Source: a virus
Taxonomy: Duplodnaviria > Caudoviricetes
Virus record (IMG/VR): IMGVR_UViG_3300037461_000646
Location: 25,208 to 89,207 of that record
Strand: one strand, 5' to 3'
DNA: 64,000 nucleotides
The notes under the pieces are model-generated. The model did not search any database and was not told the origin of the DNA. It saw only the letters and a list, made by a program, of their open reading frames with translations. Position numbers and translations under genes: made by a program. Numbering within the stretch: the first letter of the stretch is position 1; every line of letters begins with the position of its first letter. This document shows, piece after piece, positions 1 through 64,000 of this stretch.

Positions 1-3000
1 TGAATGTGATCTTGTAAGGTGAAGAAGCCACAGCCCCAGCCGGTTTCAATTGGGTCTTGAGCTTGGTCACATCTTGAACCGAAAGCCCCTGAACCATTTC
101 TGTTGTGACATCCGTACCGGCTGAATCGACAACAGTTACCGTGCATTCTTCTATTTCAAGGTCTTCGTCTGTTACGAGAACATCCACATAATCTGCGTAG
201 ATCGGGTAAGACTCATTGGGCTGCTTGTAAATGGTTTCTAACGCTGGCTTTCTGTCGCTCACTTCTACCACCTCCGTCCATGTTGAACTAATTGTATCAT
301 GCGTGAATGTTGAGTCAACTGATTCGTGCCTAAATGTCCAGGTTATGTCTTCATGCTCAAAGCCAATGTCGGCATCGGGCACGTAGTACGTGGTAGAAGT
401 TGTTGACATGGTGGAGCTACTGGTAGTAGTCCATCCAGAAGAAGTGGTCTTGGTCGAGCTTGATGTAGAAGCCGTTGAACTTGTGGTCGTGGTTGAAGTC
501 GTGGTCGAGTAAGTTGCTGGGGCCAGTATGCCGAACACGAATGGAGCACTATTAATCGGCCCTGTGTACCCAAAAACATTTGTACCGGCTGCATCATCGA
601 CGTTTCTCTTATAGTAGTGGTAGGCACCAAACTGGCCCCTCAGAGAAGCGTAGACCGTTCTGACAGCCGTGCATCGAACAAAAGCCGACACAACAATGGG
701 CTTGTCTGCACTCAGGTCAAAATAAACGTGATCAGAGTAGCCCGTTTCGTTAAAATCAAAGGTCTTGCTGGCAGACCCGTTAAATGTGACTTGTACCTGA
801 CTGCCATCAAAGTCGTATGGATCAGCACCTGAAGCTGCACTGGCATGACCCACATACATATTTTGAATAGTGAAGGGGGAACTTGCAACCGCAGAGCCTT
901 TGATAAAGACCTGAATATAGTTGCCTGACCGACGAATATATTCAGGTGGAATAACAATTCGATAGGTTCTAAGATCACCTATGTCGAGTATGGTGTTTGC
1001 CGCCGCCTCACCCCAAGCCCACTCAACCGGGGCAAAGGTGGTCGTAGTGCTTGAACTCGATGAGGTTGAAGTCGTTGACGAACTCGTGGTGGTGGATGAA
1101 TAGGTCGAACTCGATGAAGCCGTTGAACTGGTCGTGGTGAATGTAGAGCTTGTCGAAGCCGTTGAACTCGATGAAGACGAACTTGAACTTGTAGTAGTCG
1201 TAGAGGTTGTTGAAGCCGTTGAACTGGATGATGATGAGCTTGTGCTTGTGCTGGTGGTACTGCTGCTGCTGGTCGAAGACAAGCTTGTGCTGGTGGTGGA
1301 AGTGCTGCTTGACGAACTCGATGAGCTTGAACTCGTGCTGGTGGTGGTCGTGGTGCTGGTCGAGCTTGTTGAGCTTGAACTCGTGCTGGCTGTCGAGCTT
1401 GAACTCGATGAAGTGGAGCTCGATGAGGTTGTGGTGGTCGTGGTTGAAGTACTTGTCCACCCCAATCGAGTAGTCGTTGTAGTGGAAGATGAACTGACCG
1501 TTGTGCTGCTCGTGCTGGTAGAGCTTGAAGACGAAACCGTGGTTGATGAAGAACTTGTGCTGCTTGTACTCGTGGTCGTGGTGGAGCTACTGGTAGTCGA
1601 AAGAGTAGAACTGCTCGTGCTCGTGCTTGAACTGGTCGTGGTGGTGTATGAACTGGTACTGCTAAAAGTAGAGGTTGTCGTACTGAAACTTGAACTCGAT
1701 GTGCTGGTGCTGGTCGAGCTTGAAGTTGAGGTGCTTGTCGTGGTGCTGAAACTCGTTGTGGTCGTGGTGCTGCTTGTGCTGGTTGAACTTGAACTTGTCG
1801 TGGTTGACAAGGTGGAGTATGTCGTGCTGGTACTCGATGAAGACGTACTCGTACTGGTCGTAGTGGAGAAGCTTGTGCTCGTGCTGCTGGTCGAAGATGA
1901 ACTTGTTGTGGTAGTTGAAGATGAAGTGGTAGTTGTGGTCGTGGTGTTCGACAAACCGATACTAATATCATCAAGAATGTACTCAGCCACAAGAACCGTG
2001 GTCGATGTTGAGCTTGAGCTTGACGTACTCGTACTGGTGGAAGTACAGGTCGTTGACCCGGTAGAAGTCGAAATGGTTGAAGCCGTTGAACTGGATGACG
2101 AAGAAGAACTTGAACTGCTCGTACTGGTAGAAGTCGATGTGCTTGAACTCGTCGTAGAGAACGTCGAACCTGTCGTACTTGAAGTGGAAGAACTGGTGCT
2201 TGTAGTTGTACTGTGGGTACTTGTGCTTGAAAAAGAGCTTGAAGACGAACTTGAAGTGGTGGTTAAAGTTGTGGTGCTGCTACTGGTTGTGGAAAGGGTG
2301 GAATACGTTGTTGACGAAGATGAAGAACTCGTGCTTGTCGTAGTAGACAAGGTAGAGGCTGTTGAACTTGAACTGGATGAACTTGAACTGGTCGTGGTCG
2401 AAAATGTGGTACTTGTACTTGTCGTGGTCGAAAGGGTTGAGGCCGTGGTGCTGGAGCTACTCGATGACGAAGTGCTGGTACTCGTGCTGGTCGAAGTCGA
2501 AGTGGTAGAGGAACTTGTCTCACCTGGATATGTACTACTCGTTGTTGAAATCGTGCTGATCGTTGAAGCTGTCGAAGACGATGAACTGCTGCTGGAACTC
2601 GTTGTTGTCGTAGATGATGAAGTGGTTGAAAGGGTACTGGCTGTAGAAGAACTTGTGCTGCTTGATGACGAACTAGTTGAAAGGGTTGAGGCTGTGGATG
2701 AACTCGTGCTGCTCGATGATGAACTGGTTGAAAAGGTGCTGGTTGTCGAAGAGGTAGAGGATGAACTGGTCGAAATAGTTGAGGCTGTAGAACTGGTGGA
2801 AGATGAACTGGTCGAAAGGGTTGAAGCCGTCGAAGACGAAGAAGACGAACTGCTGCTTGTCGTAGTAGACAAGGTTGATGCTGTTGACGAAGTGCTGCTG
2901 CTTGAACTCGTTGAGGTGGACGTACTGGTTGTGCTTGTGGTCGATATGGTAGAAAGTGTTGAGGCCGTGGATGAACGGCTCGATGATGACGTACTGGTGG

Positions 3001-5326
3001 TGGTTGAAGTACTGGTAGTTGACGAGCTTGTATCGCCTGGATATGTGCTGCTGGTCGTGCTTATGGTAGATATAGTCGAAGCCGTGGAACTGGTGGAAGA
3101 CGATGAACTGCTTGAACTGGTAGAACTACTCGTCGTTGAACTGGTTGAAGCGGTAGATGATGTGCTGCTTGAAGAACTTGAACTGGTACTCGTAGTCGTG
3201 GACAAAGTTGAAGCTGTGGTCGATGTCGAGCTTGAGCTTGAAGAGGTAGAGGTTGTGGTAAACGTGCTGGTTGTTGATTGTGTGGATGCCGTAGATGACG
3301 TTGACGAAGACGAACTGCTGCTCGTGCTGGTGGATGAACTTGTGCTTGTATGGGTACTTGTCGTGGTTGACAAGGTGCTTGCTGTGGAAGATGATGACGA
3401 TGACGTACTGCTGCTCGTGGTGGTGCTGCTACTCGTGCTCGTGCTGCTGCTTGTGGTGGTTGAAATGGTAGAGGCAGTAGAACTGGTCGAAGATGAACTC
3501 GATGAACTTGTGCTAGTGCTCGTGGAGGTAGATGTACTGGTACTGCTGGTGGTAGAAAGCGTAGAGGCAGTCGAAGAGCTTGAGCTTGACGTACTCGTAC
3601 TGGTGGTTGAAAGGGTCGAAGCCGTTGAGCTTGTGGATGATGAACTCGATGAACTTGAGCTTGTGCTCGTGGTGGTGGAGTAACTCGTGCTTGTGGTGGT
3701 TGACAAGGTTGAGGCAGTTGATGAAGTGGAACTCGATGAACTGCTGCTCGTGCTGGTACTGGTAGTAGTCGATAAAGTTGAGGCTGTGGAAGATGTGGTC
3801 GTTGAAATTGTTGAGATAGTCGAACTCGATGACGAAGACGAAGACGATGAACTGGTTGTGGTTGATTGGGTTGAAGCCGTTGAACTCGATGAAGAAGAGC
3901 TTGAGGATGACGTACTCGTGCTGGTAGAAGTGGACTGACTTGTGCTCGTCGTGGTGGATATAGTTGAAGCCGTAGACGAAGTGGAACTTGATGAACTACT
4001 TGAGCTTGAAGTCGAAGTGCTGGTACTCGTGCTGCTGCCGGTGCTGCTTGTGGTGGAAGAACTTGTGGTTATAGACGAACTCGTTGTAGAAAACGTCGAA
4101 CTGGTTGATGAAGAACTGCTTGTGCTGGTGGTGGTGGTCAATGAACTTGAGGTGGTGGAACCTGTACTCGTACTGGTTGTAGTGATAGTTGTTGAAGTGG
4201 TTGAAGATGAAGACAGGTGTTTTTCAAAAATAACATCTTCAGTGGGTTGAAACTCTACGTCACCGTCCACAAAAGTGACTTCAGCTTCATAGACAACCGA
4301 GATCGAAACAGTGGAATATGTTGAACTTGTAATCGAGCTTGTAGTGGTTGAGCTTGAAGCCGTGGAAGAAGTCGTGCTTATGGTTGCCGTACTGCTGGTA
4401 TTGGTAGACGATGAACTTGTGGTCGTGGCTGTTGAACTAGTCGTTAAATGTTTTTCAAAAATTGTGTCTTCTGTCGGTTCAAATTTCACATCACCGTCAA
4501 CAAAGGTCACATCTGATTCGTAGGAAACTGAGATTGTGACCGTTGACATTGTGGATGACGTTGATGAACTTGTTGAAGTTGATGTGGTAGAATTGGTAGT
4601 CGAGCCAGTTGTGCTTGAAGAACTGCTGCTACTGCACGTAGAAGTGGTAGTGGTTGTTGTGCTACTACTAGTAGCATCCACCCATGTAATAAAGACTCGC
4701 CCGACGTTGCCGTTCCCACCAAAAGTGGTAGCGTTGTTACCAGCATACCCACCACCACCGCCACCACCGGGGAACCCACCCGCACCGCCGCTTCTGCTGC
4801 CTGTCAAACCACCAGCACCACCCGCACCACCACCCGCACCGGCAGCGCCTTCTATCTGTGCAGAGGCATTGTTGCCATTGCCACTTGGGAACCCTGATGC
4901 TCCACCGCCGCCGCCATTCGCGCCACCCGTTGCACCACCGGCACCACCCGTATAGGTTACGGTTCCGACCCCAGCAGCACCACCGGCACCACCCGTGTTG
5001 TTTCGTAAGCCTCGCACGCCAAACCGCGCAAGGACTTCACCGTTGTTGAAAGATGAATTGGCACCGTTGTTGCCGTTGGCATTGTTGGCCTGCGCCCCTA
5101 TGCCGCCAGCACCCACGACCACGGTGTAATTGTTTCCGGGCGTAACCGTGACATTTGAACGGGAGTAACCGCCACCACCGCCACCACCAGATGAGCTATT
5201 GGCGTTGCCATACCGGGCAGTCGCACCGCCACCACCACCCGCCCAAACCTCAACTTGAGCGGACGTGACACCGACTGGAGCAGTCCAGGTAAAAGTCCCG
5301 GCAGTATTGAAAGTGTTGTTACCCAT
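1..5326 (-). CDS. Giant Ser/Thr-rich (mucin-like) tail fibre/surface protein, >1775 aa, 3' end outside window
   Basis: Not in ORF track because there is no stop before the window edge. Hand translation of 5326-4680 and 1080-1 is stop-free: MGNNTFNTAGTFTWTAPVGVTSAQVEVWAGGGGGA... (Gly-rich domain), then S/T tracts in one constant frame, a globular domain (~1020-500) and a C-terminal KQPNESYPIYADY domain. ATG overlaps the stop of the upstream gene. Confidence 0.88.
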   Translation of the reverse strand, partial: MGNNTFNTAGTFTWTAPVGVTSAQVEVWAGGGGGATARYGNANSSSGGGGGGGYSRSNVTVTPGNNYTVVVGAGGIGAQANNANGNNGANSSFNNGEVLARFGVRGLRNNTGGAGGAAGVGTVTYTGGAGGATGGANGGGGGASGFPSGNGNNASAQIEGAAGAGGGAGGAGGLTGSRSGGAGGFPGGGGGGGYAGNNATTFGGNGNVGRVFITWVDATSSSTTTTTTSTCSSSSSSSTTGSTTNSTTSTSTSSSTSSTMSTVTISVSYESDVTFVDGDVKFEPTEDTIFEKHLTTSSTATTTSSSSTNTSSTATISTTSSTASSSTTTSSITSSTYSTVSISVVYEAEVTFVDGDVEFQPTEDVIFEKHLSSSSTTSTTITTTSTSTGSTTSSSLTTTTSTSSSSSTSSTFSTTSSSITTSSSTTSSTGSSTSTSTSTSSSSSSSSSTSSTASTISTTTSTSQSTSTSTSTSSSSSSSSSSTASTQSTTTSSSSSSSSSSSTISTISTTTSSTASTLSTTTSTSTSSSSSSSTSSTASTLSTTTSTSYSTTTSTSSSSSSSSSTSSTASTLSTTSTSTSSSSSSTASTLSTTSSTSTSTSTSTSTSSSSSSSTSSTASTISTTTSSSTSTSSSTTTSSSTSSSSSSTASTLSTTTSTHTSTSSSTSTSSSSSSSTSSTASTQSTTSTFTTTSTSSSSSSTSTTASTLSTTTSTSSSSSSSTSSTASTSSTTSSSTSSSSSSSSTSSTASTISTISTTSSTYPGDTSSSTTSTSTTTSTSSSSRSSTASTLSTISTTSTTSTSTSTSSSSSTSSTASTLSTTTSSSSSSSSSTASTLSTSSSSTSSTASTISTSSSSTSSTTSTFSTSSSSSSTSSSTASTLSTSSSSSSTSSSTASTLSTTSSSTTTTSSSSSSSSSTASTISTISTTSSTYPGETSSSTTSTSTSTSTSTSSSSSSSTTASTLSTTTSTSTTFSTTTSSSSSSSSSTASTLSTTTSTSSSSSSTTYSTLSTTSSSTTTLTTTSSSSSSSFSSTSTHSTTTSTSSSTSSTTGSTFSTTSSSTSTSTSTSSSSSSSSSSSTASTISTSTGSTTCTSTSTSTSSSSSTSTTVLVAEYILDDISIGLSNTTTTTTTSSSTTTTSSSSTSSTSTSFSTTTSTSTSSSSTSTTYSTLSTTTSSSSTSTSSTTTTTSFSTTTSTSTSSSTSTSTSSSSFSTTTSTFSSTSSYTTTTSSSTSTSSSTLSTTSSSTTTTSTSSTSSSSTTVSSSSSTSTSSTTVSSSSTTTTTRLGWTSTSTTTTTTSSSSTSSSSSSTASTSSSSTSSTSTTTTTSTSSSSSSSSSSTSTTSTSLSSTSSSSTTSTSTSSSSSSSTASTTSTTTTSSSSSSSSSTASTSSTFTTTSSTASSSSTYSSTTTSSSTTSTSSSSSTTTTFAPVEWAWGEAAANTILDIGDLRTYRIVIPPEYIRRSGNYIQVFIKGSAVASSPFTIQNMYVGHASAASGADPYDFDGSQVQVTFNGSASKTFDFNETGYSDHVYFDLSADKPIVVSAFVRCTAVRTVYASLRGQFGAYHYYKRNVDDAAGTNVFGYTGPINSAPFVFGILAPATYSTTTSTTTTSSTASTSSSTKTTSSGWTTTSSSTMSTTSTTYYVPDADIGFEHEDITWTFRHESVDSTFTHDTISSTWTEVVEVSDRKPALETIYKQPNESYPIYADYVDVLVTDEDLEIEECTVTVVDSAGTDVTTEMVQGLSVQDVTKLKTQLKPAGAVASSPYKITF

Positions 5327-6011
5327 TCATTATCTCTTTGGGTACTTGCCAACGCCGAACAGTTTCTTGCATTTTCTGAATCTTTTCAGCATCTGTGATA
5401 TTGTACGAATGCCAGAAAAATTCAGCCTCACCTAATCCCACTTTAGGCAACAGTTCTTTAACTATTGTGTGTGGGAATCCATATCGGGCAAGGTTGCGGC
5501 TCTTAACGTAATCGTCAACCAGATGCCCATCGTCCATCAATCCGCTATTGCGCTCCCCAACCGTCAAGCGGCAGCAGTCAAGCACTTCCTGCACGGTCTG
5601 GTCGGTTGGTCGCCAGAAGTCTATTGCGTCCTTGTGAGAGGCAGAGAACCATCCCGTAGTGCCAAGGTTCCGTCCGTCCTTGGCGAAGAACTCATCGTAG
5701 CGAAAGCGCACCGCAGCCATATCGACCGCGTTGTGCAGCACACTTCCTGCAGGCAGCAACCAAGTAAAATCGATGCACTCAGGATGCACCATAGCGTCAG
5801 CATCGAAAAAGATAGACCAATCATACTTTCTGCCAAGCTGATGTATTTGCAACTTCTCGTACACCACCGGCCACTCTGGAAATTTGCGCCCCGTGATTTC
5901 GATGAACTCCGCGCCGATCTTACCGGCATAGTACTTAAACAATGGGTAGGTGATCTCCCGAATCGCTGGGCAGTAGTCGTTGATGTTCAGCGTAAACAAT
6001 GCTCTTTTCAT
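5319..6011 (-). CDS. GT-A fold glycosyltransferase (GT34/GT8-like nucleotide-diphospho-sugar transferase)
   Basis: YEKLQI...YDWSIFFDADAMV: hydrophobic strand plus DxD motif; located in the glycosylation cluster. Confidence 0.65.
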   Translation of the reverse strand: MKRALFTLNINDYCPAIREITYPLFKYYAGKIGAEFIEITGRKFPEWPVVYEKLQIHQLGRKYDWSIFFDADAMVHPECIDFTWLLPAGSVLHNAVDMAAVRFRYDEFFAKDGRNLGTTGWFSASHKDAIDFWRPTDQTVQEVLDCCRLTVGERNSGLMDDGHLVDDYVKSRNLARYGFPHTIVKELLPKVGLGEAEFFWHSYNITDAEKIQKMQETVRRWQVPKEIMNG

Positions 6012-6047
6012 GTTTCCTCCAGTATGTGATTTCTGGTTGCGTTCACC

Positions 6048-8717
6048 CTATTTCTCCACTCTTAGCCTGATGTACCCCATGTGATGAAATGGGCCTGTGT
6101 ACGTGTGCCAAGTGTCAGCGTTGCACTCTGATATGGTTTCCCCTTTTTTATATTTTACCACAACATTATCTCCAGAGCCATATTTGTTCTGGCGAATCAC
6201 AACCCGTTTTCTGGTGTCACTCACTCGCCAAGGTACGTTCATTTCCATGCTGTCGCCTTCGTGCAGTTCAATGGCTTCAGCATCACCAGAACCTGTGATC
6301 TCGCCAGAGCCAGACCAATTATCAGTAAAATTGCGAACCCAAAGCTCTTCAACATCTGTGTCGTGCCCGTAGCAAACCGACCCCATGACCAAACCGGCGT
6401 ATGTGGTCGTGGTCGTAGACATTGTTGATTTAGTCGTACTTGAAGTGGATGTACTGCTTGAACTTGACGATGAAGAGGTGGTCGTGGTTGAAGTTAATAC
6501 AGACTCACAACCATCCCAAATATAAAAATTATCCCAATCGACACGATTTTCTGTACCTAACCCACCGTATGCCGAATTAAGAACAAGACTTGGAGAAACA
6601 GAACCACTTATTGTGCCATTACTTCTGCCACTTACATTGCCATTCCACTCCCATCGTGACAATGTGCTATTCCAATAAAAAACAGTTACCAAATTAGAAG
6701 CATCTCTTACAACTCTGAACTTACCAGTATTGCTGCCTGTGGCGATTGCACCAGCGTTATAATATTCATACCCAAATGACCCAGAAATACCTCTAAGCCT
6801 GATTATGATACTGCCACCCAGTTGCAGTTGTAGATAAGAATTTGTATTGCTCGTTAAAACAGCAGAAAAAGACACACGAATATCAAAAGCACCCGGCAAA
6901 CGTGCCTTAGAGTAAGCAATTGAGGTGCCTGTACTGTTGGCACCCAAGCACCGTAACTTGTTTGATAGTATGTATGGGTATTCCCCACTACCTGACTTGC
7001 TTATTGTCCATTTGTCAGCATTGGGTGGGTCGTTATCCGTGCCAGTAAAATCGTCATCCCAATAACAGTATGGGAGAGTCGTTGTTGTTGTTGAGCTACT
7101 ACTAGTCGTGCTGCTCGATGACGAAGTTGAGCTACTTGAGGATGAAGTACTACTGGTTGTTGATAGCGTGGTGGATGATGTAGTAGTAGTTGAGCCGGTT
7201 GTGCTGGTAGTGGTTGAGCCACTACTTGAAGTCGTGGTTGACAAGGTTGTGGTTGTGGTCGATGTGGATGAACTCGTGCTGCTCGATGATGAACTGGTGA
7301 AACTGGTCGAAGTCGAACTTGAAGTGGTGCTGAATGTGGAACTCGATGAGCTTGTCGATGAAAAGCTGGTCGTAGTGGTAAGTGTTGAACTCGATGAACT
7401 TGAGCTTGTGGTGGTGGTAAATGTGGAACTGGTGGTAGACGAACTCGATGAACTTGAACTCGTTGTGCTTGCCGAAGATGAACTTGTTGAACTAGATGAG
7501 CTTGAACTTGTTGTGGTAGTGGAAGACGAACTCGATGAACTTGAGCTTGTCGTAGTGGTAAATGTGGAACCAGTTGTGGTGCTGCTGCTGCTCGTTGAAA
7601 ATGTGGTGGATGTGCTGCTGCTGGTGCTGCTGCTGGTGCTACTTGAACTTGTCGTGGTTGACAAGGTAGAGGCTGTTGAACTGGTAGAAGATGAACTTGA
7701 ACTGGTTGACAAGGTTGAAGCCGTGCTTGAACTCGATGACGAACTTGAACTGGTCGAAGTCGTTGTGCTGCTTGAGCTTGTAGTGCTGTACGTGGTTAAG
7801 GGTGGAACAGTTGATGTCGAAGAACTGGATGTGGTCGAACTGGTTGACAAGGTTGAAGCGGTAGAGCTTGAACTAGAAGAACTCGTGCTGGTGGTTGTCG
7901 TGGAAAGAGTCGAAGCCGTAGAACTGGTGGAAGACGAACTCGTACTGGTCGAACTCGTACTGGTAGATGTGCTGCTTGTGGAACTCGATGTGCTGCTGCT
8001 GCTGCTCGTAGAAGTTGATGTGCTGGTCGTAGTCGTGGAAGAACTGCTTGTGCTACTCGTGCTTGACGTTGAAGTGGTTGTAGTAGTCGTGCTGGTACTC
8101 GTACTACTTGAACTTGTGGTGGAAAGAGAACTTGAACTGGTGCTGCTTGAACTTGTGGTCGTTGTGGAACTGCTTGAACTGCTGCTGGTGGAACTGCTGC
8201 TGGTTGTTGTCGTTGTGGAACTGCTTGAGCTTGAACTTGTCGTGGTAGACAAGGTGGAGGCTGTTGAGCTTGAGCTTGAAGAGCTTGAACTGGTGCTTAC
8301 GGTTGAAGCCGTCGAACTGGTGGAGCTACTGCTTGAGCTTGTGGTGCTGGTAGAAGTGGTCGTTGTGGTGGTCGTGGTCGTGCTTGAAGACGAACTTGAA
8401 CTTGAACTTGAACTGGTCGTGGTCGTGGTCGTGGATGAAGTCGTTAAAACCCCGGCACCTTCATGGGGTTCCCAGAAAACATCTTCATCTTGCCATTTAT
8501 CATCCTCATCTTTGAAAAAAACGTCAACCGTCTGAGTGACCCCAAGGGTCATGGTGGTTGATGATGATGAAGAACTTACCGTTGAACTTGATGTGCTGGT
8601 GCTTGTGGAAGTCGAACTTGTGCTCGTTGAAGATATATGGGGCCTGAATAAAACATCATCAGATTGAAATTCAGTGTCTTCATCTTTAAATGGGATAGAG
8701 GTGGTTGAAGTTGTCAT
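6048..8717 (-). CDS. Ser/Thr-rich virion-associated protein with internal beta-sandwich (lectin-like) domain and C-terminal globular domain
   Basis: 889-aa ORF; ~500 aa nearly pure S/T, then YWDDDFTG...NADKW beta-rich domain, a second S/T linker and a C-terminal domain. Confidence 0.8.
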   Translation of the reverse strand: MTTSTTSIPFKDEDTEFQSDDVLFRPHISSTSTSSTSTSTSTSSSTVSSSSSSTTMTLGVTQTVDVFFKDEDDKWQDEDVFWEPHEGAGVLTTSSTTTTTTSSSSSSSSSSSTTTTTTTTTSTSTTSSSSSSTSSTASTVSTSSSSSSSSSTASTLSTTTSSSSSSSTTTTTSSSSTSSSSSSSTTTTSSSSTSSSSLSTTSSSSTSTSTTTTTTSTSSTSSTSSSSTTTTSTSTSTSSSSSTSSSTSSTSTSTSSTSTSSSSTSSTASTLSTTTTSTSSSSSSSTASTLSTSSTTSSSSTSTVPPLTTYSTTSSSSTTTSTSSSSSSSSSTASTLSTSSSSSSTSSTASTLSTTTSSSSTSSSTSSSTSTTFSTSSSSTTTGSTFTTTTSSSSSSSSSTTTTSSSSSSSTSSSSASTTSSSSSSSSTTSSTFTTTTSSSSSSSTLTTTTSFSSTSSSSSTFSTTSSSTSTSFTSSSSSSTSSSTSTTTTTLSTTTSSSGSTTTSTTGSTTTTSSTTLSTTSSTSSSSSSTSSSSSTTSSSSTTTTTLPYCYWDDDFTGTDNDPPNADKWTISKSGSGEYPYILSNKLRCLGANSTGTSIAYSKARLPGAFDIRVSFSAVLTSNTNSYLQLQLGGSIIIRLRGISGSFGYEYYNAGAIATGSNTGKFRVVRDASNLVTVFYWNSTLSRWEWNGNVSGRSNGTISGSVSPSLVLNSAYGGLGTENRVDWDNFYIWDGCESVLTSTTTTSSSSSSSSTSTSSTTKSTMSTTTTTYAGLVMGSVCYGHDTDVEELWVRNFTDNWSGSGEITGSGDAEAIELHEGDSMEMNVPWRVSDTRKRVVIRQNKYGSGDNVVVKYKKGETISECNADTWHTYTGPFHHMGYIRLRVEK

Positions 8718-8725
8718 TTTTCATA

Positions 8726-18765: not shown

Positions 18766-19668
18766 TTAAATAGATTTGAACAACTCCACCAACTGCTTTA
18801 CCCTGACTTCATTGCTGTGGGCTTGAGCCACAAGAGCTTTTGCATTGGCAATTATTTCTGACCTTTCAGCACCATGGGTGAGATAATAGCTTACCCTTTC
18901 TGCCATATCGGAAAGGCCCTTGTAAAGAACAATATTCCTACCATCTGCCCAGCCTTGAGCATCTAAATCAGGCTGGCATGAATTGGTAATCAAAAGCCCA
19001 CCAGTGGCGGGCACTTCTGTAAACCGGGATTGAATATTACCAAATATTGAATTGCCATTGACAAACAACTTACACTTATTGAGTTGGGCCACGTAAGAAA
19101 AGCAATCTCTCTCGATGGTTGTGTACACGGTCACTTTGGGTATTGAAAGCAATATTTCTTTGATTTGGGGTCGAATCGGGTAAAAGTCTTCACGAGCATT
19201 CCACATGGCCCCAACGTCTATGGGTCTGGGCCAGCAAAGGTCTAAGAATAGCCCAAGGTCTACACTCATTGGGAAGTACACATGCTTGATGTTGTCTTTG
19301 TAGTGTTCACGAAAAAGGTCAACCTCTGGCATGGTCTGAAACAGAATGAGATTGTATTCATCCCACTTGAGTCTTCTGTTGAGCATAGATTCCCTGTTGC
19401 CCAACTTGAAATAATCGGTAGCCAACAAAATCTTAGGCAGCTTCACGGCATTTAGAGGGGGTAGCCACCCAATGAATTTTTGCTCCATTGCCAACACGCC
19501 ATCGAACCGGCCAAACTTCTCAATGACATCATTCACACTTAAATCAGTAGAATAGTCGGGGTAGTCTGGGCCATATAAAAAATGCCCTGAGTCAAGCAAC
19601 GACTCGGCAAAGCGGGTCATGTAAATGGCCCTCTTGTGGCTGTTCTTGGTCAGAACCAATAGTCTCAT
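18766..19668 (-). CDS. Glycosyltransferase (GT-B, CgeB/YkvP-like)
   Basis: YVAQLNKCKLFVN...SRFTEVPATGGLLITN...MAERVSYYLTH.AERSEIIANA; start MRLLVL in ATGA overlap with upstream stop. Confidence 0.75.
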   Translation of the reverse strand: MRLLVLTKNSHKRAIYMTRFAESLLDSGHFLYGPDYPDYSTDLSVNDVIEKFGRFDGVLAMEQKFIGWLPPLNAVKLPKILLATDYFKLGNRESMLNRRLKWDEYNLILFQTMPEVDLFREHYKDNIKHVYFPMSVDLGLFLDLCWPRPIDVGAMWNAREDFYPIRPQIKEILLSIPKVTVYTTIERDCFSYVAQLNKCKLFVNGNSIFGNIQSRFTEVPATGGLLITNSCQPDLDAQGWADGRNIVLYKGLSDMAERVSYYLTHGAERSEIIANAKALVAQAHSNEVRVKQLVELFKSI

Positions 19669-20606
19669 AAAAAATTCAAATGCTTCATGAGAAGCACCCC
19701 GGTAGACTTCCAATCTTTATAGACTCTGGCATAGTTCATGTACCGACATTGAGGACATAAGGCAGGGTCTACCCGTTGTACGAAAGCCGGTCTTCTCTGC
19801 CAGATGGTTTCAAAACTCTCTTTCTCTAAATTCCCTACAACCATGTTCTTGTTGCCCCGGTGCTGACAACAGAAGTACACCTGACTGTCGGCACCAACGA
19901 CTCCGACCAAATGGGCAACTAAACAAGGGAGAGAATCGGTAGCTCGCCATCTGTCGGTTCGTATCGACTTGTTGTTTCTGGGGGGTTCAAACCCTGAAAA
20001 GATTTCACCATTCTCAAACACAACCGGCTTGAACTGAATGTATGAAACATCCAACGACTCTGCCAAATCATCTGCCAACTGCATTTCAAGCTTGTTGTCT
20101 TCACACACCACAAAGGCAAGGCCAACGGTTTCACAAACACCTACTGCCATTCTGACATTTGCAAGCACCCGGTCAAAGTAGTCTTTCCCTTTCACCTTTG
20201 TATAGGTTTCTCTGGTGGCAGCATCTAAGCTGACCCGAATGAACTTGAACCGTTCTATCCCTTTTACCCTGTCAAGAAAGACCCCATTCGTGATCAGGCC
20301 CACTTCAAACCCTTGCTGCACCGCCAAGTCGAACATCTCTTGAAAGTGGGGGTTCATGAGGGGTTCCCCACCCCCGGTGAAAGTTACGCCTTTGGTGCCA
20401 AGATGCTCAAGAGAGTTCAGAAGCTGAATATAGATAGGCAAAGGCAAATGCTGGTGGTTGCCCTTGAGATGGTTTTTGTAGAAACAAAATTGGCAATTCA
20501 ACTGACAGGCATTTGAAGGGTCGATCTCACAACAAACCGGGGGCACGAAAGTGCCCTCTTCGATCTTTGAGATTCTATCAACCCAGTACAGTATTTTCTC
20601 ATCCAT
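19665..20606 (-). CDS. Radical SAM enzyme with SPASM/twitch domain
   Basis: CQLNCQFC cluster motif, FTGGGEPL, C-terminal C...VYFCC...VGNL..ESFETIW...CPQC. Confidence 0.9.
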   Translation of the reverse strand: MDEKILYWVDRISKIEEGTFVPPVCCEIDPSNACQLNCQFCFYKNHLKGNHQHLPLPIYIQLLNSLEHLGTKGVTFTGGGEPLMNPHFQEMFDLAVQQGFEVGLITNGVFLDRVKGIERFKFIRVSLDAATRETYTKVKGKDYFDRVLANVRMAVGVCETVGLAFVVCEDNKLEMQLADDLAESLDVSYIQFKPVVFENGEIFSGFEPPRNNKSIRTDRWRATDSLPCLVAHLVGVVGADSQVYFCCQHRGNKNMVVGNLEKESFETIWQRRPAFVQRVDPALCPQCRYMNYARVYKDWKSTGVLLMKHLNFL

Positions 20607-20618
20607 GCGACTCTCGCT

Positions 20619-23600
20619 TTATGGGGCATTGTAAAATTCAATATTTCTGATTGAAATTGTTTGATCTACTAAATCCCCCCGCAGTATCAAATAGTACATA
20701 TCTGCCGAAAGGCTAATGTTGAACTCCACAACTTGTTCACCAGAGTCTTTTGAAACCACATTAGAGTCAAACAAAGATTCAAAAGAACTGTTGGCTATGG
20801 TCACTGAAAAACCATCTGCACTAGGTTGGTAAAAAGTCACCCTTATTTTGGTTGGTCGGTAGCTGGCAGTCCAAGTGCTGGCCCTTTCTAAATAGACTGC
20901 CCCATACGAACCAAGATCGTAAGAATCCCACTCATTGTTGCCTGAATCCCAAGTACCCAAACCAGAATAAGCTTGCCAATAGGTCGTATTGTGGCGAGTC
21001 TCGTAATAGTCAGGCACAGCCGTTGTGGTGGTGGTTGAACTGGTTGAACTGGTTGAACTTGATGTACTGGTTGTTGAAAGAGTTGAAGCTGTTGAAGCCG
21101 TCGAACTGGTCGTGGTGAAGGTTGAAGTGGTCGAAGCTGTAGAACTGCTTGAACTTGTGGTTGACAAGGTTGAAGCTGTTGATGAAGAACTTGCTGTGCT
21201 TGAACTGGTGGTCGTGCTTGAAGTACTTGTCCACCCAGGTCGGGTCGATGTCGTAGTGGTGTATGTAGATAGTGTCGAAGAGGTGGTGCTGGTTGAAGTG
21301 GTCGAAAAAGTGCTTGATGATGTCGTGGTGGTAGAAGACGAAGATGAACTGGATGATGTCGTGGTGGTAGAAGACGAAGATGAACTGGATGATGTCGTGG
21401 TGGTAGAAGATGATGTCCACCCCGGTCGGGTGGTTGTGGTCGAACTTGAAGAGGTGGTAGTGGTCGTAGTGGTGGTGGCAGCTATGTCACCTGAATAAGC
21501 AGACCCCATGAAAAATTCAACGGCACTCACACGGAACGCATCGTTTTCTCCCGCTGGTACGTCAAACTCGATATGAGAAATGTCGCCCCTGTTTGAAAAC
21601 CCCAAATCGATCTCTGATCCAGAAACGTAGTTTAGAGCCGTAGCAATTGTGCCGTCTACTGCATGAATAGAAAAAGTAAGATTAGTAGCTACACGGTCAT
21701 GAGTGATTCTAAGCTTTGAGGGCCTAAAACCAACATACCAATCCCCCACAACATACAGTGCCCCCCCATCAGCCGATGTGACCACATTAAAGTTCCAGCG
21801 AGAATTGACACTGTCCCAAGTAGTGCTGGTATCGATGACTTGCCAATACCGAGAATCAGTCAAGTTTGCCCACTCAGAAACGTAATCGACAACCAAGAGG
21901 GGGCTTAGAGTATCTATAGCATTTTCATTGGTTTCAGTCCAAGTAATGCCATAATCGTCTGATACAAATAAACCACTTGTGATCGTAGCTCCAGAGGCAA
22001 TGCCATGAGCAGCCACAAGTCTTTCACCTGTAGAATTGCACCTTATTGATCTCCAAATAAACCCTTCTGTGTTTGTTTTTCTTTGTACCCAACTGCCCCC
22101 ATAGTTATTGGAAGTATATATACCATCAGAAGTGGCCACAGCCATGTATTGACCAGAATTACTAATACAAACCGTGAAGGTTCTGATTGAAAGAACCACA
22201 GAAAATGAAGCACCATAATTAGATGAAACAATAGTCCCTGATGCTCCCCCACTAAAAATTAAATATTGCCCTGTCGAACTACAAGAAAGATCATCGTAAG
22301 AAGAAAAGGTTGTTATATCATAGCCCGACCAAGAAGCCCCAGAATTGGTTGTGACAATTATTCTTCTTGGGTTAGGGTTGTTATAATAAATAGCAGCAAT
22401 AAAAGAACAGGTTCGATTGCAACAAATATCAGCAAATACAAAATAATCTCCTTTTGAAATGTATGGGGTAATGTCAGTCCAACTTGCACCGTAATTGGTA
22501 GATTTATTAATTGTATCCCCTCTGGCGGCTACAGTTATAAAAATCGAACCGTCTGTATTTATGCACACTGTTTCGGTGAATTCATCAACTCCATCTGGAC
22601 CACTTCTTTTCGCCCAAGTTTCTCCAAAATCGGTAGACACATAATACTTGTATTTGTTGCCTGAAAGTACATAATGAAATGAAACAACAATGGTGGAACC
22701 ATCTGAATCAAAACTGACTTTGTATGAACCTCCATCGTTGATGGGGGTTTGATGAGGCAGATTTATTGGAACCCAAGAAAAGCCGTAATCTGTTGATATA
22801 AAACATTTATTACTGTAATAAAGACCAGCAAACAAAACACTGCCTGTAGAATTACTAGCAACAGGCATGTAATATGGACTATTCAAAAGAGCAGCCCCAT
22901 CTCTTGAAACCAAATCAAGATTTACAGGCACCCCATCAATGTCCCCATTCTTTAAAACTGCCACAATAGAATTGCCTGACACCCAGCCAGACCGATCAAT
23001 GATTTTCTGAAGCTCATTAGAAAAATCTTGTGACCGTGCGGGGGAAAAACTGTTGGCACTGAAAAACGAACCAATCTCTTGCCCAGAAGTCAATGATAGG
23101 GCATCAAACTGAGCATAGGTGGTAGGAGAACTTGGGTCATCAGCAGCAACAAAATGAACAATAACCCGACCAAAGGTTGAAACCCCACCAACAATGGTTT
23201 CTGTGACCCCTGATAAATACGCCCTAACAATTCGACTGCCTTGTGGGATAGCCACATCGACAAACTTCATGAACGACTCTTTGGTGGTCAGCCCATTCCC
23301 ATTTCTCACATAGTTGTAATTGGGGCTAAATGATAAAGAATCGGGGGAATACGCTCTCACCCCATCATCAATGTAGTACCCACCCGATTGAGCCGTGCCG
23401 ATCTCAAAAAAGCTCTGGGTTGTTCTGCCAATGTCCACAGGGTAGTTGCACTTTCTTCCCACAATGGTCATGGTGCTGTTTTCGTGCATCGTTATGTTTA
23501 CGATCCTAAAGCGGGTTATATTTGATTGCACCAGCCCTGAAACCAAGGAGTAGATCAAGCTGGTAGAATCAAACTCAAGGGCAATAATTTCGCCTTTTCT

Positions 23601-25964
23601 GATGTCACTGCCGTATGCCCCACACTTAAATTCAACTTCTATGCTTGGCCAGCACCGCTCCCCTATGTACCAGCCCAAAAACGAAAGGGCTTGCATTTCC
23701 CCATTAATGTACTGTAATTCAATCGAGTCTTGAGTCAGTTCCCCGTACTCATCGATGCTCGACTGGTATGCACCTGATATGGAACCTTTGGTTGCCTCTT
23801 CGTCTTTCTTTTCGTAGGTTTCAACCCAAAACTTGCCGTAAGATGCCGACAAGGTGTTGATTACCTCTGACCGTGGACCAAGGCTGATCTTGAACGAATT
23901 TGCGATGATCCGGGTATCAGGAATGGTCTTTGCCAAAGTTGCAAAGTTGGGCAGAAAGTAGACTTGGTGCTGACCGTCTTCAAAGAATTGGATTGATCGG
24001 GCTTCAAGGGCAATCTTGTCTAAGAAGTCAACGGCATTCTCTCTTTCGATCAAAACTGGTGAAACCCTGACCCCATAAGTATTATAATCCAAATTAGCCT
24101 GAGTATATGAAACCCCAAAATCAGTTATAGGAGAAAGTCCACAGTAGTAAACCAAAAACTTTTTCATTACATAATCTGGCTGCTCAATGACAGTGCCACT
24201 CGTGCCGTAGTGACCAGAATCATCAGCCATCCACCCTTGAATGTCTGCTGACACACGGCCCCCAACCACTGTATCAGCCACACTATTGCCAACAAGTTCA
24301 ACCGTCCCAGTCTTAACAGCAGCACCAGTCTTAATGGCTGCACCAGTCTTGGTGACATTGGCAATGTCAGTGGAAACAGTACCCCCCACCTTGTCTACAA
24401 TAAACTCAGCCCAGACTTCGCCAACAAAGGTGTACCCACCGGGGTTTGTCCCTGTTCTTGTAACCGCCCCAGACAAAGAATTAATATAATCCCAATCTTT
24501 TTGTGATTCGTTGAGATTGAACCAAGTCGATCTGACAACAGTGCCTTTGAACTCGGCTGCACCACTATTGGAGTAAGATACAGTTCTGCCCATAAAAGTG
24601 AATGTGGCCCCACAACTAGTGTCAACAAAACCCAACGCCATACAGACCCGCAATTGACTGGGCACCCCATCCAGATTTTGCAACTGAACCCTTTGTACAG
24701 TTACTACATTGCCCTGCCCCTGAATTCCCGCATACGTGCCTATGCTGCCGTCAGCCAACTTAATCGCATTGGTGCTAAAAGCATCCAAATTGTCTTGGTA
24801 TATAAAACCAGTGGCTGTAGCGTAATCAAAGTTCCAAGTGGTGTACGCTGGCTCACCATCATGCTCATGGCCGGGGTCAGGCACATCAATCGAGTCGTTT
24901 ACCCCAATTGAATCGTCCACAGCAATTGTGTCTTCAGCTTCGATGTTTATCTGCTCTGAGATGGAAGGCAAAGTGTTGAAAACAATAACTGCTTTACCGG
25001 GGTAGGTGGGGTGTTCGTCCCCAACTTGGCCGGTGTAGGTATCGTAAAGGGTGGCACTCTGAAGAACTTGCTCCCCTGTTTTTCTGTGCTGAACATAAAC
25101 CCCATCAAACGATTTAATCGGGTGAGCCATAGCGTAAACGTAAGCTGTCTGAATCTCAGCAACTATGGCCCCTTGGTTGTGAGCAACGGCTGTGGTGCTA
25201 TTATACCCACGGGTGCAGCCAATGAAAGAATTGCCACTGACCCCTGCGTATTGAATTTGCTCTTCATCAATCTGAATTACTCCCCCAGCGACTTCAAACC
25301 CTGTGATGTCTGAAACTGGTATCGTAATGACACTTTCCGTTATAGCCTCACTCAGATTATCAATCGTGCCAGCATCGATAGCAAGAAAGGGAACCTTCTT
25401 GGCCCTGCCAAAAGCAATTGGGAATATCTTGCCAATATCATCGGGGTCTGCGGTGGGGTAGCTCGATAACTCACAAATCTCAGGTTTGAATTTGCTTAGA
25501 ATAGAGTTTTCAATGCCCACACAATGCACCACAACACGAGTATCATCCAATTCGGGGTTTTCGATCTTGCCTTTGAACCGCAACACCAAATCATTAACAG
25601 AACTGGCCCCCTCAAAGAACTCATACAAGTACACAGTGGCATTAAAATAATCGGAATTGGCAATCGAGAAGAAGTTTCTGTACCCATACAAAGGTCTGGT
25701 GTTTTCGACCACGAAAGAAGTCTCACAGGCTTGTGAGGTAGTTTTGCCCAACACATCCGAGTACTGAAGGTTGATGTCTCCCCAAGACAAGATTGCCGGG
25801 TGGTAGAACGTGTCGTTGAATTTGTACCTTGACCCCGGTGCCCCGAAAGCTCGGTCACACAAATAAAAAGTGATGTTGCTGAAGTGAATATGGGCAATTC
25901 GGGTGGGGCGAATGTTGGGGGAATCAATCGCAGTAGTTGTAAAAGAAGATAGAGTCTTAGGCAT
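20619..25964 (-). CDS. Tail tip/central tail (hub) protein with Asp-box beta-propeller, S/T linker and duplicated C-terminal domain
   Basis: 1781 aa two genes downstream of the tape measure; repeated S.D.G.TW/S.NYG.SW Asp-box motifs; ~170-aa S/T tract. Confidence 0.8.
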   Translation of the reverse strand: MPKTLSSFTTTAIDSPNIRPTRIAHIHFSNITFYLCDRAFGAPGSRYKFNDTFYHPAILSWGDINLQYSDVLGKTTSQACETSFVVENTRPLYGYRNFFSIANSDYFNATVYLYEFFEGASSVNDLVLRFKGKIENPELDDTRVVVHCVGIENSILSKFKPEICELSSYPTADPDDIGKIFPIAFGRAKKVPFLAIDAGTIDNLSEAITESVITIPVSDITGFEVAGGVIQIDEEQIQYAGVSGNSFIGCTRGYNSTTAVAHNQGAIVAEIQTAYVYAMAHPIKSFDGVYVQHRKTGEQVLQSATLYDTYTGQVGDEHPTYPGKAVIVFNTLPSISEQINIEAEDTIAVDDSIGVNDSIDVPDPGHEHDGEPAYTTWNFDYATATGFIYQDNLDAFSTNAIKLADGSIGTYAGIQGQGNVVTVQRVQLQNLDGVPSQLRVCMALGFVDTSCGATFTFMGRTVSYSNSGAAEFKGTVVRSTWFNLNESQKDWDYINSLSGAVTRTGTNPGGYTFVGEVWAEFIVDKVGGTVSTDIANVTKTGAAIKTGAAVKTGTVELVGNSVADTVVGGRVSADIQGWMADDSGHYGTSGTVIEQPDYVMKKFLVYYCGLSPITDFGVSYTQANLDYNTYGVRVSPVLIERENAVDFLDKIALEARSIQFFEDGQHQVYFLPNFATLAKTIPDTRIIANSFKISLGPRSEVINTLSASYGKFWVETYEKKDEEATKGSISGAYQSSIDEYGELTQDSIELQYINGEMQALSFLGWYIGERCWPSIEVEFKCGAYGSDIRKGEIIALEFDSTSLIYSLVSGLVQSNITRFRIVNITMHENSTMTIVGRKCNYPVDIGRTTQSFFEIGTAQSGGYYIDDGVRAYSPDSLSFSPNYNYVRNGNGLTTKESFMKFVDVAIPQGSRIVRAYLSGVTETIVGGVSTFGRVIVHFVAADDPSSPTTYAQFDALSLTSGQEIGSFFSANSFSPARSQDFSNELQKIIDRSGWVSGNSIVAVLKNGDIDGVPVNLDLVSRDGAALLNSPYYMPVASNSTGSVLFAGLYYSNKCFISTDYGFSWVPINLPHQTPINDGGSYKVSFDSDGSTIVVSFHYVLSGNKYKYYVSTDFGETWAKRSGPDGVDEFTETVCINTDGSIFITVAARGDTINKSTNYGASWTDITPYISKGDYFVFADICCNRTCSFIAAIYYNNPNPRRIIVTTNSGASWSGYDITTFSSYDDLSCSSTGQYLIFSGGASGTIVSSNYGASFSVVLSIRTFTVCISNSGQYMAVATSDGIYTSNNYGGSWVQRKTNTEGFIWRSIRCNSTGERLVAAHGIASGATITSGLFVSDDYGITWTETNENAIDTLSPLLVVDYVSEWANLTDSRYWQVIDTSTTWDSVNSRWNFNVVTSADGGALYVVGDWYVGFRPSKLRITHDRVATNLTFSIHAVDGTIATALNYVSGSEIDLGFSNRGDISHIEFDVPAGENDAFRVSAVEFFMGSAYSGDIAATTTTTTTTSSSSTTTTRPGWTSSSTTTTSSSSSSSSTTTTSSSSSSSSTTTTSSSTFSTTSTSTTSSTLSTYTTTTSTRPGWTSTSSTTTSSSTASSSSTASTLSTTSSSSSTASTTSTFTTTSSTASTASTLSTTSTSSSTSSTSSTTTTTAVPDYYETRHNTTYWQAYSGLGTWDSGNNEWDSYDLGSYGAVYLERASTWTASYRPTKIRVTFYQPSADGFSVTIANSSFESLFDSNVVSKDSGEQVVEFNISLSADMYYLILRGDLVDQTISIRNIEFYNAP

Positions 25965-25970
25965 TTATAA

Positions 25971-26711
25971 TCATCCTTTAACTTCAGAAACTGAAATATC
26001 AAACTCAAGCATCCCCTCATTCAAATGGTCTGACGATGGGGGCTGGTTGCCAAAGTCAGCCAAGAAACACGACTCCTCATGGTCAATGATGTAGAAGGGC
26101 TTGCTGTAATCATCAAGATATTCCATATCAGAAATAAACGTGGTCACGGGGTAGTTGACTCTGTCCATGAATACGGTGTAGTTTCTCTGCTTTCTCTTCG
26201 GGCCTATTCTGATGAAATGATCCACCCCACCGTAGGTTCTGGCTCGTTCAACATCGGATGAATCAGAAAACGTGGGCTGGTTGCTCCACACTACTGGCAC
26301 CGAAAGCATTCTACCCATAAAAACTTCGGTTGCCTGAAATATGTGGGAACCCATCGAAACCCGCCAGTACTGGTACGAAAGAGGTGTGGTCAGTGTCTTC
26401 AGTATCTGGGCTGTGCCAGATTGTGTCCAAGACAAAGCGGTTGTCCAAGAAGAGCCGTTGCTTGAATACTGCCAATCAACTTGAATACCGTTGAGAGCAT
26501 GATCTTCGATAATGAGAGTATCAACTGCCAAAACCGTGCTGCCTTGGTTCACCGTCACAACATAGGCCCCTGTTGCCGAATACTTGCAGTAGAACCCCGC
26601 AGACCGATCAAACAGTCTTTCTTTGGGGTAGCCCGAATCAACTGCCGTGACTGTTACCGTGCCATCTTCTAATATGTTGTAACAAAGAAACTTGACTCTG
26701 GAAGTAGTCAT
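25971..26711 (-). CDS. Distal tail / minor tail protein
   Basis: Position directly after the tape measure; beta-rich 246-aa ORF. Confidence 0.55.
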   Translation of the reverse strand: MTTSRVKFLCYNILEDGTVTVTAVDSGYPKERLFDRSAGFYCKYSATGAYVVTVNQGSTVLAVDTLIIEDHALNGIQVDWQYSSNGSSWTTALSWTQSGTAQILKTLTTPLSYQYWRVSMGSHIFQATEVFMGRMLSVPVVWSNQPTFSDSSDVERARTYGGVDHFIRIGPKRKQRNYTVFMDRVNYPVTTFISDMEYLDDYSKPFYIIDHEESCFLADFGNQPPSSDHLNEGMLEFDISVSEVKG

Positions 26712-29700
26712 TATCGTCTGCCCCTTCGTTTATTAAGATCATCCAACTGCTGCTGAACTTCACAGGCAAATCGCCGTGCGGTTGCTTTGTCTCCACTCAT
26801 GTACATCGTGTGAAAGTGAAACTGGATGGGCTGGCCGGTTGAGGCCGACAGTCTGAAATCAGGCATTGAAAAATCAGCCACCCGACCACCAGACTTAAAC
26901 GCTGGCAGCTTCTTGATGATGCCCCCAAACCGTTTGCCCAAATCATTGACCGACACTGAATTAGAATTAATTGCTTCAATCACGGGCAGAAACCGTCTGG
27001 TGGATTCTTTGTTCACTACGAACTCCCCAGACTCTGCCGCTATAATCTGTCTATCTCCCCCACCATACCCCGGCAGCTTGCCACCTGAAGCAAAGGCTTT
27101 GATACCTTGGTAGAAACTATCGATTTTGCCCACCAACCCCCCATGCCGGTATTCAATAGCCCAATTCGCATCTGATCCACCTTCGCTATTATCCCCCCCA
27201 CCACTACTACCACCCCCACCAGATTGTACTGTCTTGATGGTTAAGGTGATTGTTTTGCTTTGAAGAGAATCCCAATCTTTCTTTATGTCAACTATAAAGC
27301 CCTTGGCTTTATCTAACAAATCAACTGCTTCTTTGGTGATAAGCTCATTGATAGAGGATGCAGCAAGCTCGTCAATTGTCGTCTTTACCTCAGTCAAAAG
27401 AGTCTTAAAGGCCACAACTATGCCGTAGACCCCTTGCCATGCAGCACCCATTCCACCAATTTGAAGAGACATGTTCTGTGTGTCAGTAGTGATCTGAGAA
27501 ATGGAGTCTTTTAGGGCCTGTGTAGAATCAGCCGCAGCCGTTGTCGCGTTGGCAGCAGTCTCTTGAATTGCGGTGACAATGCCTGTCGTGCTTTGCTGAA
27601 CAGCAGCCGTTGCCTCTTGGCCTGATCGCTGTACCCCTTCGACAACCGCAACTTGAGCCTCTTGTACTTTATTGTGGATATCGTTGGTAAGGTTCTCGAC
27701 CTTATTGTAGTACTCAGAGAGTTTGTTGACATCAAAGGTTTTGCCCCCAAAACTGATAGTGCCTGAACCCTGTGTTTCTCCCCCCACATCGTAGGTCTTG
27801 CCGCCTACTGTCATGGTGCCTGTGCCCTCACCACCAGACAACGCACCTACATCATAGGTCTTGCCCCCAACCGTGATCGTACCTTCACCTGTAGGGGGCT
27901 TCTGCACAGCCTGTAAGCCCGGTTGAGCACCGTAAGAGGGCTGTTGGGGCTTTGGCATATTCTTCATGTTGTTGGTCATCACTTCCCAGTCTTTTCGTAT
28001 TGTGGAAGTGATGCCACTCAACTTTTCGCTTCTTTCAATAACTTCGTTCAAATTGCTGATGAATTCATCGAGTTTTTGCTGATTGATTTTGTCCCACTCA
28101 CCACCGTAACTTTTCAAAAGGTCGGTCAATTGGGCCATCACCGTTTTGGCTTCTTCGGCCTTTTGCTTTTCCTGCTCTATCTGCTTTCGGTACAACTCGT
28201 CCGTTTCAGTTTTAATCTGCTCAAGATACCGAATGGCAGCAGCCGTGGTTTCAGTCTCTGACCGTATGGTTTCGCCTTGGGCATTCTTTATGTCACGGGC
28301 AAGGCTTTCAGAAATGTCACTGGCCTTATCATAATACGACTTGGCATCATCATAATTTTTCTTGTACCCGGCTGATCGTGCCTTTTCTAACAGTTCATTG
28401 ATTCGCTTCTCATCGTCGGCAAACTTCTGGCTGTCACTCATGCCCTTTTGCTTGAGGCCACGAATCTTATCTGTCATCCCCTCTTGGCTTTTCAGTCGGG
28501 CCTTTTCAAGCTTCTCGACTTCTTTCTCGGTGGCATTGACAAGACTTTGTAGTTCCTTCAGATAATCGTCAGCCATTTTACGGCCAGTCTTGACCACCTC
28601 TTCAGAAGCCTTTTTGTAGACATCCACCACCTGAAGGTTTTCGGCTTGTGCTATGGCTATGATCGCCTGAGAGCCTTTCTTGCGAAGCTCAAGTAGTGCA
28701 GCCTGAAACCGTTCTTGGGCTTCTTTGCGCTTTACCTCATTCTCCCCTGCTTGCTTCAGTTCAACCTCATACCTGTCTCTGGCCCCCCGTATTTCAACTT
28801 CAATGCGCTCATTGATGATTTTCTTTTCTTCTTCCAATAAATTCTTCTTAAAATTCAGAAGCTGTTCACTGGTCATTTTTTCCTTCATCATGTCATCGGC
28901 AAACTTCAACAAATGCTTTGACCGAATGAAGGCTTCAGCAGCATATCTATCTTCTTCTGTCTTCAGAATGGTAGCAGCAATTTTCTTGTAGTTTGATACT
29001 TCGTCCTCCATCGATTTTGCGGCCTTGGCAAAAGCAACCTTTGACCCGGCATCGAGTGAGTCAAAAAAGTTTGTAAACATGTGGGGCAGATTCGCCATGG
29101 CCCTGTCGATTTCTTCAAGGTCTTTTGAAAACTCATCTGTGTAGCTCTTGATAGCTTCCATGGCAGTCTTGACTTGAGTATCGGTAGCACCAAGGGCTTT
29201 GAGTTTTTCGGTGATACTTTCCACCGACTCACCCAGCTTCTTGTAAATCTTAGCGATGTTGACAAAGCTCTGATCTCGGTCTTGCATGATCTTGGCTGTC
29301 TTCTGAGCTTCCTTGCTCATTTTAGACTCAGCTTCGACCACCGTGGTAAAGCTTTCCACAACATCGTCTGAGTTCTTTGAGACATCGTTCAGGCTTGAAG
29401 ACAGGTCGTAGATATTTGCCTCAAGCTCTTTGATCTCTGAGTTGAAGTTGTCGTAGTTGGCATCAGGGGCTTTGATCTTCTCAATGTTACTGGCAGTCAC
29501 AAGAAGTTGCTTGTCGTAAATTCTGAGCAGATCGATTTGTTTCTGAATTTCTTTTTCCCAAGTAAGTTGTTTGAGTTCAGCTATTTTCTTGATGTTCTTG
29601 TCAAGGGAGCCAATGTTCTCATCTATGACCCCCTTCAACTGCGGGTAGGCTCTGATCAGCCGTTTAATGGCAGCTTCGTACTCGACAGAAATGTCCTGAC

Positions 29701-37866: not shown

Positions 37867-38562
37867 TTATTTCATAACTGCGTACTGACCAAACGTGGTG
37901 ATGGCCAGAGCAGTCTTTGCAGTGGAATCGCAGTTGACCAGCATACCGTCATACAGAACGGCATTGCTAAGAATGATGGGGGCATTCGCGCCTTGAGCGT
38001 TCACACCCGAACCAGTGTCCACACTCTTGGCAAGAATGGCAACCGCCACGGAGTAGTTGTTGCTGGCCCCTGCCTCAACGCAAACATAGGCTTTTCGCGC
38101 AACGGTGAAAGCCGTGCCGCCAATGTTCGCAGTCGAAGTGATAACAGCCATGTGCGGGTACGTGGTGCGGTCAATGGAAGCGATAGCCCCAAGATTCTCA
38201 GCCGCAGTGGTGTTGTCATTGATGGTAATGTCATCACCGACTTTGAATTTGTAGCTATCCTCAATGGTCACGTACAGCAGCTTCGTGGCGTTGGTGCCAG
38301 TTGCAACCAGATAGGCCCTGCCGGGGTGGTTCTCAAGCCCGGTAAAAGCAGTCGGGTTGTAGGGCACGTACTTGCCGACATTGCCAGCAGCAGAGAGGTT
38401 CTTTGCAAGAACGGTTCCTGCGTCAAGCAGTCCATAGCCAGCCTGAAGAGTCACATCAACAACCAACGCAATCTCTGGGCGGCTGTAGTAGATGTTTTTG
38501 TAGTCTTTCTGAACACCCCTGACAATGTGGGGGGTATCACCTTGAGAGTAACGATCTGCCAT
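37867..38562 (-). CDS. Head decoration protein (gpD-like)
   Basis: Between protease and capsid gene; VTLQAGYGLLDAGTVL...GKYVPY...AVAILAKSVD. Confidence 0.75.
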   Translation of the reverse strand: MADRYSQGDTPHIVRGVQKDYKNIYYSRPEIALVVDVTLQAGYGLLDAGTVLAKNLSAAGNVGKYVPYNPTAFTGLENHPGRAYLVATGTNATKLLYVTIEDSYKFKVGDDITINDNTTAAENLGAIASIDRTTYPHMAVITSTANIGGTAFTVARKAYVCVEAGASNNYSVAVAILAKSVDTGSGVNAQGANAPIILSNAVLYDGMLVNCDSTAKTALAITTFGQYAVMK

Positions 38563-38587
38563 GGGTCACTTCACCTCCTTTACTTTA

Positions 38588-39715
38588 TTATTTTTTGGTC
38601 TGACCAACGTGGGCCAGCAGCCGGTCGGTGTGCTTCTGAGCCTCTTCTGTCTTATCGGAGCCGGTCGGCTGCTTGACAGAAGTGCTTTCGCCCAGAACCA
38701 CTTCACCTTTTTTGATGCCCATGTCAATCCAGCTTTTGATTTCGGCATCGACAGCCTCGCCAAAAGACTTGGCATCCAGGGCTTGGTCTTTCACAAACTT
38801 GTTGTAATCGACCATGGCCTGAACCTTGGCATGGATTCTCTCGGGGAGATCACTGGCAGAAAGCTTCTCGGCCCAAACTGCCTCGGCCTCCATCTTCAGC
38901 TCTTTCTCCCGACGAATCTCGTTCTCCTTGCGAAGAGCCTTGTTTTCGTCAGAAAGACGAGCAACCTCTGCCTTCATGACTTTGATCTCCGGGTCAGGCT
39001 CCGGGGCTTTGAACTGGGCCTTGACCTCTTCCACGATTGCCTTGTACAGATCAGCGTGGTCCTTCATGAACTGCTCTTTGTCCATTCGTTTCACCTCCTT
39101 TTTGTTGGTTTGTACCGGCGTGTTACCGGCAATATCAACCTCGGCAAAAGCACAAGGTTCATCTTCAGCAAATGCCGCAGCCGAAGTGTTAGAATCGGCC
39201 CCAAAAACGCAGACCGACATCTCTTTGAACTCAGACTCAAGAAAGACTGCTCCAGGCCCCTTGATCGTGAACCCGTTGCAAATGTGTTCTTGGTCTTCGT
39301 CTAATCTCAAAACCTTTGAGGGCTTTACGTAAATGCTGGCCTGAAAGGGGAAGCCCTTTGAAGACTCATTCAAAAACTTCTGTGTCTCTTCGTTGTCAAG
39401 AAACACAATGTCATCTTCTGGAGCCATAAGCTGATTGTTCTCGATCTTGGGCTTGCCCATGTGAGCCAGTCGAACATCAGTGCGGTGGTCTTGTAGCAAA
39501 GGGTATCGGTCTTTGGTGAACTTCATGCTGGCCAAATCGATGCCCAGATTGCCCCAGTACCAATGGTCTTTGATAATGCCACCAGAGTAGCCCACCATCT
39601 TGAGTTTCGGTTTCTGGGTTTTCGCACCCTCGACTTCGACTTCCTCAAATTGAACGAGAGCTTTACCCCCACCATCAAGGCGAAAGGCACCCTTTGGCAG
39701 ACTTCTTTCTTTCAT
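38588..39715 (-). CDS. Prohead protease fused to coiled-coil scaffold
   Basis: GYSGG, YPLLQDHR, FQASIY, EMSVCVFGAD protease motifs, then charged helical tail; GGAGG RBS before MKERSL. Confidence 0.8.
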   Translation of the reverse strand: MKERSLPKGAFRLDGGGKALVQFEEVEVEGAKTQKPKLKMVGYSGGIIKDHWYWGNLGIDLASMKFTKDRYPLLQDHRTDVRLAHMGKPKIENNQLMAPEDDIVFLDNEETQKFLNESSKGFPFQASIYVKPSKVLRLDEDQEHICNGFTIKGPGAVFLESEFKEMSVCVFGADSNTSAAAFAEDEPCAFAEVDIAGNTPVQTNKKEVKRMDKEQFMKDHADLYKAIVEEVKAQFKAPEPDPEIKVMKAEVARLSDENKALRKENEIRREKELKMEAEAVWAEKLSASDLPERIHAKVQAMVDYNKFVKDQALDAKSFGEAVDAEIKSWIDMGIKKGEVVLGESTSVKQPTGSDKTEEAQKHTDRLLAHVGQTKK

Positions 39716-39734
39716 AGTATCGCCTCCATATTTG

Positions 39735-41357
39735 CTATTCTTCATCAACAGGTTCTTTCTTCTTGCGAACCACCAGTGGCTTCTTCTTGCCGGGTTCGCC
39801 TTCAACTCCTTCTTGCATGGACTCGTTTGCCAACGTATCGACCCCACCCGCATACAGCAGCTTGGGGTATTTCTCATCCTCGGTGGCTTTCTTGAGCCTG
39901 TACCGGCCATACCCACTGAAGCCCAACATGCCAGCCAAGACCGAATGAGGTATACCAAGACTCTCACTCATGGGGCCATGCTTCACCCCCAAGACAGCCC
40001 CCGTGCGCTTCTCGTAATCAAGGGCTTCTGAAATGGGGAACGAAACATCCACTAAGTCTTCAGGCTTGCGTTGAACATTCTTGAATATGGCCTCTTGCTC
40101 ATCATCAAACCCCACCGCCTCTTTGACCTTGAAGGTAGGCTTCATCTTATTAATGGCCGCTTTCAAAAAGAAGATCGACCCCCAGAAGTCATGCAAATAC
40201 CATCGCTTAAAATAGGCAATCTCATCAGAGGTGCGATCCGACATGGGGCCACGAGAAGCCTTGACCGAAGCGTAGGTGCCCTTGGCAGCACCAGACATGA
40301 TGTCCTCCGGTTCGTTCAGCCCACCCGAAACCATGTGCAAAATATCGGTGTCTTGATCTTTAATTGCCGAAAGATTGGGGTTTTTGACTTCACAGGTCAT
40401 GCCGGGGGGCAGCACCAAACGGGAGCCGGGGGTGATCTTTGACCCAATGCCGGTCTTGCGCTTTTCTTCTTCTGAAAGGGTGAGCCATGTTTTGAAGGCT
40501 CTGACATCTTCAAATGAAAAAACCCAAAGGTAAGCACCGCTGGATTTCTTATGATCGATTTCATACTTCTTCAGGTTTTCGTAGTGGTTCAGCCATTCAA
40601 TCGTTGTTCGCAAGTACGACACAGCCCTGCGGGTGATGAAGCCTTTGTCCATACCAATGATGAACCGCCTGAAACCACCCAAAGACTTGAAGGCTCTGCC
40701 TCTGGCTTTTGACGATGACAAGAGCTTTGCAGAATAAGAAGAATCTTTGCTGACTTGTTCGATCAGTTCGGGGTATCGTGCCAAAAAGATGGAAGGCACG
40801 ATCTTCTTTTCAGAACCCACCGTCACATAATACAATAGAGGCATTTGGGGTTTGCCGGGGTGATACAGTATTCCACAACCACTGTCACCGCCCCCCTTGA
40901 TCGTTGCCGGGTCGAAAAAGTCCACCTCAACAAAGCCGTCATCATGTACGGTCAGGCCCAGAAAGAGTTCGCCCTCGATGTTGAACCGGGTAAGATACTT
41001 AGGCCACCAATAATACAAACGGTTACGGGGGTCATTCTCAATTTCTTCGATGGCTTCTTGTATTTCCCAAACTTCAGAAGTGGTTTCAAATCCAAAGCCA
41101 ACCATGCGTCCGACATGACCGCGAATCGCTGTGTTGACGTATGGGTTTTTACCAAATTTATCAAAACAATACTCCTGCAATGTGTAGATGTCTGGCTCTT
41201 CGCCTCTTTTGGTCAACCCCGGTAAACTGGGGAAGCCGTCTTCATCCCTACCTGATTCAACCGTGCTGTCGTACTGCCAAGGCATTGAGAACTTCATTGA
41301 CCTCAACACCTCATCGGGCATGTTTAGAATGTACTCGGTTACTTCGTCAGGCTTCAT
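39735..41357 (-). CDS. Portal protein
   Basis: 540 aa upstream of the protease; EGELFLGL, VLPPGMTCE, NEPEDIMSGAAKGTYAS; start MKPDEV in ATGA overlap. Confidence 0.85.
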   Translation of the reverse strand: MKPDEVTEYILNMPDEVLRSMKFSMPWQYDSTVESGRDEDGFPSLPGLTKRGEEPDIYTLQEYCFDKFGKNPYVNTAIRGHVGRMVGFGFETTSEVWEIQEAIEEIENDPRNRLYYWWPKYLTRFNIEGELFLGLTVHDDGFVEVDFFDPATIKGGGDSGCGILYHPGKPQMPLLYYVTVGSEKKIVPSIFLARYPELIEQVSKDSSYSAKLLSSSKARGRAFKSLGGFRRFIIGMDKGFITRRAVSYLRTTIEWLNHYENLKKYEIDHKKSSGAYLWVFSFEDVRAFKTWLTLSEEEKRKTGIGSKITPGSRLVLPPGMTCEVKNPNLSAIKDQDTDILHMVSGGLNEPEDIMSGAAKGTYASVKASRGPMSDRTSDEIAYFKRWYLHDFWGSIFFLKAAINKMKPTFKVKEAVGFDDEQEAIFKNVQRKPEDLVDVSFPISEALDYEKRTGAVLGVKHGPMSESLGIPHSVLAGMLGFSGYGRYRLKKATEDEKYPKLLYAGGVDTLANESMQEGVEGEPGKKKPLVVRKKKEPVDEE

Positions 41358-41806
41358 CTGATAGCTCCCGCGTACCCTCGCCGCCAACTTGGTAGTACAG
41401 GGCACGATTTCGGCTGAACAAGTAGATTCTTTTGGTTTGACTTTCGGTACCCACTATAGGTGAGGCCCCCAAACAGACTGACCGCTTGGTAGGCAGAGTG
41501 ACGCTTCCAGGCTGCTATTTTATCAATTTCCATACAGATGTTGAACACCTCATCCCAATACGCCTTGGTCTTTACCCCAGTGAAATACCCAAAATCATGT
41601 GGCAGTGGCCCCCAACCAAGATCGTAGGGGCTGATGATTGTCCACAAAAGCCGGGGTACGCTGGCGAAGTCTGTCCAAAAACCAACAGGTATTTCATACT
41701 CTTCGCCATCAACAGAAAAACAGAATACGACAAGAACCATCCACTTCTTCTTTTTGTGGGGTTCTGCAAATCTGACATCTAAATGGGACTTATACTCAAC
41801 TATCAT
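41354..41806 (-). CDS. DUF1353 family protein
   Basis: IPVGFWTDFASVPRLLW...PHDFGY...WDEVF motif. Confidence 0.75.
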   Translation of the reverse strand: MIVEYKSHLDVRFAEPHKKKKWMVLVVFCFSVDGEEYEIPVGFWTDFASVPRLLWTIISPYDLGWGPLPHDFGYFTGVKTKAYWDEVFNICMEIDKIAAWKRHSAYQAVSLFGGLTYSGYRKSNQKNLLVQPKSCPVLPSWRRGYAGAIR

Positions 41807-41826
41807 CTCTGCCCCTTAAAAAAGAA

Positions 41827-41876
41827 ATGGATAGTCGTATTGACTATCCATAGCACGAACTAAAAAACAATGTCAA
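41827..41876 (-). promoter_or_regulatory. Sigma70-like promoter with overlapping 10-5-10 inverted repeat, upstream of portal/capsid operon
   Basis: TTGACA (41876-41871), imperfect -10 (TGCTATGGAT); ATGGATAGTC-N5-GACTATCCAT at 41827-41851. Confidence 0.5.
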
Positions 41877-41887
41877 GCGGTTAGGGG

Positions 41888-43840
41888 CTACCGGGCGGCG
41901 TAATCTCCTAAAACAGCTTTGTTTGACATAAACCAACCAAAGTTTTGATAGCTTCGGCGTATCCTAAAGTGGTCAGAAGTCAAGTTGCGCCCACCGTACA
42001 AGCACCACCCCAAGGCAAACATGGCATCATCTTGTTCACCGTATTTTTCCATCTTTCGGGGGCTGCCAAACCACCGCTTTTGGGGGTCGTGCATAAAAAC
42101 CGAAAGCTCTTCGCTCAGAATGTTATTGCCGGTTGACCCCGGCACACGAATGGTAGGGGATTTAAGCCGACCCTCATCCACAATTTCGTAGAACCCCTTG
42201 AAGCACTCTTTCTGCCGGTCATAGCTGGCAAAGACAGGCTCAAACTGTATGTTTCTCTCTTCACACCAAGCTTGAACATCCCAGTTGCCGAAACGCTCAG
42301 AGCAGTAACTGTCAAGCCCCTCGTACTCGTTGTGGGCGGCATCGAGAAGCTCCTTCACCTTGCCCAAAGAGTGATCTTTGATCAGAAAGAACCCGATAAT
42401 GAAATACATATAGGGGGGGGAGGCTATGTCTTGCAGCCACACATTCGGGTTACTGCGACTACCGGGCAGACCCTTTGCCACAAGGGTCAGAATGGTTCTA
42501 GCCCTGCCGTCTTGAGCGTATGGATCGCCAAAATCAGACCCAGCCATGATTGCCCAATCGGTATCGAGCTTGTCTCCCAATTCATTCAGGCTTTGCAACG
42601 ACAGCATCATACTCATGTTGTCGGCGTGATCAAACAGACGATAGGCATCTTCCATAGGGGTGATTCGGGCAATCAGTTCGTCAATCTTCTGGTTAAGCTC
42701 GATCACAATGGGGGTCTTGTTGCCTTTTGAGGTGTAGGTGGTTAGAGCTTCCATAATCTCGGCCTTTTTTACCAACAAGGCTCTGATCTCTGGGTGGTTC
42801 AACATCTTGCCGTCACAGCCAAAGGCGTATATCTCTTCAATGTGGGGGTCTTTGAATACGCGGACTTGACCGGCCTCCCACAAATTCAAGAAGTACCGTT
42901 CAAACTCACCAAAGGGGAACTTGGCCTTGTAATCATCCAACTGGTCACGGGTCATATAGGGGTGCCAAAAGTCATTGACATCCCCATCTGGCATTCGTGA
43001 GCATCGGTAGCTGAAGAACACTTTCTTGGTCTTGCGCTCGACCAGAGCATTCACATAGAGCTTGTAAAGAACATGGCTCTTGTCAGAAACAGTGGAATCA
43101 ATACAGCCCAGTGCGTTTGGTATGTTACGAATCGAACCGTCAAGCTGTGTGAAAAATCGGGGGTTCTTCATCGCAAAGATTTCTGAAAACGTGTAGCCAG
43201 TGATGTTAGACACGATACCTGTGAACGATGAAATGGGCTTTATGATCGACCTGACATCGCCTTTGCTGTCACGAAGACGAATTTCTTTTTCCTTGATATT
43301 GCTCTTGCCCCCCAAGTCAACCAGAAGCTTCGGGCTATTCAGAACAATGTCGGTGATGATGTCAAAGTGAACGAACTTGACCTGATCTTTACTGTTGGCA
43401 CCCAAGACAATTGTTTGCCGGGGGAAGTTAAAAAACTTCCACAACTGAATCAGGCACACCAGAAGAGACTTAGACTCACCTCGCATCCAACACAAGACGA
43501 TGACGTTGTACAGAAACCTGCCATTTTCCATCTTCAGACATTCACGCACGACTTCTTTTTGCGCTTCCCAAAAATCTTTGGGGCTTCGGCCCGTTTCTTC
43601 GTGCTTGATGTCAGGCAGTTCGCCTATGGGCAAATAAACTGCCATGTCTGAATCAGGGGGGTAAACAGGTATGCAGACTTTGTGCTCACACCAAAGAATA
43701 AAGCCCTCGGCTCCATCTCTGTAACTTCTCACCTTGGGCTTTACTGGGGTGGGGGCTTTGGGCTTTCTAACGACCAGTTGCTTCTTCCCTAATCTCGTCG
43801 CTGAAGACGTAGACGATTTCACCTGAGTCAAGTTTTCCAT
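41888..43840 (-). CDS. terL: Terminase large subunit
   Basis: LCWMRGESKS (Walker A variant), FSEIF, IDSTVS motif III, RNase H-like C-domain (GSDFGDP, DSYCSE, EQDDAMFALGW). Confidence 0.88.
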   Translation of the reverse strand: MENLTQVKSSTSSATRLGKKQLVVRKPKAPTPVKPKVRSYRDGAEGFILWCEHKVCIPVYPPDSDMAVYLPIGELPDIKHEETGRSPKDFWEAQKEVVRECLKMENGRFLYNVIVLCWMRGESKSLLVCLIQLWKFFNFPRQTIVLGANSKDQVKFVHFDIITDIVLNSPKLLVDLGGKSNIKEKEIRLRDSKGDVRSIIKPISSFTGIVSNITGYTFSEIFAMKNPRFFTQLDGSIRNIPNALGCIDSTVSDKSHVLYKLYVNALVERKTKKVFFSYRCSRMPDGDVNDFWHPYMTRDQLDDYKAKFPFGEFERYFLNLWEAGQVRVFKDPHIEEIYAFGCDGKMLNHPEIRALLVKKAEIMEALTTYTSKGNKTPIVIELNQKIDELIARITPMEDAYRLFDHADNMSMMLSLQSLNELGDKLDTDWAIMAGSDFGDPYAQDGRARTILTLVAKGLPGSRSNPNVWLQDIASPPYMYFIIGFFLIKDHSLGKVKELLDAAHNEYEGLDSYCSERFGNWDVQAWCEERNIQFEPVFASYDRQKECFKGFYEIVDEGRLKSPTIRVPGSTGNNILSEELSVFMHDPQKRWFGSPRKMEKYGEQDDAMFALGWCLYGGRNLTSDHFRIRRSYQNFGWFMSNKAVLGDYAAR

Positions 43841-43949
43841 GCCAGCCTGAAAACCCCCTTTTCAAAAGACTTACCAGCTTGCCTTTAAACTTCCCACAAA
43901 AAGGCACAACTTTCAAGTGGGCCTTTCTGATGATCAATCTTTTCTTCAT
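43767..43949 (-). CDS. Small basic hypothetical protein
   Basis: ATGA-coupled; starts MKKRLIIRK. Confidence 0.5.
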   Translation of the reverse strand: MKKRLIIRKAHLKVVPFCGKFKGKLVSLLKRGFSGWHGKLDSGEIVYVFSDEIREEATGR

Positions 43950-44599
43950 CTCAGCTTGCCCCTCAAGGCCAGTATCTTTTTGTTTCGGTCAAACGGCTCA
44001 CCCTGTTCAGGCTCGATCTCACCCAAGCGGTCATAGTAGCTGCGGTTGTCAGGCATCACTTCAGGCTTGCCAGAAGACCCCCAAGGGTTCTTTGGCTCGA
44101 CCACGGCAAACTGACCGACACCCAACATGCGCCACTGTGCTGAAATGGCCTTGATCTGCTCTCTGATTTCTCGGTAGATGGGGTTGAGATGACGCTTGCC
44201 TTTGTCGTCCTCATACATGACTTCACGAACAGACCATTCCCAAACCTTCAGCCGACACAGGTGCCGATACATGGGCAAAATGTGCATACCGACAATGAAG
44301 AACTGATCTTCAGAAAACTTGTCTCTGAAATTGCGATACACCATGGCCGAAACCGTGTTGATGTAGCCTTGCTCCACTTTGCACTTGCCCCCCTTTAGCT
44401 TTTTTTCTTCGTGAGGGCAGTCCTCAAAAATGGGGCACTCTTCTTGTCGGCAGGGGGTGATGACATTCCAAACAGAAAAACGAACAAGCTCTTGACTGCC
44501 CTGCTTTATGCCAAGCCGGTCTGTGCTTTTGAACACAGCGGGTACTTGTATTTTGCCAGAAAAAACATCTTCCTCTTCTTCGTGCTCATCAGACATCAT
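43946..44599 (-). CDS. Putative terminase small subunit
   Basis: Position upstream of terL; HLNPIY...IKAISAQWRMLG resembles P27-family TerS ends; N-terminal Cys cluster. Confidence 0.5.
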   Translation of the reverse strand: MMSDEHEEEEDVFSGKIQVPAVFKSTDRLGIKQGSQELVRFSVWNVITPCRQEECPIFEDCPHEEKKLKGGKCKVEQGYINTVSAMVYRNFRDKFSEDQFFIVGMHILPMYRHLCRLKVWEWSVREVMYEDDKGKRHLNPIYREIREQIKAISAQWRMLGVGQFAVVEPKNPWGSSGKPEVMPDNRSYYDRLGEIEPEQGEPFDRNKKILALRGKLR

Positions 44600-44605
44600 G
44601 ACACC

Positions 44606-45190
44606 TCATGTAATGCAAGATTCAACCAAATCTGCCTCTGCATCTCTTCGCCGCAACAAACCATCCAAACCCTTGCCTACCCAAAGCCGCTTCATGCTGC
44701 GAATCTGATCTGCAATGGTTTGTAAGTCCCCCACCTTTACGGCTTCTCTAATATTACGCATTTCTCGCCGTCTGTCACCTTCCATAGAATCGCCACGATT
44801 GTAAACCAAAGAAACCAGCGCCCCTTGAGCATCGGGGAGCAAACTATCTACCGAAGGGAAGGCCCCTTCGGTCATTTTTATGTACTTCGGCATACTGCTG
44901 TTCACAAAAACCTCATCAGCCGCAAACTTATCTATCCAAATATCAACGAATTTGTAGGCATGACTTCTGGCTGACTCCCCTTTCAAGCCCACCACTGCTT
45001 TTAGCCTGAGCAGTTCGCCGGGGGGTAAATAGCCCCCCCAATCTTTCTCAAACTCAGCTACTGTGGTGTACCCAAGATCATACCCGTGGCCAATCGATAT
45101 GCCAGAACCCCCTCTAGGCCACCTAAAAGGCTGGTCAAGACCCTCAAACGACAAGATAAGCCTCTTGGCTTTCTCTGTCAGAGTGATCAT
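44606..45190 (-). CDS. Endolysin, pesticin C-terminal-like muramidase
   Basis: FEG..QPFRWPRGGSGISIGHGYDLG; QGALVSLVYNRG; GLLRRRDAEADL. Confidence 0.8.
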   Translation of the reverse strand: MITLTEKAKRLILSFEGLDQPFRWPRGGSGISIGHGYDLGYTTVAEFEKDWGGYLPPGELLRLKAVVGLKGESARSHAYKFVDIWIDKFAADEVFVNSSMPKYIKMTEGAFPSVDSLLPDAQGALVSLVYNRGDSMEGDRRREMRNIREAVKVGDLQTIADQIRSMKRLWVGKGLDGLLRRRDAEADLVESCIT

Positions 45191-45372
45191 GATTTGAAGC
45201 CCCCCACGAAGTATTTGGGGTTCTTGCCGTGAACCTGTTTCTTTACCCACTCTTCATTGTTTGAATAACATTCAGCGTGAACATGCCGCCGAAGTATGAT
45301 CTGACCATCTTTTCTGACGTTTATTGGTATCAACGGCTCTGTGTCTTTTTTACAAACGATACAATGTGACAT
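45187..45372 (-). CDS. Small Cys/His protein
   Basis: MSHCIVCKK...HAEC; coupled to the endolysin start. Confidence 0.5.
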   Translation of the reverse strand: MSHCIVCKKDTEPLIPINVRKDGQIILRRHVHAECYSNNEEWVKKQVHGKNPKYFVGGFKS

Positions 45373-45474
45373 GGTTTTTGTCCTCTGTTGAGGGCTTGCC
45401 CCCCTCTTTGGTACACACCGCATTCGCCAAGTTGTGTCCCTGTGTTCTGCACAGAGCTTCGTCTGATTTACGGC

Positions 45475-45765
45475 TCAGACTACCTTTTTGGTAAAAGTTA
45501 GTGTGTGAAGCAAGCCCTCAACAGAAGGCAAAACCAACAAAAAAGACCAAAATTTGCTGGCAAACGACCAAATTTTCTTTGTTTTTTTGCTTAAAACCGC
45601 ATCTAATCTGGACCGAATTTCAGAACAACCATCGTAATAATCACATTCTCGGCAGCATTCTAAACAAATAACGTCTCCAAGACAAGCGTATGGACACGTT
45701 TTAGGCATGTCTACGAGCAAAATCTGACATTCTGACCCACAAACGACACAAAATCGTCTATCCAT
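45475..45765 (-). CDS. Cys-rich hypothetical protein
   Basis: Multiple CxxC pairs; overlaps upstream gene end. Confidence 0.45.
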   Translation of the reverse strand: MDRRFCVVCGSECQILLVDMPKTCPYACLGDVICLECCRECDYYDGCSEIRSRLDAVLSKKTKKIWSFASKFWSFLLVLPSVEGLLHTLTFTKKVV

Positions 45766-46354
45766 CTTTGTTTTTCCAACACAAGTGGTGTCGGCCTCTC
45801 TTTTTCACCATGGTCATACCGGCCCATGGCCCCGGCAGAGTTAGAATTTCCATATATTCAGTAGCATCATCTATATAAAGACCCCCCATTTCATACTGAT
45901 TTGAAATGCCCCCAAACAATTCATTGGCAAACTCCCAAGCATTGTTGCAACGCCTTGGCGACAACAACTCTTCGGTCATGGGGTGAGTGTCGTGCAACAA
46001 AATCAGCCCCGTGCCGGTGCGAACAAACTTGCCGATCTCAAAAAAGTCATGCTCCACTGTTTCTTTGTTGTGATCACCATCAATGAAGAGCATGTCAATC
46101 GGGTCTTTCCACTTCTTGGCAAACTCTTGGCTGCTCATCTGCCAGATTTCAACGCGCCCACCGGGGGTGACTCTTACTGGTCGCACATCTACTGCTACGA
46201 GCCTGTCTATTTGGGGCATTTGCACCATTTGGTTAAACGTGTAGCCCTCGGCCACCCCAACTTCAACATACGTTTTTGGGTGATACAACCTGACCAGTTC
46301 CACCATGAGTGGAACAAATTCGTTTCGCCTGTGCTTTTTGGTATACATGCTCAT
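45758..46354 (-). CDS. Class I SAM methyltransferase (Methyltransf_24-like)
   Basis: YVEVGVAEGYT; IDMLFIDGDH; LILLHDT. Confidence 0.85.
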   Translation of the reverse strand: MSMYTKKHRRNEFVPLMVELVRLYHPKTYVEVGVAEGYTFNQMVQMPQIDRLVAVDVRPVRVTPGGRVEIWQMSSQEFAKKWKDPIDMLFIDGDHNKETVEHDFFEIGKFVRTGTGLILLHDTHPMTEELLSPRRCNNAWEFANELFGGISNQYEMGGLYIDDATEYMEILTLPGPWAGMTMVKKRGRHHLCWKNKDG

Positions 46355-46587
46355 TTCTCCAGACTGCCACCACCGTTGCCGTTGTTACCAAACTTTTCAT
46401 GGTAATAACAAAAGTCAGCAAGTTTGATTACAGGCGAACCACAATAAAAACAATCTTCCCCATCTTCAGACCAGACCGGCAAGCGGCACGTACCATAAGA
46501 AGTACAAGGTTCGGCCTTACGATGTTGATTACAGCCGGGGCACCTACATATTCGGCCCACTCGCATAAGCAATTCGTGAAGGTCCAT
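46351..46587 (-). CDS. Cys-rich hypothetical protein
   Basis: MDLHELL...CRCPGC...CFYCG...CYYH. Confidence 0.5.
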   Translation of the reverse strand: MDLHELLMRVGRICRCPGCNQHRKAEPCTSYGTCRLPVWSEDGEDCFYCGSPVIKLADFCYYHEKFGNNGNGGGSLEK

Positions 46588-46801
46588 CTTTGCCCTCTTT
46601 GCGGGGTTGGATGAAGATGTTCTCGATCTGTGCCGGAGAGATAGAAAGACACAAACCATTTTGCTGAATGCTCTCTGCAATCTGACACGACTCCAACATG
46701 TAATGAGTCTCGGTGTCGGTGCCCTTGGGCGGGTCACTCAGCCGCTTGATCATCTTGACCTTGCTGCCGTTCTTGAACTGCACCGTGAGTTTTAGCTTCA
46801 C
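46544..46801 (-). CDS. Hypothetical protein
   Basis: GGAGG RBS and GTG start. Confidence 0.55.
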   Translation of the reverse strand: MKLKLTVQFKNGSKVKMIKRLSDPPKGTDTETHYMLESCQIAESIQQNGLCLSISPAQIENIFIQPRKEGKDGPSRIAYASGPNM

Positions 46802-46969
46802 TCAGGGCCTCCTTTCGGTTGTTAGAGTAAAGGGTTTAAACAATCCCACATACGCACAAGATAGCCAACAATCACACCTGTACAGAAAGACAAAAACCCA
46901 ACAACCATAAACCCAGCACAAGCCCCTGATGGGTCATTCTCTTCAGGTACTGTCCATCCCTTTCTTCGG

Positions 46970-47362
46970 TCAAGGCAAGATCGTCGCTCTGGCATCAATT
47001 TTCTCCTTGTATATCCCAGTGAGAGTTTTAGATTCGGTCAGGTCGTGTTTCTTGACAATTTCGATTACTTGGTAGGCTGGTATGGTGCCCTTGCCCCTCA
47101 AAGCAAAAAGCTCAACTTCTATAGCAAGATCGGCCAAGAGAAGCTCCTGCTTGATTCGCATTTCGATCATCTTCTTTCGATAGGCTGATTCCGAAGCACG
47201 AAGGTCTTTGCAGGGGTCTTGAGAGGTTTGGGATAGCTGAACTTGGGGGTCTGGGGGGGTTTCGATTCGTAGTTTTGTGTCACGCAACTGGTACACAAGA
47301 AAGGCGAGAACAAACAATAAAAGCAGCCAAGGTACTCGGCTACTGCTGCGATACTGGGCCAT
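46970..47362 (-). CDS. N-terminally membrane-anchored protein (possible lysis accessory)
   Basis: VPWLLLLFVLAFLVYQL hydrophobic segment, then coiled-coil-like region. Confidence 0.55.
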   Translation of the reverse strand: MAQYRSSSRVPWLLLLFVLAFLVYQLRDTKLRIETPPDPQVQLSQTSQDPCKDLRASESAYRKKMIEMRIKQELLLADLAIEVELFALRGKGTIPAYQVIEIVKKHDLTESKTLTGIYKEKIDARATILP

Positions 47363-47404
47363 GCTGCCCCCTATCGGTTAGAGGTTATTGCCAGTGATGA
47401 TTAT

Positions 47405-47433
47405 TTAATAAGAGCTAATAGTTTATTTGTCAA
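47405..47433 (-). promoter_or_regulatory. Sigma70-like promoter
   Basis: TTGACA-N17-TATTAA in an AT-rich gap upstream of 47362. Confidence 0.55.
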
Positions 47434-47447
47434 CACATTTTTTTCAA

Positions 47448-47627
47448 TTATTTTTGGTCACTTCGTTCAGGCATCGAGTATGGAGCAACTTGGTCTAAAC
47501 TGCTTGGCTTAGACCAAGGGGGCTTCTCTTTCAGGGTGTGTTGCATGTCCCACCCCAAGATGAACAGGTACCCCATAAAAACACCAAGGCTGGTGAGAAG
47601 CAGCCATGTACTGATACATTTAATCAT
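47448..47627 (-). CDS. Small membrane protein
   Basis: MIKCISTWLLLTSLGVFMGYLFILGW. Confidence 0.45.
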   Translation of the reverse strand: MIKCISTWLLLTSLGVFMGYLFILGWDMQHTLKEKPPWSKPSSLDQVAPYSMPERSDQK

Positions 47628-47866
47628 CACTCCACCTTCAGCGCCGCGAGAGCGGCCTTGAGTGCGTCTAACGCATCGCACTCATCCGTGTATAGTCGAT
47701 CTACGTCAAAACTTTGCTTACACACCATTCCAGCCGCCTCCACCAGCCGCTCAACGTCTGCGGCGGGGTAGGTCTTTTCGTATTTAATTTTCTTTCCGTG
47801 TACTGGACAATTAAGAGTCACATTATCTCCGCTACCACAACACCCACACTCGTAGTTTACGATCAT
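47627..47866 (-). CDS. Hypothetical protein
   Basis: GGAGG RBS; CGCC...CPVH. Confidence 0.55.
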   Translation of the reverse strand: MIVNYECGCCGSGDNVTLNCPVHGKKIKYEKTYPAADVERLVEAAGMVCKQSFDVDRLYTDECDALDALKAALAALKVE

Positions 47867-47884
47867 GCCCCACCTCCCCTTAAT

Positions 47885-48097
47885 TTAAGCGTCTAAAGAG
47901 TTCTCGCTGCCGCCGGGACGAGTTGACCAGCAACCACATGGATGCTGATAGTATCCGCGCTGCTGAGTCCAGGTGAATAACGTTTCTCCATTGTCGAACG
48001 TAGGAGGTTCAACCATGAAGCGGCAACAGGTTCCATCTCCTATTTCATGGGGTGTTTTTTCTTCCGTGCCACACCAGCATCTATGATCATGATTCAT
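47885..48097 (-). CDS. Hypothetical protein
   Basis: ATGA-coupled to upstream ORF. Confidence 0.55.
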   Translation of the reverse strand: MNHDHRCWCGTEEKTPHEIGDGTCCRFMVEPPTFDNGETLFTWTQQRGYYQHPCGCWSTRPGGSENSLDA

Positions 48098-48492
48098 GCC
48101 CCACCTCCCAGCACCTTGTCTGCAATCTCACGCGCACGGTCTATGTTGGGTTCCGCGAGCCTTAGCGCATCCTTTAGCCGCTGGTTATCGGCGCGGAGTT
48201 CAAACACTTTCACATGAGCCGCTATTCCACCGGACGACTCAAACCAGTTTACACGCTCTTCAAGGGCATCCCGCTCGGCGCGGAGGGTGGATAACTCGGC
48301 CTCGGCTTTTACGGCACGGCATGATGCGCAATTATTTTGAGCGAGTATCGCGGGCTTTGAATGTTTTGGGCATGGTGAATCAGAGAAGCCCCATTCGTCA
48401 TATAGTTTTTTGATCCGGTCAAGCTCGGCCTCCAGCTCCTTGACGCGCTGCCTTAATGTCAAAATTTCCTCTCTTGCGTAGTCTACCATCAC
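48094..48492 (-). CDS. Coiled-coil hypothetical protein
   Basis: Heptad-rich; coupled on both sides. Confidence 0.6.
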   Translation of the reverse strand: MMVDYAREEILTLRQRVKELEAELDRIKKLYDEWGFSDSPCPKHSKPAILAQNNCASCRAVKAEAELSTLRAERDALEERVNWFESSGGIAAHVKVFELRADNQRLKDALRLAEPNIDRAREIADKVLGGGA

Positions 48493-49229
48493 GCCCTCCT
48501 ATTGTTCGTTTGCAGTCTGTACATACCCAGCCCGACCATGCCGATCATCATCATGAGCCATGTGGCGGGTTCAGGCACCGGGGTCGCCGTGGTGTCGCCA
48601 AACATACCTATGCTTCTGGGTGACACCCCTGCCCACATAGAGCCGATATCCAAGTCTGACAGCATTCGGCGCTCGTTCAGCCGCACCCCCTGCATGACGG
48701 CCCAGTTGTAATCGACCAGATGGGCAATGCCAAACGCATGACCGATCTCATGCAAGGCAATGGTGTACAAATCAAGCGTCATCAACTCGTAGGGCATACC
48801 ACCGGCCAGCGTGTAATCATTAATCTCCCACCACCGACCGACATTTAACTCCCCCTCAAAGGCTTCATGGTACTCGGTGTACTCTGAAGCCTCATGGGGG
48901 GTGCCATCTAAAAACAACAGATTGGGGTAGCTGGTCTGAAACAGAATCTGCCCAACTGTCTCAATACCATCCACAGTCGCCAACGTCTGATGAATGCCCA
49001 GAGCCTGAATCGAAGAACTGTAACCGTACCGCAGGGTCAACTCCGATGCCGATTGCGGTGCAGCACTCATCCATGCCGATGCTGCCGCAATCATAATAGA
49101 ATGAATGTTGCCGTCACCGACCACGGCTGACGAAGGTGTTTCAACTCCACCGAGCCACTCCAGATTAATCGTCAGACCGTAGACCGGCACCCACACCAAC
49201 AAAATCAATAAAACTATCAGCTTTTTCAT
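48489..49229 (-). CDS. Secreted matrixin-like (M10 metzincin) metalloprotease with PEP-CTERM sorting signal
   Basis: Signal peptide MKKLIVLLILLVWVPVYG; HEIGHAFGIAH plus AVM Met-turn; VPEPATWLMMMIGMVGLGMYR..RR. Confidence 0.88.
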   Translation of the reverse strand: MKKLIVLLILLVWVPVYGLTINLEWLGGVETPSSAVVGDGNIHSIMIAAASAWMSAAPQSASELTLRYGYSSSIQALGIHQTLATVDGIETVGQILFQTSYPNLLFLDGTPHEASEYTEYHEAFEGELNVGRWWEINDYTLAGGMPYELMTLDLYTIALHEIGHAFGIAHLVDYNWAVMQGVRLNERRMLSDLDIGSMWAGVSPRSIGMFGDTTATPVPEPATWLMMMIGMVGLGMYRLQTNNRRA

Positions 49230-49281
49230 GACACAAACCCTCCTTCACCATTAAGGTAGATTGAGAAGCCCATTCACCTTC

Positions 49282-49310
49282 ATTTTATGCACAACCAGAT
49301 CACCTGTCAA
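49282..49310 (-). promoter_or_regulatory. Sigma70 promoter for the PEP-CTERM protease operon
   Basis: TTGACA-N17-TAAAAT, ~50 bp upstream of the AAGGAGG RBS. Confidence 0.8.
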
Positions 49311-50405
49311 TGCTATTATTTTTACCAATCAGAACCCTAAGCAAAGTCCGAAGGGGGGCCACTACTTAAATAAAGCCAAGGGGGTATCCAAAATAAAAAA
49401 GATATTAGCTTTCACCAACCAATTCACCTCCGTATATTTACACTCCAAAAGATATTAGTTTTTTCGTTCATACCAGCAATAGGCCATAGATCGTTCTGGC
49501 ACATATAATAAGGTAGGCCAAGACTGATGTGTTCTGAGTGAACTTCAGAATCATAAAAAAATTATGGTTAAGGCCCTGTGGCAGAGGCAGAGACCGGTCC
49601 CTGCAAGATAAAATGAGGCGGGTTCATTCAATGAATGTGATTCAGATAGTTAATGAATGATAATCATTGAATAAAATTATAGGTGGTGACTGGGCCTCAT
49701 TCATTGATTGCGCCTGATAATACTTATTATGTAAACAATCATTGAATGTGATTCAGATAGTGGGTTTAGGCACAGTCACTGAATGTGGTTCAGTCATTGT
49801 GTCCTCATTAAATAAGTTAGGCATCCATAAGTGAACTAATATCATTCATTCACTGTACCCATACCCATTCACTGATCGAGAACACATTCACTGAATAGAA
49901 ATGCAATGACTGAATGTGATTCATATACTATGCCCTTATTCATTCAATAAACCTGATTCATTGATTAAAGGCCCTTAGAATAGGTATATTCGATTCAGTC
50001 ACTGAATGTGGTTCAGGTAGTGGTTGGGTATGCAAAGATTGAATGCTGGTCATTTAATGTTGGTTTATACAGTGAATGAATATGATTCAGCTATTAGGTT
50101 TGATTCATTTATTGTTTGGGGATTCAAAGAATGAGTCTGGTTTATGATATAAATAGATAATAGTTATTGAATGTGATTCTAATCACTGAATGCTGGTTAT
50201 TTATTTGATAGGACTTTAATTAATAAATGAGCTTCAGATTATGAAGTAGAATCAGTTTATGAATGTGGTTTAGAAAATGAATTGCTATTATTTTCTGAAG
50301 AGAATTCATAAAATGAAGAACTAATATTTTTTGCTGGCACGTTTTTTGATTGAGTAGGATTCAGCAAATAAATAATAGTTATTGAATGTGGTTCATTCGG
50401 CTAAT

Positions 50406-50422
50406 AGCAAATATTATGCCAG
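50406..50422 (-). promoter_or_regulatory. Sigma54 (-24/-12) promoter-like site
   Basis: CTGGCATAATATTTGCT = GG-N10-GC consensus. Confidence 0.55.
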
Positions 50423-50609
50423 AAAAATCTCTTTGCCTTGAGCTTCTAATGCAGTCAAACGGGCATTTTAAAAAGACGCATATCATTGCATTCGGCTGGT
50501 TGTGATCTCTTTACTATGAGCATCTAATAGCTCCAATAATTTCTAACAATTTCAATGGTTTACATTCTCTAATAAATAAATTTCATTCATTAAATAAATA
50601 TTAGTTTTA

Positions 50610-50626
50610 TGGCATCACGTTTGCAT
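50610..50626 (+). promoter_or_regulatory. Sigma54 (-24/-12) promoter-like site
   Basis: TGGCATCACGTTTGCAT. Confidence 0.55.
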
Positions 50627-50704
50627 AAAAAACCATGATCCCACAGGTCCATCTTACTGAACCCCATTCATTTATTACTGGCACGTTTTTTGACTGAATG
50701 CGTC

Positions 50705-50838
50705 TACTCAAATTTTTGAGTATGACCTAAGTGATAAAAAAAATTGCCAAGGTTCAAAATTTTGAACCCCAAAATTCAAAATTTTGAACAAATTATATAG
50801 TCATTTCAATAGGTTGTAAATAGTTCAAAATCATGAAC
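50705..50838. repeat. Four related palindromes TCAAAATTTTGA
   Basis: TACTCAAATTTTTGAGTA (50705), GGTTCAAAATTTTGAACC (50751), TTCAAAATTTTGAA (50775), GTTCAAAATCATGAAC (50823). Confidence 0.8.
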
Positions 50839-50929
50839 CAAAAAACTGATATTTTATAATATTCAAATAATTGCCGTCTGTAACCATGTGAAATTACATA
50901 AGATAAAAATATTATCTGATATTATTTTA

Positions 50930-50946
50930 TGGCATGATATTAGCAT
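50930..50946 (+). promoter_or_regulatory. Sigma54-like site (one mismatch)
   Basis: TGGCATGATATTAGCAT. Confidence 0.4.
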
Positions 50947-51699
50947 ATAATATTTATGGTTTTTGTTTAGGGCGAAAGGCCGATCCCCGGCACCAAGGTT
51001 TGAAACCCTTGAAACCCCTGATCTTTGAAAACAGCTTTTTTATCACTTCAGGCGATTTTTTCGCCGTTTCATTGTTTAAAGTAGAGTGATAAATGGTCAA
51101 GCTTGCACCGTAGTTCTAAGAGTAGCTATACGGTGGCTATGCTTCACCCGGCAAGGGGCGAACCGATAGCACAGACCGAATGCCAAGTATAAGCTGACTA
51201 CTGCAAAGCTTTTTGATCTGGCCAAAAAGTAAATGGTATGCACCCGTTGAAATTTGAAACCGCAAAAAGCAGACCTAAAAAAGCAAAATTTCGGTCACAG
51301 GCGAAACCTAGGGTATAATGTGAAGAGATAAAAAAGCAAAAAAACAGCAAAGCAACAAAAAGCTTTTAAGCTTGTTTCTCTTTGCTTGCAAATTGTGACA
51401 CTAGCCAGAAGCTTTTTAATGCCTTGATATTTTTTTCTGTTTAATCGCTGCGGTTCGGGCTATCGGTTTTCATGCACTGCTAACATCTCATCTACTGTCA
51501 AAAAAAGCATAAGGCATGAATCAAAAACCCGATTAAAAGCTTGAATGAATTTTCGGCAGCAAATAGCTAAACCCCCCCTTGATGGTGTTAGCCAAGAGCA
51601 CTAAACGCATTTTGTTTAGTGCTCTGTTATTTGCATAGGGTTTTTATATGTGAATAAAAGAGCACTAAACCAAAAACCCCAAACTAGTGAGGTGATTTA

Positions 51700-51813
51700 T
51701 TGCGTAAACGCAAACGCAAAAAAACAAAATCGGCAAGGGTGCCAAAAATAAAAACAGATATGCAAAGCTTGATTTTCTGTTTATTATTTTTGGCAATTGC
51801 ATTAAACTATTAA
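51700..51813 (+). CDS. Small basic/hydrophobic peptide (37 aa)
   Basis: GAGGTG RBS, TTG start; MRKRKRKKTKSARVPKIKTDMQSLIFCLLFLAIALNY. Confidence 0.45.
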   Translation: MRKRKRKKTKSARVPKIKTDMQSLIFCLLFLAIALNY

Positions 51814-51834
51814 AATGAAAAACAGGTGATTAAA

Positions 51835-52329
51835 ATGGCTAACATTGAAAACAAAAATGACGGCAAAGGTTTAGATTTTGCTTGTAAACTGTTTGGCAAA
51901 AAGCATGATTCAAAAAACCCCCGTTGCAAAACTTGTGCATCAAAGTATGCCAATCAAAACAAAGCTTGCATTGCCGCAATTGCCGCAATTGCCAAACCGA
52001 AACCGAAAACCGAAAACGAGTCAAAACGAACCAAAGGGTATTGGGACTATGCAGTAGGCAGTTTCACCGATATTTTTTGCAATTCAATCTGTGAGAACCC
52101 TATGACTATGAATCAGGCGGCCGCTATCATCGACCCGAAAACAAAATTGCCTATTGGGCCGCACCCGAAATGCAAAAAGCGCTTAATCACCGAAAACTTG
52201 GCAGCCGAATTTGATCATAAAATTTACATGAGAGTGTACCCCAAAGGGCACCCAGAAGCAGGCAAACTTACCCCAGCCGCTAAGATGATTCGCGAGATTG
52301 AAACCAAAGCCAAAGCCAAAGCCAACTAA
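51835..52329 (+). CDS. Lys-rich hypothetical protein with N-terminal Cys cluster
   Basis: AGGTG RBS; C-x13-CxxC-x10-C; followed by hairpin 52344-52384. Confidence 0.65.
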   Translation: MANIENKNDGKGLDFACKLFGKKHDSKNPRCKTCASKYANQNKACIAAIAAIAKPKPKTENESKRTKGYWDYAVGSFTDIFCNSICENPMTMNQAAAIIDPKTKLPIGPHPKCKKRLITENLAAEFDHKIYMRVYPKGHPEAGKLTPAAKMIREIETKAKAKAN

Positions 52330-52422
52330 AAACTGTTGATTGTAGGGCATCTAATACGGCCTAGAATGCTTTTTAGGTGCCCTACCGTAAATAGTTTTTC
52401 AAACCACCATTCAAGGCAAAAA

Positions 52423-52632
52423 TGAATAGCATTCATTCACTGAATGAGATTCATTTCCTACTTGGCTATTCACTGAATATCATTCAGTCACTAAATGAGA
52501 TTCATTTACTGAATGAGGTTCTAATCAGTGAATATCATTCAGTCATTGAATGAGCCTCAGTCACTAAATGAGGTTCAGTCACTGAATAGGCTAACACTCA
52601 CTGAACCCGGTTCAGAACCTGAAGACCATTCA
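52423..52632. repeat. Phased tandem array of ~11 TGAA-N5-TTCA palindromes, 18-19 bp period
   Basis: Unit starts at 52423, 52441, 52474, 52492, 52510, 52529, 52547, 52565, 52583, 52602, 52620. Confidence 0.9.
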
Positions 52633-52668
52633 GTCCAAGCCGGGTAAACCACAAGGGAGGTATCCACC

Positions 52669-53391
52669 ATGGAGAGCACCACGTATGGAGAAAACGGCAA
52701 TGGTAATGGACTTGACAGAGACAAGGCCATGGAAACCATCATGAAGTGCCTGACTCTGGCCGCTGACCCTGGAGCCACTGAAGATGAACGGAATGTAGCT
52801 GCAAGGAAAGCCGAGCAGATTATGGCCCGGTGGCAAATTAGCACCATGGAAATGCGCGTCAAGTCTGAGCAAGGCAAGCCAAGGACCACTGCCAATGTCA
52901 AGGATCGAACCGAGCAAGCATTCGACCCTGCCGCTGATTGGGAGTTTCATCTGGCTATGGGTGTTTCAAAGACATTCAACAGCAAGGTGATAGTTTCCCA
53001 CGACCGCACCGACATGCGTTTCTTTGGATCGGCCAACGACCTGGAGATCATCGACTATTTCTTCAGCAAGCTTCGCATGGAAATCGACTCATGGGCAGAG
53101 GACGCATACCCCCGTGGGATTCGTGATCGCCGCAGCTATGCCTATGGAATGGTCTGCCGGGTCAATCAGCGCATGGATGAGCTTTACAAAGTTGTGGAGA
53201 AGATGATGCCCAACGATTGCAAGGATTTGATTCTGGTTGACAAGGCATTGGTCAGTCAACGGATTAAAGAGCTTTACCCGACTCTTGGAAAGATGAAGAG
53301 TCGTGCCGTCAGGAATGATGCGTATGCTCGTGGATTCAGCGATGGCAATTCACTGAATCTGGAAAGCAATCGCTCAAGACTTCATGGGTAA
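52669..53391 (+). CDS. DUF2786 family protein
   Basis: TIMKCLTLAADPGATEDERNVAARKAEQIMARWQI; F.G...DLEI..Y; SYAYGM; AY..G..DG. Confidence 0.8.
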   Translation: MESTTYGENGNGNGLDRDKAMETIMKCLTLAADPGATEDERNVAARKAEQIMARWQISTMEMRVKSEQGKPRTTANVKDRTEQAFDPAADWEFHLAMGVSKTFNSKVIVSHDRTDMRFFGSANDLEIIDYFFSKLRMEIDSWAEDAYPRGIRDRRSYAYGMVCRVNQRMDELYKVVEKMMPNDCKDLILVDKALVSQRIKELYPTLGKMKSRAVRNDAYARGFSDGNSLNLESNRSRLHG

Positions 53392-53535
53392 GAAATTGGG
53401 AAGGGCATGGTTTGCCATGCCCCTCTCTTAGGATTCACGAGAAATTTTTATCGAGAAATTTTCGAGAAATTTTTTTCGTGGAACCTAAGAGGGGGATTCA
53501 CCCCTCAAAACACCAAAACAAGGGAGGTACAAGCT

Positions 53536-54453
53536 ATGACACAGGAAGAGATCACCAGACTGTTGGAAGACGCGAGCCGGGTTGAGTCCATTGTCAACCG
53601 AGTCAGGGAGACCATGCCTGAAGTCGCATGGCCCAACGTCTACTCCGAAGCCCTCTGGTTCGGCAACGGAGCAGAGAATCTCATCCAGCACCACAATGGC
53701 GTGATCGTGCAGTATGGAGACGAGCCACCGTTCTGTGCGAACTTCGTCACGGAGCAATACAAGATCGTTCCCCATGAAGTCATCATGCACTATCTTATGG
53801 ATGAGGTGAACACGAATTGGGCAGGGAAGTGGGGTACGCCCGTGTTCAAGGCCGCACTGTATGACAACGGAACCAAGGCATACATGCAAGCCTCATTCCC
53901 CGAAATGACCATGGACAAGAAAGCCCTTCGCGTCGGTAAGGACATCATCGAGCCGTGGGTTGGATTCAAGAATTCGTATGACTCACAAATTCAACTCACA
54001 GGGACTGGTGGAGGCAAGGTGCTTCGGTGTTCAAACGGCATGATGGGAACCAAAACCCTCATGATGTTTCGGAAGAAGCACCGCCAAGACCTGACCATGG
54101 ATGTAATGGTTCAGAGACTAGCCGCTGCCATGCAGACCATGGAGCAAGAGCACGAGATGTGGAAGATGTGGGCGAAATTGCAGATTGAAAAGGCGCAAGC
54201 CGAGGAGATTCTGCAAGCCCTGCCGATTTCGGAAAAGCAGACCGAAAAGATTCTTGCGCTGCCCGAAACCGGAACCGGCCTTACGCTGGAAAGCATCTTC
54301 ACCTCTGGCAAGCCAGTCACGGCATGGAAGATGAACTCAATTCTCACGCAATGGTTGACCCATGAAGTCAAGGAATCAGCCGGTCGCCGTGAGCGTGAGG
54401 AAGAGTTCGCATTCGTTCTGGCTCGGAACTTCGATCACCTGAAAAAGAATTAG
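53536..54453 (+). CDS. DUF932 domain protein
   Basis: VTEQYKIVPH, NSYDSQ, G..VLRCSNGM, FRKKH; start at conserved GGGAGGTACAAGCTATG. Confidence 0.8.
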   Translation: MTQEEITRLLEDASRVESIVNRVRETMPEVAWPNVYSEALWFGNGAENLIQHHNGVIVQYGDEPPFCANFVTEQYKIVPHEVIMHYLMDEVNTNWAGKWGTPVFKAALYDNGTKAYMQASFPEMTMDKKALRVGKDIIEPWVGFKNSYDSQIQLTGTGGGKVLRCSNGMMGTKTLMMFRKKHRQDLTMDVMVQRLAAAMQTMEQEHEMWKMWAKLQIEKAQAEEILQALPISEKQTEKILALPETGTGLTLESIFTSGKPVTAWKMNSILTQWLTHEVKESAGRREREEEFAFVLARNFDHLKKN

Positions 54454-54549
54454 GACCGAGAAATTATTGATTGCTACTGCCCATGGAGAAATTCATGGGC
54501 AGAATGGAGTCAATAATGACTTCACACCACAACAAGGGAGGTACAAGCT

Positions 54550-54756
54550 ATGGAAGACAAACGACGGTACTATACCCCAACAGATGGAGAGGTTTCTCTG
54601 AGCCAGATTTACAAATGGATCAGAAAGACCGCAAAGCATGTGGACGCCCTCTTTTTCGACCCGGTTTTTGATATGCTTGAGGTTGGGATGTCGGTCGAAA
54701 TTCATTGGGTAAAAGAGGACATGCAGTACATGAAAACCGTCACGAGGACTGTATAG
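54550..54756 (+). CDS. Hypothetical early protein
   Basis: Conserved translation-initiation motif. Confidence 0.7.
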   Translation: MEDKRRYYTPTDGEVSLSQIYKWIRKTAKHVDALFFDPVFDMLEVGMSVEIHWVKEDMQYMKTVTRTV

Positions 54757-54758
54757 CC

Positions 54759-54851
54759 ATGGAAAAAGACGAGATAAAAGAAATTATTGGAGGCGTCTGT
54801 CTGCTGTTGTTTATTATTTGGTTTATCATCATATCTGGATTCTACTATTAG
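54759..54851 (+). CDS. Small membrane peptide (30 aa)
   Basis: MEKDEIKEIIGGVCLLLFIIWFIIISGFYY; starts 2 nt after the previous stop. Confidence 0.45.
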   Translation: MEKDEIKEIIGGVCLLLFIIWFIIISGFYY

Positions 54852-54858
54852 GTGCCAC

Positions 54859-54996
54859 ATGAAAAAAATAGTCGTGTTCTGGACGTTATTATTTTCTCTA
54901 TTTATAGTCGCCGGAATTTATTCATGTTGGACTGACTTCAAAGTAGTTCAATACAGAAAAGCACATTGGGACCTGTATCATTATATTGCCGAATGA
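54859..54996 (+). CDS. Small membrane peptide (45 aa)
   Basis: MKKIVVFWTLLFSLFIVAGIYSCW... Confidence 0.45.
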   Translation: MKKIVVFWTLLFSLFIVAGIYSCWTDFKVVQYRKAHWDLYHYIAE

Positions 54997-55083
54997 CTGG
55001 CCTTTGCAGTCAAGGGAAACTTTGACTGCAAACACAAGTCATTAGGACTTGGGCTAACCCACAAAACAAGGGAGGTAAATGCT

Positions 55084-55326
55084 ATGCTCACCACTATGAG
55101 GAAGTGCTTTTTCATAAGCCCCATGGGCCTGGAGGCCGTATTCGACTACTTGGACTTCTTGACCGACATATCGGGATTCAACATCGACTATGCCACCCCT
55201 CAAGGCTGTCTTCACCATGGACTGCTCAAGAACATCGCCCGATACATGGAAGACAACCCCGGCACCAAGAAGACAGGGAGCACAGTAGAACAAGTTCTCG
55301 ACTCATGGATAAAAGCACGGTCATAG
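55084..55326 (+). CDS. Hypothetical early protein
   Basis: Conserved initiation motif. Confidence 0.7.
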   Translation: MLTTMRKCFFISPMGLEAVFDYLDFLTDISGFNIDYATPQGCLHHGLLKNIARYMEDNPGTKKTGSTVEQVLDSWIKARS

Positions 55327-55439
55327 CCAAGTTTTTAAGATTGGGCATGTATAGAGAGAGAAATTCATGCCCAACATTAAGAGCTTGGACTTTGCTCTTA
55401 GTCGGCTAACACACACCACAACAAGGGAGGTAACAAGCT

Positions 55440-56027
55440 ATGGGAACTGACTATGCAGGCATTGATTATGGCAGGGGTATTTCCAACGTGTCGGAAACCG
55501 GCATTCGCTATGGAGTAATTGCTCATCACAAGGTTGGGAGTGCGTGGTATGAAGACTCGGAACCATGGTACGTCTACTCGTGCCCGGACTGCGGTGCCGA
55601 GTTCAACAACGAATGCCCGGAGAAATGCTCATGCGACCACGAATTTGAGGGCAGTGACTTCGACATGCTGGACCCCATATCGTTCTACATTGACGATGAG
55701 GAATACACTGCCCAGTGTGGAAACGACGAAGTAGACATCTTCATCACCAAGTCCCCCTACTTCACGTATGCCCAATTTTGCAGCCCCTGTGCACCGGGAG
55801 CCGGTTATCTCATGAGCCCTTTTGTCAACAAATGGGAAAATAGTGGCACCGGGCAGTCTGGCATCATGAAGCCTGAAGAGTACCCGGAAGATTACAAAAC
55901 GAAAGCAGAGAATGCGGGCTTCCCCAAAGTGTATTGCTTTGGGCACGACTGGTTTGAGGAAGGTAAAGCCCCTTACCCGGTCTTCAGTGTGGAAACCGGC
56001 GAAATTGTACTGCCCAAGGAAGAGTAA
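55440..56027 (+). CDS. Hypothetical early protein with zinc ribbon
   Basis: Conserved initiation motif; CPDC...CPEKC. Confidence 0.75.
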   Translation: MGTDYAGIDYGRGISNVSETGIRYGVIAHHKVGSAWYEDSEPWYVYSCPDCGAEFNNECPEKCSCDHEFEGSDFDMLDPISFYIDDEEYTAQCGNDEVDIFITKSPYFTYAQFCSPCAPGAGYLMSPFVNKWENSGTGQSGIMKPEEYPEDYKTKAENAGFPKVYCFGHDWFEEGKAPYPVFSVETGEIVLPKEE

Positions 56028-56130
56028 AGGTTTGAACCTGTCCACGAGAAATTTTCATGTCGTGGACAGACTTGAAACTTTTACCCCTTCATAAGAGGGG
56101 GATAACACCAACACAAGGGAGGTACATGCT

Positions 56131-57075
56131 ATGAACGACTTCACAGTGAAGGCTAAGGAAGGCGACTATCTGCGGGTAGTCCGGTATGCGATGATGCCGA
56201 ACAAAGTGGTATTCATTTCCTACGATGGAGAGCAGATGATCGTATGCGATGACCCGGAAGCCCTCACCACCACCGGCACGGCCCTGACCAAGGAAGCAGC
56301 CACGGCCCTATTCGCTTCAGTAGAGCACAGCATCCACGGTGTGTTTGAGCGTATAGAGCCTGGGGAACTCAACCCGTACCACATGGCCATCTACCAGACG
56401 GAAGTTGCCGAAGTCTACCACCGATATGAGGAACGAATCAGAAAGCTGTGGGATCGTGCCTCAATCGACAAAGTGTTTGCGTACATCGACCGCATTGGAG
56501 AGTACGCCGACTGGTACAATGGGTGTGCCGAACATGGATACGATGACAAGCCCATGATCTGTGCCAATTGGAACCCACCCAAGATGAAACGCCTTGGTGA
56601 TTGGATCGAGAAGTTCTACCATGGCAACATCGAAGTGTACTGGTCTGATGAATGGACAGCCTGTACCGATTGTAGCAAGGCAGTCCGCACTTCAGCGGAC
56701 AGCCACGGTTGGCAAGCCTCTTACGTCTGGGTATCGGAATGCGAAATTCTCTGTTGTGAATGTGCTGCAAAGTCTGTGGATGATGTCATTACCTACTATC
56801 TCAACACCAAGGATCGTGCCCTGCCCTACTGGATGCAGCCTTATGTTGAGGAGGCCGGGTTCAACTGCCTTGAAAGTGAGGATGCCTACTGCACCCGCTT
56901 TGAGTCAGGCTTCTACCCCGGACAGAACGACACCCCGCAGAAGTGCATCAAATTGGCGAAGGAGATTCTGCCGTACAAATTCGATCATCTGTTTGTGATC
57001 ACCGGAGTTGGCCAGTTCGATATTCACTGGGCCATGTTCATCAAAAAGCAGGAAGCCGAAGCTGAAGTGGATTAA
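56131..57075 (+). CDS. Hypothetical early protein
   Basis: Conserved initiation motif; CTDC...CCEC. Confidence 0.75.
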   Translation: MNDFTVKAKEGDYLRVVRYAMMPNKVVFISYDGEQMIVCDDPEALTTTGTALTKEAATALFASVEHSIHGVFERIEPGELNPYHMAIYQTEVAEVYHRYEERIRKLWDRASIDKVFAYIDRIGEYADWYNGCAEHGYDDKPMICANWNPPKMKRLGDWIEKFYHGNIEVYWSDEWTACTDCSKAVRTSADSHGWQASYVWVSECEILCCECAAKSVDDVITYYLNTKDRALPYWMQPYVEEAGFNCLESEDAYCTRFESGFYPGQNDTPQKCIKLAKEILPYKFDHLFVITGVGQFDIHWAMFIKKQEAEAEVD

Positions 57076-57185
57076 AGCCAGCTACCATGCAAGAGTGGAT
57101 CGAGAAATTATCATCGAGAAATTCTTGCATGGAAACGGGCTTTGACCCGAATAGGCTGACAACACTAAACCAAGGGAGGTAAGCT

Positions 57186-57914
57186 ATGAAAAAAGTAGTT
57201 AGAATCGGCAGTCTCAAAGGCTATGGAGATGTATTCTGTGAAATCAAATTCGTTGAAGGCAAGCTGTCAATTTCCGGTGTCATAGGGCCGCTGAAGAATG
57301 GAGATTGTCGTGGTGGCTGTGGCCAGATTTGTATGGAGTTTGAACACCGCAACCCCGCAGACAACGATGATCGGTATCAACAAAGGATTAAGCCAACCGA
57401 GTTCATGTTTGCCCCCGGTTGGGATGCCGAGAAATGGTTCTACTTTCTTGAAGTGTGGAAGCACTGGCACCTGAACGACATGCGATCCGGCTGCGAACAT
57501 CAAAGGGGCTGGGGCAAGAAAAAACTTGAACTGATCACATTTAAATGGACCACAAGTTTTTACAAAATGCGTGAATCAGCCGCAAGTGGAACATTAGAAT
57601 CTGACCAGTACGAAAAGTTTAAGGAAGTAGCAGCAGACGCAATGATAGCAACAACTGCTATCGCCCGACCGAAATGGAAAAGCCCACTGATTGAAAAGTT
57701 GCTTTCAGAAGGGTGGATCGAAGAAGACAAAAGAGAAACAAAAACTTCTGGATGGGTCAATGAAACCGAACACCCAGAAGGAGAACTCAGCAAGCCCTGC
57801 CCTGTGTGTGGGTACAAGTACGGAACTTCATGGCTGAAGGAAGAAGTGCCTGCCCAAGTTATCGAATTTTTGCAGGCATTGCCACCGGCTGACACGACTC
57901 CAGCATGGGTTTAA
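57186..57914 (+). CDS. Hypothetical early protein
   Basis: Conserved initiation motif; WHLNDMRSGCEHQ...CPVCGYKYG..WL. Confidence 0.75.
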   Translation: MKKVVRIGSLKGYGDVFCEIKFVEGKLSISGVIGPLKNGDCRGGCGQICMEFEHRNPADNDDRYQQRIKPTEFMFAPGWDAEKWFYFLEVWKHWHLNDMRSGCEHQRGWGKKKLELITFKWTTSFYKMRESAASGTLESDQYEKFKEVAADAMIATTAIARPKWKSPLIEKLLSEGWIEEDKRETKTSGWVNETEHPEGELSKPCPVCGYKYGTSWLKEEVPAQVIEFLQALPPADTTPAWV

Positions 57915-58013
57915 CCTTTGCCTCTCCCCTGAGTTGAGAAATTCGGGGGAGAACACAAGGGCTAAACTGGCTCTTGATTGGCTAATAACACTTAAACAAG
58001 GGAGGTAAAGGCT

Positions 58014-58424
58014 ATGAGAATCAAAAAGAGAAGACCTGACTTTTCTGGGTATCTCGAAAGTGATCGGGAGTTCTTTGAAAACAACCGAGAACTCATCAAC
58101 TCCATTTTTGAACCCGACATTCAGAACAAAAGAAAGACCATGGAAATCATCGACTTTCATTGCCAACAAATCAACATTATTTCGGCTAAGTTGGTGGAAT
58201 CAGAAGCCCGAAAAATTTTACTGGACCACCCCAATCTCAAGGAGTTCATCATGGCGATGGGCACTGCCTTTTTTACAGACAGGCAGGATAAAGTGATTGC
58301 AATTTTGGATAAATCGTATTTGAAAGCATTTGATGAAATGATCTGCAATCTGGATAATATTTGTCAAGTAAAGGGGACACCCATGAGATTTACAGCAACC
58401 AGCAAAACGATCACTAACTGGTAA
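58014..58424 (+). CDS. Hypothetical early protein
   Basis: Conserved initiation motif. Confidence 0.7.
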   Translation: MRIKKRRPDFSGYLESDREFFENNRELINSIFEPDIQNKRKTMEIIDFHCQQINIISAKLVESEARKILLDHPNLKEFIMAMGTAFFTDRQDKVIAILDKSYLKAFDEMICNLDNICQVKGTPMRFTATSKTITNW

Positions 58425-58452
58425 TGGAGATACCCATAGGAGGGTAAGAGCT

Positions 58453-58869
58453 ATGTACGCAAGCAACTGTACAATTGGGCAACTTCAAGATGCTTTGGAA
58501 CTCGTCAACAAAATGTACGACAATCAAGTAATCTGGAACCAAGAACCTACCCACTACCGAAACAAAATCAAATTCACCTTGAAAACAAAAAGCAACACAT
58601 CCTACGGCCATGGCATTAGCTGGACTGGTCGTCAACTCTCGTCGGCTTGTTGGCATGTGCATGGAGACTTCTTCGATTGTCTGTTCAAGATTGCCCCGGA
58701 AGCCAAAGTCTACGCTTTGGGCCGAATGATTACCAGAACAGATGGCAATTGGCAGGACTTCAATCGAGGTAGTCAGATGAACCCAAGATTTGCTTCGGAG
58801 CTTTGTGAGTGTGAACGTGGGTATTTGCCCGAATGGTTTCACTTCAAGAGAACTTTAAACAAAATCTAA
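58453..58869 (+). CDS. Hypothetical early protein
   Basis: GGAGGG..AGAGCTATG start; ACWHVHGDF. Confidence 0.7.
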   Translation: MYASNCTIGQLQDALELVNKMYDNQVIWNQEPTHYRNKIKFTLKTKSNTSYGHGISWTGRQLSSACWHVHGDFFDCLFKIAPEAKVYALGRMITRTDGNWQDFNRGSQMNPRFASELCECERGYLPEWFHFKRTLNKI

Positions 58870-58979
58870 GCCCGTTTATAGCGTGTTTTTTACAGTGGGC
58901 ATGTCAAACCATGCCCACGATAAAGGGCACGATATAAAGCCCCTAAATGCAGTAAACCATAACAAGGGAGGTAAAGGCT

Positions 58980-59222
58980 ATGAAGACTATTGGAAGTCAG
59001 AAGCGAGAACTTTTGGCAGAATCCGGCTATGTTCTGATTGAGAAAAAAGGCAGGGCAGTCCTTCTAAGAGAGGTAGATGGGGATAAAGTTGAAGAATGGC
59101 ATAGGAACGAGCACCATGCTGGCTACACCATTGAGATTGATGGAGTAGGGTACGAGTTTGTCAGAACGGCAGGTATCTTCCACTACCAGATGGGCAGCTT
59201 TGCCTTCATCGAACCAGCATAA
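58980..59222 (+). CDS. Hypothetical early protein
   Basis: Conserved initiation motif. Confidence 0.7.
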   Translation: MKTIGSQKRELLAESGYVLIEKKGRAVLLREVDGDKVEEWHRNEHHAGYTIEIDGVGYEFVRTAGIFHYQMGSFAFIEPA

Positions 59223-59233
59223 GGAGGTGACTC

Positions 59234-59566
59234 ATGTTTAAAATCGTAACCCCTTACGGACAGTATCTGACCGGCCAAGAGTATGTTGTCAACAAAAAAG
59301 GAGACCTCTGCAAGCAGTGCAACATAGGCACAGCGTATTCCTTCTCAGGCCAATGGAAATTCTTGGGCATCGAGCATGTCAAACGGAACGAATTTATTTC
59401 GTTTGAAACCCTGAAGACATGGAAACCCGAACAGTTTGAATCGTTTCAATGGTGCTTCAAGAACGGCAACCCCCAATGGACAGTTCGTGATCTTGATCAT
59501 GGCACGACCCGCATTTGGGGGAACACCAAACACCACGGCATCAAGTACATGAGAAGGGAAAAATAA
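59234..59566 (+). CDS. Hypothetical early protein
   Basis: AAGGAGGTG RBS. Confidence 0.7.
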   Translation: MFKIVTPYGQYLTGQEYVVNKKGDLCKQCNIGTAYSFSGQWKFLGIEHVKRNEFISFETLKTWKPEQFESFQWCFKNGNPQWTVRDLDHGTTRIWGNTKHHGIKYMRREK

Positions 59567-59568
59567 CT

Positions 59569-59826
59569 ATGGCAGACCTAACCGACACCGAAATCAAAAT
59601 CATCACCCGCTTGTTACACCGTACCTGGAGCGTCATTTACGACGAAACCTATGGCACCCTCAACCGAACACAAGTCTGGCACCTGACTCTGGACCGGGCA
59701 GAGTTGCAAGCAGACTCGGAGCTTGAAAAACTGGCTTTGAAAAAGCTTGCACTGCTGAACAACGACGAAATCGAATGGATCAAGAGGTTGGTATTCACCG
59801 CTAAATACTACATGGGAGGGAGGTAA
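59569..59826 (+). CDS. Hypothetical early protein
   Basis: MADLTDTE..., starts 2 nt after the previous stop. Confidence 0.6.
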   Translation: MADLTDTEIKIITRLLHRTWSVIYDETYGTLNRTQVWHLTLDRAELQADSELEKLALKKLALLNNDEIEWIKRLVFTAKYYMGGR

Positions 59827-59829
59827 GCT

Positions 59830-60084
59830 ATGGCAATTTGCGACTACTGCAAAAGGGAAATGCAAACGGCAAAGGGTTGTACGTACACTCACGCCAAGAA
59901 AGTGAAGGGAAAGAAACTGGCAAAGCGAATCGTACACAACATGGATGAGAAGTGCCACGACTGCAACGCAATCAAAGGCCAGCCCCATCACCCCGGCTGT
60001 GACATGGAACGCTGCCCGTGGTGTAAGGATCAGGCCATCACTTGCAATTGTGGGGGTTACATGATCGTCAAGAAAAGTAAATAG
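59830..60084 (+). CDS. Cys/His-rich zinc-binding protein
   Basis: CDYC, CHDC, HHPGCDMERCPWC...CNC; conserved initiation motif. Confidence 0.7.
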   Translation: MAICDYCKREMQTAKGCTYTHAKKVKGKKLAKRIVHNMDEKCHDCNAIKGQPHHPGCDMERCPWCKDQAITCNCGGYMIVKKSK

Positions 60085-60160
60085 CCTTTTTACCAATCCC
60101 CTCAAGACGAGAACTTGAGGGGATGAGTAAGAAGACTAATCGGGTTTAGCTATTTCCTTC

Positions 60161-60189
60161 TTGACTGGAGCTATTAGGTAGTATAAGCT
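60161..60189 (+). promoter_or_regulatory. Sigma70-like promoter
   Basis: TTGACT-N17-TAAGCT. Confidence 0.55.
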
Positions 60190-60201
60190 TTAGTCTGCGA
60201 T

Positions 60202-60294
60202 TGGGCTGGGGATTCCCCGTGCCGTTAGCCACACGGGAAATGTCTACCTCCCTAGACCAAGCTCGGAGCTTGGTCGAAATGAATCCCCAGCCCA
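60202..60294 (+). ncRNA. Candidate structured RNA (multibranch, 14-bp closing stem)
   Basis: TGGGCTGGGGATTC/GAATCCCCAGCCCA encloses hairpins CCCGTG/CACGGG, GTCTA/TAGAC and GACCAAGCT/AGCTTGGTC; lies just after a promoter. Confidence 0.55.
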
Positions 60295-60337
60295 TACTCT
60301 ACCTTCAGCCAGATTTTTAAAGAAATCGAGGTATCCA

Positions 60338-60736
60338 ATGGTAGTGGTAGCCACAATAGCATCCAACATAATGAGCACCAAAATACAGGTCAAGGCTTAC
60401 CACACAAAAGTAGCTCATGCCTTGAAAGTCGGAGCCACATGGGTACCCACCTTTAACGAAGATCGAGGCTATGAGGTTTTGTCTCTCGGTCATTGGCGGT
60501 GCAGCCCTCATGAAGTGAATTGGAGTAACGACGAATTCTTAGTACTTTCACAAGGCTCGTGTCGGGCCTTAGTAGAGGAGGTGAGAAAAGCTAATATCTT
60601 TATCGACACAGGCAAACGGTTGAAGTTGGACCATAATCTCTGGTGTGAAGTGTGGCGGGTTCGCCCGGAACACTTCACCCAAATAGAGAAGGAGAATCAA
60701 CATGAAACCCCAGATCAACCTGAATGTGAACCTTAA
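60338..60736 (+). CDS. Hypothetical protein
   Basis: GAGGT RBS; 132-aa ORF. Confidence 0.55.
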   Translation: MVVVATIASNIMSTKIQVKAYHTKVAHALKVGATWVPTFNEDRGYEVLSLGHWRCSPHEVNWSNDEFLVLSQGSCRALVEEVRKANIFIDTGKRLKLDHNLWCEVWRVRPEHFTQIEKENQHETPDQPECEP

Positions 60737-61031
60737 TTTTGACGGCACCGACAACTTCTCAACAGACACAGCCCCTATTATCGCTTGTATTATGGCCTTT
60801 AAAGAAGCCCTCAATCAGATCAAAGACGATGACCCTGCCCATGACAGCCCCCACAGGTTTGAACCGCTTGACCGGCCTCACAGCCGCCATCAGCAAGCCG
60901 TGACAGCCAACCAGCGCATCTCAGACGCACTTGAATTCATCAATAAGTCGATCCGGCTGATGGAAGGTGCCAACGATGCAGCCCAACGCCGCAATTTAGA
61001 AGAGATAAAACGTATCCTACTTGGTATGTAA
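60702..61031 (+). CDS. Hypothetical protein
   Basis: AAGGAG RBS. Confidence 0.65.
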   Translation: MKPQINLNVNLNFDGTDNFSTDTAPIIACIMAFKEALNQIKDDDPAHDSPHRFEPLDRPHSRHQQAVTANQRISDALEFINKSIRLMEGANDAAQRRNLEEIKRILLGM

Positions 61032-61050
61032 AAAATAATATCTTTTGCCC

Positions 61051-61108
61051 TTGACACAAAAGATGATAGCCACTATCATTTTCTCAGCCTAATAGTGGCT
61101 ATCATCTT
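61051..61108 (+). promoter_or_regulatory. Sigma70 promoter with overlapping operator-like inverted repeats
   Basis: TTGACA-N17-TATCAT; ATGATAG-CCA-CTATCAT palindrome over the -10; perfect 17-bp inverted repeat 61060-61076/61092-61108. Confidence 0.8.
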
Positions 61109-61178
61109 GACCGAGAAATTTTAACCGAGAAATTTTTTAACTCCAACCACGAGAAATTATCAGAGGGGGTGAACCCAA

Positions 61179-61433
61179 ATGCCAAAAGAAAGATCAAATG
61201 GAAGAACAGGCCGACACGCCAAAATGACTGAAGAGGCCAAGCGAAAGATTAAGGAGTCAAACATCAAGAAAATCATCGTAGCCATCACCCTTGACCCCGA
61301 ACTGCGAGACTGGGCTAAAGAATGGTCTGCGAAGAGAGATCGATCCCTATCTTGGGCAGTCAATCACTTCATCAAAGAACGCCGAAACAGGGAGTTGGCC
61401 GAGAAACATCTGGGCAAACAGGTGGTGAGGTAG
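61179..61433 (+). CDS. Ribbon-helix-helix (CopG/Arc-like) transcriptional regulator
   Basis: IIVAITLDPELRDWAKEWSAKRDRSLSWAVNHFIKE strand-helix-helix pattern. Confidence 0.7.
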   Translation: MPKERSNGRTGRHAKMTEEAKRKIKESNIKKIIVAITLDPELRDWAKEWSAKRDRSLSWAVNHFIKERRNRELAEKHLGKQVVR

Positions 61434-61437
61434 GCTC

Positions 61438-61803
61438 ATGCGCTGCGAACTGTGTGACACGTACCGCAATTCGGAACGAGTCGAAGAAAAAACCAAGATC
61501 GCCAAGAACAAAGAAATGCTAGTGGTCAACCGTTACTGCCATCATCGAGAAAATATCGTCAATGCAGATGATGACGGCTGCGAGAAATTTTCACCCACCA
61601 AATTCTTCTGGTGTGATGGATGGAACTCTTGGGTCAGCCCGGTTGTGTGTCAGGCCCGACAGAAAAAAGACAAGTATGGCTCTTGCCCCTGCTCGATTGG
61701 CAACGAGGTCATGTTGTTGGACTTGTCACCCAAGATTGTGAAGAAAAAGCTCATCATCAGAAAGCCCAAGAAACAACTGGTGATTAGGAAAAGGGCCGCA
61801 TAA
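61438..61803 (+). CDS. Cys-rich hypothetical protein with double KKxL[VI]IRK tail
   Basis: CELCDTY...; ends KKKLIIRKPKKQLVIRKRAA. Confidence 0.7.
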   Translation: MRCELCDTYRNSERVEEKTKIAKNKEMLVVNRYCHHRENIVNADDDGCEKFSPTKFFWCDGWNSWVSPVVCQARQKKDKYGSCPCSIGNEVMLLDLSPKIVKKKLIIRKPKKQLVIRKRAA

Positions 61804-61804
61804 T

Positions 61805-63169
61805 ATGATTATCGAAATCGCAAACCCATTGGAGTCCCGCACCGATGATCAGGGTGCGAGACATTTATCCACCGTGCTGTCGTTTCAGTCTTCGTACTGG
61901 CGCAAGGGCCAATGGGGTATGCGGAGATTTGAATATTCAAAGTCGCTCATCAAGAGGCACAAAGATGGGCACAGCTACTTTCTGACCGGGTTCATACCGA
62001 GGGTGAAGAGACAGTTCCCTTCAGCGACGATCAGAAAAATGTATGACGAGCCGGTTGAGAAATTTACAACTCCAACCCTGAAGGGCATCACCTTCAGGCC
62101 AGATCAGTTGAAGCTCATCAGCCAAGCCCTTGCAGCCAAACGGGGCATGGTGCAATCCCCTACTGGCAGCGGCAAGACGATATTACAATTGGGTTTAATC
62201 TCTGCCATGCCCAAAGACTTCTGCTGTGTGCTCTTGGCTCACACCAAAGACATCGTGGCCCAGACCTGTGAGGAGTTGAGAAAATTCGGCTATGGCAACA
62301 AGACCCAGATGCTGATGGAAGGCAACCGGCCCCAATTCACAAAGCCGATAGTGGTTGCCACCATTCAGACCTTCTCTGGCTATTCGGTGGATAGCTACAT
62401 GACCCACTTCGACATGGTGATTGTGGATGAGGGACATCATATTTCTTCGTTCACCGGCCACTACTTTCAGGTGCTGAACACCCTACTGGCCCCCTATCGG
62501 TATGCGTTCACAGCCACAAAATCACCCAACAAAGAAGCTGAAATGGCTCTTGAAGGGTTGATTGGCCCCACCGTGGCAAAGCTCACCATTAACCAAGCCG
62601 CCGCCTTGAAGATCATCGCAAAGCCAAAGCTCAGACTGGTGCGCTTACCTGAAAATCACTCAGTCAAGCAGAATTGTAGGGGCTATGACGATGTGGTAAA
62701 GCAGGGTATTGTCGGCTCAATTGCCCGAACCGAGAAAATCGTGAACTTTGTCAGAAATGGAATCAAGCACAACAAAATCACATTGGTCATGGTCAACCAG
62801 ATCGAACACGGCAGAAAAATACAGGCCGAACTTGAACGGTTTGGCCTCACCGTGCCCTTCGTGCATGGGGCAACCGATGGATTAGAAAGAGTCAGAATCA
62901 AAAACCAGTTGATCGAGAAAAAACTGTCGGCTGCAATCTGCACAACGGTCTGGCGTGAAGGAATTAACATACAATCTCTGAACGTCATTGTACTGGCCCA
63001 CCTTGGCAAGTCAGACTTGGTGACGTTGCAATCTATTGGCAGAGGGTTGAGAAAAACCTCAGATAAAGACAAAGTGACCATCGTAGACTTCTTCGATCCA
63101 AGTCATAGCCTGTTGATAAAGCATTTTGGTGAAAGACTCTGCCTTTACATGGATGAACATTGGATTTAA
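61805..63169 (+). CDS. Superfamily 2 DNA helicase (UvsW-like)
   Basis: SPTGSGKT, VIVDEGHH, FTAT, EGINI, QSIGRGLR, VTIVDFFD. Confidence 0.92.
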   Translation: MIIEIANPLESRTDDQGARHLSTVLSFQSSYWRKGQWGMRRFEYSKSLIKRHKDGHSYFLTGFIPRVKRQFPSATIRKMYDEPVEKFTTPTLKGITFRPDQLKLISQALAAKRGMVQSPTGSGKTILQLGLISAMPKDFCCVLLAHTKDIVAQTCEELRKFGYGNKTQMLMEGNRPQFTKPIVVATIQTFSGYSVDSYMTHFDMVIVDEGHHISSFTGHYFQVLNTLLAPYRYAFTATKSPNKEAEMALEGLIGPTVAKLTINQAAALKIIAKPKLRLVRLPENHSVKQNCRGYDDVVKQGIVGSIARTEKIVNFVRNGIKHNKITLVMVNQIEHGRKIQAELERFGLTVPFVHGATDGLERVRIKNQLIEKKLSAAICTTVWREGINIQSLNVIVLAHLGKSDLVTLQSIGRGLRKTSDKDKVTIVDFFDPSHSLLIKHFGERLCLYMDEHWI

Positions 63170-63179
63170 TGGAGGCGAA

Positions 63180-63326
63180 ATGAAAAAATGGGGCATCGTT
63201 CTTATTTGTGCAGCTATTGGAGTACTTGTGGGCACAGCCTTTGAAAGCTTCTCACAAACAAGGGGCATGGGCATAGCGGCTGGGGTTGCCAGCAGCCTAA
63301 CTCTAATGTTTTTAGACAAAGACTGA
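63180..63326 (+). CDS. Small membrane protein
   Basis: GGAGG RBS; two hydrophobic segments. Confidence 0.55.
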   Translation: MKKWGIVLICAAIGVLVGTAFESFSQTRGMGIAAGVASSLTLMFLDKD

Positions 63327-63328
63327 GT

Positions 63329-63613
63329 ATGAGAACATCTTTAGAAAATCTACCCCCCGAACTGAAGAAAGTAGTCATCCAAAAGATCAGACATTGCATG
63401 AAGCACTGCCCCCATTCCGGCATAGAGGGTGTGAGCATCAAGTGCCCCTATGGTGAGAACCACTTCATGCTCTACCGATACTCTGCCTATATGGGCATGG
63501 AAATAGTTTCGTGCTATCAGTGCGGGTACAGGTACATCACCATGAAACAGAATGGGGAGTTTGTGCTTGTCAATCAACCTGAAAAGAAACAACTGGTGAT
63601 TAGAAAAAGATGA
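63329..63613 (+). CDS. Hypothetical zinc-binding protein with KKQLVIRKR tail
   Basis: CPHS...CPY...CYQC; coupled on both sides. Confidence 0.65.
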   Translation: MRTSLENLPPELKKVVIQKIRHCMKHCPHSGIEGVSIKCPYGENHFMLYRYSAYMGMEIVSCYQCGYRYITMKQNGEFVLVNQPEKKQLVIRKR

Positions 63614-64000
63614 GGACTAATTTCGACATTCTTGGCTACCTGTCGAGCAAGACCATCCCACACACATTAGAGGGCAAGAACGTGTCAGGAGGTTGGGTGG
63701 GCATTAAGTGTCGGTTCTGTGGAGACAAGAGCAACCACTTGGGGGTGAACCTGAATAGTGGATCATTCTCATGCTTCAAGTGTGGTGAAACCGGCACGAT
63801 CTTGAAGCTGATCGCCGCCATCGAACCGGCTGGCTGGTCCATCGTCAAACAGGTGCTGGCCGAATTCTCTTCAAAAGAGTTCAAGACCCATAAACGACCC
63901 GACATTGAGCGAGAAGCCACATTTTGCCCCCCATCAGTAGACCCCTTGAGTGATCAGGCAAAGCGGTATCTGCGAAACGAGAGAAAGTTTGCCTACAAAA
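63610..64000 (+). CDS. DNA primase N-terminal zinc-binding domain (partial, runs off window)
   Basis: Not in track. MRTNFDILGYL...GWVGIKCRFCGDKSNHLGVNLNSGSFSCFKCGETG; ATGA overlap; downstream of helicase. Confidence 0.8.
   Translation, partial: MRTNFDILGYLSSKTIPHTLEGKNVSGGWVGIKCRFCGDKSNHLGVNLNSGSFSCFKCGETGTILKLIAAIEPAGWSIVKQVLAEFSSKEFKTHKRPDIEREATFCPPSVDPLSDQAKRYLRNERKFAYK

What the first reader, a model, noticed from the sequence alone, without database searches (positions are those of the whole stretch)
52423..52632. Phased array of alternating TGAA/TTCA half-sites every 9 bp
Seen: about 11 copies of TGAA-N5-TTCA at an 18-19 bp period, so half-sites alternate orientation every ~9 bp, ending 36 bp before the first early gene. 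Inner and linker bases vary while half-sites are kept. Inference: a cooperative protein-binding lattice such as replication iterons, a centromere-like partition site, a packaging/injection signal, or a decoy that titrates a host regulator. The 5-3-5 geometry recalls Lrp/AsnC-family sites, but that is speculative.
Basis: partly seen in the sequence, partly recalled or inferred. Interest (0 to 1): 0.76.

Follow-up and report, generated by a model that had tools for sequence, protein, structure and literature searches.

The report
Phased 18-bp protein-binding lattice in phage
A row of about twelve 18-base repeats, each holding the palindrome TGAAT-N3-ATTCA, is real and is conserved in the same place in many uncultured phages; it is most likely a docking track for a phage DNA-binding protein at the replication-origin and early-gene control region.

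Summary
Window 52418-52637 holds 11 units plus one worn unit of TGAAT-N3-ATTCA at 18/19-bp steps. The array ends 36 bp before the first early gene.

It is not recent slippage. Eight relatives, whose proteins are 54-70% identical, carry the array in the same place. Across 80 units only the two half-sites carry information; centre and linker vary.

The 'dispersed' copies at 49627-50670 lie on the same roughly 18.4-bp lattice, so four units span about 73.5 bp, or seven helical turns.

An exact two-unit scan of IMG/VR found the same motif and period in at least nine other phage contigs (GC 27-47%). In most of them the arrays sit at the genome's most AT-rich spot, the cumulative GC-skew minimum, and the point where the early and terminase/structural arms diverge.

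A small gene between the two clusters (51835-52329) encodes a zinc-ribbon plus winged-helix protein. A paralogous winged helix ends a basic protein encoded beside the phage helicase.

Best reading (about 0.45): iteron-type origin and control region read by a phage winged-helix dimer. Rivals are a pure early-gene operator, a packaging site, a centromere and a host-factor decoy. Binding and origin activity are untested.

Earlier notes of this scan (e1-5324165, e1-3427412) describe what appears to be the same element on other DNA.

The parts
52418..52637 (.). Array B: 11 units plus one worn unit of (GTCAC)-TGAAT-N3-ATTCA at 18/19-bp steps
49627..50670 (.). Cluster A: about 17-21 copies of the same palindrome, spaced at multiples of about 18.4 bp (steps 18, 37, 56, 75, 91)
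   Evidence: Rayleigh test (best period 18.40-18.45, R 0.74-0.78, 0 of 500 random sets reach it)
49994..51800 (.). Gene-poor AT-rich spacer. The genome's eight lowest-GC 300-bp windows start at 49994-50744 (GC 0.27-0.30 against a mean of 0.47). It also holds the sigma54-like boxes.
51835..52329 (+). 164-aa protein: four-Cys N-terminal motif, Lys-rich linker and C-terminal winged helix. Candidate reader of the repeats (inferred).
   Evidence: alignment; domain model pLDDT 95.6; all top-50 VIA neighbours are winged-helix domains, Z 5.6-6.3; conserved in this position in all close relatives
52341..52386 (+). Strong hairpin after the 164-aa gene, followed by a U-run; terminator-like
   Evidence: -28.8 kcal/mol, z -5.8; analogous hairpins in relatives
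52583..52601 (+). Third-from-last unit, whose right half-site is replaced by the conserved element GGCTAACAYT. The element lies in the same unit in six relatives and upstream of the array in L010 and L062/L063. Meaning unknown.
52669..53391 (+). First early gene (DUF2786 + DUF7168), 36 bp after the array, with a strong Shine-Dalgarno site at 52654-52660

Best explanation
**Proposal.** The array is one half of a two-part, phased binding lattice for a symmetric dimeric DNA-binding protein encoded by the phage. The lattice marks the phage's replication-origin and control region.

**Shown:**
- Two clusters of TGAAT-N3-ATTCA on a common lattice of about 18.4 bp.
- Between them lie the most AT-rich DNA of the genome and a small winged-helix gene.
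- The layout sits at the GC-skew minimum and at the divergence of the early/replication arm from the structural arm.
- The motif, period and placement are kept in most of the distantly related phages examined.

**Inferred:**
- Dimers of the 164-aa zinc-ribbon/winged-helix protein occupy the units cooperatively. The 387-aa basic protein encoded beside the helicase, which ends in a paralogous winged helix, may do so too.
- Four units equal seven helical turns, so the proteins would spiral around the DNA.
- The complex would help open the adjacent AT-rich DNA, or pair the two clusters as iteron replicons do.
- Because array B abuts the first early gene, occupancy would also throttle early transcription once the protein accumulates.
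For: - Half-site-specific conservation: 80 units from 8 relatives carry 1.1-1.9 bits at T0 G1 A2 A3 T4 and T9 T10 C11 A12, but only 0.02-0.55 bits in the centre.
- Departures from the palindrome are not compensated, with 17 A.C pairs against 1 compensated pair. Base identity is selected, not pairing.
- Cluster A shares the period in four genomes.
- The same motif and 18-bp steps, or multiples of 18, occur in G001-G009. In a spacing control over periods 14-25, almost only period 18 gives large arrays.
- Array regions coincide with the lowest-GC windows, the cumulative GC-skew minimum (within 0.3-2.4 kb) and the largest or second-largest gene gap in G000, G001, G004, G005 and G003.
- The phage encodes its own replisome but no recognisable initiator.
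- The winged-helix gene is flanked by, or adjacent to, arrays in G000, G001, G005, G003, G007 and G008.
- The paralogous domain in the helicase-adjacent protein scores E 2.8e-5.
- Known parallels: lambda iterons are 19-bp imperfect inverted repeats next to an AT-rich tract (PMC7466680), and iteron-plasmid Rep proteins bind through winged helices (PMC4980987).
Against: - No binding, origin firing or read-coverage data exist.
- The GC-skew minimum is confounded with the switch of gene orientation.
- The winged-helix family has no detectable relation to O, RepA/RepE or other initiators. Only 10 members were found among 1.84 billion representatives.
- In distant array-bearing phages the neighbouring small proteins are not demonstrably homologous to it. 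G001 scores only E 0.0045. G003 and G008 carry another winged-HTH type at sub-threshold scores.
- That is odd if one conserved reader recognises an invariant half-site.
- Twelve plus about 17 sites is more than most origins use.
- G002 (46% complete) has its array away from a divergence point.
Confidence: 0.45

Rival explanations
1. Pure transcriptional operator. The lattice is a repressor track that shuts off, or autoregulates, the early operon and the winged-helix gene, and has no role in replication.
For: - Array B ends 36 bp before the first early gene in all close relatives.
- The conserved GGCTAACAYT element lies inside the array in six relatives and upstream of it in L010 and L062/L063. 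Occlusion or a roadblock tolerates that shift, but an activator site would not.
- In G003, G007 and G008 arrays lie upstream of the small winged-HTH gene, as in autoregulated repressors.
Against: - No sigma70-type promoter was found in or just upstream of the array, so the promoter-operator relation is unknown.
- An operator does not explain a second 1-kb phased cluster 2-3 kb away.
- An operator does not explain the coincidence with the AT-richest DNA and the skew minimum in five genomes.
- In G001 the array does not abut the early arm.
Confidence: 0.25
2. Packaging recognition site (pac or cosB-like) or terminus-proximal repeats read by the terminase small subunit.
For: - In G001, G004, G005, G003, G007 and G008 the arrays lie 0.07-1.7 kb upstream of the first gene of the terminase module.
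- From my own knowledge, phased small-subunit sites are known in SPP1 pac and lambda cosB, and short repeat series flank the T7 terminal repeat.
Against: - The proteins in the small-subunit position fall into at least two unrelated types among array-bearing phages, while the half-sites stay identical.
- In the window the arrays are 5-8 kb from that gene.
- Dyad-symmetric units do not suit a ring of identically oriented subunits.
- The 127-bp end repeat of the record lies inside the primase gene, so it looks like an assembly overlap, not a terminus.
Confidence: 0.1
3. A host-protein site array: a decoy or recruiter for a conserved bacterial regulator or nucleoid protein.
For: - The half-sites are invariant across phages of GC 27-47%, whereas phage-encoded readers usually drift.
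- Pairs of the palindrome at 18-bp spacing occur in 29 bacterial loci, far above the roughly 0.5 I estimate by chance.
Against: - Bacterial hits are only pairs, in unrelated phyla and before unrelated genes: DUF4143 ATPases, SDRs, binding proteins, a TPP enzyme and purK. No common regulon emerges.
- From my own knowledge, ArgR boxes have a 4-bp centre and a 20-21-bp period, which does not fit.
- No DnaA-box cluster is present.
Confidence: 0.08
4. Partition centromere of the tubC/parC kind, bound by a winged-helix adaptor.
For: It has tandem iterons next to a small winged-helix gene. From my own knowledge, this matches TubR-tubC.
Against: - No ParA, ParM or TubZ-like NTPase, integrase or plasmid-maintenance gene was found among about 68 proteins scanned.
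- The genome looks like a lytic phage with its own replisome.
Confidence: 0.05
5. RNA-level hairpin array, or a neutral minisatellite.
For: - As RNA the array folds well, at -80 kcal/mol with z -6.4.
- Some distant arrays are near-identical copies, which shows slippage turnover.
Against: - There is no compensatory change; stems are broken rather than repaired.
- No Rfam family reaches its threshold.
- The same half-sites persist with lineage-specific linkers, which a neutral repeat would not show.
Confidence: 0.02

Closest known systems
Lambda-type origin iterons (ori-lambda and Stx-phage origins; O protein)
   Same: - Tandem units of about 19 bp, each itself an imperfect inverted repeat bound by a dimer.
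- They lie next to an AT-rich unwinding tract (PMC7466680).
   Different: - There are 12 + about 17 sites here, against 4-6 in lambda.
- They lie in non-coding DNA, not inside the initiator gene.
- They form two clusters on a long-range 18.4-bp lattice.
- The candidate reader has no sequence relation to O.
Iteron control regions of theta replicons (P1 oriR/incC-repA-incA; F incB-repE-incC; R6K)
   Same: - A small winged-helix gene is flanked by two clusters of the same repeat.
- One cluster adjoins AT-rich DNA.
- Such clusters allow pairing ('handcuffing') and autoregulation. The architecture is from my own knowledge; winged-helix Rep binding is from PMC4980987.
   Different: - Plasmid iterons are direct, asymmetric repeats read by Rep monomers with two winged helices.
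- Here the units are dyad-symmetric.
- The protein has one winged helix plus a zinc ribbon.
- The replicon is a lytic phage with its own helicase, primase and polymerase.
Phi29 protein p6 nucleoprotein complex (my own knowledge)
   Same: A phased protein lattice with a fixed period (24 bp in phi29) that both activates the origin and represses an early promoter.
   Different: - p6 recognises DNA bendability, not a conserved palindrome.
- It acts at linear genome ends.
- Its fold is unrelated.
TubR-tubC and ParR-parC centromeres (my own knowledge)
   Same: A small winged-helix or ribbon-helix-helix adaptor forms a helical filament on tandem iterons next to its own gene.
   Different: There is no motor gene here, the period and motif differ, and the setting is a lytic phage.

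Membership tests
Iteron-type replication origin | Several regularly spaced copies of one initiator-binding sequence | tested here: met
   11-12 units at 18/19 bp, plus a second cluster on the same lattice
Iteron-type replication origin | Adjacent AT-rich unwinding region | tested here: met
   The eight lowest-GC 300-bp windows of the genome lie between and inside the clusters. The same holds in G001, G003, G004 and G005.
Iteron-type replication origin | An initiator that binds the repeats, usually encoded nearby | tested here: inconclusive
   A winged-helix gene lies between the clusters, and a paralogous domain sits in a helicase-adjacent protein. There is no homology to known initiators, and binding is untested.
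Iteron-type replication origin | Replication starts there | not testable with these tools
   Only the cumulative GC-skew minimum is available, and it is confounded by the change of gene orientation.
   No such protein was found among about 68 phage proteins scanned. One distant array-adjacent protein has only a sub-threshold HTH_24 hit (E 3.7e-4) and no RAM domain.
ArgR ARG boxes | TGAAT-N4-ATTCA boxes of 18 bp, separated by 2-3 bp (period 20-21; my own knowledge) | tested here: not met
   The centre is 3 bp and the period 18-19 in every genome.
Partition centromere (tubC/parC type) | Adjacent cytomotive NTPase gene (TubZ, ParM or ParA) | tested here: not met
   The neighbours are DUF2786/DUF7168, DUF932 and proteins without any family match; no NTPase of these kinds was found.
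pac / cosB packaging site | Bound by the terminase small subunit, and close to the genome terminus or pac cut | tested here: inconclusive
   The arrays are close to the terminase module in distant relatives. However, unrelated small-subunit-position proteins share the same motif. Termini cannot be mapped without reads.

The most novel reading that the evidence does not exclude
The TGAAT-N3-ATTCA lattice, at four units per seven helical turns and up to 1 kb long, is the signature cis-element of a large uncultured phage group. It would be read by a previously undescribed zinc-ribbon/winged-helix protein together with a linker-histone-like paralogue (acidic region, AT-hook, Lys/Ala/Pro tail, winged helix). 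Together they would form a helical nucleoprotein filament that couples origin firing to early-gene shut-off. That would be a new kind of phage origin organiser, not another lambda- or plasmid-type iteron set.
Probability: 0.25. Interest if true: 0.75.

Novelty: new variant of a known kind. Interest (0 to 1): 0.6.

Why it matters
This phage group has no cultured member; no match was found in GenBank phages. The lattice therefore gives a concrete, testable handle on how these phages start replication and switch off early genes.

- A defined 13-bp palindrome with a strict period and two candidate reader proteins makes binding, footprinting and structural work straightforward.
- The motif can serve as a marker to recognise members of the group and to orient their genomes. 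It appears to separate the early arm from the packaging arm.
- The four-units-per-seven-turns geometry and the linker-histone-like paralogue would interest people who study nucleoprotein filaments and phage chromatin-like proteins.

Tried and rejected
- **Tandem sigma70 promoters.** Neighbouring units place a TTGAAT-like hexamer 17 bp before a TnnnAT hexamer. I rejected this because the critical second base of the would-be -10 (unit position 5) is unconserved at 0.16 bits, and the promoter scan finds nothing there.
- **ArgR boxes.** The centre length and period are wrong.
- **RNA hairpins.** There is no covariation, and Rfam gives only sub-threshold miRNA-like noise.
- **tRNA genes.** None.
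- **DnaA boxes.** Only two one-mismatch sites in 3.5 kb, which is no cluster.
- **GGCTAACA as a recurrent phage promoter.** Only 4 copies in the genome.
At least two unrelated protein types accompany the same motif.
- **GenBank phages.** No DNA or protein match.
- **Single-protein pattern scans of IMG/VR.** Nothing found.
- **Full-length model of the 164-aa protein.** Poor (pLDDT 59), and Foldseek gave nothing significant. The domain-only model was needed.
- **ESM Atlas and PDB sequence searches.** Nothing usable.
- **HMM searches linking array-adjacent proteins of distant phages.** The only hit was G001, at E 0.0045.
- I could not check the contigs of the more distant winged-helix homologues P0046-P0048 for arrays.

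Full report
**1. The observation**

The stretch 52418-52637 is a tandem array.
- Units start at 52423, 52441, 52474, 52492, 52510, 52529, 52547, 52565, 52583, 52602 and 52620.
- A worn unit lies near 52459 and is 3 bp short.
- Steps between units are 18 or 19 bp.
- The unit consensus is GTCAC-TGAAT-GAG-ATTCA.
- Tandem Repeats Finder reports period 18.
- The window has 17 exact TGAA-N5-TTCA sites against 2.5 expected, and no shuffle reaches 17.
- In the whole genome, 15 of 20 sites lie in one 3-kb stretch.
- The array ends 36 bp before the ATG at 52669.

**2. The genome**

The window is bases 25208-89207 of an 89,207-bp IMG/VR phage record.
- Its 127-bp end repeat lies inside the primase gene. 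It therefore looks like a circular-assembly overlap, and the physical ends are unknown.
- Two arms diverge at the 2.6-kb gene-poor region 49230-51826.
- The minus arm runs leftwards and holds terminase, portal, capsid and tail genes.
- The plus arm holds early genes and then a full replisome: primase, DnaB-like helicase, clamp, PolA-UDG, clamp loader, RecA-like protein, flap nuclease and SbcCD-like proteins.
- About 68 proteins were scanned. None was an integrase, ParA/ParB, a known initiator or a classical repressor.
- GenBank phages hold no relative.

**3. The array is conserved, and only in its half-sites**

- The first early protein (DUF2786 + DUF7168) has relatives at 61-70% identity. The 164-aa protein upstream of the array has relatives at 51-68%.
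- Their contigs (L008, L010, L011, L012, L062/63, L065, L066) share one layout: small gene, strong hairpin, 7-12 units at 18/19 bp, then the same early gene.
- Over 80 units, information content is 1.1-1.9 bits at T0 G1 A2 A3 T4 and T9 T10 C11 A12. It is 0.02-0.55 bits in the centre and 0.2-0.9 bits in the linker.
- Departures from the palindrome break pairing and are not compensated. At the G-C position there are 17 A.C pairs against 1 A-T. Each half-site's sequence is selected, which points to protein recognition of duplex DNA and not to a hairpin.

**4. The second cluster shares the lattice**

- The copies at 49627-50670 look scattered, but their steps are 18, 37, 56, 75 and 91 bp.
- A Rayleigh test gives a best period of 18.40-18.45 bp with R 0.74-0.78. 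None of 500 random site sets reaches this.
- L062 (18.2), L064 (18.1-18.35) and L010 (18.55) give similar results. L065 and L066 have only 12 sites each and are not significant.
- Within array B the occasional 19-bp step gives a mean of about 18.25-18.4 bp.
- Four units are thus about 73.5 bp, or seven turns of B-DNA.
- From this I infer that successive dimers sit about 270 degrees apart around the helix, and that sites four units apart face the same way.

**5. The element is widespread**

- An exact scan of IMG/VR for two units at 18 bp found 15 loci. Some are coding or simple repeats.
- Nine distinct contigs (G001-G009, counting the reverse-oriented twins G006 and G008) hold true arrays. They have 5-18 sites at steps of 18 bp or multiples (36, 54, 72), in genomes of 27-47% GC.
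- Linkers differ between genomes (gtgga, tccag, ttagc, tttag, ttttc). Some arrays are near-identical copies, so arrays turn over by slippage while half-sites and period persist.
Almost only there did the pair sit in a large array. The exceptions were two contigs (L103, L110), found through other spacings, that belong to the same lattice family.
- L113, found through a 21-bp pair, also holds six sites at 18-bp steps elsewhere in the locus.
- G000, G001, G005 and G007 share terminase, portal, capsid and tail genes. G002 and G004 share replication genes with them. This is one broad, deeply diverged phage group.
- In bacterial genomes the same pattern gives only pairs, in unrelated phyla and before unrelated genes. 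The single array there (L072/L092) is a 102,562-bp contig of the same length as G004, binned into a Cloacimonadota MAG.

**6. Where the arrays sit**

- In G000, G001, G004, G005 and G003 the array region holds most or all of the genome's lowest-GC 300-bp windows.
- In the same genomes it lies within 0.3-2.4 kb of the cumulative GC-skew minimum, and in or beside the largest or second-largest gene gap.
- It also marks the divergence of the early arm from the terminase arm.
- This is the classical picture of a bidirectional origin. However, the skew minimum is confounded with the change of gene orientation.
- G002, a 46%-complete fragment, is an exception.

**7. A candidate reader**

- The gene between the clusters (51835-52329) encodes four invariant cysteines, a Lys-rich linker and a conserved C-terminal domain.
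- The full-length model was poor. The domain alone, folded with 26 sequences, gave pLDDT 95.6 with helix-helix-helix-hairpin topology.
- All top-50 neighbours among 48,161 PDB representatives are winged-helix domains: TFE-alpha, TtgV, NolR, CzrA, SmtB, MarR, Fur/Nur, ScpB and IscR. Z is 5.6-6.3, which is moderate, so it shows fold class only.
- The same domain ends a 387-aa protein at genome 4159-5322. That gene lies outside the window, just after the DnaB-like helicase (E 2.8e-5).
- The 387-aa protein also has an acidic tract, a GRGRP AT-hook, a small SAP-like segment (my reading of the alignment) and a long Lys/Ala/Pro tail.
- The domain family is tiny: 10 hits among 1.84 billion representatives.
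- In G001 a 193-aa gene between its two clusters hits the family weakly (E 0.0045).
- In G003 and G008, array-adjacent 118-aa proteins are related to each other. The G003 protein scores sub-threshold on winged-HTH models.
- Sequence does not link them to the G000 family.
- What is conserved is therefore the pairing of an array with a small winged-helix(-like) gene. A single demonstrable reader family is not. That the protein reads the repeats is an inference.

**8. Mechanism and rivals**

The best fit is an iteron-type origin and control region.
- Dimers would fill the lattice cooperatively.
- Each unit resembles a lambda iteron, a 19-bp imperfect inverted repeat next to an AT-rich tract (PMC7466680).
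- Iteron-plasmid initiators bind through winged helices (PMC4980987).
- Because array B abuts the early operon, occupancy should also repress it.
- I give this reading 0.45.

Rivals:
- A pure operator role gets 0.25. It explains the abutment and the movable GGCTAACAYT element, but not the second cluster or the genome-wide landmarks.
- A packaging site gets 0.10. It fits the closeness to terminase genes in distant relatives. However, unrelated small-subunit-position proteins accompany the same motif.
- A host-factor decoy gets 0.08, a centromere 0.05, and an RNA array or junk repeat 0.02.

**9. Novelty**

- Arrays of binding sites at origins and operators are a known kind of element.
- What is new here is the motif, the 18.4-bp long-range register, the deep conservation across an uncultured phage group, and the undescribed candidate reader domain.
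- Earlier notes of this scan describe what appears to be the same palindrome arrays on another genome (e1-5324165), and a related architecture (e1-3427412).
- The second cluster and the sigma54-like boxes of this window were noted separately (e1-5940893, e1-5940894).

Noticed in passing
window 50335-50930: Five of the genome's twelve sigma54-like boxes (TGGCAY-N5-TWGM) lie in 600 bp of the AT-rich spacer, four of them facing the 164-aa gene. Some relatives have 1-4 such boxes (L008, L062, L064); others have none. A perfect TGGCAC-N5-TTGC box sits just upstream of the PolA gene (genome 9067, outside the window). No enhancer-binding protein was seen in the phage.
   Followed up: partly
L013:4159-5322 (genome coordinates, outside the window): This 387-aa protein is built like a linker histone: a small helical head, a long acidic Glu/Pro/Leu tract, a GRGRP AT-hook, a SAP-like segment, a Lys/Ala/Pro-rich tail and a C-terminal winged helix. 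It is encoded right after the DnaB-like helicase. Shorter versions (285-290 aa) exist elsewhere (P0049, P0050).
   Followed up: partly
window 50752-50838: Three copies of the 16-bp palindrome GTTCAAAATTTTGAAC (one perfect, two near) lie at 50752, 50774 and 50823. They are absent from the relatives examined.
   Followed up: partly
window 52589-52598; also 55404 and 51593 (minus strand): The GGCTAACAYT element is conserved in or just before the array in all close relatives, replacing one right half-site. It has only four copies in the genome. It is not a recurrent promoter motif, and its meaning is unknown.
   Followed up: partly
L069:3149-3179, L074:6267-6297, L076:2072-2102, L094:3889-3919: Nearly identical operator-like pairs, TGAATATCATTCA-N5-TGAATGAYATTCA, occur in Anaerolineales, Dehalococcoidia, Arenicellales and Myxococcales MAGs. 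In two of them the pair lies directly upstream of DUF4143/AAA_14 ATPase genes. This may be a mobile gene carrying its own operator.
   Followed up: partly
L013:17858-18664 and L013:5802-6971: The replication arm also encodes a caspase-family peptidase (Peptidase_C14, E 5e-24) and a protein with a sub-threshold radical-SAM match (24.1 bits against a 29.5-bit cut-off).
   Followed up: no
L072/L092 (contig JAVCCH010000098.1) and G004: A 102,562-bp array-bearing contig, the same length as G004, is binned in a MAG named Candidatus Tenebribacter davisii (Cloacimonadota). This is a weak host hint for that branch of the phage group.
   Followed up: no
L100, L101, L107, L112, L113, L115, L120, L123, L124: Nine IMG/VR loci hold the same palindrome in pairs at a 21-bp period, with only 2-4 sites each. 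At least one (L100) is a coding Ser/Glu/Asp repeat. L113 also carries a separate run of six sites at 18-bp steps (3672-3762).
   Followed up: partly
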